In this document: piece after piece, positions 1-53,823 of the stretch
Position numbering within the stretch: position 1 is the stretch's first letter
How the letters are laid out: every line of letters starts with the position of its first letter
From: a virus
DNA: 53,823 nucleotides
Virus genome (UHGV): UHGV-0209071
Reading direction: 5' to 3' (one strand)
Translations under genes and position numbers: made by a program
The notes under the pieces: generated by a model
The model's input: the letters and a program-made list of their open reading frames with translations, nothing else
The model's database searches: none
What the model was told of the DNA's origin: nothing

Positions 1-54
1 TTGCATTTATCGGACCGAACTTCCTCTTCTGGCACATTCCGGGCGTTATCAAAG

Positions 55-732
55 CTATAGGCTTTTGATAGCCTCAATCAATTCAGGCCCCTGGTTTTTC
101 ACGTTACCCACGGCACGCGACACCGGGTGCCAGGAGAAATGGTCTGCTGACAGAGCGCCATCTGCAATTATTTCCTCTGCTTCTTTCCCTCCAAGATCCT
201 GCCGCATCCATTCCCGGGCGGCTTCAGGCGCCAGGACCAGCGGCCGGCGGTCGTGAATATCGACGAGACCCTGATCGGCTGCAGCGGTGACAATCAAAAA
301 TCCCTCAGATTCATCCCCGCGCTCGAAAGGAACGCTGCCGATCGCAGCCATGAATATTGGCTGGCCGTCTTTCCGTTGGATGAAATAGGGCTGCTTCTTG
401 TCTCCTTCACGCTTCCACTCAAACCAGCCGTCTGCAAAACAAATTGCTCTCCCGTGTTGCCATAGAGGCTTGAACATTCTGCTTGTCGCCGCGGATTCTA
501 CTCGAGCATTAATCAGCGGTGGTTTATCCCACCACCCGGGGGCGTAACCCCAGAGAACCGGATCGAGGTGCAGCTGTTCGCCTCGTTCGCTCAGGAGCAA
601 AACTTTAGTCCCCGGCGCCACGTTATAACGCCCAATCGGCTCAGGGTCGTATGCGATGTCGCGCTCGGCTTCATCTGCCAGGTATGCCAGATATTCTTCA
701 CGGGTTTGTGATTGAGCAAAGCGTCCGCACAT
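55..732 (-). CDS. yedK: SOS-response-associated peptidase (SRAP/YedK family, abasic-site processing protein)
   Basis: 225-aa ORF starting MCGRFAQ, the catalytic Cys2 signature of SRAP/YedK proteins; full length for the family. Confidence 0.8.
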   Translation of the reverse strand: MCGRFAQSQTREEYLAYLADEAERDIAYDPEPIGRYNVAPGTKVLLLSERGEQLHLDPVLWGYAPGWWDKPPLINARVESAATSRMFKPLWQHGRAICFADGWFEWKREGDKKQPYFIQRKDGQPIFMAAIGSVPFERGDESEGFLIVTAAADQGLVDIHDRRPLVLAPEAAREWMRQDLGGKEAEEIIADGALSADHFSWHPVSRAVGNVKNQGPELIEAIKSL

Positions 733-1006
733 GATTACCTCCAGTCAGATGCCAGACTTAAAATTATAAGTCAGAAGAATAGAGTCGTTACCTCATCCTT
801 ACAGGACTCTATTTGATAGTTAACAGTATGAAAAATGAACTGAGAAAGGTGCTGATTAGGCATTATTGAGGGAATGTCTTCCCCAAAACGATCTGTATCT
901 GACTGAATTGTATGAGATTGTATTTATGCTTAAATCAACGGGGTTTTCATGGTAAAAGGATGTTAACTTTATGATTTTTATTGGTAAATGCACCAAATGA
1001 AAAGGA

Positions 1007-1258
1007 TGCTTCTCCCATATCTTCGGCGGCGGCTATGCGGCAGGCTATTACGCCTATCTGTGGACCCAGATGCTGGCCGACGACGGCTATCAGTGGTTTG
1101 TGGAGCAGGGCGGTTTGACCCGTGAGAACGGTCAGCGCTTCCGGGAAGCGATTCTGTCGCGCGGCAATAGCACTGATTTAGCTGAACTTTATCGCCAGTG
1201 GCGCGGGCACGATCCACAGATTGAGCCGATGCTGGAAAACCGTGGGTTGAGTGCGTAG
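1007..1258 (+). pseudogene. dcp: 3'-terminal 84-codon remnant of an M3 dipeptidyl carboxypeptidase (Dcp-like) gene, cut off upstream by an in-frame stop and unrelated AT-rich DNA
   Basis: Translation ...HIFGGGYAAGYYAYLWTQMLADDGYQWFVEQGGLTRENGQRFREAILSRG... matches the conserved C-terminus of Dcp/oligopeptidase-A-like M3 peptidases. Upstream of 1007 the frame hits TGA at 998 and the sequence becomes AT-rich non-coding. Confidence 0.6.
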
Positions 1259-1282
1259 GGTCATTTCGGGCTGACACGATAA

Positions 1283-1307
1283 CCGGGCGCGATGCCCGGT
1301 TTTTTTT
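1283..1307 (+). terminator. rho-independent terminator after the dcp remnant
   Basis: CCGGGC-gcgat-GCCCGG stem followed by TTTTTTTT. Confidence 0.7.
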
Positions 1308-1407
1308 CGATTTTTTCTTCCCCAAAATCCCTCCAAAACTTTTCCCCAAAATGAATCTTTAAATTTTGCTAAATTTGCATGGGGGTACGGCCCAATTTTT
1401 CACGTAG

Positions 1408-2547
1408 CTACACCTTTACTTTCACCCAATCGAGACCCCGATCGTTGTGATACTGTGCTGTCATTTTTTCTGATGAGTGTCCTAACAGCTGTTGGGTATT
1501 GATTCCCTGTGCCTCATACAGACGTTCGGACAGTGAGCGCTGCTCATGGAAAGTAGGCATTGTTTTCCCTCTTTCAATGGAAAGGTTAGTGCTATCCACT
1601 GCGAGTTTGAAGGAAACGCTAAGGCTGTTCTCGCCAACCTGATCGCCGGCTTTTACTTTCCCGCTGGACGTTACGTGGTGAAGAAGCCACGGGCTAACAA
1701 CCCGATCCCTACAGCGCTTGATCACTTGTGCCAGGCTAATGTCCAGCACCTCACTGCGCAAACTGAGTGGAATAGCAAGTTTCACACCTGTCTTTAGCTG
1801 CTTAACGTGCAGGTATCCATCCCAAACATCTGAGAACTTCATTTTGGCGAGATCACCGCGCCTTTGTCCGGTGACTATCGCCAACAGCATGGAATTTTGA
1901 ACGTAAGGGGCCATATCGCTGGCCGCTTCAAAGATCGCTTGCCACATTTCAAAATTCAGTCGAGAGCGGTTTACTCGAGCAACGACTTTTCTGGTAGCTA
2001 GTGCCGGGTTGTATCCTGGCTCAACTTCGCCCGCATGTTGTGCTTCCCTGAACAAATCGATCCAGACGCTACGAAGCGTTTGTGCCATTCGTGCTTTACC
2101 TTTGGCTTTATATTCGTCGGTAATGGCTGCAAGCATTTTCGTGGTTACTTCCTGTATCCCAACATCAGGCATCCGTTGTGCAAGAACACCGACGCATGTC
2201 TTTCTCGATTTGAGCGTATTAAGTTTTATTTCGTTATCACTGAGTCGCTCCTCTTGAATCTTTAGATAACGGTCTATCCATACCCGCATCCGTATGGATT
2301 TTTTTGAATTAACCTTTTTATGATTCACCATATCTATGAGGGCAAACGACTGAGCCGTTTCCTGTTGTGCCAGCAGGCGATTAAGTTCAGTTGCGGCCTG
2401 ACTGGCCGCATCCTGATCAGTGCCAAACCCGATAAACTGACCGGTTAAGGGGTGCCGGTATTGCCAGTAAGTTTTGCTGTTACGTTTGTCCAATTTGCAA
2501 TAAAGATTTGGAATATTAACTTTGTGATCACGTGGTCTGGCTGCCAT
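1408..2547 (-). CDS. int: phage tyrosine integrase (lambda Int family)
   Basis: 379 aa; C-terminal catalytic region with conserved R...HxxR...Y context (LLGHSSEKMTAQYHNDRG); start overlaps xis stop as in lambda. Confidence 0.9.
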   Translation of the reverse strand: MAARPRDHKVNIPNLYCKLDKRNSKTYWQYRHPLTGQFIGFGTDQDAASQAATELNRLLAQQETAQSFALIDMVNHKKVNSKKSIRMRVWIDRYLKIQEERLSDNEIKLNTLKSRKTCVGVLAQRMPDVGIQEVTTKMLAAITDEYKAKGKARMAQTLRSVWIDLFREAQHAGEVEPGYNPALATRKVVARVNRSRLNFEMWQAIFEAASDMAPYVQNSMLLAIVTGQRRGDLAKMKFSDVWDGYLHVKQLKTGVKLAIPLSLRSEVLDISLAQVIKRCRDRVVSPWLLHHVTSSGKVKAGDQVGENSLSVSFKLAVDSTNLSIERGKTMPTFHEQRSLSERLYEAQGINTQQLLGHSSEKMTAQYHNDRGLDWVKVKV

Positions 2548-2785
2548 TAATTACTCGCTCCATTAGCGTTTTAACCGCTTTCGGCATGCGGGGTGGTAGA
2601 ACCGGCGATGTGATTAAGCCTATGAATTTTGCATCTTCATCTATAACCCATCGCCGACCAAGCTTTAGCGCCCTCGGGATCGTTTGTCCCGTTTTTGCAA
2701 TTCTGTGCAACGACGCTCTGGATGGCGGATGCTTAAACCCATTAGGACCGGAAGCCCAGTCTTCTAAGCTAACGAGCTGTCCCAT
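2528..2785 (-). CDS. xis: excisionase-like protein
   Basis: 85-aa basic protein immediately upstream of and overlapping int; GGAGG RBS; excisionase-like family features. Confidence 0.7.
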   Translation of the reverse strand: MGQLVSLEDWASGPNGFKHPPSRASLHRIAKTGQTIPRALKLGRRWVIDEDAKFIGLITSPVLPPRMPKAVKTLMERVINGSQTT

Positions 2786-2844
2786 GTAAACCTCCAGTTT
2801 GATTAATATGAGCCATCAAAACCCGATAGGGTGATATTCCGATA

Positions 2845-3084
2845 TCAGGAAACCTGACCGGGTAAATGCCGGAGCCGCCGGGCGCAGTTCATGGCCGTGG
2901 CCACGTAGCTGCAATTCCTATTAACGACTTCAACAGTGATTTTTGTGCCCTGAACCACGACGGTATAGGTCCGCTTCATTTTCTGCCGGCCATAATCGCC
3001 ATAAAGCTCAACATGTTTTGCCAGCGCGGCATCGCATGCCTGGCGGCCCAGCGGTGATTGTTTGCTTCGGTTAATCAGTCGCAT
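2845..3084 (-). CDS. hypothetical phage protein (79 aa; internal start MRLINRS of the 117-aa ORF)
   Basis: ORF in leftward early operon; shorter start avoids overlap with upstream gene. Confidence 0.45.
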   Translation of the reverse strand: MRLINRSKQSPLGRQACDAALAKHVELYGDYGRQKMKRTYTVVVQGTKITVEVVNRNCSYVATAMNCARRLRHLPGQVS

Positions 3085-3091
3085 ATTCACC

Positions 3092-3400
3092 TCACACAAA
3101 AACATCAACTGGATCGCCAGCTGCGCGCGCGTTGTCGTTCGCTTCACGGCGGAGGCCGAGAACATAGCCAACGGGATCCCAACTGGACAGAATTGCATTG
3201 AGCTCTTTATGGCTGTGCCGGGTTGTCAGGCGCTTTTTAAGCTCGGTGGCGCAGGCGCGCACATTAGCCCGAGTGGGGCCGGCCATCTTCATGCACAAGC
3301 ACAAAGTCAGAAGCAGATCCGAATATTCGTCGGCGGCTGCGCGCAATGCTGCCGGATCGATGCTGGCTTCCAGCTCGGGCAGGCGGTGTTTCAGGCTCAT
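3092..3400 (-). CDS. hypothetical phage protein (102 aa)
   Basis: ORF co-oriented in leftward operon, stop/start tightly packed with neighbours. Confidence 0.5.
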   Translation of the reverse strand: MSLKHRLPELEASIDPAALRAAADEYSDLLLTLCLCMKMAGPTRANVRACATELKKRLTTRHSHKELNAILSSWDPVGYVLGLRREANDNARAAGDPVDVFV

Positions 3401-4008
3401 TTGGCACCTCCCTTACGACGAAGAGCCATTCTCAATCTGTTTTTCGCCAGTCTGGCTTTGCGTTGTGCGGGCGTTTCACGTTCGCGAGCGCGCGCATTTG
3501 ATTCACGATTACGGCGGCGCCTGGCGTTGAGTGATTCGTCTTCGCTTCGTAAATGCATCCGAGGTTCCCCGTCCTTTGGCTCGGGCCACTGGCGCGCCTT
3601 ATTTACCGCGAGCTTATCGATCATCGCCTGGGTAATCTGCTCGTCAGTGATTCCCGCTCTGCGCTGGGCATCCCACATTAGGAACTGCATATCAGCCCAT
3701 TCGCTGTGGTCGTTAGGTTCCGCGGCAGCTTCAAGCGCTTCTATGCTGAGGTGTTTCAGTGGGCCAGTCGGACCAACATTGCCGAAGGTGGCATGTGACC
3801 ATTCAGCGTGTTCGCGGCGAACCTGATTGCGAGCAAATGAGAACTCCCCCATCAGCGCTGCCAATGCGATTTCAGTAATACGCAAATACAGGGCCGCGCG
3901 GGACGGATTGCTGAATTCACCCTCTTTTAAAAACTTCGATATTTCCGCCACGTCAGCACGGCACACGGCGATTAATTGCTCATTAGTGAATGTGGCGATA
4001 TCAGTCAT
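3397..4008 (-). CDS. phage dATP/dGTP pyrophosphohydrolase-like protein (DUF550, MazG-like)
   Basis: Start MTDIATF at 4008 overlaps the stop of the upstream gene (ATGACTGA). Motifs GPTGPLKHLS...EWADMQFLMWDAQRRAGITDEQI are typical of DUF550. The longer 310-aa ORF N-terminus is low-complexity out-of-frame overlap. Confidence 0.65.
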   Translation of the reverse strand: MTDIATFTNEQLIAVCRADVAEISKFLKEGEFSNPSRAALYLRITEIALAALMGEFSFARNQVRREHAEWSHATFGNVGPTGPLKHLSIEALEAAAEPNDHSEWADMQFLMWDAQRRAGITDEQITQAMIDKLAVNKARQWPEPKDGEPRMHLRSEDESLNARRRRNRESNARARERETPAQRKARLAKNRLRMALRRKGGAK

Positions 4009-4345
4009 TCCAGGCCTCCAGCTCGTTCTGGATTTCTTCATCGATCTCGTCATTTGTGGCTTCTTCGTCCAGGTAATCACGCGCTTCTTTGAGGTACTGT
4101 TCCCGGCGTTCGTCATACCATGCCGAGAACTCAGGGGACCAGCCATCAGTCGTGCCGTCATAGTCAACCTTGGCGTTACGTTCAGCCATGCTCTCGACCA
4201 TGCTGTAAGCGGTGGTAAGCGCAGCTTCGCGGATATACCCACGCAGATCGCGCTTACGCCAGTAGGGGTTAACTTTTGAATCACAAAAAGGTTTGAATTC
4301 CACTTCCCAGCGACGTACGCATCGTGCACTCAGTGATTTGCTCAT
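4001..4345 (-). CDS. hypothetical acidic phage protein (114 aa)
   Basis: Clean ORF, translationally coupled to downstream gene. Confidence 0.55.
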   Translation of the reverse strand: MSKSLSARCVRRWEVEFKPFCDSKVNPYWRKRDLRGYIREAALTTAYSMVESMAERNAKVDYDGTTDGWSPEFSAWYDERREQYLKEARDYLDEEATNDEIDEEIQNELEAWND

Positions 4346-4379
4346 ATCGTTACCGGGAGGGCGAACCCTCCCGCCTCCC

Positions 4380-5468
4380 TTAGCCCACGTATTCCGGTTT
4401 CATGTCGTCCAGGGTGATGCGGAACTGGTCATACAGTTCTTCACCGAGGTGGCGGCGCGATGAGGTCAAGGTACTTTCTGCCTTCGCGAATAATGCTGCT
4501 GCCTCCGGATCCCCCGGGTTAGGGAGTGAATTTATGGCGGCCTCAACTTTGTTCTTCGCATCAACAAGGTAGTAGCGTTTCACCGCCTTACTCTTCAGTT
4601 CGGTATACAAAGCAGTACCCAGCAGAGCTTTCTGTGATTCGATGTCTACACGAATGGCTTTGGCCTGGTCCACTGAGTCAGCTTTATCAATCCGGTCTCG
4701 GAGTTCGTCAGCAACAGAGTCAACGTTAGATGCAGGCTCTTGCGTGCTGGTGGAATCGCCAACGGAGTGTGTTATCTCATTCAGCGTGACCTTTTCTGTC
4801 TGCGCCGGGTTGATAACCCTTTCTTCGCGTTCGTCAATTTCATCGGCGGTATAGACCCCGAGGATCACATCCGGGCAGTACAGTCGCGCCCAACGTTTAA
4901 CGGCGAGATAGGCCAGTTGCTGACGGGGGTCGCTCGCCCACAGTGTAGAGTTGCGGACTTGTGCCTGCGAAAGCATCAGCACAAGCTCGCGAGGTTCTGA
5001 TTCTCCTTTGAGCGTTGCCCAGGCGCGGACGCCCACGCCAGCTTCATCTTGCAAATCCCAGCCCGGCGCGATGTAGTCGTTACCTTTGCCGCTGGTTTTT
5101 TTAATGAAGCGGCCAACGATATTTTCCCATGCACCAAACCATTCAAAATGGATCCGGTCTTTGGTTGGAGCCATGGTGTTAATTACCGCATTCACCAGTT
5201 GTGCCTCATAGCCAAGCACACCTGAGTTACCCACGATGAAGGTTTTCTGTGCCACTGCAAACGGATCCATACCCCAACGCGCTGCTTGCATCACTACAGC
5301 CATGCACGCATCTGGTTTCCCACGATAATGCTCAGGCACGAAGTTTCCACTATTGGCCATTACTTCCGAGAGCGTGCGCAGGCGGTTGAACAATTCACCG
5401 TTCGTCAGGATAGAAACGTTGTCGATCTTCTGGGTCTGGTTTTCAGTAGTTGCGACTAAATTGGACAT
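4380..5468 (-). CDS. recT: RecT-family single-strand annealing recombinase
   Basis: 362 aa, RecT-like N-terminal core, sits immediately downstream of the recE-like exonuclease as in Rac. Confidence 0.85.
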   Translation of the reverse strand: MSNLVATTENQTQKIDNVSILTNGELFNRLRTLSEVMANSGNFVPEHYRGKPDACMAVVMQAARWGMDPFAVAQKTFIVGNSGVLGYEAQLVNAVINTMAPTKDRIHFEWFGAWENIVGRFIKKTSGKGNDYIAPGWDLQDEAGVGVRAWATLKGESEPRELVLMLSQAQVRNSTLWASDPRQQLAYLAVKRWARLYCPDVILGVYTADEIDEREERVINPAQTEKVTLNEITHSVGDSTSTQEPASNVDSVADELRDRIDKADSVDQAKAIRVDIESQKALLGTALYTELKSKAVKRYYLVDAKNKVEAAINSLPNPGDPEAAALFAKAESTLTSSRRHLGEELYDQFRITLDDMKPEYVG

Positions 5469-5480
5469 TGTTATTCCCCC

Positions 5481-8400
5481 TTATGCCTGTACGCGCAGCG
5501 CTTCGAGGCGGCGCATATCAAAATCGTTAAGTTCTTCGGCGTAGTCTTCAGTAATCGGCGCTGGCCAGTCGCCAGTGTCGAAACCGTTCGCAATGGCGCG
5601 CATAGCTTTGCGGTATTCCAGCATGCCGAGTTCCAGCAGTTCTTCGGATGCCTCAATGATGGCGATCCAGTGGTAGTTCTCGTCTTTGTTGACGAAAATC
5701 CAGTAGAACTGATCGAGTGCGGCGACATCGCAGTACATAGCCGCGCTCAGGTGGTAATCGCGCTCGATGATTTCCCGGTGCAATTTGGCGCGCAGGCCTT
5801 CCTGCTTGATGTTCCACATGCTGATGGTTTTAAGGTCTGCACCGATGCGCAGGCCGCCCATGTCTATCTCAAGGTCAGGACGCACGCGAACTTCCAGCCC
5901 GGTTTCCTCATCAATGCCGAAATAGCTTACTTCGACGGCGCGGCTCGGGTGGGTCAGTAGCTTCCCGGCGGTCGGGTGATTCAGGAGTGCTTTCTGAATG
6001 ACCAGTGCCGTAGCCAGCTGCTGGCGGGTAACCAGCACTTTTCCTTCCGGGTTCTCGCGCCATGCATCCAGCAACTCGTCGGCAAACACGGCATCCGGTT
6101 TTACCGATTTCACGGCCTGAATCAGATCGGCCTTTGTGCCAGAGACTTTCAGGGGCTGCGCCTTCTGTGCTTCCTGAGCAACCATGTCAGGATTAATAAG
6201 CGCCAGCTGTTCCAGTAAGGCATCGCGGCCACCGCTGGTTTTCACCTGGGCGGGCAGGGTGGCGTTGTATTCTTTGATGCAGGCCTTCATTGCGGTGGCG
6301 GTTTGCTTCTGACCGTCTTCAATGCGCTGGAACTCAACAGGTAAAGACATATAACCCTGGCCGGTTTCTTCAACTGATGTACCCAAGGGAACCTGGGCGG
6401 GCAGGGTCGCGTTGTATTCCTCTAGGAATCTCTTGATGTCATCTGCGCTGAGCAAAACCAGAAGCCCGTTGTTGTATTCGTCGATAAACGCGCGGATCGT
6501 CGCAGTCGTGGTGAAAGCACCTTCCGGGATTTCCGGCTCGATGCTGAACTCTGTTTCCAGCTGCTCAGGCTGCAGCGCCAGTGCATGCACCAGATTTCCC
6601 ATATCCAGAACAGGGGAGCGTACCTTCTGGATGGTTTTAGATACGTGGCGCGCCTCGAAATACATCAGCGATACCCGTGCATCTTTAACCATCGTGGAGC
6701 TGATACCGTTAGCGGCGTGGTAGATCTCATTTGGCACGCCTTCATATCGACCAGGCTCGAAATACTCCGGCCATGCTGGCGCTGCTTGTTCAGCCTCTTC
6801 CTCTTCATCGCTATGAGCACTCTCGGAAACATGGCTTTTCAGCACTTCGGCGGTAAGATCCGGGCAGCGTTCAGCCAGTATTTTGCTCATGTTCACGGCA
6901 ATTGTTTGCGCAGGAGGCTCATCAGCGCCTTCGCCTGTTGATACCGAACTATCAATTTCGTTTTTGACTGACTGATCCGCTTCCATCTGCACATTGCTGG
7001 TGTTTCCTTCTTCGGTGGCATTAGTAGCCGGTGAAGTCATAAGTCCTTCAATTGAAAACATTCCGCCGCCGAGATTTGCAATTTCCGGGGCTCTGGGTTT
7101 GGTCAGGTCTTCGGTTATCCACTTCGGATCCGTGGGGTTACTGATACCTTCGACATATTCGCCGCGTTCGGCGGCCAGAACCTGATTAGCGTCAGGGCGT
7201 TTCTTTTGATCTTCTTTCACCAGTTCGGTGCCAATTACCTGAAAGTCAGTTGGGAGAGTTTCCAGGTCAGGCACACCTTCATCTCCATCGATAGCCTTTT
7301 TCACAGCGTCCAGAGTGACGGCGGCAGATGAAACATGACCAGCTTTCTCAAGCGTCTCAGCAGAAGGGGTGTCATGCTTATGCTCGGTCAGGTTCGCATT
7401 GATGTAGGTCTGCAGACTTACCGGAAAATGATGAATATCGCTGGTGGCGCCACGAATAAGGGCAAAAATGGCTGCGCGTGAATAATCCAGGATGCCTGCG
7501 ACCTTGCGCAGCGCTGCAGACCATTCCTTGAACGGACTTTCTTTCTTCTGAACGATCTCTTTGGCCCGGCGGTGAATTGATGCCGGGAAATTGTAGATAT
7601 CGAAATCCATTGGCATTGTGGCCAGGGCTATTTCTACATCGAGCGTATCAAGGGTATGGGTGTAGTCAGGGTTGCGATCGGTTTTATTACCGCCGCCAGC
7701 ATTCGTACCTGCATCGGTTTTCAAAACCGAAGAAATGCAGTTACCGGCGGCCCATTCCCTGGTGAGAATACCGCGGTCGAGCGCGTTCGTGGCAAACCAC
7801 AGCTTTGCAAACTGGATACGCTTGCCGAGCTCATGCCGTTTCCCTTCGGGGAAGACTTTTTTATTGGCACTGGTGAATTTCCAGAGCGCCGGCATATCGT
7901 ATTTTTTGATTTCAGGGACATTCTCGGCGGCCAGAATCAGATCCTGGACGGCTGCGTTATCAGTGTCCATTTCTAGAGCTGACAGCTCCTGCCGGTGAGG
8001 CATGCTGATATGATAAACGTGACGTTCTTCGGCCATGTACTGCGCCAGCAGCTGCGCGCGAAAGGGGAGTTCGGCCACGTTAAAAAGCGCGCTGGAATCG
8101 TCCTGGTATTCATCGCTACCGAAAGTTTCCACGGTCTCACCTTGTGCCGCATCGCCAGTAGTATTGGCATCAACCAGCTCGCCAGTAACGGCCTCAGAGG
8201 TTACTCCGGCATCATCGATGTGATGATCCGCAGGCACCTGACCTGGTTTCAGAGCCCAGGTGCGACCGTCGTCGCCGAGCTGGTAGCGTTCGCACCATGA
8301 GTAATCGAGAACACCTTCCGCCGGCAGGTCATTGAATACCGGGAAATCGGTGCGAATTGGTTTTTGATAGTCTTTGCCGCGGCCTGTTTCGATTCCAGCG

Positions 8401-8585
8401 TCTTCCAGATCGACGTCCAGCTGCAGAAGGGCGCGAGCTTCTGATTTATTAGTGCGCCAGATTACGGCATCAGCTTTACCCGATTTTTGAGTCGCTTTTA
8501 TCAGATAAAAATATTCCATGTGATAGCCTCTATTTTGGATGTAGAATCCCCCGGGCCATTGGTAGCGCCCATTCAGGGTGGTCAT
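5481..8585 (-). CDS. recE: exodeoxyribonuclease VIII (RecE-like 5'-3' exonuclease, C-terminal PD-(D/E)XK/YqaJ-like domain)
   Basis: 1034-aa ORF directly upstream of recT; large acidic N-terminal region and C-terminal nuclease region typical of RecE; contains an internal about 29-nt duplicated segment (EYNATLPAQV x2). Confidence 0.8.
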   Translation of the reverse strand: MTTLNGRYQWPGGFYIQNRGYHMEYFYLIKATQKSGKADAVIWRTNKSEARALLQLDVDLEDAGIETGRGKDYQKPIRTDFPVFNDLPAEGVLDYSWCERYQLGDDGRTWALKPGQVPADHHIDDAGVTSEAVTGELVDANTTGDAAQGETVETFGSDEYQDDSSALFNVAELPFRAQLLAQYMAEERHVYHISMPHRQELSALEMDTDNAAVQDLILAAENVPEIKKYDMPALWKFTSANKKVFPEGKRHELGKRIQFAKLWFATNALDRGILTREWAAGNCISSVLKTDAGTNAGGGNKTDRNPDYTHTLDTLDVEIALATMPMDFDIYNFPASIHRRAKEIVQKKESPFKEWSAALRKVAGILDYSRAAIFALIRGATSDIHHFPVSLQTYINANLTEHKHDTPSAETLEKAGHVSSAAVTLDAVKKAIDGDEGVPDLETLPTDFQVIGTELVKEDQKKRPDANQVLAAERGEYVEGISNPTDPKWITEDLTKPRAPEIANLGGGMFSIEGLMTSPATNATEEGNTSNVQMEADQSVKNEIDSSVSTGEGADEPPAQTIAVNMSKILAERCPDLTAEVLKSHVSESAHSDEEEEAEQAAPAWPEYFEPGRYEGVPNEIYHAANGISSTMVKDARVSLMYFEARHVSKTIQKVRSPVLDMGNLVHALALQPEQLETEFSIEPEIPEGAFTTTATIRAFIDEYNNGLLVLLSADDIKRFLEEYNATLPAQVPLGTSVEETGQGYMSLPVEFQRIEDGQKQTATAMKACIKEYNATLPAQVKTSGGRDALLEQLALINPDMVAQEAQKAQPLKVSGTKADLIQAVKSVKPDAVFADELLDAWRENPEGKVLVTRQQLATALVIQKALLNHPTAGKLLTHPSRAVEVSYFGIDEETGLEVRVRPDLEIDMGGLRIGADLKTISMWNIKQEGLRAKLHREIIERDYHLSAAMYCDVAALDQFYWIFVNKDENYHWIAIIEASEELLELGMLEYRKAMRAIANGFDTGDWPAPITEDYAEELNDFDMRRLEALRVQA

Positions 8586-8656
8586 TGGTTTTGGTAATTT
8601 CCGGTGTAACTTTGGTCGGTGGCACCGGACGTAAAGCCCGCTTCGGCGGGTTTACG

Positions 8657-8812
8657 TTAGCCCTCGTGCGCCATCTGGTCGTGAGAGGCGCAACGTTCAG
8701 AGCAATACTCTTTTTCTTTCCGTGCGAGCTGGTTCCCCTGGAGGTACAACAGGGTGCTTACCACTGGTTTTCCCTCGATTGCTTTACGGCAGTAACCGCA
8801 TTTCTTCTGCAT
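8657..8812 (-). CDS. small Cys4 zinc-binding phage protein (51 aa)
   Basis: MQKKCGYCRK...CSERCASH; GGGGGAAG RBS upstream of ATG at 8812. Confidence 0.5.
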   Translation of the reverse strand: MQKKCGYCRKAIEGKPVVSTLLYLQGNQLARKEKEYCSERCASHDQMAHEG

Positions 8813-8820
8813 TCTTCCCC

Positions 8821-9012
8821 CTACATTTGCACCGTGAACCCGGCCGGATGCTCGTCCAGTACACCTTTCAGCGGATAACATTCAGCTTTCACGTGTTGCT
8901 CTTCTGCGGCTGCCTTGCAGTCATTCTCAGTGTCGTAAACGCCGAGCAGGACATCCTGATTACCGCCCGTCAGCATGCTGACGGTGAGAACCAGGGCAAA
9001 CATCGTGCTCAT
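8821..9012 (-). CDS. small secreted phage protein with N-terminal signal peptide (63 aa)
   Basis: MSTMFALVLTVSMLTGG... hydrophobic leader; AGGAGA RBS 6 nt upstream. Confidence 0.5.
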   Translation of the reverse strand: MSTMFALVLTVSMLTGGNQDVLLGVYDTENDCKAAAEEQHVKAECYPLKGVLDEHPAGFTVQM

Positions 9013-9119
9013 GAAGGGTCTCCTTTTTGCGCGAGCATGTAGCACACCCGGCGGATGAAAGCTGACAGCGGACTTAAACGAATAGCCTGCTGACGAGCGG
9101 GTTTGCGTGCGAAATCATT

Positions 9120-9218
9120 CATAGAAACAATCCCCTCAGTGCGCTGAAGAGCGCGATCCAGATGAAGAGCCCAATAACTGCTGAAATGATCAGGGCTCTG
9201 ATGCCTTGCTTGCTCATT
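9120..9218 (-). CDS. candidate 32-aa single-pass membrane peptide (MSKQGIRALIISAVIGLFIWIALFSALRGLFL)
   Basis: GAGGAG RBS 7 nt upstream of ATG; one strongly hydrophobic helix; size and position reminiscent of small toxic membrane peptides in prophage early-left regions. Confidence 0.3.
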
Positions 9219-9305
9219 CCAACTCCTCATGTTTGCCTGTCTTTTAACCACTTCAGGCTCGGTGGTATGCTGGTAGTTCTCACACAGCCAGCAAAAAAAT
9301 AAAAA

Positions 9306-9536
9306 ATGTCAAAACTGACAACGATGGAAGTTGCTTGCCCTGATTGCGGAAGCGAGATGCTCAAGCGTCCCGATGATTTCGACTTTGATACAAATTTTGT
9401 TGGCGTCAGTTGTGCCAACTGTGGTCGAGAAATCACTAAGGACGATGTTGTTAAGCAAGGGACGGATGTTGTCAAAAAGCAGGTTGACGACATCCTCAGG
9501 GATGCCTTCAAGGGAACGGGCTGGAAGCTCAAGTAA
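9306..9536 (+). CDS. zinc-ribbon protein (CPDCG...CANCG), 76 aa
   Basis: Two CxxC pairs 27 aa apart; competing antisense ORF 9309..9617 has a better RBS, so strand assignment is uncertain. Confidence 0.4.
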   Translation: MSKLTTMEVACPDCGSEMLKRPDDFDFDTNFVGVSCANCGREITKDDVVKQGTDVVKKQVDDILRDAFKGTGWKLK

Positions 9537-9843
9537 CCCCAGTAGTTCCTCGACCTGATTGATTACTTCCGTGGCGTCTATTTCGAGTTCAATAGGCGCC
9601 ACCTTTACCTTACTCATCTCACCCTCATTGCCTTGTCGCCGGCCAGCGGAACGTTTATCGGAGCAACGCAGCGCGTTGTTGATGTGATGAGTTTAATCAT
9701 TGCTAAACTATTCTGTAAAGTAAAAAGTAAACTTTTGTGCGTAAAAAATTGAAGCCTTCAGATCCTGAGGCCCAAATGAAGGAAGTGGTTGTGAAAGAAC
9801 CAAAGCCCGCCTTTGATGAGATTTGGTTTGGGAGGCGTGAGCG

Positions 9844-10200
9844 TTAACTGCGTGAAGCCAGTAACTCTTTGAAAAGTTCGTTGAATTTATTGAACTTAGA
9901 TTCAAATTCAATTAGCGCTTCTTTCTTTGCGGAGTCAGGGAATCCACGAAAAAAAGTAATGAGCTTAAGTTCTTCTTCACTCAACACAAGACTTGGCGGT
10001 GTGCTTTGGGAGTCAGAGGTGTCTGAGTCAAGGAAGCCTGAGGGCATTCCGTAATCTCTTTCTAACCTTCTTGCCGCTCTTTCGCCAAAGGAACTGCGGC
10101 CATTTATCAATTGAGATAAATAGCTTTTCTCTTTCTCTGGAAGCGACTTTTCTGAGAACCATTCCTTAAGTCGCCTGCGTCTAATTTCCTGTGTCGTCAT
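9844..10200 (-). CDS. XRE-family HTH repressor without peptidase domain (RacR-like prophage repressor)
   Basis: HTH segment EKSYLSQLINGRSSFGERAARRLERDYGMPSGFLD. Divergent from ydaS/ydaT-like genes exactly as racR in Rac. Start ambiguous (ATG at 10209 or 10200; the track's longest form starts with TTG at 10236). Confidence 0.65.
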   Translation of the reverse strand: MTTQEIRRRRLKEWFSEKSLPEKEKSYLSQLINGRSSFGERAARRLERDYGMPSGFLDSDTSDSQSTPPSLVLSEEELKLITFFRGFPDSAKKEALIEFESKFNKFNELFKELLASRS

Positions 10201-10296
10201 AGAAAGCATTTTGATTAGTAATTTATAAACAAGCAAATACTTGACGTTTTGGTTTAGTATTTTATAAACTCACCGTAATCACATGAGGGAGCCACT
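10201..10296. promoter_or_regulatory. divergent promoter/operator region with two copies of operator AGTAWTTTATAAAC (palindromic core TTTATAAA) at 10217-10230 and 10256-10269; rightward promoter TTGACG(10241-10246)/TATAAA(10263-10268)
   Basis: Direct inspection: duplicated 14-mer with perfect 8-bp palindrome, sigma70-like hexamers overlapping operator 2, GAGGGA RBS before the ydaS-like ATG. Confidence 0.55.
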
Positions 10297-10560
10297 ATGC
10301 AACTTAAAGATTATCTAAACATGAAACGAGGCAGCTCCAAGGCCTTGGCTACAAAGCTCGAGGTATCGACTTCTTATCTTTCACAAATGGCATCTGGGAT
10401 TGCTGCCATATCCCCATCTCGCGCCATACAAATAGAACAGCTTACGGAAGGCGCTGTTACCAGAGCAGATTGTTTCCCAGATGATTGGGAAACAATCTGG
10501 CCTGAGTTTATACCTCCTACAACTCCCCTAACTAACAGCTCCGAGCTTAATGGGGATTAA
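10297..10560 (+). CDS. Cro/YdaS-like HTH protein (87 aa)
   Basis: Small HTH protein (KALATKLEVSTSYLSQMASG) as first rightward gene after the repressor, as ydaS in Rac. Confidence 0.65.
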   Translation: MQLKDYLNMKRGSSKALATKLEVSTSYLSQMASGIAAISPSRAIQIEQLTEGAVTRADCFPDDWETIWPEFIPPTTPLTNSSELNGD

Positions 10561-10562
10561 CC

Positions 10563-11099
10563 ATGCAAACACTTCCCTTTCAACAAAATACCGGATTCAA
10601 CACCGGCGCTCTGATAAAGCGAAATCAGCTGAGAGAGTCAGATCACGACGGTATTCGCTCTGCCGTTCGCGCCTGGGCAGCAGCTGAAGGGCAGGACGTT
10701 GTCTCGGCATACATCATCGATGAGTGGCGACAGCAGGGCGGCGAGGAGATCGCGTTTCCTGATGACATCAGCCGAGCCAGACAAAAGCTTTTTCGCTACC
10801 TGGACAACCCGGCCGAGTCTGAACGTTATCGCGAGTACGTTCGCCTTCTTACCCCGGCAATCATGACCGTTCTTCCGCTGGAGTTTCGCCATCGCCTGAT
10901 GCCCGAAGACAATTTTATGTCCCGTCTGGCTCGTCTGGAAAAAGAAACCAGCGAAGCAAAGATTGCCGTTGCTGTGGGGGCTCCACGCCATCAGAAGCTG
11001 AAAGAACTGAGCGAGGGAATTGTCGAGATGTTCCGGATAGACCCTGAGTTAACGGCGCCGCTGATGGCCATTGTCACTTCAATGCTAGGAGTGACGTGA
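10563..11099 (+). CDS. YdaT-like protein (putative toxin/regulatory domain protein, 178 aa)
   Basis: Follows ydaS-like gene with 2-nt spacing; size and position match Rac ydaT. Confidence 0.55.
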   Translation: MQTLPFQQNTGFNTGALIKRNQLRESDHDGIRSAVRAWAAAEGQDVVSAYIIDEWRQQGGEEIAFPDDISRARQKLFRYLDNPAESERYREYVRLLTPAIMTVLPLEFRHRLMPEDNFMSRLARLEKETSEAKIAVAVGAPRHQKLKELSEGIVEMFRIDPELTAPLMAIVTSMLGVT

Positions 11100-11227
11100 T
11101 GCTGGAACTCAGAAAGGTGAAAGCCGCGGTGCTGCAACACCTACGGCTTTCGTTGCGAATTAACTGGATCAATTCACAGGGGAAATTATGAACACTCACC
11201 AACTGAATATCAATAACGGGGGCGCCC

Positions 11228-12022
11228 ATGGCTAAAAATTCTATCGACGCATACGGCGCCAGCGGCAAAAGCAATGTTCTTTTTTTCGAACCGGAAAGTT
11301 TGCATCTGGTTACCGATACAACACACCCGCTGTACGACGAACGAGTACACCTACCGCTTAATGAAGCTGTGATCCTCAACATCATGGAGCTTGGGGTACT
11401 CGAACCGATTATCGTGTGGAAGGACCCAGAGACAGGGAAAACCTGCGTGGTTTCAGGTCGGCAGCGCGTAAAGAACGCTATGGAAGCAAACGCCAGGAGA
11501 AAGCGGGCAGGGCTGGAACCCTGGCCGGTACCCGGTATAGCTAAGCGCGGCTCGGCAATTCAAATGGCCAAATACATGGTCAGCGAAAACGAGATCACGC
11601 AACCAGATACCCCACTGGGCCGGGCAAAAAAAATGGTTCAGCAGATGGAATACGGTCATGACGAAAATGACATTGCCCTGCTTTTTGGCTGCAGCGTAAA
11701 AACGGTCCAGGCAACCGTGGCTCTACTGGATGCTACGCAGGCCGTCCAGGCGGCGGTTGAGGCTGGAAAAGTCACTGTCACTCAAGCGCGTCAGCTGGTC
11801 GATATGCCACCGGAAAAGCAGCGGGAAACGGTCAAACAGTTAGAGGCAGCGGCAGAGGGTGTAACTGGCCACGAGAAAGCTCGCCGTCAGCGCGCTGTCC
11901 TTGGCGACACAAAGCCGCGTCTCAAATCCCGTAAGGAAATCACCCAGCAACTTCAAACCGCCAGTGGCGAATACGCTGAGGCTTTGCGGTGGGTGCTTGG
12001 TGATGAAAACACACCAGTTTAA
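11228..12022 (+). CDS. ParB/Srx-fold N-terminal domain nuclease-like protein
   Basis: 264 aa; ParB-N-like motif region (IIVWKDPETGKTCVVSGRQRV), common upstream of replication genes in Klebsiella/Salmonella lambdoid prophages. Confidence 0.6.
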   Translation: MAKNSIDAYGASGKSNVLFFEPESLHLVTDTTHPLYDERVHLPLNEAVILNIMELGVLEPIIVWKDPETGKTCVVSGRQRVKNAMEANARRKRAGLEPWPVPGIAKRGSAIQMAKYMVSENEITQPDTPLGRAKKMVQQMEYGHDENDIALLFGCSVKTVQATVALLDATQAVQAAVEAGKVTVTQARQLVDMPPEKQRETVKQLEAAAEGVTGHEKARRQRAVLGDTKPRLKSRKEITQQLQTASGEYAEALRWVLGDENTPV

Positions 12023-12039
12023 GCAACAACGGGGTCTCT

Positions 12040-12927
12040 ATGCGTGATTACGGCAAGGTGCATACATCATTTTGGATAAGCGATGGAATGCGCCGGGTAT
12101 CGGATGACGCCAGGTTGCTGGCGCTGTACCTGCTCACCGGGCAACACACAAACATGATCGGGTGTTTCCGACTGCCTGATGGATACGTTTCGGAAGACCT
12201 TGCCTGGACTCCTGAAAGGGTTTCGAAAGGGTTTGATGAGCTATCGGCTAACGGTTTCGCAACGCGTGATTCGTCATCGAAATGGGTGCTAATTCGTAAC
12301 TTTCTGACCTGGAATTCAGTTGAAAACCCAAACCAGGGAATTGCAGCACTTCGTTTGTTTGATCAGGTCCCGGACAAATCTACGGTGAAGCCAGAGCTGG
12401 CGCGGGTTTTAGCCTCGGCAATATCCCACATTGGTATCGCAAAACTAAAGGGTTCCGAAAGGGTTCTCGAACCGTTCCTTAACCAGGAACAGGATCAGGA
12501 GCAGGAACAGGATCAGGAGGAAGATAGTTCGGGGCATGGCTCCGCCACACCCCCTGACGATCAGAACCAGGACGAAGGCGATAAACCTGAACCTCAAAAA
12601 ATATACCCGAATGAGTTCGAGCAGGTCTGGTCGGTTTATCCCAGGCGGGCAGGGGGTAACAGCAAATCCGATGCCTTCAAAGCCTGGAATGCCCGAATCA
12701 GGGATGGAACCACTACGGCGGAAATCCTCGCAGGTGTGGAGCGTTACGCGGCTTTCGTAAAAGCCGAGGGAATCCTGAACACGCAGTACGTGAAACAGGC
12801 GAAAACGTTTTTTGGTCCCGGTATGCATTTCAGCGAACCGTGGGCGATTCAGCAGGCGCCAGGAACTCGAGATCCCAATCAGATTTCGGAACCTGACAAA
12901 ACCATCCCAGCGGGATTCAGGGGGTAG
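12040..12927 (+). CDS. YdaU-like replisome organiser (DUF1376)
   Basis: 295 aa with acidic EQDQEQEQDQEE linker and C-terminal DUF1376-like region; immediately precedes DnaC-like gene as ydaU-ydaV in Rac. Confidence 0.6.
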   Translation: MRDYGKVHTSFWISDGMRRVSDDARLLALYLLTGQHTNMIGCFRLPDGYVSEDLAWTPERVSKGFDELSANGFATRDSSSKWVLIRNFLTWNSVENPNQGIAALRLFDQVPDKSTVKPELARVLASAISHIGIAKLKGSERVLEPFLNQEQDQEQEQDQEEDSSGHGSATPPDDQNQDEGDKPEPQKIYPNEFEQVWSVYPRRAGGNSKSDAFKAWNARIRDGTTTAEILAGVERYAAFVKAEGILNTQYVKQAKTFFGPGMHFSEPWAIQQAPGTRDPNQISEPDKTIPAGFRG

Positions 12928-12929
12928 CG

Positions 12930-13679
12930 ATGAAAAAATTTGTTCGTACCGGGAATGCACTGGAGCGATTTAAAAAACTCATTCCCCCTGGCGTTCAGCC
13001 TAAATTCGGCAGCGTTGATGAATGGCGTGCCTGGCAAGCCGAAGAAGGCCGTAAGCGCTGTGAGGAACTGGAAAAACAAAACCAGCGCGCACGTGCAGAG
13101 AAAATCTTTGGACGTGCAGGAATTCAGGATCTGCACCGCGGCTGCACATTCGCGAACTATCAGGTTGAGTCGGATGGCCAGCGTCGGGCGCTCTCGATGG
13201 CGAAAAGTTATGCGCAGCATTTCGGCTCTGGGTTTGCGAGTTTCGTATTCAGCGGAGCACCGGGCACCGGGAAAAACCATCTGGCGGCAGCAATCGGAAA
13301 TCACCTGCTGGCTGGTGGCCGCTCTGTGCTGGTGGTAACCATTCCGGATCTCATGCTGCGTGTTCGGGAATGTTATGACGGCGGGCAGTCAGAGGCGTCC
13401 TTGCTGGACGATTTGTGCCATGTGGACCTGCTTATTCTGGATGAGGTGGGTATTCAGCGCGGAAGCAGCGGTGAAAAAGTCATCCTGAATCAGGTTATCG
13501 ATCGCCGGCTGTCCTCCATGCGACCTGTCGGCATCCTAACCAACCTGAACTATGAATCGCTGAAGGAAACACTGGGTATGCGGATCCTTGACCGTCTCCA
13601 GATGGACGGCGGTATGTGGGTGAATTTTGAATGGGACAGCTATCGCAAAAACGTGCGCCATTTGCGTGTCGTTAAGTGA
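12930..13679 (+). CDS. DnaC/IstB-like AAA+ helicase loader (YdaV-like)
   Basis: Walker A GAPGTGKNHLAAAIG, Walker B LLILDEVG; 249 aa. Confidence 0.85.
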   Translation: MKKFVRTGNALERFKKLIPPGVQPKFGSVDEWRAWQAEEGRKRCEELEKQNQRARAEKIFGRAGIQDLHRGCTFANYQVESDGQRRALSMAKSYAQHFGSGFASFVFSGAPGTGKNHLAAAIGNHLLAGGRSVLVVTIPDLMLRVRECYDGGQSEASLLDDLCHVDLLILDEVGIQRGSSGEKVILNQVIDRRLSSMRPVGILTNLNYESLKETLGMRILDRLQMDGGMWVNFEWDSYRKNVRHLRVVK

Positions 13680-13686
13680 GGTATGT

Positions 13687-14055
13687 ATGGCTAGAGCATT
13701 GTCAGCGGTTGAGCGCAGAGAGTACGTCCGCGCAGTGATTCGGATCACCAGACATCAGGGGCGACTCACGACCGCCGAGACAATGAAAAAACTGGTGCTG
13801 AGCCGCGCTACTGTCCAGCGGTATTTTTCCGAAGCAGAAGCGACTGGCGAGGTTATCCGGCATGGTCGTTTGGGGCTTTTCCGCGATCAGCGGGCCGTCA
13901 TCGACTTTGACATGAAGCGCTTTGGCCTGGTGCCGAAAGTTGCTGTTGGGATGAATTACAGCCTGCTTGGTTGCCCCGTATTCCAGCGTTTCCTCGATAT
14001 TCAGGAAGTCATTTTTACCTGTACGCCTGCATCGTCATCCCGGGAGGCCGTATGA
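13687..14055 (+). CDS. hypothetical phage protein (122 aa; start MARAL)
   Basis: TGAGGT RBS 5 nt upstream of ATG 13687; longer ORF form would overlap dnaC-like gene. Confidence 0.5.
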   Translation: MARALSAVERREYVRAVIRITRHQGRLTTAETMKKLVLSRATVQRYFSEAEATGEVIRHGRLGLFRDQRAVIDFDMKRFGLVPKVAVGMNYSLLGCPVFQRFLDIQEVIFTCTPASSSREAV

Positions 14056-14255
14056 CAATCGTAAAAACCCATACCGGCACCGTGATCACCAAAGACGGTC
14101 TGCAGGTAAAAAAACTGCACCAGACAGAGCGAATGTGGGTCGTCGGCAAAAATGAGTTTTACCACAAAGAAACCGGGCGCCGTCACTTTGCAGAAAATAC
14201 GCGCCGCCGACTGCTGCTCGACACCATCAAGCCTATCGGGGTGAAGCATGTTTAA
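14052..14255 (+). CDS. hypothetical phage protein (67 aa; start MTIVKTH)
   Basis: GGGAGG RBS, ATG overlaps previous stop. Confidence 0.45.
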   Translation: MTIVKTHTGTVITKDGLQVKKLHQTERMWVVGKNEFYHKETGRRHFAENTRRRLLLDTIKPIGVKHV

Positions 14256-14484
14256 ACAGAACGAAAAATGTATCGCTCAAATTGCTGAGTATATCCCGCG
14301 CGCCTGCCGGGGTATGCAGCTGCAGGAGGCCAAAGCGCGCCTGGAGAAAAAAATTGCGCTCTATATCGATGACAGCTGTGATGCTGCCGTTCTTAATGCG
14401 GCCTTTGCGCCAGCTCTTAACAGCCATACGAGGGAGTCTTTTTTTTCGTGCATCGCAGCGCAGCTGCATGAGGGGGCCAAATGA
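14248..14484 (+). CDS. hypothetical phage protein (78 aa)
   Basis: ATG overlaps previous stop; co-directional. Confidence 0.45.
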   Translation: MFKQNEKCIAQIAEYIPRACRGMQLQEAKARLEKKIALYIDDSCDAAVLNAAFAPALNSHTRESFFSCIAAQLHEGAK

Positions 14485-14529
14485 ACAACTCACTGCTTAT
14501 TTTATGTATCAAAGATACCGAGGGATAAT

Positions 14530-14575
14530 GAACTGTAGGTGAGATGTAACCGGCCCGTCAGAACTGGCGGGCCGG
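14530..14575. promoter_or_regulatory. 18-bp perfect inverted repeat (TGAGATGTAACCGGCCCG / CGGGCCGGTTACATCTCA) with 10-nt loop, no U-tract
   Basis: Read directly; lies at the junction between phage-GC DNA and the low-GC cassette. Confidence 0.6.
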
Positions 14576-14731
14576 TTACATCTCATGCAGTTGCTTGACG
14601 CCATTACACAAAGCGTGTTGGCGTGGCGGGGATACGAGCGCGCGCGACCGCGATATATTGTGTGGAGAACCCAATTGTTGTAATGTAGCAGCAAAATTAT
14701 CCAACTGACTGATAAAGCAGGTAAATGAATA

Positions 14732-15781
14732 ATGGCAATAAATAAACTTAGTTATCAGTGTCTAGAAACAGTTTTTGGTGATATTCCTGCATTTACTTTC
14801 TCTATGAAGGTAAAAGAATTGATCCCCATGTATTACGTTGCTGTTCGAGGGCGAGATAATGAGGAAGGAGCCGTTCAGCGTGTACTTAATAGTAGAAGAA
14901 TAACAAGTATTAAAAAATATGTTCTTGATGGTAATATATTCTTTAGTTCATTTATTTTGAACTGGACGAATGCAGATAAAAAGATTGTAGTTAAAGATGG
15001 TATCATTTCTTTTGATTTTATTCCTGCATCTATTCAGGTTATTGATGGTCAGCATCGATTAGCTGGTTTAGAAGAAGCTATGGAGGAAGATCCTAAAGTT
15101 GGTGAAATGGACATATTAGTTACTTTATGTGAATCATTAACAACGCCACAAGCAGCAAAAATTTTCTTAAATATCAATACAGAACAAAAACCAGTACCTA
15201 AGAGCTTAATTTACGATCTTTTTGGTGAACTCGAAGACGATGAAACGCATGCGATAAATCGTATAACTGACATTGCTCGTGAGCTAAATGATTTAGAGAC
15301 ATCTCCGTTTTATAAGTTAATAAAGTTTCCGGGGTCACCTCGTGGTGTTGGTAATATCGAGTTATCTACTATTGTTCAATCCTTAAAAGAGCATGTTAAG
15401 CCAGCGGGAACATTTGCGAAATATAATATTAGGACATATGATAATCAACGCAATTTGATCATAAACTTCTTCAATGGCATCAAATACTATTACGACAAAG
15501 AAAATATTTGGAATAGCAAAGCTAAGAATCCATTTGTAAAAGCCGCTGGCTTTGCGGGTGCTGTGGATTTCTTGACTGAAAAACTACTTTCACAATGCGT
15601 TGAAAGGAAATCATTTACTGTTGATACAATAAAGTCAATTATTTCGCTAGAGAAATCGACACTTATTACCTGGGATGAATTAAAGAATCATGATGGTAAA
15701 ACAGCAAGGAAAAGAGTGAAGGAATTGCTGGAAGAAAACGTACTGTCATCACTACCGTCTCAGGATGAATATGAATTTTAA
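14732..15781 (+). CDS. DGQHR-domain protein (DndB-like, ParB/Srx-fold) - first gene of low-GC cargo cassette
   Basis: 349 aa; exact motif IDGQHRLAGL (DGQHR) at the position expected for DndB/DGQHR family; strongly AT-rich codon usage versus surrounding prophage. Confidence 0.7.
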   Translation: MAINKLSYQCLETVFGDIPAFTFSMKVKELIPMYYVAVRGRDNEEGAVQRVLNSRRITSIKKYVLDGNIFFSSFILNWTNADKKIVVKDGIISFDFIPASIQVIDGQHRLAGLEEAMEEDPKVGEMDILVTLCESLTTPQAAKIFLNINTEQKPVPKSLIYDLFGELEDDETHAINRITDIARELNDLETSPFYKLIKFPGSPRGVGNIELSTIVQSLKEHVKPAGTFAKYNIRTYDNQRNLIINFFNGIKYYYDKENIWNSKAKNPFVKAAGFAGAVDFLTEKLLSQCVERKSFTVDTIKSIISLEKSTLITWDELKNHDGKTARKRVKELLEENVLSSLPSQDEYEF

Positions 15782-16613
15782 AAGATATCTCTGTCAGGAG
15801 TTTATTGAGGCTGAAGTGGGATGCTCGGATCCCACTCAGTTAGGTCAATATAAAGATAGAATTGATTCGATTCAGTTAAGTGCTAGTAAATTGTCAGACT
15901 TGAAAAATGCTATAAGGACTGACTCGACAGATGTTTTTTACAAAGCATCTGTAAGTTTTTTGGAGTCACTATACAGCCTTAGAAGGGGGCATTCATCATG
16001 GGCCATAATTAAATTATATTATTCCATTTTTTATTCGTTAAGAGCTTTCTTGCTTCTTGAGGGATATTCTATTTTCAAAAATGGAAAAGGGGATATATTT
16101 TTTTTAGAGTGCGTGGAAAATGCTGTACCAATACGTATTTCCACTAATAAAATAAAAGGAGATCACAAAACTACTATTAAGGCCTTTGCTGAGTTATGTA
16201 AATCTCATAAGCTCAATACTAATACAATTGATTCAATTAGTGTTTTTGAGTGGGCTATCCAGTGTAGAGAACTTGTTAATTATAGAAGTTCGTCCTTCAT
16301 TGAGCCTGATTATGGCTATGAAGCAGTGCCAGAAGATTTGAGAGATTTGAATCGCTTGGAAGGACTTTTAGCAAATTATATTAACGACCCATATTATACA
16401 TATTGTTTTCTTGAAGAGCATAGCTTATTAGCAACTGCATCAGTATTAATGAATGAACTGGTTGATATGTTTAGAAATGATGGGGTTGCATTTTTAACTG
16501 ATGAGCGGCATGTTTTTTTAAAAGCTATTATTAAAAAGTCAGGGCTCATGAATATGTCCGTATTGCGAGGGTTGTTTCTTAATGATGCTGACATTTTGAT
16601 TATGGAAGAATAG
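15765..16613 (+). CDS. uncharacterised 282-aa protein, partner of the DGQHR protein (start overlaps upstream gene by 17 nt)
   Basis: ORF in same AT-rich island, overlapping upstream stop (operon); no recognisable catalytic motif. Confidence 0.6.
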   Translation: MNMNFKRYLCQEFIEAEVGCSDPTQLGQYKDRIDSIQLSASKLSDLKNAIRTDSTDVFYKASVSFLESLYSLRRGHSSWAIIKLYYSIFYSLRAFLLLEGYSIFKNGKGDIFFLECVENAVPIRISTNKIKGDHKTTIKAFAELCKSHKLNTNTIDSISVFEWAIQCRELVNYRSSSFIEPDYGYEAVPEDLRDLNRLEGLLANYINDPYYTYCFLEEHSLLATASVLMNELVDMFRNDGVAFLTDERHVFLKAIIKKSGLMNMSVLRGLFLNDADILIMEE

Positions 16614-16620
16614 AGGTGCT

Positions 16621-16660
16621 ATGGCACATTAAGTGCCATAGTTGTATTCTTGATTAAAAG
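16621..16660 (+). terminator. hairpin terminator after cassette (CTATGGCAC-attaa-GTGCCATAG + T-rich tail)
   Basis: 9-bp perfect stem directly after stop of gene 2 followed by TTGTATTCTTGATT. Confidence 0.5.
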
Positions 16661-16665
16661 TTTGG

Positions 16666-17169
16666 TTAACATGAAGTATAAGATTCAAAACTAATAACAT
16701 CCTCGCCTAACCATTCGTTAAGTTCCTTTAATCGTTTTTGCAGTGGAACTAACTCATTGCGTACAAAAACACTGCTGGCCTTTTCAACATCACCAAAACC
16801 TCCTACGTTATTAGGCATAATTCCCATCATCTGTGGTGGCACGCGGTGCGCTGCCATCATATCATCCCGGCTGACGTTCTTGATATTCAGAAATTCATCA
16901 TTCGCCGCGATCTCTGACAGCGGTATTATCTGGATGCCGTCCTTTTTACCACTGGGTGAGTGCATAAACAGGTTACGGAAGTTGCCCGGTATCTTGGCGC
17001 TTTTCATGGCCTGGCGGATATTGTTTACGTCCCCCCAGCTCTGCGCTGCGCCGGTCATGTACATGATAAAACCCGCTTCGGCGGGTTTTTTATTATGGAA
17101 AAACATCAATCTAAACATAAGCATGGTGTTGGCAAAAAGTGCTGCAGAGGGGTTGAACATTTCATGCAA
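16666..17169 (-). pseudogene. 3' fragment of a PBSX/P2 gpQ-family phage portal gene (about 165 codons, no credible N-terminus)
   Basis: Translation contains portal C-terminal signature ...DDMMAAHRVPPQMMGIMPNNVGGFGDVEKASSVFVRNELVPLQKRLKELNEWLG...; the prophage has its own complete portal at 27560-28960, so this is an extra, truncated copy. Confidence 0.6.
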
Positions 17170-17193
17170 CCGGTATACTGTATATTTATACAG
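17152..17193 (+). promoter_or_regulatory. SOS-regulated promoter of dinI: TTGAAC(17152-17157)-16-TATACT(17174-17179) overlapping a perfect LexA box TACTGTATATTTATACAGTA (CTGT-N8-ACAG at 17178-17193)
   Basis: Direct match to LexA consensus CTGT(N8)ACAG with AT-rich centre; 22 nt upstream of dinI ATG with GAGGTG RBS. Confidence 0.8.
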
Positions 17194-17215
17194 TATCTGT
17201 GTGAGGTGCTAACCA

Positions 17216-17448
17216 TGAAAGTTGAAGTCACAATTGATAAACATAAAAAACTCCCTGATGGTGCCATACCTGCGCTTGAGCAAGAATTGCTGCGCCGCTT
17301 GTCCCAGTCTTATGATGACTACAAATTAACCATTCGACGCACAAGCAACGATGGTCTTAGCGTTTTGGGCGGCGCTGATGGCGATAAAAAACGCGTTGAG
17401 CAAATCCTGCAAGAGACGTGGGAAAGCGCGGACGACTGGTTTTACTGA
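17216..17448 (+). CDS. dinI: DinI-family DNA-damage-inducible protein (77 aa)
   Basis: MKVEVTIDK...AIPALEQELLRRL...LSVLGGADGDKKRVEQILQETWESADDWFY closely parallels E. coli DinI. Confidence 0.85.
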
Positions 17449-17525
17449 TTCACCTTTTGGTGGCTGGCATTTCCCAAAGCATCGCAATAAGCGTGTCCCT
17501 TTGATGCTGTCGCCAGACTATATTT

Positions 17526-17747
17526 ATGCGTCTGTATGTCGCTCAGGGGGATGAAGTGGATCTCGATATCGCCGAAGTGGTGGACATTATCAGGCAGGGC
17601 GGGAAGTTTTTAATTTCGAGCGATGGGGGGAAAATAACCGGGCTCGAAAAGGTAAGAAAAAATCAGTTTTTGCTGACGATTGAAGAGTTTAAAGAGCTAG
17701 CTAAAGAAGCTGGCTGCATTGACGAAACCGAGAGTAAGCTGCAATAA
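17526..17747 (+). CDS. hypothetical protein (start uncertain: ATG 17526 or GTG 17558 with AGGGGGA RBS)
   Basis: ORF only; no family recognised. Confidence 0.3.
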   Translation: MRLYVAQGDEVDLDIAEVVDIIRQGGKFLISSDGGKITGLEKVRKNQFLLTIEEFKELAKEAGCIDETESKLQ

Positions 17748-17804
17748 TTTACCTGCCGCCTGAACAACGGCAACGGAGCATCTCAGCGCCACGGAGTGAA
17801 ACCC

Positions 17805-18404
17805 ATGGCGCAACAATTACACCTGATAAAACAGACCCAAGGAATACTGATCCCTGCCACGCAGGAGACCAGTGATTTCTTGCAATCAAAATGCAAGCTC
17901 GGCGCCGTTCTGGAGGCCGATTTTAAGCTTGTCCGCAATCCGGCGTTTCACCGCCGATACTTTGCTTTACTCAATCTCGGCTTTGAATATTGGGAACCTA
18001 CCGGCGGGGCGATTTCGTCTAACGAGCGCAGGCTTATCACAGGTTACGCCAAATACCTTGCTGCATATGGCGGGAGTGAATCGGCGTTGCTTGATGCCGC
18101 CGGGCAATATCTCGACCTGATAGCTGAGAAGCGATCCGGTTCAATCAGTATTTGCAAATCCTTCGATGCTTACCGGGCGTGGGTCATCGTTGAGGCCGGC
18201 CACTATGACGCCATACAGCTGCCGGACGGCACGCTGAAAAAACACCCTCGCAGCATTTCTTTCGCAAGCATGGACGAATGCGAGTTCCAGGAACTGTACA
18301 AAGCATCGCTCGATGTTCTCTGGCGGTGGATCCTCTCTCGTTCTTTCAACAGCCTGCAGGAAGCTGAAAACGCCGCCAACCAGCTTTTAAGCTTCGCGGG
18401 GTGA
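17805..18404 (+). CDS. DUF1367-family phage protein (199 aa)
   Basis: GGAG RBS 8 nt before ATG 17805; nin-region position; family typical of lambdoid prophages. Confidence 0.55.
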   Translation: MAQQLHLIKQTQGILIPATQETSDFLQSKCKLGAVLEADFKLVRNPAFHRRYFALLNLGFEYWEPTGGAISSNERRLITGYAKYLAAYGGSESALLDAAGQYLDLIAEKRSGSISICKSFDAYRAWVIVEAGHYDAIQLPDGTLKKHPRSISFASMDECEFQELYKASLDVLWRWILSRSFNSLQEAENAANQLLSFAG

Positions 18405-18610
18405 TGCTGATGAAATACTCATGGTTTCACCATCTCGAATGCACAACCCAGCAGGCCGAAGAATTGGTAGCGAGATATCGTCAGCGGGGCGTAAAGGTCG
18501 AACGAAGCTTAAACCCTGACTTTATGACATGGACCGTCAGCGCGCAGCTGGTGGAGGACAAAAAACCGCCGCGGCCAGACTCTCGCTGGCGTAACAGGAT
18601 GTGGGGGTGA
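18401..18610 (+). CDS. hypothetical phage protein (69 aa)
   Basis: ORF with start overlapping previous stop. Confidence 0.4.
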   Translation: MMLMKYSWFHHLECTTQQAEELVARYRQRGVKVERSLNPDFMTWTVSAQLVEDKKPPRPDSRWRNRMWG

Positions 18611-18612
18611 GT

Positions 18613-18909
18613 ATGGCGAACCTACGCAAAGAGGCGCGTGGCCGCGAATGTACCGTGCGGATCCCCGGGCACTGCAACGGCAACCCGGAAACCAGCGTGC
18701 TGGCGCATTACCGCCTGGCGGGTACGTGCGGCACAGGATGCAAGCCTGACGATACTCAGGCGGCGATCGCCTGCAACGGGTGCCATGACGTAATTGACGG
18801 CAGAACCAAAACCACCGATTTCACCTACGACGAATTGCGCCTGATGCACGCAGAGGGGGTAATGCGCACCCTGGAAATCTGGCGGAAAGAGGGACTCATC
18901 AAATCATGA
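18613..18909 (+). CDS. YbcO-like DUF1364 putative nuclease
   Basis: MANLRKEARGRECTVRIPGHCNGNPETSVLAHYRLAGTCGTGCKP...ACNGCHD closely matches E. coli DLP12 YbcO; GGGGGTGAG RBS. Confidence 0.8.
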   Translation: MANLRKEARGRECTVRIPGHCNGNPETSVLAHYRLAGTCGTGCKPDDTQAAIACNGCHDVIDGRTKTTDFTYDELRLMHAEGVMRTLEIWRKEGLIKS

Positions 18910-19262
18910 AAATCTACGATATCACGCCCATCGGCAAACCCAGGATGACCAGAGCTGATAAGTGGAAGCAGCGTCCGGAAGTAATACGTTACCGGGCGTT
19001 CTGTGATGAAGCTCGTCTGCGCAAAATTCACCTGCCAGACTCCGGCGCTCACGTCACGTTCGTCATGCCTATGCCGCAAAGCTGGAGTCAGAAAAAGAGA
19101 GCGCAATACGCAGGACGTCCACATCAGTCAAAGCCCGACTGCGACAATATGCTGAAAGCCCTAATGGACGCCCTCTATGAGGATGATTCACACGTCTGGG
19201 ATTGCCGCATCACCAAAATATGGGGCGAGAAAGGGCAGATCATCATTGGGGATTCTCTATGA
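18906..19262 (+). CDS. rusA: RusA Holliday-junction resolvase
   Basis: 118 aa; RusA family signature and canonical position before Q. Confidence 0.85.
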   Translation: MKIYDITPIGKPRMTRADKWKQRPEVIRYRAFCDEARLRKIHLPDSGAHVTFVMPMPQSWSQKKRAQYAGRPHQSKPDCDNMLKALMDALYEDDSHVWDCRITKIWGEKGQIIIGDSL

Positions 19263-19380
19263 CCCTCGATCACTTCATGCAGTACCAAACCGAGAGCGTT
19301 AAGCGCGCCAGTATGCCGCCAGTAGCAAAGCACAACCTGAACCAGACCAAACCAAAACAGCCAAAGAGGGCCGCAGCGTG
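19259..19380 (+). CDS. possible 40-aa bridging ORF (MTLDHFMQYQTESVKRASMPPVAKHNLNQTKPKQPKRAAA)
   Basis: ATGA overlap with rusA stop and GTGA overlap with Q-like start; could be real coupled small protein or chance. Confidence 0.25.
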
Positions 19381-20199
19381 AATCTTGAAAACACAGTGAA
19401 ATACCACTTCGCAAAATCCACGCTGATTAGCGATTCTCCGCGTGCTACCGCCTCTGATTCACTGACCGGCACCGACATCATGGCAGCAATGGGCATGACC
19501 CAGGAACGTGCCGCTATGGGGTATAGCGCTTTCCTGGGCAAGATGGGCATAAGCAACAATGACCGGGATCGGGCTATCGGACTATTGGCTGAGTACGCGC
19601 TGACAAAATGCGATAAGGTTGCTGCGTTGCGAAAGCTCTCGCCAAGCGTAAAACCCCGGGTTATACGGATCCTCGCAGAGTACGCCTTTGAGGATTACTC
19701 CCGCAGTGCTTCCAGTAAAAAAACATGCGACTGCTGCAATGGGTCTGGATTCATCGACGCAGTGGCGTTCACCAACAAAGTAACGTATCCGGACGGCAAA
19801 CCGCCGAAGTGGGTCAAAGTTACAAAGGGGATCTATCCATCATACTGGGAGGAGGTAAAGTCGGTCCGGGAGCAGGTCCGGGTGCTTTGCCAAAAGTGCA
19901 AGGGAAAAGGGACTGTTAGCGCCGCCTGTAACGACTGCCACGGTCGGGGGAAGGTAGTGAACCAGGATGAGACGGAGAAGCAGGGAGTGCCTGTGATGGG
20001 TAACTGTAAACGCTGTGGTGGTCGCGGGTATGAGCGAATCCTCTCCACTGCTGTGCATAGGGCCATTTGCCAGATAACGGACGCCATCACTCTGGATACC
20101 TGGAAGAAATCGGTTAAACCGTTCTTCGACGTATTGATCACTAAATTCGATATAGAGGAAGCGTGGGCAGAGGCGCAACTCAAACAAATAACGCGGTGA
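19378..20199 (+). CDS. late-gene antiterminator Q-like protein with four DnaJ-type CxxCxGxG zinc-finger repeats
   Basis: GTG start with AGAGGG RBS; position between rusA and tRNA/lysis genes; motifs CDCCNGSG, CQKCKGKG, CNDCHGRG, CKRCGGRG. Confidence 0.5.
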   Translation: MNLENTVKYHFAKSTLISDSPRATASDSLTGTDIMAAMGMTQERAAMGYSAFLGKMGISNNDRDRAIGLLAEYALTKCDKVAALRKLSPSVKPRVIRILAEYAFEDYSRSASSKKTCDCCNGSGFIDAVAFTNKVTYPDGKPPKWVKVTKGIYPSYWEEVKSVREQVRVLCQKCKGKGTVSAACNDCHGRGKVVNQDETEKQGVPVMGNCKRCGGRGYERILSTAVHRAICQITDAITLDTWKKSVKPFFDVLITKFDIEEAWAEAQLKQITR

Positions 20200-20279
20200 G
20201 ATATTTACTTTTCCCGAATTCGTGTTAATTTGTTCTAACGATGGGCATTGTGTGTTCACCGTTGAAGAAAAAATTTAAA

Positions 20280-20308
20280 GCCTCGGCAAATGCCGGGGCT
20301 TTTTCGTA
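20280..20308 (+). terminator. rho-independent terminator after Q-like gene
   Basis: GCCTCGGC-aaat-GCCGGGGC + TTTTTCG. Confidence 0.5.
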
Positions 20309-20390
20309 TCTGCAATCCGGTCAGGGCTCTTGGGTAGAGACGTGCTGCACGATACGTTAAAGCCCTCCGCGCAGAGCCCTGAACCAGATT

Positions 20391-20466
20391 GCTGGTTTAG
20401 CTCAGAAGGTAGAGCGCCTGCCTTGTAAGCAGGATGTCGGCTGTTCGATTCCGTCAACCAGCACCA
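20391..20466 (+). tRNA. phage-encoded tRNA, anticodon TGT (Thr-type), 76 nt with CCA
   Basis: Manual cloverleaf: 7-bp acceptor GCTGGTT/AACCAGC, D-stem GCTC/GAGC, anticodon stem CCTGC/GCAGG with loop CTTGTAA, T-loop TTCGATT; one U-C mismatch in T-stem; encoded CCA. Confidence 0.65.
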
Positions 20467-20533
20467 GAACGGCAGAGGGGCCAGCGTCTGAAGCGAATCC
20501 CGATCACAATGCGTAACTTATCTGGGGGAAGCT

Positions 20534-20791
20534 ATGCAGCAACCATATTTTTTTAACCCGGGCATGACCACTCAACAGCTTGAAGACTGGCTTGGGCAAC
20601 AGAAAATCTATCTTGCCCACTTCAACCGTCTGATAGCAGAAAAAGCCGCTCTTGAGGAGCGGCTGAGTCAGATCTCTGCGGAGATTGGGCGAGTCGCTAC
20701 TGATAGCTTTCAAGGAATGCTGAGTTTTCCCTGGGATCCCAGTCCTCTTGTGGAAAATCCTCAACAGGATAGTGGCCAGTCGGCAGATTGA
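20534..20791 (+). CDS. hypothetical 85-aa protein
   Basis: GGGGGAAG RBS; convergent 3' overlap with the 151-aa minus-strand ORF, so one of the two may be wrong. Confidence 0.35.
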   Translation: MQQPYFFNPGMTTQQLEDWLGQQKIYLAHFNRLIAEKAALEERLSQISAEIGRVATDSFQGMLSFPWDPSPLVENPQQDSGQSAD

Positions 20792-21143
20792 GTGACGCCA
20801 GGACAGCGGCAGCATCTTCTGACATATAACTGGGCTTTAGTTGACTGGCAATGATAAAGAGACAGTCGTTTAGCGAGAGTCTTCTAATCTCTTCAGGTTT
20901 CCACTTGGTCATTTCGAAGATAAGGTGATGAAGAGCCTTATCGTTATCAAGATAATAATAATCCGATGAAAAATGTTTCCTGTACTCATCGAGAATACAT
21001 TCAAGAGTGAATATTTGTCCTATTCGGTACCAAACCTGCCTGGTTCTGTAACTGTGTGAGTCTGCCAGTAATGTTTGGGGGAAGTTGTTATTTTGGCAAA
21101 CCCGTGACTTGATTACCTGTAAAAGGTCTGAGTACTTACTCAT
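20697..21143 (-). CDS. hypothetical 148-aa protein encoded in AT-rich moron between tRNA and lysis genes
   Basis: ORF in strongly AT-rich segment (20.8-21.2 kb) on opposite strand to late operon; classic moron position (stx-like slot). Confidence 0.45.
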   Translation of the reverse strand: MSKYSDLLQVIKSRVCQNNNFPQTLLADSHSYRTRQVWYRIGQIFTLECILDEYRKHFSSDYYYLDNDKALHHLIFEMTKWKPEEIRRLSLNDCLFIIASQLKPSYMSEDAAAVLASLNLPTGHYPVEDFPQEDWDPRENSAFLESYQ

Positions 21144-21445
21144 ATTATGCACCAGTTGATGTTTTAATCATTTGCGAATCAATTTTATCAAAGAGAAAAA
21201 CAAGCCGCTACACGCTGATAACATCAGGCTGGGCGGTTATGGTGAGCCGATACCTCAGACAAGCAGAGTATTGAAACCAGAAAGACTGAATGTTAAATTT
21301 CTGGTGTGGTGAATCCCCCTATGCGGAGGGGCATTGCCAGTCTGATATGTTTTTTTGCGCATTGCGAGTCGTCTGTGGACTGGCGGCGACTTACCGGGAG
21401 GCACCCGGCACCACACCTAATAAAAAATGATGATAGCTGTAAGGC

Positions 21446-21470
21446 CCACTTCGGTGGGCTTTTTCTTTGG
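21446..21470 (+). terminator. rho-independent terminator (GCCCAC-ttcg-GTGGGC + TTTTTCTTT), candidate tR'
   Basis: Read directly; second small hairpin GGGC-a8-GCCC follows. Confidence 0.6.
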
Positions 21471-21604
21471 GCAAAAAAAAGCCCGCATGGTTTCATGCAG
21501 GCAAGGCAGTTACATTTAGATTTTGTCCCGGTATATGTTTTTTGTCCGGAAGTCGAAAGATACTGTCTCGAATACATTTTGTAAATAACGGATTCAAATC
21601 ACAA

Positions 21605-21632
21605 GGCCATGCATTTGCATGGCTTTTTTATT
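21605..21632 (+). terminator. rho-independent terminator (GGCCATGC-attt-GCATGGC + TTTTTTATTA)
   Basis: Read directly; tandem with previous terminator upstream of lysis genes. Confidence 0.6.
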
Positions 21633-21743
21633 ATCAGGTCCCGCAGGAATCATCATCGACACGCTTCGTTGTTAAATCCAGCCTGACGGGCCTGACCCTT
21701 TTCAAACACACAGCTTCCCGATCTTCCATCGGAGGCGGTAACT

Positions 21744-22055
21744 ATGGCTAAACGTATGCAAGACAAAGAGAGCATTGCCGGGATGTCCTGGCTGGTTCTG
21801 CTGATCATTGCTTGCTGGGGTGGACTTGTCCGCTACCTGATAGATGTGAAGCAGAGCAAGGCAACATGGAGCTTGTTCAATGCTCTTGCCCAAATGGTGG
21901 TTTCAGGGTTTACCGGCGTTATTGCTGGCCTGGTGAGCATTGAAAGCGGACTGAGCATTTACATGATTCTGGCAACCGCGGGGATAAGCGGCGCGATGGG
22001 CTCCGTAGCGCTCACGTATTTCTGGGAACGAATCACCGGAGTGAAAGCACAATGA
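21744..22055 (+). CDS. holin (3 predicted TM segments)
   Basis: 103 aa, hydrophobic segments, GGAGG RBS, directly precedes endolysin. Confidence 0.7.
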   Translation: MAKRMQDKESIAGMSWLVLLIIACWGGLVRYLIDVKQSKATWSLFNALAQMVVSGFTGVIAGLVSIESGLSIYMILATAGISGAMGSVALTYFWERITGVKAQ

Positions 22056-22591
22056 CAGCAGACCAGATTATCGAGGGGATCCTCGGCAAGGAGGATGGTT
22101 ATGTCGATCATCCGTCGGATAAAGGCGGGCCGACCCGCTGGGGCATCACGCAGACCACCGCCCGTGCACATGGCTACACCGGTGATATGCGGAACCTGCC
22201 CAGGGAAACAGCAAAGCAAATCCTGCTGAGCGATTACTGGACCGGCCCCCGGTTTGACCAGGTGGCAGCTCTATCTACGTTACTGGCAGATGAGCTTTGC
22301 GACACTGGCGTGAACATGGGGCCATCTGTAGCCAGTAAGTTTTTCCAGCGCTGGCTGACCGCAATGAATATGCGCGGAAAGCTGTATCCCGATCTGATTC
22401 CGGATGGCGCCATTGGTCCCCGAACCATCACCGCGCTTAAGGGATACCTTTCCGCCCGCGGGAAAGAGGGTGAACAGGTTCTGTTGCGTGCGCTGAACTG
22501 CAGCCAGGGTGCCAGATACCTCGAACTGGCGGAGGGCCGCGAAGCCAACGAGGATTTTCTCTACGGCTGGGTTAAGGAGCGTGTCCTGTGA
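22052..22591 (+). CDS. endolysin, glycoside hydrolase family 108 + peptidoglycan-binding domain
   Basis: N-terminal IIEGILGKEDGYVDHPSDKGGPTRWGIT matches GH108 catalytic motif; 179 aa. Confidence 0.8.
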   Translation: MTADQIIEGILGKEDGYVDHPSDKGGPTRWGITQTTARAHGYTGDMRNLPRETAKQILLSDYWTGPRFDQVAALSTLLADELCDTGVNMGPSVASKFFQRWLTAMNMRGKLYPDLIPDGAIGPRTITALKGYLSARGKEGEQVLLRALNCSQGARYLELAEGREANEDFLYGWVKERVL

Positions 22592-22932
22592 AGATGATCA
22601 TTTTCGCTTTGCTTGTGCTGGTGGCTGTGCTCGTTCTGTTACTTCTGCGCAAATATACCCGGCTGGAGTTCGTAGGGCATGCCAGCTTGCTGCTGAAAAC
22701 GTGGTCTGTAAAGCTGGGAGCTATCGGCGCGCTGGTTGGTGTATGGGCGCAGTCGTTCCCGGATGCTGCGCTGCACGCCTGGGCGGTGCTGCCGCCGGAT
22801 ATCAAAAACATCCTGCCGCCAAACATCGTTGCGTTGATTAGCCCTGCGCTGGTGGTGCTGGCCGTACTATCGCAATACGTACGCCAGCCAGCATTGAAAG
22901 AAAAGGCCGACGAACTGAAGGAGCAGCAATGA
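22588..22932 (+). CDS. lysis-cassette membrane protein (114 aa, N- and C-terminal hydrophobic segments)
   Basis: Overlapping start with endolysin stop; membrane protein between endolysin and spanins. Confidence 0.5.
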   Translation: MKMIIFALLVLVAVLVLLLLRKYTRLEFVGHASLLLKTWSVKLGAIGALVGVWAQSFPDAALHAWAVLPPDIKNILPPNIVALISPALVVLAVLSQYVRQPALKEKADELKEQQ

Positions 22933-23204
22933 GCTTTGAAATTATCGCGGGACTGGTGGTCGTCATCCTGGGTGCTATTGCTGGCGCGTTCGGCATTGGT
23001 CATGCTCGCGGGGCCAGTAAGGCGAAAGCCAAAGCTGATCAGCAACGTACCGAAGAGAACGCCGCTGCTACTGTCGCCGCGGCAGAACGCCGTGCTGAAG
23101 TCACGAAAGGGGCCAGCGATGTACAGGAAGACGTTAAGCGTATGGGCGATGACGATGTTGATCGGGAGTTGCGCGAAAAGTTTACCCGCCCCGGTAGTCG
23201 TTGA
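22929..23204 (+). CDS. i-spanin (Rz-like)
   Basis: N-terminal TM anchor then charged/coiled periplasmic domain; 91 aa. Confidence 0.65.
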   Translation: MSFEIIAGLVVVILGAIAGAFGIGHARGASKAKAKADQQRTEENAAATVAAAERRAEVTKGASDVQEDVKRMGDDDVDRELREKFTRPGSR

Positions 23205-23349
23205 CACGGCCTGCAGCTGGGTGCGGATCATCTACCTGACTGACCACGATATCGATGTGTTGGATAAGCAGACCAAGCGTGACATCCTGGCGCACAACAA
23301 AGCAGTGCAGGCGAATTGCTCGCAGCTCACAGAGAAGGGTTCCAGGTAA
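23119..23349 (+). CDS. o-spanin (Rz1-like lipoprotein) embedded in +1 frame of Rz and extending beyond it
   Basis: MYRKTLSVWAMTMLIGSC lipobox (LIGSC), Pro-rich mature part; classic embedded/overlapping architecture. Confidence 0.6.
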   Translation: MYRKTLSVWAMTMLIGSCAKSLPAPVVVDTACSWVRIIYLTDHDIDVLDKQTKRDILAHNKAVQANCSQLTEKGSR

Positions 23350-23479
23350 TTCAGCTACAAACGCAGAACACTTTAGGTATTGAAATTTACATGGCCACAT
23401 GAACAAAAAATCAGAATACGAGACAACAGAGCGCTGAAAAATGAAAAGTTGGTATCTAAGTCAGGTGCATTAAGGCACT

Positions 23480-23728
23480 ATGGATTTTCAATTCCTTCTA
23501 TCTAAGAAGCTGCCCATGACAAGAAATTCACTCCCTCTACTTCCGCATGGTTATCGATACGGTGACGAGCACTCTATTCACCCTCATTGTGATGGGGATT
23601 ATTTAGCTCCGCAGGGATATGTTATCAAGTCCGTTAACCTTGTAGATGGGGTGGTTATTTATGTGCCCATCCAACGCTACATCAAGCATCTAGATCTTTG
23701 GGTTAATGCCGAAGGAACTGTCGAATAA
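23480..23728 (+). CDS. hypothetical 82-aa protein (lower-GC moron)
   Basis: ORF only. Confidence 0.35.
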   Translation: MDFQFLLSKKLPMTRNSLPLLPHGYRYGDEHSIHPHCDGDYLAPQGYVIKSVNLVDGVVIYVPIQRYIKHLDLWVNAEGTVE

Positions 23729-23898
23729 ATTGTTAGTTACCGGCCTCGTTCGGGAGAGCTGAGAATTGCCATCAAAAGACCAGCAGAGATGCCTGGTGCT
23801 CTGGTTGAATGTTCCGGCAAGTTGAAAATGATTGGTTCAATGAGCTCTTTCGATATTTAAATGCTTTCGATAACTTAAATGAAGCTATCACCACGTTA

Positions 23899-24033
23899 TC
23901 ACTGCCAGCCAACACCAAAACGGCAGTGGTCAGTTAAAAAGCAGAAAAGCCTCTCCCGGGTGGCTCCTGAGAGATTTTAGTTTTCTAACTGGTACCAACC
24001 AAAGGTCGCATTTTTTATGCGACCTTTTTTATT
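23899..24033 (+). ncRNA. candidate structured RNA / terminator module copy 1 (hairpin CACTGCC..GGCAGTG, hairpin CTCTC..GAGAG within GGCTCCTGAGAGATT, terminator AAAGGTCGCAT-ttttt-ATGCGACCTTT+TTT)
   Basis: About 135-nt element repeated at 24876-25010 with about 75% identity and a compensatory A-T to T-A change in the first stem. Confidence 0.35.
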
Positions 24034-24162
24034 GTGCGTAACAGGCATCCGTAAGGAAACCGTTCAGCTTGTACACACGGCAAAGATAAATGCAAAAGCA
24101 TCACAGAGGCTATTTTGTCGAATGGCTTCGATAATACTCCCCACATCGCACAGAGGTAAGAC

Positions 24163-24408
24163 ATGTCAGAGATCACTGCATCCGAGCAAATCCGCCTGGA
24201 TATAATCAAGAAAGTTAATTATGACACCGCAGCGGCCAAGCTGGCCATTGACTGGGTAGGCGACAGCTATCTGAAGTCTGAGCTATTCGCTGACTCTTTC
24301 GATCATGTTTTCACGGAAAGTGAGATTGTCTCGAAGACCCGTAAGGCAATCCAGGAAGCGACCGAAGCGCTGGCGCTGTTTGATACTGCCGCTGAGAAGG
24401 TCAGCTAA
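24163..24408 (+). CDS. hypothetical 81-aa protein
   Basis: ORF between the two repeated modules. Confidence 0.4.
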   Translation: MSEITASEQIRLDIIKKVNYDTAAAKLAIDWVGDSYLKSELFADSFDHVFTESEIVSKTRKAIQEATEALALFDTAAEKVS

Positions 24409-24447
24409 GGCATTACAGCAGGCATTCATCGAGTGCCTGTGATAATG
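24409..24447 (+). repeat. 39-nt element GGCATTACAGCAGGCATTCATCGAGTGCCTGTGATAATG (copy 1; internal hairpin CAGGCA/TGCCTG)
   Basis: Second copy at 24762-24801 (CAGGTA/TGCCTG, U-G wobble preserves stem); both start immediately after a stop codon. Confidence 0.5.
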
Positions 24448-24539
24448 TTAAAGCTCCTGTATAAGGGGCAGTTGTATGATATCATGCAACGAAACAACCA
24501 AGCTATGGAAAGTCCGGGTAATGGTTTGGAGTGAATGTG

Positions 24540-24722
24540 ATGTTTAGCAGCGGTGGTATAAATGGCTACTTTTTCCTGTTGCTTAGTATGTGGCCAGTGC
24601 TAATGGTTTTATTCCTGGGATTGTCTCCTGCATTTTACGGTGTGTTAATGCCTAAAACGGCAATTGCTTGTCTGGTGATCGCTGCAGCCTTTGGCATTGG
24701 TGGGTGGTTCTATGGATTGTGA
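24540..24722 (+). CDS. small two-TM membrane protein (60 aa)
   Basis: GGAG 9 nt upstream of ATG 24540; flanked by the two 39-nt repeat copies. Confidence 0.4.
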   Translation: MFSSGGINGYFFLLLSMWPVLMVLFLGLSPAFYGVLMPKTAIACLVIAAAFGIGGWFYGL

Positions 24723-24761
24723 TCTAAGTAACATTTGGTCAGGTTATAAACTGGTATCTGA

Positions 24762-24801
24762 CCGCATTACAGCAGGTATTCATTGAGTGCCTGTGATAAT
24801 G
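24762..24801 (+). repeat. 39-nt element copy 2
   Basis: See copy 1. Confidence 0.5.
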
Positions 24802-24875
24802 CCCGTCAGACAATGGACTGATATCATTGTCTGTTTCTCCCGGTGTATTTTGAAATACTCAATACTCTCATAACG

Positions 24876-25010
24876 TCTCTGCCTGCCAACATCAGAACGC
24901 CAGAGGTTAGTTAGCCGGATAGATGCACCTCTCTCTGTTGGCTCCTGAGAGATTCTTTATACGCTGGTTGGTTGTGACCAAAGGCCGCATAATTTTGCGG
25001 CCTTTTTCAT
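24876..25010 (+). ncRNA. candidate structured RNA / terminator module copy 2 (terminator AAAGGCCGCA-taatttt-GCGGCCTTT)
   Basis: Homologous to 23899-24033; ends in strong rho-independent terminator just upstream of terS. Confidence 0.35.
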
Positions 25011-25270
25011 TTCTGTAAAATGAAAGTCCTCAGGCGGTTAACGATGCTCTGGACCATGGAAGTGATCTCCACCATGTCCGCCGCTATGAGGCCCAGGGGG
25101 AAGGATACATCCTGAAAGAGACAGCGCACCACAGATCACAAAAACAGCAAGCATAATTCTTTTCATAATAACTCCTGAACTAAAGAGCCTTAATTCCAAA
25201 ACAAAAAAGTGAATATTTTATGGAGAATCAGTAATTCCTTTTTCTCCCTCACGTTAAATAGGAATAATCC

Positions 25271-26275
25271 ATGGCAAAACCGGACTGGGGCGAGCTTCAG
25301 CGACGGTTCCTGTCCGATCATGCCGCAACCGGCGTATCACCGAAGGATTGGTGTGAAGCGCAGGGACTGAATTACGCTACTGCCCGCCGATACATCAAGA
25401 AACCCACTGCGCAAACTGCGCAAAAACCTGCGCAGAAGAAACTGCGCACTGCGCAAAAGGAAAAGTGCGCAGAAGAGCTGGTGGATGATGATGGCCTCAC
25501 CGATCAGCAACGTTTATTTGTCGCAGAATACCTGAAGGACCACAACGCCACGCAGGCCGCTATCCGTGCCGGGTACAGCAAGAAGACTGCTGAACAAATT
25601 GGCTATCAGCTGCTTCAGAAAACTTCAGTTGCGCAGGCCATTGCGCAGCAGCAGAAAGCATCCATTGTGCGCACGCTTGGCAGCGCGGATGAAGTGCTTG
25701 AGCAGATGTGGCGGCTGGCAACATTCGACGCCAACCAACTTTCTCAGTATCGCCGCGGGAGCTGCCGTTACTGCTGGGGCTTCGGTCACCAGTATCAATG
25801 GCGCGATGCGGTTGAGTTCGAAGAGAAGCTGGCTGAGGCTTTAGCGAAGAAAGGGAAAGAGCCAAACGACAGAGGCGGCTACGGTTACGACCATACCAGC
25901 TCGCCTAACCCGAAATGTCCTCGCTGTAATGGTGATGGCATCGGCCAGCCTTTCTTCGCCGATACGCGCAAGCTGGCGCCGGATGCTGCGCTTGCCTATT
26001 CCGGTGTGAAGCTTGGTAAGAATGGCGTTGAGATAACCGCCATCAGCCGTGAGCGCATGTACGAGGCGGTGATGAAACGTCTCGGCCTGGCTGACAGTGA
26101 GTTCGCCCAGCGTCTACAGCAGATTGAAATCGAGCGCCGGCAGCTGGAGATCGACAAGCTCCGTAAAGAGCTGGCCGCTGACCCAGAAGATGACGAACCA
26201 ACGCCAGTTGCGATCAATATCAACGTAGTCGATGCGCGAGTGAGGGAAGAGGATGGCGATAGCTCCGACGCTTAA
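25271..26275 (+). CDS. terminase small subunit (Terminase_2-like HTH)
   Basis: LTDQQRLFVAEYLKDHNATQAAIRAGYSKKTAEQIGYQLL matches the terminase small-subunit family; precedes large subunit. Confidence 0.8.
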   Translation: MAKPDWGELQRRFLSDHAATGVSPKDWCEAQGLNYATARRYIKKPTAQTAQKPAQKKLRTAQKEKCAEELVDDDGLTDQQRLFVAEYLKDHNATQAAIRAGYSKKTAEQIGYQLLQKTSVAQAIAQQQKASIVRTLGSADEVLEQMWRLATFDANQLSQYRRGSCRYCWGFGHQYQWRDAVEFEEKLAEALAKKGKEPNDRGGYGYDHTSSPNPKCPRCNGDGIGQPFFADTRKLAPDAALAYSGVKLGKNGVEITAISRERMYEAVMKRLGLADSEFAQRLQQIEIERRQLEIDKLRKELAADPEDDEPTPVAININVVDARVREEDGDSSDA

Positions 26276-27560
26276 CGTTCCCCAGGCTCGTTTTCTGGCT
26301 ATGCAGCAGAAGTTCAAAGCCTATGTAGCTGGTTTTGGATCCGGTAAGACATGGGTTGGCTGCGGTGGAATATGCAAAGGGTTCTGGGAGTTCCCCAAAA
26401 TAAACCAAGGCTACTTTGCCCCGACTTATCCTCAGATCCGCGATATTTTCTACCCCACGGTGGAAGAAGTTGCTCACGACTGGGGACTGAAAGTCAAAAT
26501 CGTTGAAAGCAACAAAGAGGTCCATTTCTACAGTGGGCGCCAGTACCGCGGCACGACAATTTGTCGGTCGATGGAAAAGCCCGACACGATAGTAGGCTTT
26601 AAAATCGGCAATGCGCTGGTGGATGAACTCGACGTTCTGAAAGCGGATAAGGCGCGTCAGGCGTGGCGAAAAATAATCGCGCGTATGCGTTATAAAGTTG
26701 ATGGTCTGCGTAATGGCATTGACGTGACTACCACACCTGAAGGATTTAAGTTCGTCTATAACCAGTTTGTTAAGGCTGTGAGGGAAAAGCCTGAACTGAG
26801 GTCGATGTATGGTCTGGTACAGGCTTCGACATTCGACAACGAAAAGAACCTGCCGGATGACTATATTCCTTCGCTTCTGGCGAGTTACCCGCCGGAATTG
26901 ATCAAGGCATATCTGAATGGCCAGTTTACTAACCTGACCAGCGGCACCATTTATCATCAGTTCGACAGAGTGCTGAATAATTCCAGTGAGGAAGAGCAGC
27001 CAGGTGAAGCGCTGTATATCGGGATGGATTTCAACGTCGGGAAGATGGCCGGGATCGTCCATGTATTGCGGCTCGGCTTACCACACGCGGTAACAGAGAT
27101 TATCAACGCTTACGATACGCCAGACATGATACGCATCATCAAGGAACGTTTCTGGCTGTATGCCGACGGTGACTACCGCAAGGTCCGCGAGATTTATATT
27201 TACCCGGATGCCTCTGGTGACTCCAGGAAATCAAACAACGCCAGCAAAACAGATATTGAGCAGCTCCGACAGGCCGGATTTAACGTCATCGTTGATGATG
27301 CTAACCCGCCGGTAAAGGACCGCATCAACTCCATGAACGCCATGTTCTGTAATGGTAATGGTGATCGCCGGTACAAGGTGAATGTGGCCCGTTGCCCGGT
27401 CTATGCCGACTGCCTGGAACAACAGGTGTGGGATAAAAACGGCGAGCCGGATAAAAAGAGCGATAACGATCACCCCAACGATGGCGCTGGTTACTTCATT
27501 GTGAAGCAATTCCCAATCGTTCGACCTGCATTCTCTATTTCACTGGACACGACATTCTGA
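26253..27560 (+). CDS. terminase large subunit
   Basis: Walker A GFGSGKT near N-terminus, 435 aa, followed by portal. Confidence 0.85.
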   Translation: MAIAPTLNVPQARFLAMQQKFKAYVAGFGSGKTWVGCGGICKGFWEFPKINQGYFAPTYPQIRDIFYPTVEEVAHDWGLKVKIVESNKEVHFYSGRQYRGTTICRSMEKPDTIVGFKIGNALVDELDVLKADKARQAWRKIIARMRYKVDGLRNGIDVTTTPEGFKFVYNQFVKAVREKPELRSMYGLVQASTFDNEKNLPDDYIPSLLASYPPELIKAYLNGQFTNLTSGTIYHQFDRVLNNSSEEEQPGEALYIGMDFNVGKMAGIVHVLRLGLPHAVTEIINAYDTPDMIRIIKERFWLYADGDYRKVREIYIYPDASGDSRKSNNASKTDIEQLRQAGFNVIVDDANPPVKDRINSMNAMFCNGNGDRRYKVNVARCPVYADCLEQQVWDKNGEPDKKSDNDHPNDGAGYFIVKQFPIVRPAFSISLDTTF

Positions 27561-28960
27561 TGGCCAATAACGATATTACTTATGTTCGCCCTGAGGTCAG
27601 GGCGGCGATGCCCGTGTGGAAAAAAATTCGTGACGTGTGCAAAGGGGCTGATGCTGTAAAGGCCGCCGGGAATGAATACCTCCCTTTTCTGGATCCGTCC
27701 GATAAGTCTGCACGCAATAAAAAGCGCAATGCTGATTACATTCAGCGCGCCGTTTTCTACGCGATAACGGGCAATACAAAAGTGGGTCTACTGGGGCTGG
27801 CATTCAGAAAAGACCCGACCATGACCGCGCCGGATAAACTGAATTATCTTCGTGACAACGCCGATGGTGCTGGTGCCAGCATTTATCAGCAGTCCCAGCA
27901 GGTTACAGAAAATATTCTGGAGGCCGCGCGCGAGGGGCTTTATACGGATTATGCAGCTGAGACCGACGAGGCGATCATCCTTCGTTATCAGGCGGAAAGC
28001 ATCATTAACTGGCGCACCAAACGCATCAATGGACGTGATCAACTGGTGCTGGTGGTTTTACGTGAATGCATGGAAAAGGAAGATGGTTTTGCGTACGAGG
28101 ATGAAATCCAGTATCGCGAACTGGCTCTGGAGAACGGAAAGTTTGTCTGCCGGGTATGGCGAAAGTCAGCTGACGCAGGCTCTTTTTCCGTCGATTCTGA
28201 GTATCACCCGAAGCCTAAAGGTGAGGATTTTTGGGATGAAATCCCCTTTACCTTCGTTGGTGCACAAAATAACGATCCCAGCATCGACGAGTCGCCTTTA
28301 GCCGCCCTCGTTGAAATTAACCTTGGTCATTATCGAAATTCGGCGGATTACGAAGACAGCGTATTTTTCTGCGGTCAGGTTCAGCCGGTGATTTCCGGGC
28401 TTGATACCGCCTGGCGTGACTGGCTGCAGGATAAGGGAATTCGTGTCGGTTCTCGTTCTCCATTCCTGCTGCCGAAGGAGGGGAGTTTTACCTATGCTCA
28501 GGCGCAACCAAACACCCTGGCTAAAGAGGCGATGGACAGTAAGCGTGATTATTCTGTTCAGCTTGGCGCCCGGCTTATCGAGCAGAACGGCGCGGTTAAA
28601 ACCGCCACGCAATCCAGCGGCGAGCAAACCGCATCCACATCGGTGCTCGGCATTTGCGTTTCCAATGTCTCGGAGGCCTATACGCTGGCGCTCGGCTGGT
28701 GCGCCAGATATCTCGGCATAAAAGGCGAGGAATATCGTTACAGCATCAATCAGGAGTTTATCGCCAAAGTCGCAGAATCCGGCATGGTAACGGCAATCGT
28801 CAATGCCTGGCAGTACGGTGCGATTCGCGACACTGATATGGTCAGAGCTCTGCAGAGGCTTGACCTGATAGATCCTGCTGACGACCCTGAAACTGTCATT
28901 GACGCTATTCGTAACGGCGCGCCTAACCTGATTGGTGGCAATAATGGCAACGGCGAATGA
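27560..28960 (+). CDS. portal protein
   Basis: 466 aa immediately after terL and before MuF-like gene; canonical order. Confidence 0.75.
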   Translation: MANNDITYVRPEVRAAMPVWKKIRDVCKGADAVKAAGNEYLPFLDPSDKSARNKKRNADYIQRAVFYAITGNTKVGLLGLAFRKDPTMTAPDKLNYLRDNADGAGASIYQQSQQVTENILEAAREGLYTDYAAETDEAIILRYQAESIINWRTKRINGRDQLVLVVLRECMEKEDGFAYEDEIQYRELALENGKFVCRVWRKSADAGSFSVDSEYHPKPKGEDFWDEIPFTFVGAQNNDPSIDESPLAALVEINLGHYRNSADYEDSVFFCGQVQPVISGLDTAWRDWLQDKGIRVGSRSPFLLPKEGSFTYAQAQPNTLAKEAMDSKRDYSVQLGARLIEQNGAVKTATQSSGEQTASTSVLGICVSNVSEAYTLALGWCARYLGIKGEEYRYSINQEFIAKVAESGMVTAIVNAWQYGAIRDTDMVRALQRLDLIDPADDPETVIDAIRNGAPNLIGGNNGNGE

Positions 28961-30056
28961 CAAACTGCATGATGAATCCATAGCCCACGCTATATGGGTT
29001 AGTCGCTACAGCACCGGCGTTGCCAACAGGATGATAAAAGTCCTGAATGACAGCGACGCCGAACTTACCGCAAGGTTGCTGGTGGCTATTGATACGCTGG
29101 ACGCTGAGAGCTTTACCGTTTCTAGGCTGGAAGCGTTACTGGTAAGCGTCAGGGCGATAAACAAGGATGCGATTCAGTCGATGTATGCAGCTCTTACTGC
29201 CGAGTTGCAGGAACTGGCGAAGCACGAAGCCACTTTTCAGATGAGCCTCTTCCAGTTTGCTATTCCCGACGATGTTCTTGCTCTTCATCCGCTGGTGGGC
29301 ATCTCCCCGGATGCGGTTTATGCCGCGGCGATGGGGCGTCCATTCCAGGGACGTTTGCTAAGCGAATGGGCCAGCAACCTCGAAGCTGATCGTATGGCGC
29401 GCATATCCAATACGGTGCGGCAGGGTTTTCTCCTGGGCGATACGCATGAGCAGATCGCAAAAAAGGTTCGTGGACATGCTAACCGCGGCTACCAGGATGG
29501 TGCGCTTCAGATGAGCCGGGCCAATGCGGCCAGCATAGCGAAAACAGCAGTAGGGCATCTTGCATCAACAGCAAGACAAAGCTTTGCGTCGGCGAACGAC
29601 GACATTCTGAAGGGTAAGCAGTGGTTATCTACTTTGGATAACCGGACATCAAAGGATTGTCGGATCCGCGACCGACTCAAGTACACGCTGGATAATAAAC
29701 CGATAGGGCACAAGGTGCCTTATTTGCAGGGACCTGGGAAAATCCACTTTTGCTGTCGGAGCACCGAAACTTACATCCTGAAATCGTCCGAGGAATTAGG
29801 TATTAAAGTCGGCGAAATCAAGGATAGCTCGCGCGCCAGCATGGATGGACAGTTTCCGGCTGACACGAATTACCAGGACTGGTTCTCCCGGCAGTCGTTC
29901 ACGCGACAAGCTGAGATTGTCGGAGAAACGCGCGCCAGGCTGATTCGTGATGGCGGCATGTCTCCCGATGAGTTCTACAACGACAGGGGCGAGTGGCTGA
30001 CGCTGGACCAGTTGCGCTCAAAGGATGAGCAGGCATTCAGAAACGCCAGGCTTTAA
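28932..30056 (+). CDS. head morphogenesis protein (Mu F-like minor capsid)
   Basis: 374 aa, Mu-F-like region; position after portal. Confidence 0.65.
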   Translation: MVAIMATANDKLHDESIAHAIWVSRYSTGVANRMIKVLNDSDAELTARLLVAIDTLDAESFTVSRLEALLVSVRAINKDAIQSMYAALTAELQELAKHEATFQMSLFQFAIPDDVLALHPLVGISPDAVYAAAMGRPFQGRLLSEWASNLEADRMARISNTVRQGFLLGDTHEQIAKKVRGHANRGYQDGALQMSRANAASIAKTAVGHLASTARQSFASANDDILKGKQWLSTLDNRTSKDCRIRDRLKYTLDNKPIGHKVPYLQGPGKIHFCCRSTETYILKSSEELGIKVGEIKDSSRASMDGQFPADTNYQDWFSRQSFTRQAEIVGETRARLIRDGGMSPDEFYNDRGEWLTLDQLRSKDEQAFRNARL

Positions 30057-30141
30057 CCAACATATCTTATTCAATCAGGCTGCCTTCGGGCGGCCTTTTT
30101 TTATTGGGCCAGGCCCACAGTAACTATCCCAAGGGGACAAC

Positions 30142-30927
30142 ATGCTTATTCGTAACATGCTCATTAAATATTATTCGGCAGCTGGTGGTGAAGGTGGTGA
30201 TGGCGGTGGATCCGGTAGTGGTGCGCCCGAGATTACGCCGGAAATCCAAAAGCTGATCGATGAGCAGGTCAGTGCTCAGGTTTCAGGCCTGAAAAATAAA
30301 AATAGTGAGTTACTCGGTAAGCTCAAAGAGTCCACTGAGTCGCTTAAGCGTTTTGAAGGTATCGATCCTGACGCGGTGAAAACTATTCTCCAGCGTTTCT
30401 CTGATGATGAAGAGGCGCAACTGATCGCCGCCGGGAAAATTGACGAGGTACTGGATAAACGCACTGAGCGGCTACGTGCTGATGTTGATAAGCAAATCAA
30501 AGCCGCTAATGAACGCGCTGAAAAGGCGGAAGCGTTCTCCAACAAATTCCGTGATCGTGTCCTGGGTGATGCTATCCGCAGTGCAGCGCTTAAGGCAGGC
30601 GCGCTGCCAGAAGCATCCGACGATCTGATTCTTCGTGCTAAAGGCACATTCCAGCTCAACGACGAAGGCGAGGCCGTAGCAGTTGATGCAAATGGCGATG
30701 TTCTGTTCGGTAAAGACGGCAAAACTCCGCTCACCCCGGTTGAGTGGGCTGAATCTCTGAAAGAGACGGCCCCGCACCTGTTCCCGCGCGCCGAAGGCTC
30801 CGGGGCTGGTGGTCATAAACCCGGTGGCGGTGGCGGTAGTCTGAAACGTTCAGAAATGAGCTCAAGCGACAAAGCGGACTACATCCGCAAACATGGCCAG
30901 CAGGCCTATCTCAAATTGCCTAAGTAA
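30142..30927 (+). CDS. scaffolding protein
   Basis: 261 aa, Gly-rich ends and long charged helical core, directly upstream of major capsid gene. Confidence 0.65.
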   Translation: MLIRNMLIKYYSAAGGEGGDGGGSGSGAPEITPEIQKLIDEQVSAQVSGLKNKNSELLGKLKESTESLKRFEGIDPDAVKTILQRFSDDEEAQLIAAGKIDEVLDKRTERLRADVDKQIKAANERAEKAEAFSNKFRDRVLGDAIRSAALKAGALPEASDDLILRAKGTFQLNDEGEAVAVDANGDVLFGKDGKTPLTPVEWAESLKETAPHLFPRAEGSGAGGHKPGGGGGSLKRSEMSSSDKADYIRKHGQQAYLKLPK

Positions 30928-30937
30928 GGACTAATCA

Positions 30938-31891
30938 ATGCCTACGACCGTAAACAGTGACCTGATTATCTATGACGACCTCGCGCAGACTGCGTTTCTT
31001 GAGCGTCGCCAGGATAATCTGGAAGTCTTCAACGCCGCTTCAAACGGCGCAATCATTCTCGACAACGAACTGATCGAGGGTGATTTTCGCAAGCGCACCT
31101 TCTATAAAGTTGGTGGTTCTATCGAATCGCGCAACGTTAACTCCACCGACCCGGTAACGGGTAAAAAAATCGGTGCCGGTGAATCTGTCAGCGTTAAGGC
31201 GCCGTGGAAATACGGCCCGTATGAAACCACGGAGGAGGCGTTTAAACGTCGGGGTCGCGACGTTAGCGAATTCTCCGAGGTGATCGGCGTCGACGTCGCT
31301 GATGCAACGCTTGAAGGTTATATCAAGTATGCCCTACAGGGTCTTGTTGCAGCCATTGGCGCAAATGCTGACATGACGGTATCCGCGGATATTGCCACTG
31401 ATGGTAAGAAAACGCTGACCCGTGGCCTGCGTAAATACGGCGATAAATTTAACCGTGTTGCGCTGTTCGTTATGCATTCCACGACCTATTTCGACATTGT
31501 TGATCAGGCTATCGACAACAAAATTTACGAAGAAGCTGGCGTGGTGGTTTATGGCGGACAGCCAGGCACGTTGGGTAAACCGGTGCTGGTAACTGACACA
31601 ATGCCAGTTGATGCGATTCTGGGGCTGGTGGCCGGCGCGGTATCCGTAACGGAATCACAGGCTCCGGGCTTCCGTTCCTACGATATCAACGACCAGGAAA
31701 ACCTTGCCATTGGCTATCGCGCAGAGGGCACGGTTAACGTTGAACTGCTGGGTTACAGCTGGGATGAGACGAAGGGCGCTAACCCTGACCTGACCAAAAT
31801 CGGCACCGGCGCGAACTGGAAGAAACATTTCACCAGTAACAAATCCACTGCAGGCGTACTGATTAAGCTGGAAGCCCCTGCGGGGGAGTAA
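30938..31891 (+). CDS. major capsid protein
   Basis: 317 aa, position after scaffold; GGA RBS. Confidence 0.75.
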   Translation: MPTTVNSDLIIYDDLAQTAFLERRQDNLEVFNAASNGAIILDNELIEGDFRKRTFYKVGGSIESRNVNSTDPVTGKKIGAGESVSVKAPWKYGPYETTEEAFKRRGRDVSEFSEVIGVDVADATLEGYIKYALQGLVAAIGANADMTVSADIATDGKKTLTRGLRKYGDKFNRVALFVMHSTTYFDIVDQAIDNKIYEEAGVVVYGGQPGTLGKPVLVTDTMPVDAILGLVAGAVSVTESQAPGFRSYDINDQENLAIGYRAEGTVNVELLGYSWDETKGANPDLTKIGTGANWKKHFTSNKSTAGVLIKLEAPAGE

Positions 31892-31899
31892 CCCTGTCA

Positions 31900-32172
31900 G
31901 TGGATAAAACTTCCGCAACTGCTGACAGTACCGACGCGGTGACCGTTTCGCTCAAGTACACCAGAAATGGTGCCGGAGTCTCCGGCGCATCTGTGGCGTG
32001 GACGTCTACAGGCGGCACACTCAGTGCTTCGACGTCACAGACAGGGTCTGCTGGTGGCTCGACGGTGAAACTCACCTCTGCTACGGCCGGCTCCTTGACG
32101 GTGACGGCTACCGTTGACGGCGTGGTGAAAACAACTGAAGCGATCGCGTTCACTGCTCCAGCGGGTGGTTAA
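31900..32172 (+). CDS. Ig-like (Big_2-type) domain protein, GTG start; lies in the -1 frame relative to the capsid gene
   Basis: Thr/Ser/Gly-rich beta-sandwich-like sequence; GGGGGAG 10 nt upstream of GTG; frame open from 31867. Confidence 0.5.
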   Translation: MDKTSATADSTDAVTVSLKYTRNGAGVSGASVAWTSTGGTLSASTSQTGSAGGSTVKLTSATAGSLTVTATVDGVVKTTEAIAFTAPAGG

Positions 32173-32212
32173 CTGACGGGGCGAAAGCCCCGTTTCTTTT
32201 GGTGAGGATCCG

Positions 32213-32608
32213 ATGACCGTTTATATAACAATCCAGGACGTTGACGAGTTGCTGGGGGATACCTGGGCTACCGCCGACAAAAAGGGTAAAGCTGTGCTCC
32301 AGGCAAACACCTGGATGACGGCGCTTAACCTTCAGGATATCGACCAGGAACATATTCCCGAAGAGGTTAAGCAGGCCGGAGCGTTTATCTCTTCCGTTGC
32401 CGCTGCAGGCAATCTGTATCAGCAAAAAACGGATTCCGGCGTGGTGACGAGCAAAAGCGTTGAGGCTGATGATGTAAAGGTTTCCCGAACGTTTGCCGAG
32501 ATTTCAACTACTAGCGCTGAATTACTCGATCCGGATTTGCAACTGGCACTGGATATGCTCAAACCGTGGATGATTAACCCGTTTCAGACGTTCTTTGTGA
32601 GGGCGTGA
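32213..32608 (+). CDS. head-tail connector (gp6-like)
   Basis: 131 aa, position and acidic profile. Confidence 0.55.
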   Translation: MTVYITIQDVDELLGDTWATADKKGKAVLQANTWMTALNLQDIDQEHIPEEVKQAGAFISSVAAAGNLYQQKTDSGVVTSKSVEADDVKVSRTFAEISTTSAELLDPDLQLALDMLKPWMINPFQTFFVRA

Positions 32609-32609
32609 T

Positions 32610-32993
32610 ATGGGAATTCGTGACGAGCTGCAAACCGAAGTCGCCGCAGCATTCGATACCGACCTGCAGGATGCCGTTAAGGATTTCACTGGGTCATACA
32701 CCGTTCGGGGTGCCTGGGATCCGGTGACGGAAACCGGCACTGAAACGAAGGTGACTTACTCGGGGCGTGGAGTGCTGGCGCGCTATAAACTGCGCCGTAT
32801 CGATGGCGTTAACATTCTGCATGGTGATGTGAAGCTAGCCGCCCTGGTTAACGAGGTGACTGATAAGCCGGCCGTCGGGCATATCATCACCGCACCGGAT
32901 CCGATTACGGGAGAGCTTCAGCGCTACGAAGTCATCACTGCTTCTGCCGACTCTGCTGGCGCTGCGTACTCCATTCAACTGCGGAGGGTGTGA
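32610..32993 (+). CDS. head-closure / head-tail adaptor protein
   Basis: 127 aa in head-tail joining block. Confidence 0.5.
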   Translation: MGIRDELQTEVAAAFDTDLQDAVKDFTGSYTVRGAWDPVTETGTETKVTYSGRGVLARYKLRRIDGVNILHGDVKLAALVNEVTDKPAVGHIITAPDPITGELQRYEVITASADSAGAAYSIQLRRV

Positions 32994-32994
32994 T

Positions 32995-33546
32995 ATGGCT
33001 AAGGGCTGGAACATTGACCCGGCGGCATTCGCCGGACTGGTGGCCGAAGATGTCAAACTGCGCCAGCGGACAATCGCTATTCAGCTGCTGAATGAAATCG
33101 TTCAGCGATCGCCTGTAGGTAACCCGGAGCTGTGGGCCATCAACGCGACAGCGGTTCAATACAACAAAGCTGTTGGGGAATGGAACGAATCTCTTTATGC
33201 CGATCCTGCTAACCTGACCAAAACCGGAAGGCTCAGGAAGAAAGTCCGTGTTAATGACAGCATGGATATCAGGCGGCCGGCTGAGTATCGCGCAGGAACC
33301 TTCAGGGCATCGCATTTTGTCAGCATCGGCGCACCCGATCACTCCGTCCCGACCGAACCGGATCCGCGTGGGACAATGACGTTTCTTAATGGCAAAAATA
33401 TTATTGACCAGGCGCCAGCCTACTCGGTGATTTACATCCAGTCGAACCTGCCTTACTCCGTGCCTCTGGAGAATGGCCACTCAACACAGGCTCCGACAGG
33501 CGTCTATGCCGTCTCGTTTAATGGTGTGATTCAGGCCTACAAATGA
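32995..33546 (+). CDS. tail-completion (HK97 gp10-like) protein
   Basis: 183 aa; order. Confidence 0.5.
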   Translation: MAKGWNIDPAAFAGLVAEDVKLRQRTIAIQLLNEIVQRSPVGNPELWAINATAVQYNKAVGEWNESLYADPANLTKTGRLRKKVRVNDSMDIRRPAEYRAGTFRASHFVSIGAPDHSVPTEPDPRGTMTFLNGKNIIDQAPAYSVIYIQSNLPYSVPLENGHSTQAPTGVYAVSFNGVIQAYK

Positions 33547-33935
33547 CCCTTACAGAAATCAGAAACGCTGTCATTTCCCGAATGGCGGCACAGACCGCTA
33601 TTGCCTCTGATGCGGTGGATTATCCCAATGGTCCTGTATTTGACCCCAACAACCGCGATATCTGGGCCCGCCTCACCAACATTGCAGGACAGGCTGGCGC
33701 AACCGAGATCGGGAATGGGCCGGTCGTCCACAGGACGGGCTTACTCATCATTCAGCTGTTTGTTCCGGTCGGATCCGGGACGTTGCTTATCTCCCGAACG
33801 GCCGACCAGCTAACGGAGCTATTCGAGTTTAAGGACGACGGAAAGCTGAGTTATTTCGCTGTTTCTGCTGTGCCGGCGGGTGAGACCGATGGCTGGTTAC
33901 AGCTCAATCTTCAAATTCCTTATCGCGCTCTGTAG
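33543..33935 (+). CDS. tail terminator protein
   Basis: 130 aa immediately before major tail gene. Confidence 0.5.
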   Translation: MTLTEIRNAVISRMAAQTAIASDAVDYPNGPVFDPNNRDIWARLTNIAGQAGATEIGNGPVVHRTGLLIIQLFVPVGSGTLLISRTADQLTELFEFKDDGKLSYFAVSAVPAGETDGWLQLNLQIPYRAL

Positions 33936-33958
33936 CGCACAAAAAACAGGAGGCTCCT

Positions 33959-35131
33959 GTGAGCTCAGGTGCAAAAGTAGTAGCCGCGTTTATTCGCGAG
34001 ACAACACCAGGAATCACGCCTACAGCAGGGGCGTGGAACCTGCTGCGTCGTTCTTCATTTGGTCTGAAACCAACGCAGAACACCAACGACAATGACGAAA
34101 TCGCTGGTGACCGCATGGCGCAGGGTGTTTCACGCGGCACAGTGGATGTCGGCGGCGATGTCGGCACGCGGTTTCGCTGGAACCAGCATGATGATTTTCT
34201 TGCCAGCTGCTTCGGTTCCGAATGGGTAAATAACGTGCTGACGATGGGTAATGGTCGCATTACGTTCTCCGTGGCGACTTTTGCCAGTGATGTGGGGATC
34301 GCCCAGATTGCCCGCGGTTGCCAGGTTGGCACCTTCCAGATGGAAATCCCGGCCGATGGTGATATCACCGCAACCGTTACGTTTGCAGGGCTGGACTGGG
34401 AGACGAAGGGGGACGATACCAGCTATTTCACCACGCCGGTTGATTTAGCGGGGGCCCTGCGCTACTCCTTCAAGGAGGTCACGAACATCCGGCTAAATGG
34501 TGTTGATGGCGGGACAGGTTTCTGCGTCGACACCTTCAACATCCAGTTCAACAACAATATGCAGACTCAGCGCTGCATCGGTACCGGTTCGGCATTCGCC
34601 GGCGCAAACATTCCGACAACCTTTACCCCGTCAGGTCAAATCACGCTGTCATGGTCAAAGGCTGCATGGGAGGTTTACAAAAAAACGTTCACCGGCGAAA
34701 CGGTGCCGTTTAGCTTCTCCCTGGAGAATGCTGAAGGCTCCTATACCTTCGATTTCCCGGAAGTGCAGATCTCCGGCGACTGGCCGGATGCGGGGAGCAC
34801 TGACATTGTTCAGGTTCAGCTGGATATCACCGCGGCCAATACTCCGCCGACGATTACGCGCGTGCCTAAAGTGCCGGCGACGGCAATCAGTGTTGCGCCA
34901 GCCACTTCAACTGGGGCCGTGGGTTCTACTGTGACGTTAACCGCCACGCTTACGCCAGCTGATTCAACTGATACCGTCCAGTGGACGTCATCGGATCCGA
35001 CTATCGCCAGTGTGGTTTCTACAGGGCAGAAAACAGCGAAGGTCACGCGTAACGCAGCCGGTACTGCAATCATCACTGGTAAGGCTCGCACCTTTACCGC
35101 AACGTCTGAAATCACCGTTACCGCGCCTTAA
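33959..35131 (+). CDS. major tail (tube) protein with C-terminal Ig-like Big_2 domain
   Basis: 390 aa; C-terminal TVTLTATLTPADSTDTVQWTSSDPTIASV Big_2-like segment. Confidence 0.75.
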   Translation: MSSGAKVVAAFIRETTPGITPTAGAWNLLRRSSFGLKPTQNTNDNDEIAGDRMAQGVSRGTVDVGGDVGTRFRWNQHDDFLASCFGSEWVNNVLTMGNGRITFSVATFASDVGIAQIARGCQVGTFQMEIPADGDITATVTFAGLDWETKGDDTSYFTTPVDLAGALRYSFKEVTNIRLNGVDGGTGFCVDTFNIQFNNNMQTQRCIGTGSAFAGANIPTTFTPSGQITLSWSKAAWEVYKKTFTGETVPFSFSLENAEGSYTFDFPEVQISGDWPDAGSTDIVQVQLDITAANTPPTITRVPKVPATAISVAPATSTGAVGSTVTLTATLTPADSTDTVQWTSSDPTIASVVSTGQKTAKVTRNAAGTAIITGKARTFTATSEITVTAP

Positions 35132-35172
35132 TTTACCTGGCCCGTTCTGCAGTCATCGCGGATCGGGCTTTT

Positions 35173-35667
35173 TTGGGAGTCTTTATGCTGATTATTTCTT
35201 CTCAAATTGATTTGAACGGAGAACGCTGGTTTTTCCCTTACAAAAAGCCAGCAGGAAGTAAAAAGAAATTCACGCCGGAAGACGAGGCGCTATTTAAACT
35301 CCGTCTGCTGGTGGCCAGTAGCGAGAATCCACAATACCGCTCACGCAATGCGCTGGTGCGGCGCCATATCGACAAAATGGACGCGAGCTACCAGGTCGGT
35401 ACGAATGCTTTCGATCTCGCCAGTGTGGGCGAGATTGACTCGGTTGATGATCTTCTCATCGACAATTGCGCGCGCTTTCTTCTGAAAGACTGGGAAGGCG
35501 TGGGGGAGCTGGTGGATGGTGCGGAGACGGCGGTAGCGTATACACCGGAGCGTGGTGTTGCGTTACTGAAGCAAAACCCCTCTCTGTACTGGCTTATTCT
35601 GGCTGAGGCGGCGAATATTGCTCAGGGTAAGGAGCAGCAGACTCAGGAAACCGTAAAAAAGCCATAG
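35173..35667 (+). CDS. tail assembly chaperone G
   Basis: 164 aa directly before tape-measure region; contains slippery site near 3' end. Confidence 0.7.
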   Translation: MGVFMLIISSQIDLNGERWFFPYKKPAGSKKKFTPEDEALFKLRLLVASSENPQYRSRNALVRRHIDKMDASYQVGTNAFDLASVGEIDSVDDLLIDNCARFLLKDWEGVGELVDGAETAVAYTPERGVALLKQNPSLYWLILAEAANIAQGKEQQTQETVKKP

Positions 35668-36011
35668 AGGCCCAAAAGTGGCTAAAGGAATTCGCTGGCG
35701 AGCAGGGCGAGAAAGCAAAGTGGCGCAGGGAGAAACTAAATCTCCCGCCCATTCCGGAGCCTGAAATTGATGCGGTCACTGGGGAGATCCTCAACGCTTA
35801 CGCCATGATATCGCGCGGCAGGAAGTATGCCGGCATGGCCGGAGTGCCGCTCCCTCTATCCCTGAATGATATTGAGCTTTACCTGGCATCGCGCACCATC
35901 CTGATCGACCGCATTGAGTTTGACGCAGCGATACTGGCTCTTGATGATGCCTGGAGGGCTGAGTGGGCAGAGGCACAGAAACGTGCAGCAGATAAGAAAG
36001 GAAGCAACTGA
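35173..36011 (+). other. GT tail-chaperone fusion produced by programmed -1 frameshift at A_AAA_AAG (35650-35656)
   Basis: Heptamer A AAA AAG in G frame (gtA AAA AAG cca tag); -1 frame stays open to TGA at 36009-36011 and encodes T domain. Confidence 0.65.
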
Positions 36012-36087
36012 CCTACCATTAATGGTGGTCCATGCTACTAAAAGTCGATGATAGGATGTTTCCGATTGCAATCAAAGGAAACATATA

Positions 36088-36444
36088 ATGAAAAAAGTCA
36101 TCGCCTTGGCGCTTGGAGCGCTGTTACTTTCTGGTTGTACAGTGCGTGTTGCAGATTTGACTGTGGCGAGCACTAAAAATTACAACCTCAATGGGGGTAA
36201 GTTCTATAAAGGGAAACGTGTAACAGCAGAAGATAGCTATCCGGTTATCATCTTCCCTCTTGGCATCCCGAACGTTAAAACAGCCGCTGATCGAGCGATT
36301 GAAAAAGATCGCTGTGCAGTTGGTCTGTCTGACGTAGTTGTCACTCAACTTAACCATTCCTTCCTGTTCGGTAAGATTGGTCTGCGTGTTGAGGGGAATC
36401 TTGTGATTGACCGCAGCCTGCCGGGTTGCGAGAACGCAAGCTGA
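36088..36444 (+). CDS. lipoprotein (signal peptide + lipobox LLSGC), moron inside tail operon
   Basis: MKKVIALALGALLLSGC; 118 aa. Confidence 0.65.
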   Translation: MKKVIALALGALLLSGCTVRVADLTVASTKNYNLNGGKFYKGKRVTAEDSYPVIIFPLGIPNVKTAADRAIEKDRCAVGLSDVVVTQLNHSFLFGKIGLRVEGNLVIDRSLPGCENAS

Positions 36445-36493
36445 TTGATAAGGCCACCTTCGGGTGGCTTTTTGCTTATGGGAGGGGAGGAGT

Positions 36494-36778
36494 ATGAAAG
36501 CAATTATTGTAGGATTGGTATTGTCTTTTTATTGTACTTATTCTTTTGCTCAGATTGAGGAAGTGCAGCTTTTGGATAGCATGAAATCTCAAGCGTGCAA
36601 TGGAAATAAGGCATGTGAATCTATGTTTATATCAGCAATTAGTATGGCATCGAATATTGCTAGATATCATGGTGAATGCCTTAGGGACGGCGACACATCC
36701 AAGCAATGTCTCAATGCCAAGATAACTTACGAGCATATAGCATCTGAGTATGAGCAAGATAAAAAGTCCCGGCAGTGA
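36494..36778 (+). CDS. small secreted Cys-rich protein (signal peptide MKAIIVGLVLSFYCTYSFA), AT-rich moron
   Basis: Perfect GGAGGGGAGG RBS; 94 aa; low GC. Confidence 0.55.
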   Translation: MKAIIVGLVLSFYCTYSFAQIEEVQLLDSMKSQACNGNKACESMFISAISMASNIARYHGECLRDGDTSKQCLNAKITYEHIASEYEQDKKSRQ

Positions 36779-36943
36779 ACATAAACCTTTCTGAGGAAGT
36801 TGATTTATCTTAAGTTAGGCAGTGGCAATGATATTTCATGCTGATAGAGATGGTATCCGCATATATGGCGCAAGGCTATGATGCTGCTTTGAGGTGGAGA
36901 AAGAGTTGCTGGTAGCTATAGAATATCATTGTTTAAACATTTC

Positions 36944-36975
36944 CAAACCCGCTTAATCGGCGGGTTTTTTATTGC
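36944..36975 (+). terminator. rho-independent terminator (AAACCCGC-ttaatcg-GCGGGTTT+TTTATT)
   Basis: Read directly; just before the tape-measure gene. Confidence 0.65.
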
Positions 36976-36988
36976 CCGGAGATAGGTA

Positions 36989-39900
36989 ATGACTGAACAA
37001 ACATCCCGCCTCGCTATTATTCTCGATAGCACCGGAGCAGAAAAGAATGCGGATAGTTTAGCCAGTGCTCTAAACAAAATAACAGCAGAGGGTGAAAAAG
37101 CTGAGTTCGCAACGGATAATCTTTCCGCAGCTACTAAAGATCTGAACTCACATCTTAAGGTTGGACCAAAACACGCTATCGAAAATGCGAAGTCAACAAG
37201 GTCGCAGCGGGAAGAAATAGAAAAATTACTGGATAAGCTGGATCCTACATCAAAGGCGTTTGATGAGCTGGATAAAGCAATGGAGCGGCTGAAAAAGGCA
37301 AATCTATCTGGTGTGCTGGGGGCTGAGGAATTCAGCCACTACAGTTCCATCATTGATCAAACCCGCAATCGTCTTCAGTCTGCTCAGGATGAATTGACTG
37401 GGTATACGCAGGCCCAGAGAGAAGCTGCGAAAGCTGCTCAGGATTCAGCAGCGCAACAGGCGCAGCAAGAGCGAATTCTCACGCAATTACAGGCTCGCCT
37501 TGATCCCGTAACCCACGCATTACAGGCTCTTGACGAGCAGCAGCGGCAAATTTTCGAATATACGTATAGTGGTGCGCTTAGTATCCAGCAGTATGATGCC
37601 TACAGTGCCAAAATTGCCGAAGCCCGCCGTGAGTTGAACGGAGAAGCGCAGGCAGAACGTGAGGCAGTAAAGGCTCAGGAAGAGCAGCGTGCTTCGTTGC
37701 AGCGGTTAGTTGGCCAACTTGACCCTTTCTCAGCTGCGTTAGATAAAATCAAGAAACAGCGAGCTGAACTGTCGGCAGCCAAAGATGCCGGGCTGCTTAC
37801 GCCTGAATACCACGCAGAGCTTTCAAATAAGCTGGATTTGACGGAGAAAGGGCTCAATCAGGTCAGCAATGAAATGCGGTATGGGGCCATCTCGGCAGGG
37901 CAGTATAAAAATGCCATGCGGTTACTCCCCGCGCAGTTGAATGATATTGCTGTTGGCCTGGCTGGTGGTATGCCTTTGTTCACTATCTTCATGCAACAGG
38001 GTTCGCAGATCGCTGATTCGTTTGGCGGCTGGGGTAATCTGTTCGAGATCATAAAACAGCAGTTGCTGGGGGCCGGAGATGCCGCCGATGAATCAAGCGA
38101 TTCCCTGTCAGCTAACGCTAACTCATTGTCTGAAAATGCAGAGAATGCCAAAAAACTGACTGGATTTCTGAATCCCATGACTATCGGGATCGGCGCTCTT
38201 GTCGCAGTTGTGGGTACTCTCACATATGCCTGGTACAAAGGCAGCCAGGAGCAACAGGAGTTCAATAAGTCCCTTGTTCTGACCGGGAATATTGCCGGGG
38301 TAACCACCGGGCAATTGGCAGACATGGCGAGATCGGTCGCAGATAATACAGGGAATACCACAGCCGCCGCCGCTCAGGCACTAAACCGTGTTGTCTCTGG
38401 TGGTAAAATCGCTACAGGTTCAATGCAGACTGTCACAGAGGCCGTTGTCGCAATGAACGATGCGACCGATGAATCTATCGATAGCATGGTGGCAGACTTC
38501 GAGAAAATCGCACAAAACCCGGTAGCCGCTATCGGAGAACTGAACGACAAATATCACTTCCTGACTCTGGCAACTTACAACCAGATTAAGGCGTTGCAGG
38601 ACGAGGGTAATCAGCAAGAGGCTGCGAGACTGGCAACAGAGACGTATGCTGCGACTATGAAGCAGCGTGCTGACCAGATTCAGGGTAACCTCGGATCACT
38701 GGAGCAGGCATGGAAATGGTTGGGTGATGCCGCGAAAGGTGCCTGGGATGCCATGCTTGATATAGGTCGTGAAAAATCTATAGAGCAAAAAATAGCAGAA
38801 GCTCAGGACGAACTGGGTAGGGCGCAAAAGTCACTTTCTGATTTAAGTGCCGGACAATCAAAATATGCTGGGCCATATGGAGCATGGAAGTCTAGCGACC
38901 TTTCCATGCTTCAAAAGGGGGTCGATGCTGCTAAAGCGCGACTAGCTTCATTGCAGTCCGAGAAAATGGCTCAGGACGCCATTAATGAATCCTATGACCC
39001 ATACCTTAAAAAACAGCAGGAAGGGATAAAACTACAGCAGAAGGCTGATGCCTTTTCTCAGAAATATCAGACACGGCAGCAGCAACGTGCTAAAGAGTTG
39101 GCTGAGCTATCCAAGTATCGCGGGAAATATACTCAAGAAGAATATGACAGAATATATTCTGAAATAAATGACCGCTACAAAGACCCGAAATCACCCAAGA
39201 CGCCAAAGGGTAAAGCATATACCGAGGACGCGGCAACCCGGCTGCTTGATCAAATAAACCAGCAGACAGCTGCCATGCAGTACCAACTGGATGCCAGCGA
39301 TAAGCTAAGTAGCGCAACCCTGGCGCGGGTTAAGTTCGAACAGCAGATCGCAGAGCTTAAGTCTAAAACGCAGCTAACCGCCGACCAGAAGTCGATTCTT
39401 TCCCGTTCAGATGAAATCCTCCAAGCGTATAAGCAGCAGGAGGCACTGCAAAACTCCGTAAAAACCCTGGATGATTACCGGAAAATGCAGGAACAGGTAA
39501 AGACGAAGGATGAGCGGACCAACGATCTGCTTAAAACCCGTCTTGAACTGCTGGAGAAAGCCAAAGCAACCGGGCAACTAAAACCCGGTGAATATGAAAA
39601 AACACGGGCAGATATTTATCAAAACACCGATATGCAACTGCCCTCGACGGTTCGTAATGTTGTGGGTAATACCACGCCAACTGGCGGCCAACTGTCAGGA
39701 ACATTCGGAGGAATGCAGCAGCAATATAGCCAACTCGATCAGGCACAAAAAGATCTGGATGCCTGGCTTTCCCGGCAGGAAGAGGCTTACGCAAAAGCCG
39801 GTGTTATCACAGCTGAGGGCGAAGCGAGAATGCAAAAAACTCGCGCCGATGCTGCTAACGCTGCTGCGGTTATAGAGGCCCAAAAAAACGCCATCATTAC

Positions 39901-40567
39901 CAGCACTACGCAAAGCATGATGGACAGTGGATTAAGTATTCTGGCTGATGGTTTTGGTCAGCAATCCGGCATCTACAAAGCAGCGTTCGCAGCCAGTAAA
40001 GCCTATGCGATCGCACAGTCTATGGTGGCAATCAATGCGGGTATCGCCCAGGCCGCAAGTCTGCCCTTCCCGTCAAATTTGATGGCTATGGCAACGGTTG
40101 CTATGGAGACCGCCAATATCGTCTCAAACATAAAAGCGGTTGCTGATACTGGCTTTGCCTCTGGCGGCTATACCGGCCCCGGCGGTAAGTATCAGCCCGC
40201 AGGTATTGTTCATAAAGGAGAGTACGTCTTTGACCAGGCGTCAACGAACCGGATCGGCGTGTCTCAGCTTGAGGCACTTCGAAATGGCCAACCGCTAGAT
40301 GCAACTCTGGGGCGTACAGGGTTTGGTACTGGTGTTCAGAACGTTAACAGCGACAACAGCAGCAAGACCACCATCCATGCTCCCATTGAGCAGCATTTCC
40401 ATACCCCGCCCGGTGTGACACCTGATCAGATGGCTCTCTCCATGGCTCAAACGCAGAAGCGGGCGACAACGGAAGCCCTTGATCAGGTTGCTGCGCAAGT
40501 GTTGAGAGGAGATGGGAAAGTTGGTAAGGCAATGCGCAGTAAATATCCAGGCAGAGGGTTAGAATGA
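36989..40567 (+). CDS. tape measure protein
   Basis: 1192 aa, long Ala/Gln-rich helical protein after G/GT. Confidence 0.85.
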   Translation: MTEQTSRLAIILDSTGAEKNADSLASALNKITAEGEKAEFATDNLSAATKDLNSHLKVGPKHAIENAKSTRSQREEIEKLLDKLDPTSKAFDELDKAMERLKKANLSGVLGAEEFSHYSSIIDQTRNRLQSAQDELTGYTQAQREAAKAAQDSAAQQAQQERILTQLQARLDPVTHALQALDEQQRQIFEYTYSGALSIQQYDAYSAKIAEARRELNGEAQAEREAVKAQEEQRASLQRLVGQLDPFSAALDKIKKQRAELSAAKDAGLLTPEYHAELSNKLDLTEKGLNQVSNEMRYGAISAGQYKNAMRLLPAQLNDIAVGLAGGMPLFTIFMQQGSQIADSFGGWGNLFEIIKQQLLGAGDAADESSDSLSANANSLSENAENAKKLTGFLNPMTIGIGALVAVVGTLTYAWYKGSQEQQEFNKSLVLTGNIAGVTTGQLADMARSVADNTGNTTAAAAQALNRVVSGGKIATGSMQTVTEAVVAMNDATDESIDSMVADFEKIAQNPVAAIGELNDKYHFLTLATYNQIKALQDEGNQQEAARLATETYAATMKQRADQIQGNLGSLEQAWKWLGDAAKGAWDAMLDIGREKSIEQKIAEAQDELGRAQKSLSDLSAGQSKYAGPYGAWKSSDLSMLQKGVDAAKARLASLQSEKMAQDAINESYDPYLKKQQEGIKLQQKADAFSQKYQTRQQQRAKELAELSKYRGKYTQEEYDRIYSEINDRYKDPKSPKTPKGKAYTEDAATRLLDQINQQTAAMQYQLDASDKLSSATLARVKFEQQIAELKSKTQLTADQKSILSRSDEILQAYKQQEALQNSVKTLDDYRKMQEQVKTKDERTNDLLKTRLELLEKAKATGQLKPGEYEKTRADIYQNTDMQLPSTVRNVVGNTTPTGGQLSGTFGGMQQQYSQLDQAQKDLDAWLSRQEEAYAKAGVITAEGEARMQKTRADAANAAAVIEAQKNAIITSTTQSMMDSGLSILADGFGQQSGIYKAAFAASKAYAIAQSMVAINAGIAQAASLPFPSNLMAMATVAMETANIVSNIKAVADTGFASGGYTGPGGKYQPAGIVHKGEYVFDQASTNRIGVSQLEALRNGQPLDATLGRTGFGTGVQNVNSDNSSKTTIHAPIEQHFHTPPGVTPDQMALSMAQTQKRATTEALDQVAAQVLRGDGKVGKAMRSKYPGRGLE

Positions 40568-41040
40568 TGACTGATATCTACTACCCGCATGACAGTCTTC
40601 CGATGCCATTACAGGAAGGATACGGATTCCAGCCTGTAAGCCCGTTAAAACGAACCCAGTTAACCACCGGCCGCGCGCGGCAAAGGCGAGCTTATACGTC
40701 CACACCGACGCAGGCCAGCATCACCTGGTTTATGGAAACCGATGCGCAGGGACTGGCGTTTGAGTCCTGGTTCCGTGATGCGTTATCTGACGGGACTGCA
40801 TGGTTCATGATGAAGCTGCAGACGCCGGCAGGCATTAAGTTTTACAAATGCCGTTTTACAGATATTTATCAGGGACCGGTACTGGTGGCCCCGATTTACT
40901 GGAAGTACACAGCGACGCTTGAATTATGGGAACGCCCCCTTGCTCCTGCCCCATGGGGTAATTACCCGGAATGGATCGTCGGCAGCTCACTGCTGGATAT
41001 TGCGCTGAATAAGGAGTGGCCGAAGCATGACGCAGATTAA
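40564..41040 (+). CDS. distal tail protein (lambda M-like)
   Basis: 158 aa; order after TMP. Confidence 0.55.
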   Translation: MMTDIYYPHDSLPMPLQEGYGFQPVSPLKRTQLTTGRARQRRAYTSTPTQASITWFMETDAQGLAFESWFRDALSDGTAWFMMKLQTPAGIKFYKCRFTDIYQGPVLVAPIYWKYTATLELWERPLAPAPWGNYPEWIVGSSLLDIALNKEWPKHDAD

Positions 41041-41509
41041 ACGCCTCTACGCCAGCAGCGGACCGGAGGTGATCATTGAAACGCTGCAGATCACCATTGG
41101 CTCTGATGTTCACTACCTTTGCCAGGGTTACGACAACATCACGGCAACGACGGAGAACGGCGATACCGTAACGTTTACCGCCTGTGCGATAGACATTGCT
41201 CTGCCGGCGCGCAATGCGGACGGCACGCAGGACCTCAAATTTGCCTTGTGCAATATCGACGGCGTTGTGTCCACGGCGATCCGCAAAGCCCTGGCTAACC
41301 GTCTGTCTGCATTTCTGACGTACCGGCGTTATATCTCCACGGATTTAGCGGCCCCTGCGGAAGTGCCGTATACGCTGAAAATCAAGTCGGGCTCCTGGAC
41401 GGCGACAGAGGTGCAGATCACTGCGGGCTACATGAATATCCTCGATACCGCCTGGCCGCGATACCGCTACACGCTCCCTGTATTCCCCGGACTGCGTTAT
41501 ATCAGCTAA
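41027..41509 (+). CDS. tail protein (lambda L-like, DUF1833)
   Basis: 160 aa; order. Confidence 0.5.
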   Translation: MTQIKRLYASSGPEVIIETLQITIGSDVHYLCQGYDNITATTENGDTVTFTACAIDIALPARNADGTQDLKFALCNIDGVVSTAIRKALANRLSAFLTYRRYISTDLAAPAEVPYTLKIKSGSWTATEVQITAGYMNILDTAWPRYRYTLPVFPGLRYIS

Positions 41510-41518
41510 GGAATCCCA

Positions 41519-41899
41519 ATGTTTAACCCTGATAAATACCGTTCAGTCACCTGGCTGAAGGGCGGGCGCGTATACCCGCAACTCGACTGTTTCGGCATTG
41601 TGAATGAGATACGCCGCGACCTGAATTTACCCGAATGGCCCGATTTTGCAGGGGTCACCAAAGACGGCGGGGGCCTCGACCGGGAAGCGAGAAAGCTGAT
41701 GCTTTCGCTGAAACGTTGTGAACCCTGCGAAGGGGCCGGGGTGGCCTGCTATTCCGGGTCGACCGTCACCCACGTAGGGATCGTGGTCAGTATCGGTGGC
41801 CTGCTGCATGTGGCGGAATGCAACCCAGGCACGAACGTCACCTTTCTGCCCTTGCCGCGGTTTAAGCGTCGATTTGTCAAAGTGGAGTTCTGGCGATGA
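41519..41899 (+). CDS. tail-associated NlpC/P60-family peptidase (lambda K-like)
   Basis: 126 aa with Cys/His context (GVACYSGSTVTHVGIV). Confidence 0.55.
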   Translation: MFNPDKYRSVTWLKGGRVYPQLDCFGIVNEIRRDLNLPEWPDFAGVTKDGGGLDREARKLMLSLKRCEPCEGAGVACYSGSTVTHVGIVVSIGGLLHVAECNPGTNVTFLPLPRFKRRFVKVEFWR

Positions 41900-44800
41900 C
41901 CATTCGTTTTTACCCGTCCCGGCTTCCCGGTGAACCACTCGAAACGCATGAGCATGGTGTAACCAGTATTCGCAGCTGGCTGGTAGCAAATGTTGAAGGC
42001 TACGAGGATCGGGATGTCCCACCGCTGACCGTTGAGGTTGGGGGGCTGTTAATTCCGCAAGGCGAGTGGGCTAAGTGTGTGATTCGCCCTGATAGTGATG
42101 TCAGGCTTTATCCGGTTCCCTTCGGGCTGGAGGCCGCCACAATCGCGTGGATCGGCGTCGGTATCTCCGTTGCCGCTGCAGCCTATTCGCTGTTTATGAT
42201 GAGCACCATCGATACGGGCGGCTATACCTCATCCACAGGGCGGAGTCTCGACCTTAACCCGGCAAAGGCGAATTCCGCAAAACTCGGTGATGCCATTCGT
42301 GAGGTATTTGGCCGGGTGCGTATCTACCCTGATTATGTGGTGCAGCCGGTTACCCGGTTTGATGCCGCCGATCCTACGAAAATGCGCGTCCAGATGCTGC
42401 TGTGTCTCGGTGTCGGTGATTTGATTTATACCAATGGCGATATCAGGGTTGGCAGTACGCCAGCTTCAACGCTACCTGGATTTAGCAGCACCCATTACCC
42501 GCCAGGCGCGGACGTTTCCGGTGATGAGCGCAGCGAAAACTGGGTCAACTCCACCGAAGTGGGCGGGACGTCATCCGGCACCGGGCTGGATATGGCCCAG
42601 ACGTCGCCGGACGCAGACGACATTATCGCAGACAGCATGACCGTCTCCGGATCGAGCGTGACGTTTACGGGGCTGGATACGGATGATGATGACGATAATG
42701 ACGAGAACGATAACGCGCTGCCGCCCAGCTGGGTCGCTGGCGCCGTGGTCGAACTTAAAGCCCAGGCGAACTACCAGATCACCACGGCGGCCGGATACAG
42801 CGTTATCGCAAGCCCGCTGCTGACGGAGATCGCGCCGGTGGTTGGAATGCCGGTGACGCTGGGGTTTAACTCTGTCGATTACGATCTGTTTATCGCGTCA
42901 TATACCCCCGGTCAGGCTGCAGTGCCCGGCACCGGGGGGAGTGCGGCAAAAGTCCAGGCCAGTGCGGCCCCGACCACCTACGATTTTTCGACCAGCTCCA
43001 GCACGTTCACGATCACCTGGCAGGGGGTTACCTACCCGGTGTCGCTGGTGGCTAACTACGTCTCGATGTCGGGACTGCTGGCGGCCATCACCGAGGGACT
43101 CACTGGCTCCGGCCTGGTTGCGCAGGACAACGGCGGCACCGTACTGATAACCGAGTCGGCCAGTCCGTTCGCGGGTGGGGAGATCACGTCCTCTTCGCTG
43201 CCCGCAGCTGCTTTCGGTGATGCCCCGGTTTACACCTCCGGCACGGCATCAACCGGCGGCAGCCCGGCGGTAACGGCGAATGTGACGCTTGCCTATAACA
43301 GCGCCACGGGAACAGCCTTTTCCGGCATGCCGGAGGGGGTGCAACGGCTTTCACTTGCTCACCGCGGGAATGAGTACCGCATTGTCTCGACCGACGGCAC
43401 AACGGCGACGGTGGCGCGCCTGATTAATGGTGCCGTTGATGAGTCATGGCCGGGATTCACCGCCCGGACGATGATCGACTATGAGGCCACTGGTCTTAAC
43501 GACACGCTGAGCTGGCTGGGGCCGTTCCTGGTTTGCCCTGAAAATGAGACCGTGGATATGTTCGAGGTGAATTTCTCCTTCCCGAACGGCATCTGTGGCT
43601 TTGACAGCAAAGGGAAAAAGCGGCTTCGGCATGTTGAGTGGGAGATTCAGTATCGCGTCTACGGTTCCGGAACGGGGTGGGTGAGTCACCAGGGAGAGTA
43701 TGCGCTTAAAAACGTCAACGGGCTGGGATTCACTGAGCGGATCACCCTCAGCTCACCAGGGCTGGTAGAGGTTCGCTGTCGCCGGCGCAATGAGCAGGGC
43801 TCAAACAACGCCAGGGATTCGATGTACTGGCAGGCACTGCGCGGGCGACTGCTGACGCGCCCTTCATCCTATCCCGGCGTGTCGCTGATGGCGGTGACCG
43901 TTGAGACGGGGGGCAAATTGGCGGCTCAGTCAGACCGCCGCGTAAACGTTGTGGCCACGCGGGCCTATGACTCAGGAACGGCCAGAACCATTTCTGGGGC
44001 GCTGCTGCATGTCGGGAACTCGCTGGGACTGGAGATGGACGTCGACACCATCAATGTGCTGGAGTCTGCATACTGGACGCCACGCGGCGAGTATTTCGAC
44101 TTTGCTACCGGCGACAGTATCTCAGCGCTGGAAATGCTGCAGAAGATAGCTAATGCCGGGAAGTCACGTTTTCTGCTGAGTGATGGCCTGGCGACGGTCA
44201 ACCGTGAGGGGATTAAGCCCTGGACTGGCGTGATCACTCCGCATGAGATGGTGGAGGAGCTGCAGAGCGGATTTACCGTACCGTCCGACGATGATTTTGA
44301 TGGCGTCGACGTGACATACATCAACGGGACTACCTGGGCGGAGGAGACCGTTAAATGCCGGAGGCCTGATAATCCCACGCCGGTGAAAATCGAGAACTAC
44401 AAACTCGATGGGGTACTGAATCAGGATCACGCCTACCAGATCGGCATGCGTCGCCTGATGAAATACCTGCAGCAGCGGGTGACGTTTCAGACCACTACCG
44501 AGCTGGACGCGCTGTGCTACAACACGGGCGATCGCATTGTGCTCACGGATGATATTCCGGGTAACAACACGATCTCCTGTCTGGTGGAGGCGATGACAAC
44601 GGCTGGTGGCGTGACAACGTTCACCGTTACGGAGCCGCTGGACTGGTCTTTCGAAAATCCCCGAGCGCTGATCCGCTATCAGGATGGCTCTGCATCCGGG
44701 CTGATGGTGGCGAGCAGGGTGGGTGATTTTCAGCTGTCAGTCCCGCACCTGAGCGAGTTTGATGACCCGATGAAGGTTGACCTGTCGTCGGCAACCATCG

Positions 44801-44964
44801 AGCCGATCCGCCTGGTGTTCTGCGGCTCAACGCGCCACGTCTACGACGCCATTGTAGAGGAGATCGCTCCGCAGTCAGACGGAACCTGTCAGGTCACCGC
44901 TAAAGAATACCTCGAATCGTTCTACCAGTACGACGACGCCACATACCCCGGCGACGCTGCTTAA
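41896..44964 (+). CDS. tail tip / host-specificity protein (lambda I-like N-terminus fused to J-like central fibre), 1022 aa
   Basis: N-terminal I-like segment with TM-like stretch, long C-terminal fibre region; position. Confidence 0.6.
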   Translation: MTIRFYPSRLPGEPLETHEHGVTSIRSWLVANVEGYEDRDVPPLTVEVGGLLIPQGEWAKCVIRPDSDVRLYPVPFGLEAATIAWIGVGISVAAAAYSLFMMSTIDTGGYTSSTGRSLDLNPAKANSAKLGDAIREVFGRVRIYPDYVVQPVTRFDAADPTKMRVQMLLCLGVGDLIYTNGDIRVGSTPASTLPGFSSTHYPPGADVSGDERSENWVNSTEVGGTSSGTGLDMAQTSPDADDIIADSMTVSGSSVTFTGLDTDDDDDNDENDNALPPSWVAGAVVELKAQANYQITTAAGYSVIASPLLTEIAPVVGMPVTLGFNSVDYDLFIASYTPGQAAVPGTGGSAAKVQASAAPTTYDFSTSSSTFTITWQGVTYPVSLVANYVSMSGLLAAITEGLTGSGLVAQDNGGTVLITESASPFAGGEITSSSLPAAAFGDAPVYTSGTASTGGSPAVTANVTLAYNSATGTAFSGMPEGVQRLSLAHRGNEYRIVSTDGTTATVARLINGAVDESWPGFTARTMIDYEATGLNDTLSWLGPFLVCPENETVDMFEVNFSFPNGICGFDSKGKKRLRHVEWEIQYRVYGSGTGWVSHQGEYALKNVNGLGFTERITLSSPGLVEVRCRRRNEQGSNNARDSMYWQALRGRLLTRPSSYPGVSLMAVTVETGGKLAAQSDRRVNVVATRAYDSGTARTISGALLHVGNSLGLEMDVDTINVLESAYWTPRGEYFDFATGDSISALEMLQKIANAGKSRFLLSDGLATVNREGIKPWTGVITPHEMVEELQSGFTVPSDDDFDGVDVTYINGTTWAEETVKCRRPDNPTPVKIENYKLDGVLNQDHAYQIGMRRLMKYLQQRVTFQTTTELDALCYNTGDRIVLTDDIPGNNTISCLVEAMTTAGGVTTFTVTEPLDWSFENPRALIRYQDGSASGLMVASRVGDFQLSVPHLSEFDDPMKVDLSSATIEPIRLVFCGSTRHVYDAIVEEIAPQSDGTCQVTAKEYLESFYQYDDATYPGDAA

Positions 44965-45040
44965 TACCAAAAAAATCCCTTTCAACTTTTCTTTCGCTCA
45001 AACCCTCGTTTGAGCGAACGCCTTTTTTGGAGCAAAAAAC

Positions 45041-46645
45041 ATGGCCTTTAACCCGGAGCTGGGGAGCACGTCTCCCGCTGTGCTGCTCGATAACGCCGAG
45101 CGCCTGGATAAGCTGTTGAATGGGGACGCGGCTACCGTTCCAGACCGTGCCGGGCAACCGCTGGACACCTGGCGCAATCTGCAGGACTCATTTAATGAAA
45201 AAATGCAGGAGATTACCGATGTAATAGATTCCGTGGACAATGACGGTTTTACCTTCTCAACAAAGGAGCTTGGTTTAGCCGGAACTACTGAAGGCCAGTT
45301 TTTTCGGGTTGTGATTTTAGATGGCGATGGCGTGACGGTAGCCTTTGACTTCTATCAGCATAAAAGCGGTGTTGCTGTATTCCAGACTTCCCAGCCAAAC
45401 AAACGCTATGTTGATTCTGTAAATCAGCGCGTCACGAAGCTGGCGACCGATTACACCAGAAAAGATTATTACGGGGGAATGAAGGACGATAAAAACAGGC
45501 TCCCATTCCATTTTGACAGCAAAGCCAATGTGATATTGAAGCGTGATATTAATATCACTGCGATCGGGAAGGAGTACCCAGAAACAAAGCAAAAAGCGTT
45601 TACGGCATATGGGTATGGGTTTTTGTTTAAGTCGAGGCGTTTTGCAGGAGGTTTTTGTGATCCGCTTGGAAGGCTACCCTTTACTTATGACTTTAAAGGT
45701 GACCCCTATTTCAAAGGAAAACCAGCCAGAGAGTTTTTGGGGGTCAACGAACTTCATAAAAGCATTTATGGTAATGAATTCTCCGTATCTGTTTTTGGGG
45801 ACTCTTTAAGTTTTGGTGCCGGTACGGGTAGCCCGCCTAATGGGTGGGTGGAACAACTGGCAGCAGAAATGTCGGAGTTATCATTCCGAAAATTTGCAGT
45901 GGGTGGTCAGACTGCGTCTGAGATAGCAACGCGTCAGGGAGGATTTGTTAACTTACTTACGCTCCAGGGCAACACGATACCCGCCAGCGGCAGTGTCAAC
46001 GTTACGGCTCAGAAGTACCGCCCCATCACAGTAAACTCGGCAGGTGCCGGACAGACGAACCTCAAAGGAACGCTATTCGGTGTGCATGGTACGCTCAACG
46101 CAACGTATGACAGTTCCGGCAATATGCTGACAAATACGTTTACGAGAACGACCCCAGGTGATGCGGTTTATGTTGACCCCGAATCTGCGTTCATTCTGGA
46201 CAGCAATGACAGCGAATATGATATACAAATATTGTGCTACGGGCGTAACGATGTTTATGCGAATGATTTTAGAGAGCGCGTGTTAAGTGCGCTTTCCGCT
46301 TCGATAGCGCATATGAAATACCTCAATAAGCGATTCATTGTTATCTCTATCCCTAACCGTACGGGTGTAACTGAAATAAAAGGTAGTGCTGTATATAACA
46401 ATATCATCTCTGTTAATAAAGACGCTCAGTCTCTAGCTCCGGAGAGCTACCTCGATATCAGGTCACAACTGGTCAGGGCTTATAATCCTGCAGTGGCTCA
46501 GGATGTAATTGATTTTAATAATGACTGTCCGCCATCGTCGCTGATGTTTGATGAGACGCATCCAAACCAGAACGGTTATACCGTATGGAAGAATGCTATC
46601 AAAAAATTCATCATCGATAAAGGCTGGAACAAAAAACCAAGTTAA
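45041..46645 (+). CDS. tail fibre / receptor-binding protein with SGNH (GDSL) hydrolase domain
   Basis: Conserved N-terminal anchor, then GDSL block VSVFGDSLSFG and SGNH-like downstream blocks (CYGRNDV...DETHPN); lower GC than structural genes. Confidence 0.6.
   Translation: MAFNPELGSTSPAVLLDNAERLDKLLNGDAATVPDRAGQPLDTWRNLQDSFNEKMQEITDVIDSVDNDGFTFSTKELGLAGTTEGQFFRVVILDGDGVTVAFDFYQHKSGVAVFQTSQPNKRYVDSVNQRVTKLATDYTRKDYYGGMKDDKNRLPFHFDSKANVILKRDINITAIGKEYPETKQKAFTAYGYGFLFKSRRFAGGFCDPLGRLPFTYDFKGDPYFKGKPAREFLGVNELHKSIYGNEFSVSVFGDSLSFGAGTGSPPNGWVEQLAAEMSELSFRKFAVGGQTASEIATRQGGFVNLLTLQGNTIPASGSVNVTAQKYRPITVNSAGAGQTNLKGTLFGVHGTLNATYDSSGNMLTNTFTRTTPGDAVYVDPESAFILDSNDSEYDIQILCYGRNDVYANDFRERVLSALSASIAHMKYLNKRFIVISIPNRTGVTEIKGSAVYNNIISVNKDAQSLAPESYLDIRSQLVRAYNPAVAQDVIDFNNDCPPSSLMFDETHPNQNGYTVWKNAIKKFIIDKGWNKKPS

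Positions 46646-53823: not shown

Follow-up and report, generated by a model that had tools for sequence, protein, structure and literature searches.

The window (the whole stretch of DNA that was analysed, 53,823 nucleotides) contains an AT-rich island at 14732-16613 that carries two overlapping genes, here called A and B. The GC content is 0.30-0.37 across 14750-16700, versus about 0.50-0.57 on either side. On the left, the genes are preceded by a long hairpin and a P2-family cos sequence, while on the right, they are followed by a terminator-like hairpin and what is left of a portal gene on the opposite strand. The features of the locus are the following:

14540..14585, no strand: long hairpin, an inverted repeat with arms of 22 nt (14540-14561 and 14564-14585) that are 95% complementary
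14552..17076, no strand: P2/186-family-derived block within the nin region of a lambdoid prophage, delimited by blastn collinearity with Salmonella loci L045-L047; from left to right, it has the right-end hairpin, cos, genes A and B, the terminator, and the 3' end left over from portal gene Q
14620..14638, plus strand: cohesive-end sequence of a P2-family cos, GGCGTGGCGGGGATACGAG, with GCGCGC next to it and conserved sequence to the left and right
14732..15781, plus strand: gene A, 349 aa, N-terminal ParB/Srx (ParB-CTPase) fold and C-terminal helical domain without a match
15765..16613, plus strand: gene B, 282 aa, predicted HEPN fold, probably 280 aa from 15771; family missing from curated libraries
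16618..16642, no strand: terminator-like hairpin with a 10-bp stem, a 5-nt loop and a T-rich tail, located where gene B and the Q remnant converge, between their stop codons
16666..17076, minus strand: 3' remnant of a P2-type portal gene Q, about 137 codons; the frame is open to 17169, and homology ends near 17076

Origin of the P2-family block

The block aligned to Salmonella P2/186-like prophage loci (L045-L047, positions 5781-8306) in one collinear blastn alignment of 2528 columns and 88% identity, with exact limits at 14552 and 17076 of the window. Lambdoid Klebsiella phages align only up to 14484 and then again from 17062 onward, and the flanks contain lambdoid genes, encoding an IstB/DnaC-like loader, DinI, DUF1367, YbcO, RusA, and antiterminator Q. 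Judged by these alignments, the block is a 2.5-kb piece of a P2-like phage that entered a Klebsiella lambdoid (lambda-like) prophage by recombination in its nin region.

The cos sequence was found by alignment of loci and then confirmed against the annotated ends of P2 and 186. It aligns to the annotated cosL of P2 (AF063097, 1-19) and to the cos of 186 (U32222, 1-19). Of its 19 positions, the first 13 agree with 186, as does the adjoining GCGCGC, and 4 positions differ from 186. A pattern search for the P2 or 186 cos 19-mer with up to 3 mismatches gave no match. The same cos sequence is also present in P2-like prophages of E. coli and Salmonella, and a homologous cos region was detected in 1272 of 5426 complete E. 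coli genomes. To the left of cos, the window aligns to the right ends of P2 and 186. The inner part of the hairpin at 14540-14585 corresponds to a conserved hairpin that P2-family genomes have at their right end, about 60 nt to the left of cos, and its core (GGCCCG.CAG..TGGCGGGC) can be aligned to E. coli P2-like loci as well as to the right end of 186.

At the other end of the block, the minus-strand open reading frame at 16666-17169 matched the portal family TIGR01540 (portal_PBSX) with an E-value of 3e-46, covering only profile positions 160-316 of 320, i.e., the C-terminal half, and matched phrog_68 with an E-value of 5e-65. The DNA at 16684-17076 is 79-82% identical to portal genes of E. 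coli P2-like prophages, while the full-length portal gene encodes 341-344 aa in representative E. coli and Salmonella loci (L003 and L045). The hairpin at 16618-16642 sits where tQ and tW sit in P2 and 186, both of which have an annotated terminator just past the stop codon of the portal gene. The spacing between the stop codons of B and Q, 52 nt, is the same in the P2-like prophages of E. coli and Salmonella. In each of the three kinds of mobile element concerned (P2-like phage, P4-like satellite, and lambdoid prophage), a remnant of the portal gene was dragged along as a footprint; here, cos was as well.

A preliminary description of this DNA had pointed out the AT-rich island with its two genes, the upstream hairpin, the downstream hairpin terminator, and the truncated portal fragment on the opposite strand, all of which are present. 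It had also read the locus as P2-hotspot cargo moved together with its flank into a lambdoid prophage, a reading borne out by the Salmonella match and the lambdoid flanks. Its placement of the cassette across cos from Q was wrong, however, as the block includes the P2-family cos at 14620-14638, which the description had overlooked; the cassette thus lies between cos and Q. As a smaller, second reading of the same arrangement, a P2 cos carried into a lambdoid prophage might let P2-type terminases package there.

The proteins encoded by genes A and B

The protein encoded by gene A contains the motif VIDGQHRLAGL at residues 103-113 and scored above the curated threshold of the TIGR03187 "DGQHR domain" family (110.6 bits, with a cut-off of 58.85) and that of Pfam DndB (67.7 versus 29.1). 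Structure comparison showed a ParB/sulfiredoxin fold for its N-terminal domain, with SspE and BrxU among the structural neighbors. The assignment of this gene to a DndB-like ParB/Srx family with a DGQHR motif in the preliminary description is thereby upheld. At the level of equivalogs, however, gene A fell far short, with 33.7 versus 328 bits for DndB (TIGR03233), 87 versus 450 for DGQHR_dnd_1 (TIGR04172), and 51.1 versus 300 for DpdB (NF041060). The C-terminal domain had no structural match and no HEPN match, and a sequence search of the PDB with gene A returned none either. No HNH/DUF1524 domain was detected, and GmrSD_N was matched only at an E-value of 0.065, without a match to GmrSD_C or HNH.

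Gene B overlaps gene A by 17 nt, or by 11 nt if its translation begins at the second ATG (15771), as it does in the 280-aa homologs. The preliminary description had called its product a protein with no recognizable domain, which holds for curated sequence libraries only; by predicted structure, the protein has a HEPN fold. Its nearest structures are small HEPN proteins (2hsb, 4nqf, 1ufb, 8xdj, and 7ae2), and MtlR is also among its structural neighbors. At the sequence level, gene B scored 19.1 bits against the Pfam HEPN family PF05168, under the threshold of 22 bits, while 28 of 50 members of the B family matched PF05168 at E ≤ 1 (best 6e-4). HEPN families other than PF05168 gave no match, and a sequence search of the PDB gave chance matches only. 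The predicted protein is twice the size of the small HEPN proteins, with a beta-hairpin insert and a C-terminal helical extension of about 100 aa.

The canonical HEPN motif Rx4-6H is missing from gene B, where the corresponding motif is R168-E-L-V-N-Y173 (Rx4Y), and an invariant histidine, H134, lies on the helix that precedes it. Among 180 sequences with a median identity of 28% to the window protein, R168 and Y173 are conserved in 100%, H134 in 99%, and D53 in 98%. As this set of four residues is invariant even at 20-30% identity, a catalytic rather than a scaffolding role is suggested for B. RNase activity is not assured, however, given that Rx4Y stands in the place of Rx4-6H.

Distribution of the pair and comparison with known systems

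A search with B alone returned 21 loci, and in all 21, a homolog of A was encoded directly upstream, ending just inside B. These loci span six phyla (Proteobacteria, Bacteroidota, Firmicutes, Cyanobacteria, Ignavibacteriota, and Patescibacteria), with the same layout shared by loci from Aeromonas and Azospirillum, and the B family as a whole, when clustered at 50% identity, comprises about 500 clusters from six phyla or more; homologs of A number 1200 or more. Plasmid hits for gene B were confined to Ralstonia megaplasmids, at 29% identity, and no E. coli version of the cassette was found by DNA search in 5,426 complete E. coli genomes.

As the preliminary description had anticipated, homologous pairs were found beside cos and portal gene Q, namely in P2/186-like prophages of E. 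coli (L003-L006) and Salmonella (L045-L047), where they occupy the cos-Q slot of the gpA-gpQ interval. In the Salmonella prophage, the pair lies 52 nt from a full-length portal gene, and the layout in E. coli P2-like prophages is alike. The gpA-gpQ interval has been defined as an anti-phage hotspot (Rousset 2022, PMC9122126). Homologous pairs are thus located in this hotspot, and the copy in the window is a transplanted piece of it that includes cos and the Q remnant. The pair was also found in the P4-satellite hotspot, after psu/delta, and in an integrase-bearing gut element, adjoining a STAND-like ATPase. At other loci, it adjoins GmrSD or HsdR. The 107 nearest neighbors of the pair, from 19 species, included 5 integrases, and PADLOC matches at E ≤ 1e-10 to MADS mad3, AriA, GajB, a type III REase, HEC-02A/B, MzaA, IetA, and several PDC families; these are raw single-protein HMM matches rather than called systems.

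The preliminary description could name no system to which the pair corresponds, and the same was found here. PADLOC-DB v2.0.0 contains no single system matched by both proteins: gene A matched only DpdB and DndB, weakly, and gene B matched nothing at E ≤ 1, with no model for it in PADLOC v2. In the searchable literature, we found no paper that describes or names the pair or reports a phage-protection test of it, although it may already be catalogued elsewhere. Table S5A of Rousset 2022 lists "DndB + hypothetical", with the same architecture, for this gpA-gpQ interval in P2-like prophages of E. coli. This is very probably the same pair as that in the E. coli loci above; it is only listed there, and we found no sign of its having been cloned or tested.

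Several known systems share part of this architecture. Gene A belongs to the same DGQHR ParB-like domain family (TIGR03187) as DndB and DpdB, of which the former is described as an ATP-modulated DNA-binding regulator and the latter as a ParB-like ATPase (PMC10853773, PMC12839542); a DndB-like protein has been shown to bind ATP and GTP (bioRxiv 10.1101/2025.10.10.680097). The invariable partner of gene A is a predicted HEPN-fold protein, however, and no dndCDE, dpdA, or tgt gene adjoins the pair in the window or in any locus examined. Likewise, DndB is described as having a C-terminal HEPN domain (PMC3632139), whereas the C-terminal domain of gene A has no HEPN match. Membership of gene A in DndB or DpdB is ruled out by the sub-threshold equivalog scores together with this gene context. 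In GmrSD, BrxU, and SspE (DUF262 plus DUF1524), an N-terminal DGQ(Q/H)R ParB-fold NTPase domain gates a nuclease, but there the two are parts of a single polypeptide with an HNH (DUF1524) DNase, while gene A lacks an HNH domain and is paired with a HEPN-fold protein encoded by a gene of its own. HepT/MntA and small PF05168 HEPN proteins resemble gene B in its nearest structures, in the hint of PF05168 similarity, in the overlapping operon, and in the conserved R/H/Y residues. Their partner is a minimal nucleotidyltransferase rather than a ParB-fold protein, however, and their motif is Rx4HxY, whereas gene B has Rx4Y with the histidine on another helix.

The lactococcal AbiU locus (AbiU1 and AbiU2) is similar in being a two-gene abortive-infection locus with a ParB-like plus HEPN logic: comparative genomics places its first protein in the AbiU1/AIPR/COG1479 group, with a ParB-superfamily domain (PMC3632139), and lists AbiU2 as a HEPN family (PMC3710099). 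However, neither A nor B matched AIPR, HEPN_AbiU2 (Pfam), or a PADLOC Abi model at E ≤ 1. The AbiU proteins also differ in size from A and B. More generally, ParB-HEPN operons and fusions have been noted in comparative genomics (PMC3710099, PMC3632139). The P4-hotspot system Aernus (NAR 2026, PMC13586616), annotated as "kinase/nuclease" plus "mannitol repressor", was considered because MtlR is a structural neighbor of B; its first protein is a DUF4365 PD-(D/E)xK / AbiGii protein, not a DGQHR protein, and it is a different system.

Proposed function of the pair

Taken together, A and B form a good candidate defence system. The reading we favor, at somewhat better than even odds (roughly 0.55), is that they make up a mobile conflict module of two genes, complete in itself and most likely of an anti-phage abortive-infection or toxin-antitoxin-like type, carried as cargo of the P2-like cos-proximal hotspot. 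We infer its defence function, as well as the formation of an A-B complex, the assignment of sensor and effector, and the RNase activity of gene B. In such a module, A and B would be co-translated from their overlapping genes by translational coupling and would form a complex, in which A, with its ParB-CTPase fold and DGQHR nucleotide-binding motif, would sense DNA or nucleotides in an NTP-dependent manner and serve as the switch that restrains B. Upon phage infection, A would release or activate B, a putative HEPN-fold nuclease with a non-canonical site that would be formed by R168-x4-Y173, H134, and D53, and B would then cleave RNA, so that growth of both phage and host would stop. The control of nucleases by DUF262/ParB NTPase domains in SspE and BrxU offers a precedent for this arrangement.

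The two genes differ in how strongly they are conserved, which bears on the roles proposed. An alignment of 49 sequences of gene A has 72 invariant columns, with about 60% identity across proteobacterial classes, whereas gene B diverges fast, especially past residue 180; in the same proteobacterial loci, identity is 57-61% for A and 28-36% for B. Such a difference is seen more typically where a conserved effector is paired with a sensor that evolves fast, as sensors in arms races often do, which is opposite to the proposed roles. With the roles reversed, A would be a ParB/Srx effector that nicks DNA or hydrolyzes or depletes NTPs, and B a non-catalytic HEPN-fold sensor or adaptor for a phage cue. 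The absence of Rx4-6H from gene B would fit, and effector roles of ParB/Srx proteins, as nucleases or NTPases, have been discussed (PMC10853773, PMC12839542). However, no nuclease domain, HNH/DUF1524 included, is recognizable in A past the ParB fold, and the invariant R/H/Y/D set of B suggests catalysis, so that we regard this reversal as unlikely, if worth keeping in mind.

Alternatively, the pair could be a toxin-antitoxin addiction module, with B as HEPN toxin and A as ParB-fold antitoxin, which stabilizes the mobile elements that carry it and has no anti-phage role. By analogy with MntA/HepT, A might then neutralize B through a nucleotide-dependent modification. The overlap of the genes is as in type II/VII toxin-antitoxin operons, the closest structures to B come from MNT-HEPN modules, including AMPylated HepT (4nqf, 8xdj, 7ae2, and 5yep), an invariant tyrosine lies in the motif region, one locus adjoins a BrnT toxin, and the pair is always carried by mobile elements. 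On the other hand, there is no MNT-fold partner, and the pair sits in P2 and P4 cargo slots that hold defence systems. We consider a role in addiction alone quite improbable, while noting that this explanation overlaps with the favored conflict module, because many toxin-antitoxin modules are themselves defence systems.

It is very improbable that the pair serves the life cycle of P2-like phages as a cos-tied partition, packaging, or DNA-end-binding factor. It directly adjoins cos, A shares the fold of the partition protein ParB, and about a quarter of P2-like phages have a partition-like system in the gpA-gpQ interval (PMC9122126), but in six phyla, the pair also occurs at chromosomal sites that lie outside phages and are remote from any cos. 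Furthermore, the cos-Q slot of other P2-like prophages holds unrelated cargo, such as a PIN protein, P2 and 186 themselves lack the pair, and a tblastn search with gene B found no match among 50,697 phage records. That it is a remnant or accessory of DNA modification (Dnd phosphorothioation or Dpd 7-deazaguanine) is next to negligible, as the matches of gene A to DndB and DpdB models are far under the equivalog cut-offs and the adjoining modification genes are missing at every locus examined.

A more specific form of the conflict-module reading is tentative, and perhaps doubtful: the pair might represent a new, widespread anti-phage system in which a HEPN nuclease of a new class, with a site of Arg-x4-Tyr and a neighboring-helix histidine replacing Rx4-6H, is under the direct control of an NTP switch with the ParB-CTPase fold. 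If true, this would connect RNA-targeting immunity with the nucleotide-switch mechanism of ParB, and would give a concrete model of the ParB-CTPase fold, known to bind CTP, ATP, or GTP, outside chromosome segregation. As an instance of the transfer of putative defence cargo among a P2-like phage, a P4-like satellite, and a lambdoid prophage, the locus is clean and datable. The exact gene A protein is present on at least 1000 contigs named Klebsiella pneumoniae by their source, so that the pair could affect host range in phage therapy. If it protects against phages, it would be a compact (1.9 kb) and broadly distributed addition to the bacterial immune repertoire, and would also define a HEPN family held by no curated library.

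The inserted block and its origin

The cassette, formed by gene A (encoding a DGQHR ParB-like protein) and gene B, has on both sides the DNA of a lambdoid prophage of Klebsiella. The alignments of Klebsiella lambdoid phages to the window stop at 14484 and resume at 17062, and this break in the matches indicates that the cassette is an insertion in the nin region.

Features of the cassette and its flanks in the window
12930-13679: IstB/DnaC-like loader, upstream of the cassette
14540-14585: hairpin with 22-nt arms
14732-15781: gene A, 349 aa, same strand as gene B
15765-16613: gene B, 282 aa, same strand as gene A
16618-16642: terminator-like hairpin
16666-17169, minus strand: portal remnant ORF, C-terminal half of a P2-type portal only
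17215-17448: DinI, downstream of the cassette
Downstream of the cassette: DUF1367, YbcO and RusA
19378-20199: antiterminator Q, downstream of the cassette

All elements of the cassette named in the preliminary description were located: both ORFs, the dip in GC content (0.30-0.37 over 14750-16700, versus 0.50-0.57 on both sides), the hairpin, the terminator-like hairpin, and the C-terminal piece of the portal, which covers positions 160-316 of the 320 in the TIGR01540 profile (E 3e-46) and also matches phrog_68. The ORFs of genes A and B overlap by 17 nt. The true start of gene B is more probably the second ATG (15771), giving an 11-nt overlap, because nearly all homologues are 280 aa long with the N-terminus MNF... 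and the overlap in related loci is 11 nt.

The earlier proposal that P2-hotspot cargo had moved with its flank into a lambdoid prophage was supported by a single collinear alignment, at 88% identity, between window 14552-17076 and a Salmonella P2/186-like prophage. There, gpA and DinI come first, then variable genes and the pair; 52 nt separate the pair from a full-length portal gene (Q) of 344 aa, beyond which lie the terminase and capsid genes. E. coli P2-like prophages have the same layout, with a 52-nt spacing equal to that in the window, so that homologous pairs do occur beside Q and cos in P2-like prophages (E. coli L003-L006 and Salmonella L045-L047). As homology to Q ends near 17076, about 137 codons of this gene are left.

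In the alignment of P2-like loci, GGCGTGGCGGGGATACGAGCGCGCGC is conserved at window 14620-14645. It aligns to the cohesive ends annotated for P2 (GGCGAGGCGGGGAAAGCAC) and 186 (GGCGTGGCGGGGAAAGCAT), plus the GCGCGC that follows them, while the sequence left of 14620, including the inner part of the hairpin at 14540-14585, aligns to the right ends of both phages. On the basis of these alignments, the block carries a P2-family cos site at 14620-14638. The cassette thus separates cos from the 3' end of Q, rather than lying across cos from Q as had been suggested. In principle, a P2-type terminase could recognize this site (with flanks, 14552-14731) inside the lambdoid prophage, as it does in P4 satellites.

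A terminator-like hairpin, AAAACCCGCTTCGGCGGGTTTT, with Ts after it (17068-17089), coincides exactly with the right-hand junction of the P2-derived block and lies inside the portal remnant's open frame. It may show where recombination took place, or act as a stop for read-through into DinI. Just 5' of the DinI gene, a near-consensus LexA box, TACTGTATATTTATACAGTA (CTGT-N8-ACAG, 17176-17195), probably places DinI under SOS control.

A second Klebsiella lambdoid prophage (L007) contains the same block at 96% identity, with a decayed Q remnant. 3' of its cassette (11662-15407), also in the nin region, are a tailspike-like gene (Gp34_trimer/Peptidase_S74), a pyocin-S-type bacteriocin gene, and an immunity gene. 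The nin region of these Klebsiella prophages appears to collect varied cargo. In a Klebsiella isolate (L008, 8961-10011), gene A is split into two ORFs of 85 and 270 aa by an apparent frameshift, and the protein clusters contain many partial Klebsiella copies; cassette decay in some strains, or assembly artefacts, may lie behind these.

The two protein families

Gene A passed the curated threshold of TIGR03187, the DGQHR domain (110.6 bits, threshold 58.85), as well as that of Pfam DndB. Its AF2 model (pLDDT 84.8) has an N-terminal ParB/Srx fold, with Foldseek matches to ParB-CTPgammaS, Noc, and sulfiredoxin. The C-terminal helical domain had no structural match in the Foldseek search with this model, in particular none to HEPN. 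Gene A scored far below the equivalog cut-offs of DndB, DpdB, and DGQHR_dnd_1. The family has more than 1200 matches, with about 60% identity across alpha-, beta-, gamma-, and deltaproteobacteria and 72 invariant columns (n=49 sequences).

Gene B had been described as lacking a recognizable domain. This holds for Pfam, NCBIfam, PHROG, and PADLOC, in which no family reached threshold, but not at the level of predicted structure, in which the protein has a HEPN fold. The only hint in its sequence was a match to Pfam HEPN of 19.1 bits (cut-off 22), seen again in 28 of 50 family members. An exhaustive HMMER search yielded 503 cluster representatives, all of roughly 250-285 aa. Among 180 of these, with a median identity of 28% to the window protein, W79, Y86, R168, and Y173 were fully conserved, and D53, Y85, H134, W163, and Y90 were conserved in 96-99%; variability was greatest in the last 100 residues. 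The resulting R/H/Y/D set includes R-x4-Y in place of the usual HEPN motif, Rx4-6H, while the helix before it bears an invariant His; this suggests that gene B encodes a divergent HEPN protein that is probably still catalytic.

Linkage and genomic contexts

When genomes were searched with gene B alone, 21 loci from six phyla were found, and in all 21 a gene A homolog lay directly upstream, its end just inside gene B. The arrangement in Aeromonas and Azospirillum is identical. Across loci L011-L031, the two partners evolve at very different rates: within the same proteobacterial loci, identity was 57-61% for A versus 28-36% for B; in Bacteroidota and Firmicutes, it was about 46% versus about 32%.

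The pair is cargo of defence hotspots. One such context is the interval between cos and Q of P2/186-like prophages. In P2 and 186 themselves, this interval is about 170 nt long and holds only a terminator, while another P2-like prophage of E. coli has a PIN-domain gene there. It is thus a slot for variable cargo inside the gpA-gpQ interval, which is an anti-phage hotspot by the definition of Rousset et al. 2022 (PMC9122126). Within the P2 hotspot, this slot seems to form a sub-site of its own. The prophage with the PIN-domain gene (E. coli SHP24, L010, 2582-4833) has cargo on either side of cos, with a DUF6236 protein on the left. In one E. coli prophage with the pair (L003, 6956-8522), an IS256-family transposase (Transposase_mut) and a small acetyltransferase lie between DinI and cos, left of the cassette.

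The pair was also found in the hotspot of a P4-like satellite, past primase, psu, and delta. Here, about 800 nt of Q are kept beside it (L048, 7890-8732; also L049 and L050), implying transfer of the cassette from a P2-like phage to P4; this truncation is longer than that in the window and independent of it. In contrast, a 2026 study reported that P2 and P4 do not swap defences with each other. Other contexts were an integrase-bearing element of gut Bacteroidales, where the pair adjoins a STAND-like ATPase, and loci adjoining GmrSD and helicases, type I HsdR, or a BrnT toxin.

The 107 genes nearest the pair, taken three per side in 19 species, gave single-protein PADLOC matches at E<=1e-10 that included mad3, AriA, GajB, a type III REase, HEC-02A/B, MzaA, IetA, a type I S subunit, and several PDC candidates; Pfam matches included five integrases and conjugative-transposon genes. 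Defence genes usually make up 1-2% of genes, in agreement with the 1.5% quoted in PMC13434031. Roughly 12 of the 107 neighbours were of defence type by these single-protein matches, well above that general share.

Proposed function and novelty

We consider the pair to be a defence or conflict module, with a probability of roughly 0.7. Gene A could act as an NTP-dependent switch that senses DNA or a nucleotide, and gene B would then be an RNase effector under its control. Precedents for this division of roles are SspE and BrxU, which are structural neighbours of gene A and in which ParB-fold DUF262 domains gate nucleases; DndB, described as an ATP-modulated DNA binder; and a DndB-like protein that binds ATP and GTP (bioRxiv 10.1101/2025.10.10.680097). 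This specific mechanism is tentative, and we would not give it even odds. The conservation pattern, with A much more conserved than B, fits the reverse, A as effector and B as sensor, at least as well. The pair could also be a plain addiction module, a reading that overlaps with defence.

In PADLOC v2.0.0, public records, and the literature searched, the pair could be matched to no named system. PADLOC v2.0.0 has no model for gene B, public records label it "hypothetical protein" throughout, and full-text literature searches returned no description of a DGQHR/DndB-like and HEPN pair. In Table S5A of Rousset 2022, one arrangement of the P2 hotspot is entered as "DndB + hypothetical"; no test of it is described in the main text. 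Aernus, among several new P4 systems named in a 2026 P2/P4 study (PMC13586616), looked similar and was ruled out, as its first protein is DUF4365/AbiGii.

The preliminary interpretation is thus upheld, with the position of cos and the HEPN fold of gene B amended, and with P4 and defence-island contexts added. The pair is a strong candidate for a defence system, made of known superfamilies and apparently as yet unnamed.

Follow-up and report, generated by a model that had tools for sequence, protein, structure and literature searches.

A chimeric portal-gene relic in a Klebsiella lambdoid prophage probably flanks a captured P2-type hotspot

An open reading frame next to dinI in a Klebsiella pneumoniae lambdoid prophage appears to be a dead piece of a P2-type portal gene. 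The frame (minus strand, 16666–17169, 167 codons with a TTG start) lies in the virus genome UHGV-0209071, whose whole stretch of 53,823 nucleotides we call the window. We propose that it is a non-functional portal pseudogene (psiQ) and one flank of a P2-type hotspot that a lambdoid phage captured and whose cargo was later swapped, a reading to which we give a probability of roughly 0.78.

The hotspots beside cos in P2 and P4 elements are a major and well-studied reservoir of anti-phage genes; how this cargo finds its way into unrelated mobile elements is less well understood. The location of the P2 hotspot, beside cos and between gpA and gpQ, is established (Rousset et al. 2022, PMC9122126), and the same authors speculated that P2 and P4 swap cargo by means of the cos end and homologous recombination (PMC9122126). 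A later survey (NAR 2026) reports P2 defence homologues in non-P2 prophages (PMC13586616). Its discussion of cryptic genomic islands holds that large regions of homology would be unexpected in exchanges with other kinds of mobile element (PMC13586616), whereas both hotspot flanks appear to have been transferred here. What we add is modest but specific: a hotspot that seems to have entered a lambdoid family with its two flanks, and a portal pseudogene whose chimeric structure would record a flank-mediated swap. The hotspot would have been transplanted entire into a prophage that is very common in K. pneumoniae, its cargo protein being found in more than 2000 assembly blocks. The breakpoints, placed to the base at the cos cohesive end and in the portal relic, fit the swap mechanism on which Rousset et al. 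speculated.

An earlier note on this DNA, made from the sequence alone, had described the frame as a C-terminal piece of a P2/PBSX-family portal without an N-terminus, and profile and pairwise comparisons bear this out. A PHROG profile search aligned residues 12–165 of the product with positions 187–338 of the 344 in phrog_68 (E = 4.9e-65). TIGR01540 (portal_PBSX) aligned residues 10–157 with its positions 160–316 of 320 (E = 3.2e-46), at a score of 158 bits that falls slightly below the curated cut-off of 166.05, and Pfam Phage_portal (PF04860) gave 31 bits, under its cut-off of 39.1. Alignment to P2 gpQ by BLASTP, which the note had recommended, yielded a C-terminal match only (gpQ residues 183–338 with product residues 8–165, 49% identity, E = 1e-56). 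The closest full-length portals, from Klebsiella, Salmonella and Yersinia P2-like phages, share about 76% amino-acid identity with the product. Homology to the P2/PBSX portal family is therefore significant by profile, with coverage limited to the C-terminal part and the curated cut-offs unreached.

The frame is open through all 167 codons in the present window. In genuine P2-like loci gpP lies directly upstream of Q; here neither the gpP terminase nor the capsid module adjoins the frame, whose neighbours are a cassette encoding a DGQHR-domain protein and dinI. With about 60% of the protein missing from the N-terminal side and the cognate terminase and capsid partners absent, the product is predicted to be unable to work as a portal.

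We considered and rejected descent from a small intact protein family, a full-length match to which would have spoken against portal ancestry. The small families in question (phrog_1853, phrog_12726 and many database matches of about 132 residues) turned out to be pieces of split portal genes. The one match of about 132 residues that we traced, P0119, comes from a complete P2-like prophage of Shigella, in which it forms one half of a frameshifted portal, and fragment PHROGs of the same kind also match the native portal of the lambdoid prophage itself. In several Shigella genomes (L016–L019, about 5371–6402) the portal of an otherwise complete P2-like prophage is split by a frameshift into two frames, of 198 and 133 residues; the shorter one occurs on 293 contigs and is one source of the many short 'portal' entries in databases. 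Looking up the exact sequence of the 167-residue product gave no entry, since gene callers pick other start codons.

The native portal (27560–28960) is a full-length protein of another family (phrog_145, E = 1e-145; Pfam DUF4055), in line with the note, which had called it complete and unrelated. Next to it are a large terminase of T4 type and a capsid protein resembling Gp13. The surroundings of the P2-derived block are lambdoid as well: DnaC-like and DUF977 genes lie upstream of it, gpA is absent, and beyond the frame come a LexA box, dinI (17215–17448; DinI Pfam match, E = 2.8e-26), DUF1367, YbcO, RusA and the Q antiterminator. Comparison with related prophages that lack the insertion, another of the note's suggestions, was informative: homology with ordinary Klebsiella lambdoids stops at about 14484–14487 and restarts at 17062. 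An Rfam search of 14000–18000 found no known RNA. The coordinates of the features discussed below are collected in Table 1.

Table 1. Features of the P2-derived block and its lambdoid borders (window coordinates)
Feature	Position	Strand	Remarks
Left junction segment	14485–14551		after the stop (14484) of the last lambdoid backbone gene, up to the first P2-like base
cosR-side P2-type sequence	14552–14619	+	includes part of a long palindrome, 14540–14585
P2-family cos core	14620–14645	+	reads GGCGTGGCGGGGATACGAGCGCGCGC
Cargo gene 1	14732–15781	+	DGQHR-domain (DndB/DpdB-like) protein, 349 residues
Cargo gene 2	15765–16613	+	282-residue partner; weak HEPN-like signal (Pfam HEPN, E = 0.0015, below cut-off)
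Hairpin terminator	16618–16642		between convergent cargo and portal fragment; terminator scan
Recently imported 3' portal part	16666–16954	-	roughly gpQ residues 247–344
Older resident 5' portal part	16957–17061	-	roughly gpQ residues 210–246
Right junction of the P2-derived block	17062–17076		13/15 microhomology
Intrinsic terminator hairpin	17068–17089	+	AAAACCCGCttcgGCGGGTTTT, then T run; terminator scan; inside the annotated frame
First 31 codons of the frame	17077–17169	-	probably dinI-upstream lambdoid DNA in frame
LexA box of dinI	17176–17195	+	TACTGTATATTTATACAGTA; read from the sequence

The portal-derived part of the frame is shorter than the frame itself. Homology to ordinary lambdoids begins at 17062, and homology to L023, a P2-like contig described below, stops at 17076. 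At these 15 positions the sequence of the window and of the stub-only lambdoids is CATGATAAAACCCGC, comprising a methyltransferase stop codon and the left arm of a terminator; the authentic portal of L023 (reverse complement) reads CATGATGAAGCCCGC. Scanning IMG/VR with a 31-mer from 17094–17124 retrieved 58 lambdoid loci, and in about 48 of them homology starts at 17062, to the left of which lies the 3' end of a DNA methyltransferase gene with its stop and terminator (CATGATAAAACCCGCttcgGCGGGTTTTTT). By this comparison the terminator at 17068–17089 would be native lambdoid DNA. From 17062 rightward, stub-only and window-type loci are 96–100% conserved (118/120 against the Klebsiella phage ST405-OXA48phi1.3, hereafter ST405phi1.3, over 17060–17179), and leftward of 17062 the divergence of the pseudogene reaches 18%. 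One lambdoid, L052, has the methyltransferase–terminator junction and, further left, a separate portal piece (residues 279–344).

The peptide encoded by 17077–17169 showed no significant likeness to portals in shuffle tests (p about 0.04–0.1 for free local alignment and 0.03–0.1 when end-anchored), although the HMM alignments nevertheless extend to residue 10–12 of the product. Because the similarity is non-significant and the comparative context points the same way, we regard the first 31 codons as non-portal. Probably the block ends at 17062–17076 and these codons are dinI-upstream DNA that is in frame by chance. Solid portal homology is confined to codons 32–167 (16666–17076), and the portal piece of 165 codons that the note had claimed shrinks to about 137 portal-derived codons. 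We also rejected the idea that the 84 bp at 17062–17145 are a leftover portal stub: the similarity is non-significant, the stretch abuts the methyltransferase stop as its terminator, and in L052 this terminator coexists with a distinct portal piece. A practical consequence concerns annotation: a 'phage portal protein' beside dinI in Klebsiella lambdoids is probably a relic, and part of the called frame is likely to be regulatory DNA.

At the other end of the block lies a P2-family cos. The note had suggested looking for one within 16614–16700, and none is there; the spacer 16614–16665 holds only the hairpin. A scan of the window with the P2 cos, allowing up to three mismatches, gave no match anywhere. 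Aligning the left edge of the block to P2, 186 and Klebsiella P2-like phages located cos at 14620, upstream of the cargo and about 2 kb from the portal relic. The core has a single exact match in the window, with 0 expected by chance. It lines up with the sites annotated as cos in P2 (GGCGAGGCGGGGAAAGCACTGCGCGC) and 186, is identical to that of the Klebsiella P2-like prophages L004, L022 and L021, and includes at 14620–14638 the counterpart of the 19-nt cohesive end.

P2-like homology begins at 14550–14552, and the segment just to the left of it, 14485–14551, is common to the lambdoids L032, L055 and L052, which likewise carry an embedded block. Some 100 bp at 14552–14648 are 77–81% identical to the cos-proximal flank of the P2-like L004, L022, L021 and L016. 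The stretch 14552–14619 is probably the resident, partly decayed version of this flank. A near-perfect palindrome of 46 bp (14540–14585; GAGATGTAACCGGCCCG...CGGGCCGGTTACATCTC) spans the left edge of the block and extends the shorter GGCCCGCC...GGCGGGC hairpin found upstream of cos in P2-like phages.

Between these borders the block keeps the order of a P2 hotspot. Klebsiella and Shigella P2-like prophages are laid out as A, DinI, (cargo), cos, cargo, hairpin terminator, convergent Q and P; the window runs, over 14552–17076, from the cosR flank through cos, cargo and bidirectional terminator to the 3' end of Q. With the cargo ending at 16613, the hairpin at 16618–16642 and the end of the fragment's stop codon at 16666, the layout is that of L004, L016 and L022. 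This hairpin is the positional counterpart of tQ in P2 and tW in 186; in P2, in 186 and in L004 the portal stop codon is immediately followed by a hairpin. With P2 gpQ and 186 gpW the frame shares homology over the C-terminal 40% or so and this hairpin directly after the stop, and it differs from them in lacking the N-terminal 60% or so, in being chimeric and, probably, in being fused to lambdoid regulatory DNA. The likeness to the P2 hotspot lies in cos beside variable cargo, a terminator, the convergent 3' end of Q (here a fragment) and alternative cargos between the same flanks; three of the cargos of the lambdoid family also occur in P2-like elements, and the breakpoints in the window fit a route by cos end and homologous recombination. 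Unlike the P2 hotspot, the window copy does not lie between A and Q of a P2-like phage. Its host is a lambdoid with an unrelated packaging module, it sits in the early/nin region, its Q flank has become a pseudogene, and it lacks the gpA/DinI side.

Two portal sequences meet in the fragment, which is chimeric, with its crossover at 16954–16957. The comparison that reveals this rests on L023, a 4.5-kb metagenomic contig of a decayed P2-like prophage in which gpS is followed by an IS3-family element, a 3' fragment of the portal gene, the same two cargo genes (here of 280 and 349 residues), cos and DinI-proximal P2-like sequence. Across 14624–16952 the window is about 98% identical to L023, and beyond those limits about 70–80%. 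We compared the window with L023 and with ST405phi1.3 (L001; 88.8% identity to the window over 16685–17600) at the sites where these two differ. Over 16691–16954 the window agrees with L023 at 74 of 76 informative sites; over 16957–17110 it agrees with ST405phi1.3 at 42 of 46, identity to L023 being about 75% over 16957–17080. Within the older part alone (16957–17061) the match to ST405phi1.3 holds at 19 of 23 sites, and the four exceptions follow L023.

The two parts of the fragment also differ in how they have changed. From L023 the imported part differs by no synonymous and three non-synonymous changes. The older part shows 8–11 non-synonymous differences from real portals, which differ among themselves by 0–5. 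There TGAAQSWGD replaces TDAAQNQED, some of the changes fall at positions otherwise invariant in real portals, and the lambdoid relic of L032 shares the derived changes (TGAAQS.GD for TDAAQNQED). The window is the recombinant because, on both sides of the crossover, L023 remains like an authentic portal and ST405phi1.3, L032, L055 and L071 form one decaying lineage. The fragment had been offered as a single piece marking an inter-phage junction; the portal origin stands, and the single piece becomes an old part and an imported one. The wider claim, that the junction marks recombination between phages and points to the source of the cargo, gains support from the P2-like order of 14552–17076 and the near-identity of 14624–16952 to L023.

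The left breakpoint of the cargo swap coincides with the cos core. From L023 the window differs at 21 positions in 14556–14623 (20 of them in 14556–14618), against about 2% in the cargo. The dense differences from both L023 and L086 end at 14619–14623, and the next one follows at 14666–14667. L086 is a second carrier of the cassette, a different lambdoid with other junctions on both sides and the same left breakpoint (last dense difference at 14619, next at 14666). It may be an independent capture, or a state nearer to the original capture. In L086 (IMG/VR 3300014008_000001, reverse complement, about 5170–7720) NinB lies downstream, the P2-like left flank is longer and the portal fragment extends to residue 179–196 or thereabouts. 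A single P2-like carrier of exactly this cassette, L023, was found.

Related lambdoids show that the cargo has turned over between constant flanks. L032, L044 and L055 have both the left junction of the window, contiguous through 14646, and its right junction, and between them carry a HATPase-like protein and a DUF4325/STAS-like protein. In L071 the PADLOC Hp1, Hp2 and Hp3 trio, which we take to be a system first found in P2/P4 hotspots, stands beside a relic of 116 residues, and L052 holds a further gene set. Together with the window type this gives the lambdoid family at least four cargos. The HATPase/DUF4325 cargo also occurs between cos and full-length Q with gpP in many P2-like contigs of IMG/VR (69–85% amino-acid identity), as does the Hp1–Hp3 cargo (95%), both values being taken over cos-flanked loci.

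The flanks of the sisters are decaying. ST405phi1.3, whose record begins inside the fragment and which has the right junction only, carries a relic with an in-frame TAG and a 1-nt deletion that is annotated as two frames. L032 has a truncated portal relic with 64% identity to a real portal; that of L052 retains residues 279–344 alone, with a different right-hand junction. Hand translation of window DNA indicates that a widespread window-type variant, P0001 (40 member sequences), has a locally shifted frame. The cos cores of the older sister copies are degenerate too (L032, GGCGTGACGGGGGGACGAGCGTGAGC; L052, GGCGTCGCAGGGATACAAGCGCGCC). Disruptions in sister copies and the excess of non-synonymous change in the older part of the window fragment are what we would look for in a pseudogene.

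Other explanations have to be weighed against this. An expressed, truncated portal subunit might poison the assembly of portal rings in P2-like phages that superinfect the cell or share it, and the lambdoid would then keep the fragment as a dominant-negative exclusion factor. Such a role would suit the frame open over 167 codons, the identity or near-identity of its 3' two-thirds to a recently functional portal, and a surrounding locus otherwise given to inter-phage conflict. We nevertheless consider it very unlikely. The sister copies bear stop codons, frameshifts and truncations, and the P0001 variant is frame-shifted locally. Reading the sequence by eye revealed no Shine-Dalgarno motif before TTG 17169 or ATG 17160, and the minus strand shows a single promoter-like site, downstream of the start, and none upstream (consensus scans are weak evidence). 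Moreover, the 5' 93 nt coincide with the terminator and the dinI control region, and the excess non-synonymous change in the old part affects positions that are invariant in real portals.

The block could instead be what deletions have left of a complete P2-like prophage nested in the lambdoid, the cargos of the sisters being independent nested integrations. Identical junctions on both sides of unrelated cargos in the window type, L032, L044 and L055 make this unlikely, as does the chimeric window fragment with its breakpoints at the two conserved flanks. The cos–Q region is internal in a P2 prophage, so that at least two precise deletions would be needed in each lineage, and the window around the block showed no P2 att or int and no further core remnants. 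On the other side of the balance are L086, which has the same cassette in a different lambdoid backbone with both junctions different, and the differing right-hand junction of L052. It is scarcely credible that the embedded cos is itself the selected feature, by which the terminase of a P2-like helper would cut or package the lambdoid region (for piracy, cargo transduction or self-sabotage) with the portal merely linked. In its favour, the 26-bp core is undamaged and matches, base for base, that of Klebsiella P2-like phages which appear functional, and P4 satellites exploit the same core cos (PMC9122126). A recent swap with a breakpoint at cos, however, accounts for the intact core, and the degenerate cos in the older sister copies argues against selection for cos function. 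Besides, P2 packages monomeric circles of about 33 kb, and a lambdoid genome of about 45–50 kb would not fit.

We favour the captured hotspot with a pseudogene flank, and on that reading events may have run as follows. A lambdoid ancestor would have captured the P2 cos-adjacent hotspot between its replication/nin genes and dinI, once in this lineage and by way of a microhomology junction. Later a double crossover with a P2-like (or L086-like) donor would have replaced the cargo and brought in the DGQHR cassette, one breakpoint falling at or in cos, at the cohesive end, and the other arising by homologous recombination inside psiQ (16954–16957). It is this exchange that would have given the fragment its mixture of older and newly acquired portal sequence. 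The exchange could have run from P2-like phage to lambdoid or the reverse, because the single P2-like carrier is a short contig with an IS-disrupted portal. Exonuclease VIII (RecE-like), which related prophage loci encode, could favour exchange events initiated at ends. The fragment is probably not expressed; its likely current role would be a passive one, as a homology arm for cargo exchange with co-resident P2-like phages and as carrier of the terminator that ends transcription of the cargo.

A truncated foreign gene at a module boundary, 13/15 microhomology and decay in sister copies are also what one sees in the junction relics of lambdoid mosaics, where modules are exchanged and illegitimate recombination leaves gene fragments behind. 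The difference is that psiQ appears, from its chimeric structure, to have been re-used as a homology arm at least once. More tentatively, and with the balance tilting slightly against it, Klebsiella lambdoids might possess in the cos core and portal pseudogene a working landing pad for P2/P4 cargo, one that repeatedly takes or gives cargo by recombination at the cos end and in psiQ. If so, pseudogene flanks would serve as adaptors between phage families, linking the accessory genomes of phages that are otherwise unrelated.

The cargo that the fragment abuts is, as the note had seen, foreign: a two-gene cassette (14732–16613) with 33% G+C. The product of gene 1 matches TIGR03187 (DGQHR, E = 1e-31), Pfam DndB (E = 1e-18) and PADLOC DpdB (E = 1e-13), its likeness to the PADLOC DpdB and DndB models being weak. 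In the assembly collection 2283 blocks are indexed as containing exactly this protein, and all 10 of the 10 loci that we read were the same prophage. Searches of PADLOC, NCBIfam and PHROG with gene 2 gave no match; this gene accompanies gene 1 in L023, in L086 and in a chromosomal islet of Rahnella (L015). The cassette looks like a self-contained mobile unit, with dnd/dpd modification genes absent nearby, and is a candidate two-gene defence system that has no PADLOC system match. The deposited-phage collection, searched at both the nucleotide and the protein level, yielded no copy of it. A GTDB scan for the DGQHR protein had the Rahnella islet, which lacks P2 context, as its sole result. There, in Rahnella laticis (L015, 9706–11566), a copy of the cassette with 72% identity lies beside a truncated integrase.

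Insertions have struck the locus in particular strains. A group II intron of 1.9 kb sits between 17194 and 17195, at the right edge of the LexA box and in the orientation of dinI, in many K. pneumoniae genomes (L005, 10465–12373; likewise L007, L008, L011, L012 and L013). It encodes a 495-residue reverse transcriptase frame, scores 187 bits with Rfam RF02005 and has a perfect palindrome as its target. The idea that it truncates the portal-derived frame in many strains proved wrong, the insertion point lying outside the frame. In L007 (12394–16080) umuD-like (Peptidase_S24) and umuC-like (IMS) genes, an AAA_15/AAA_21 ATPase and a DUF3226 protein follow the intron in place of dinI and the nin genes; the right arm of the prophage has been replaced or deleted at the intron. 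One K. pneumoniae genome (L013, 9303–10283) has an insertion sequence (DDE_Tnp_1 transposase, 326 residues) within the 282-residue partner gene, at window position 15883–15886 or so, so that in this strain the cargo is either inactivated or can be dispensed with.
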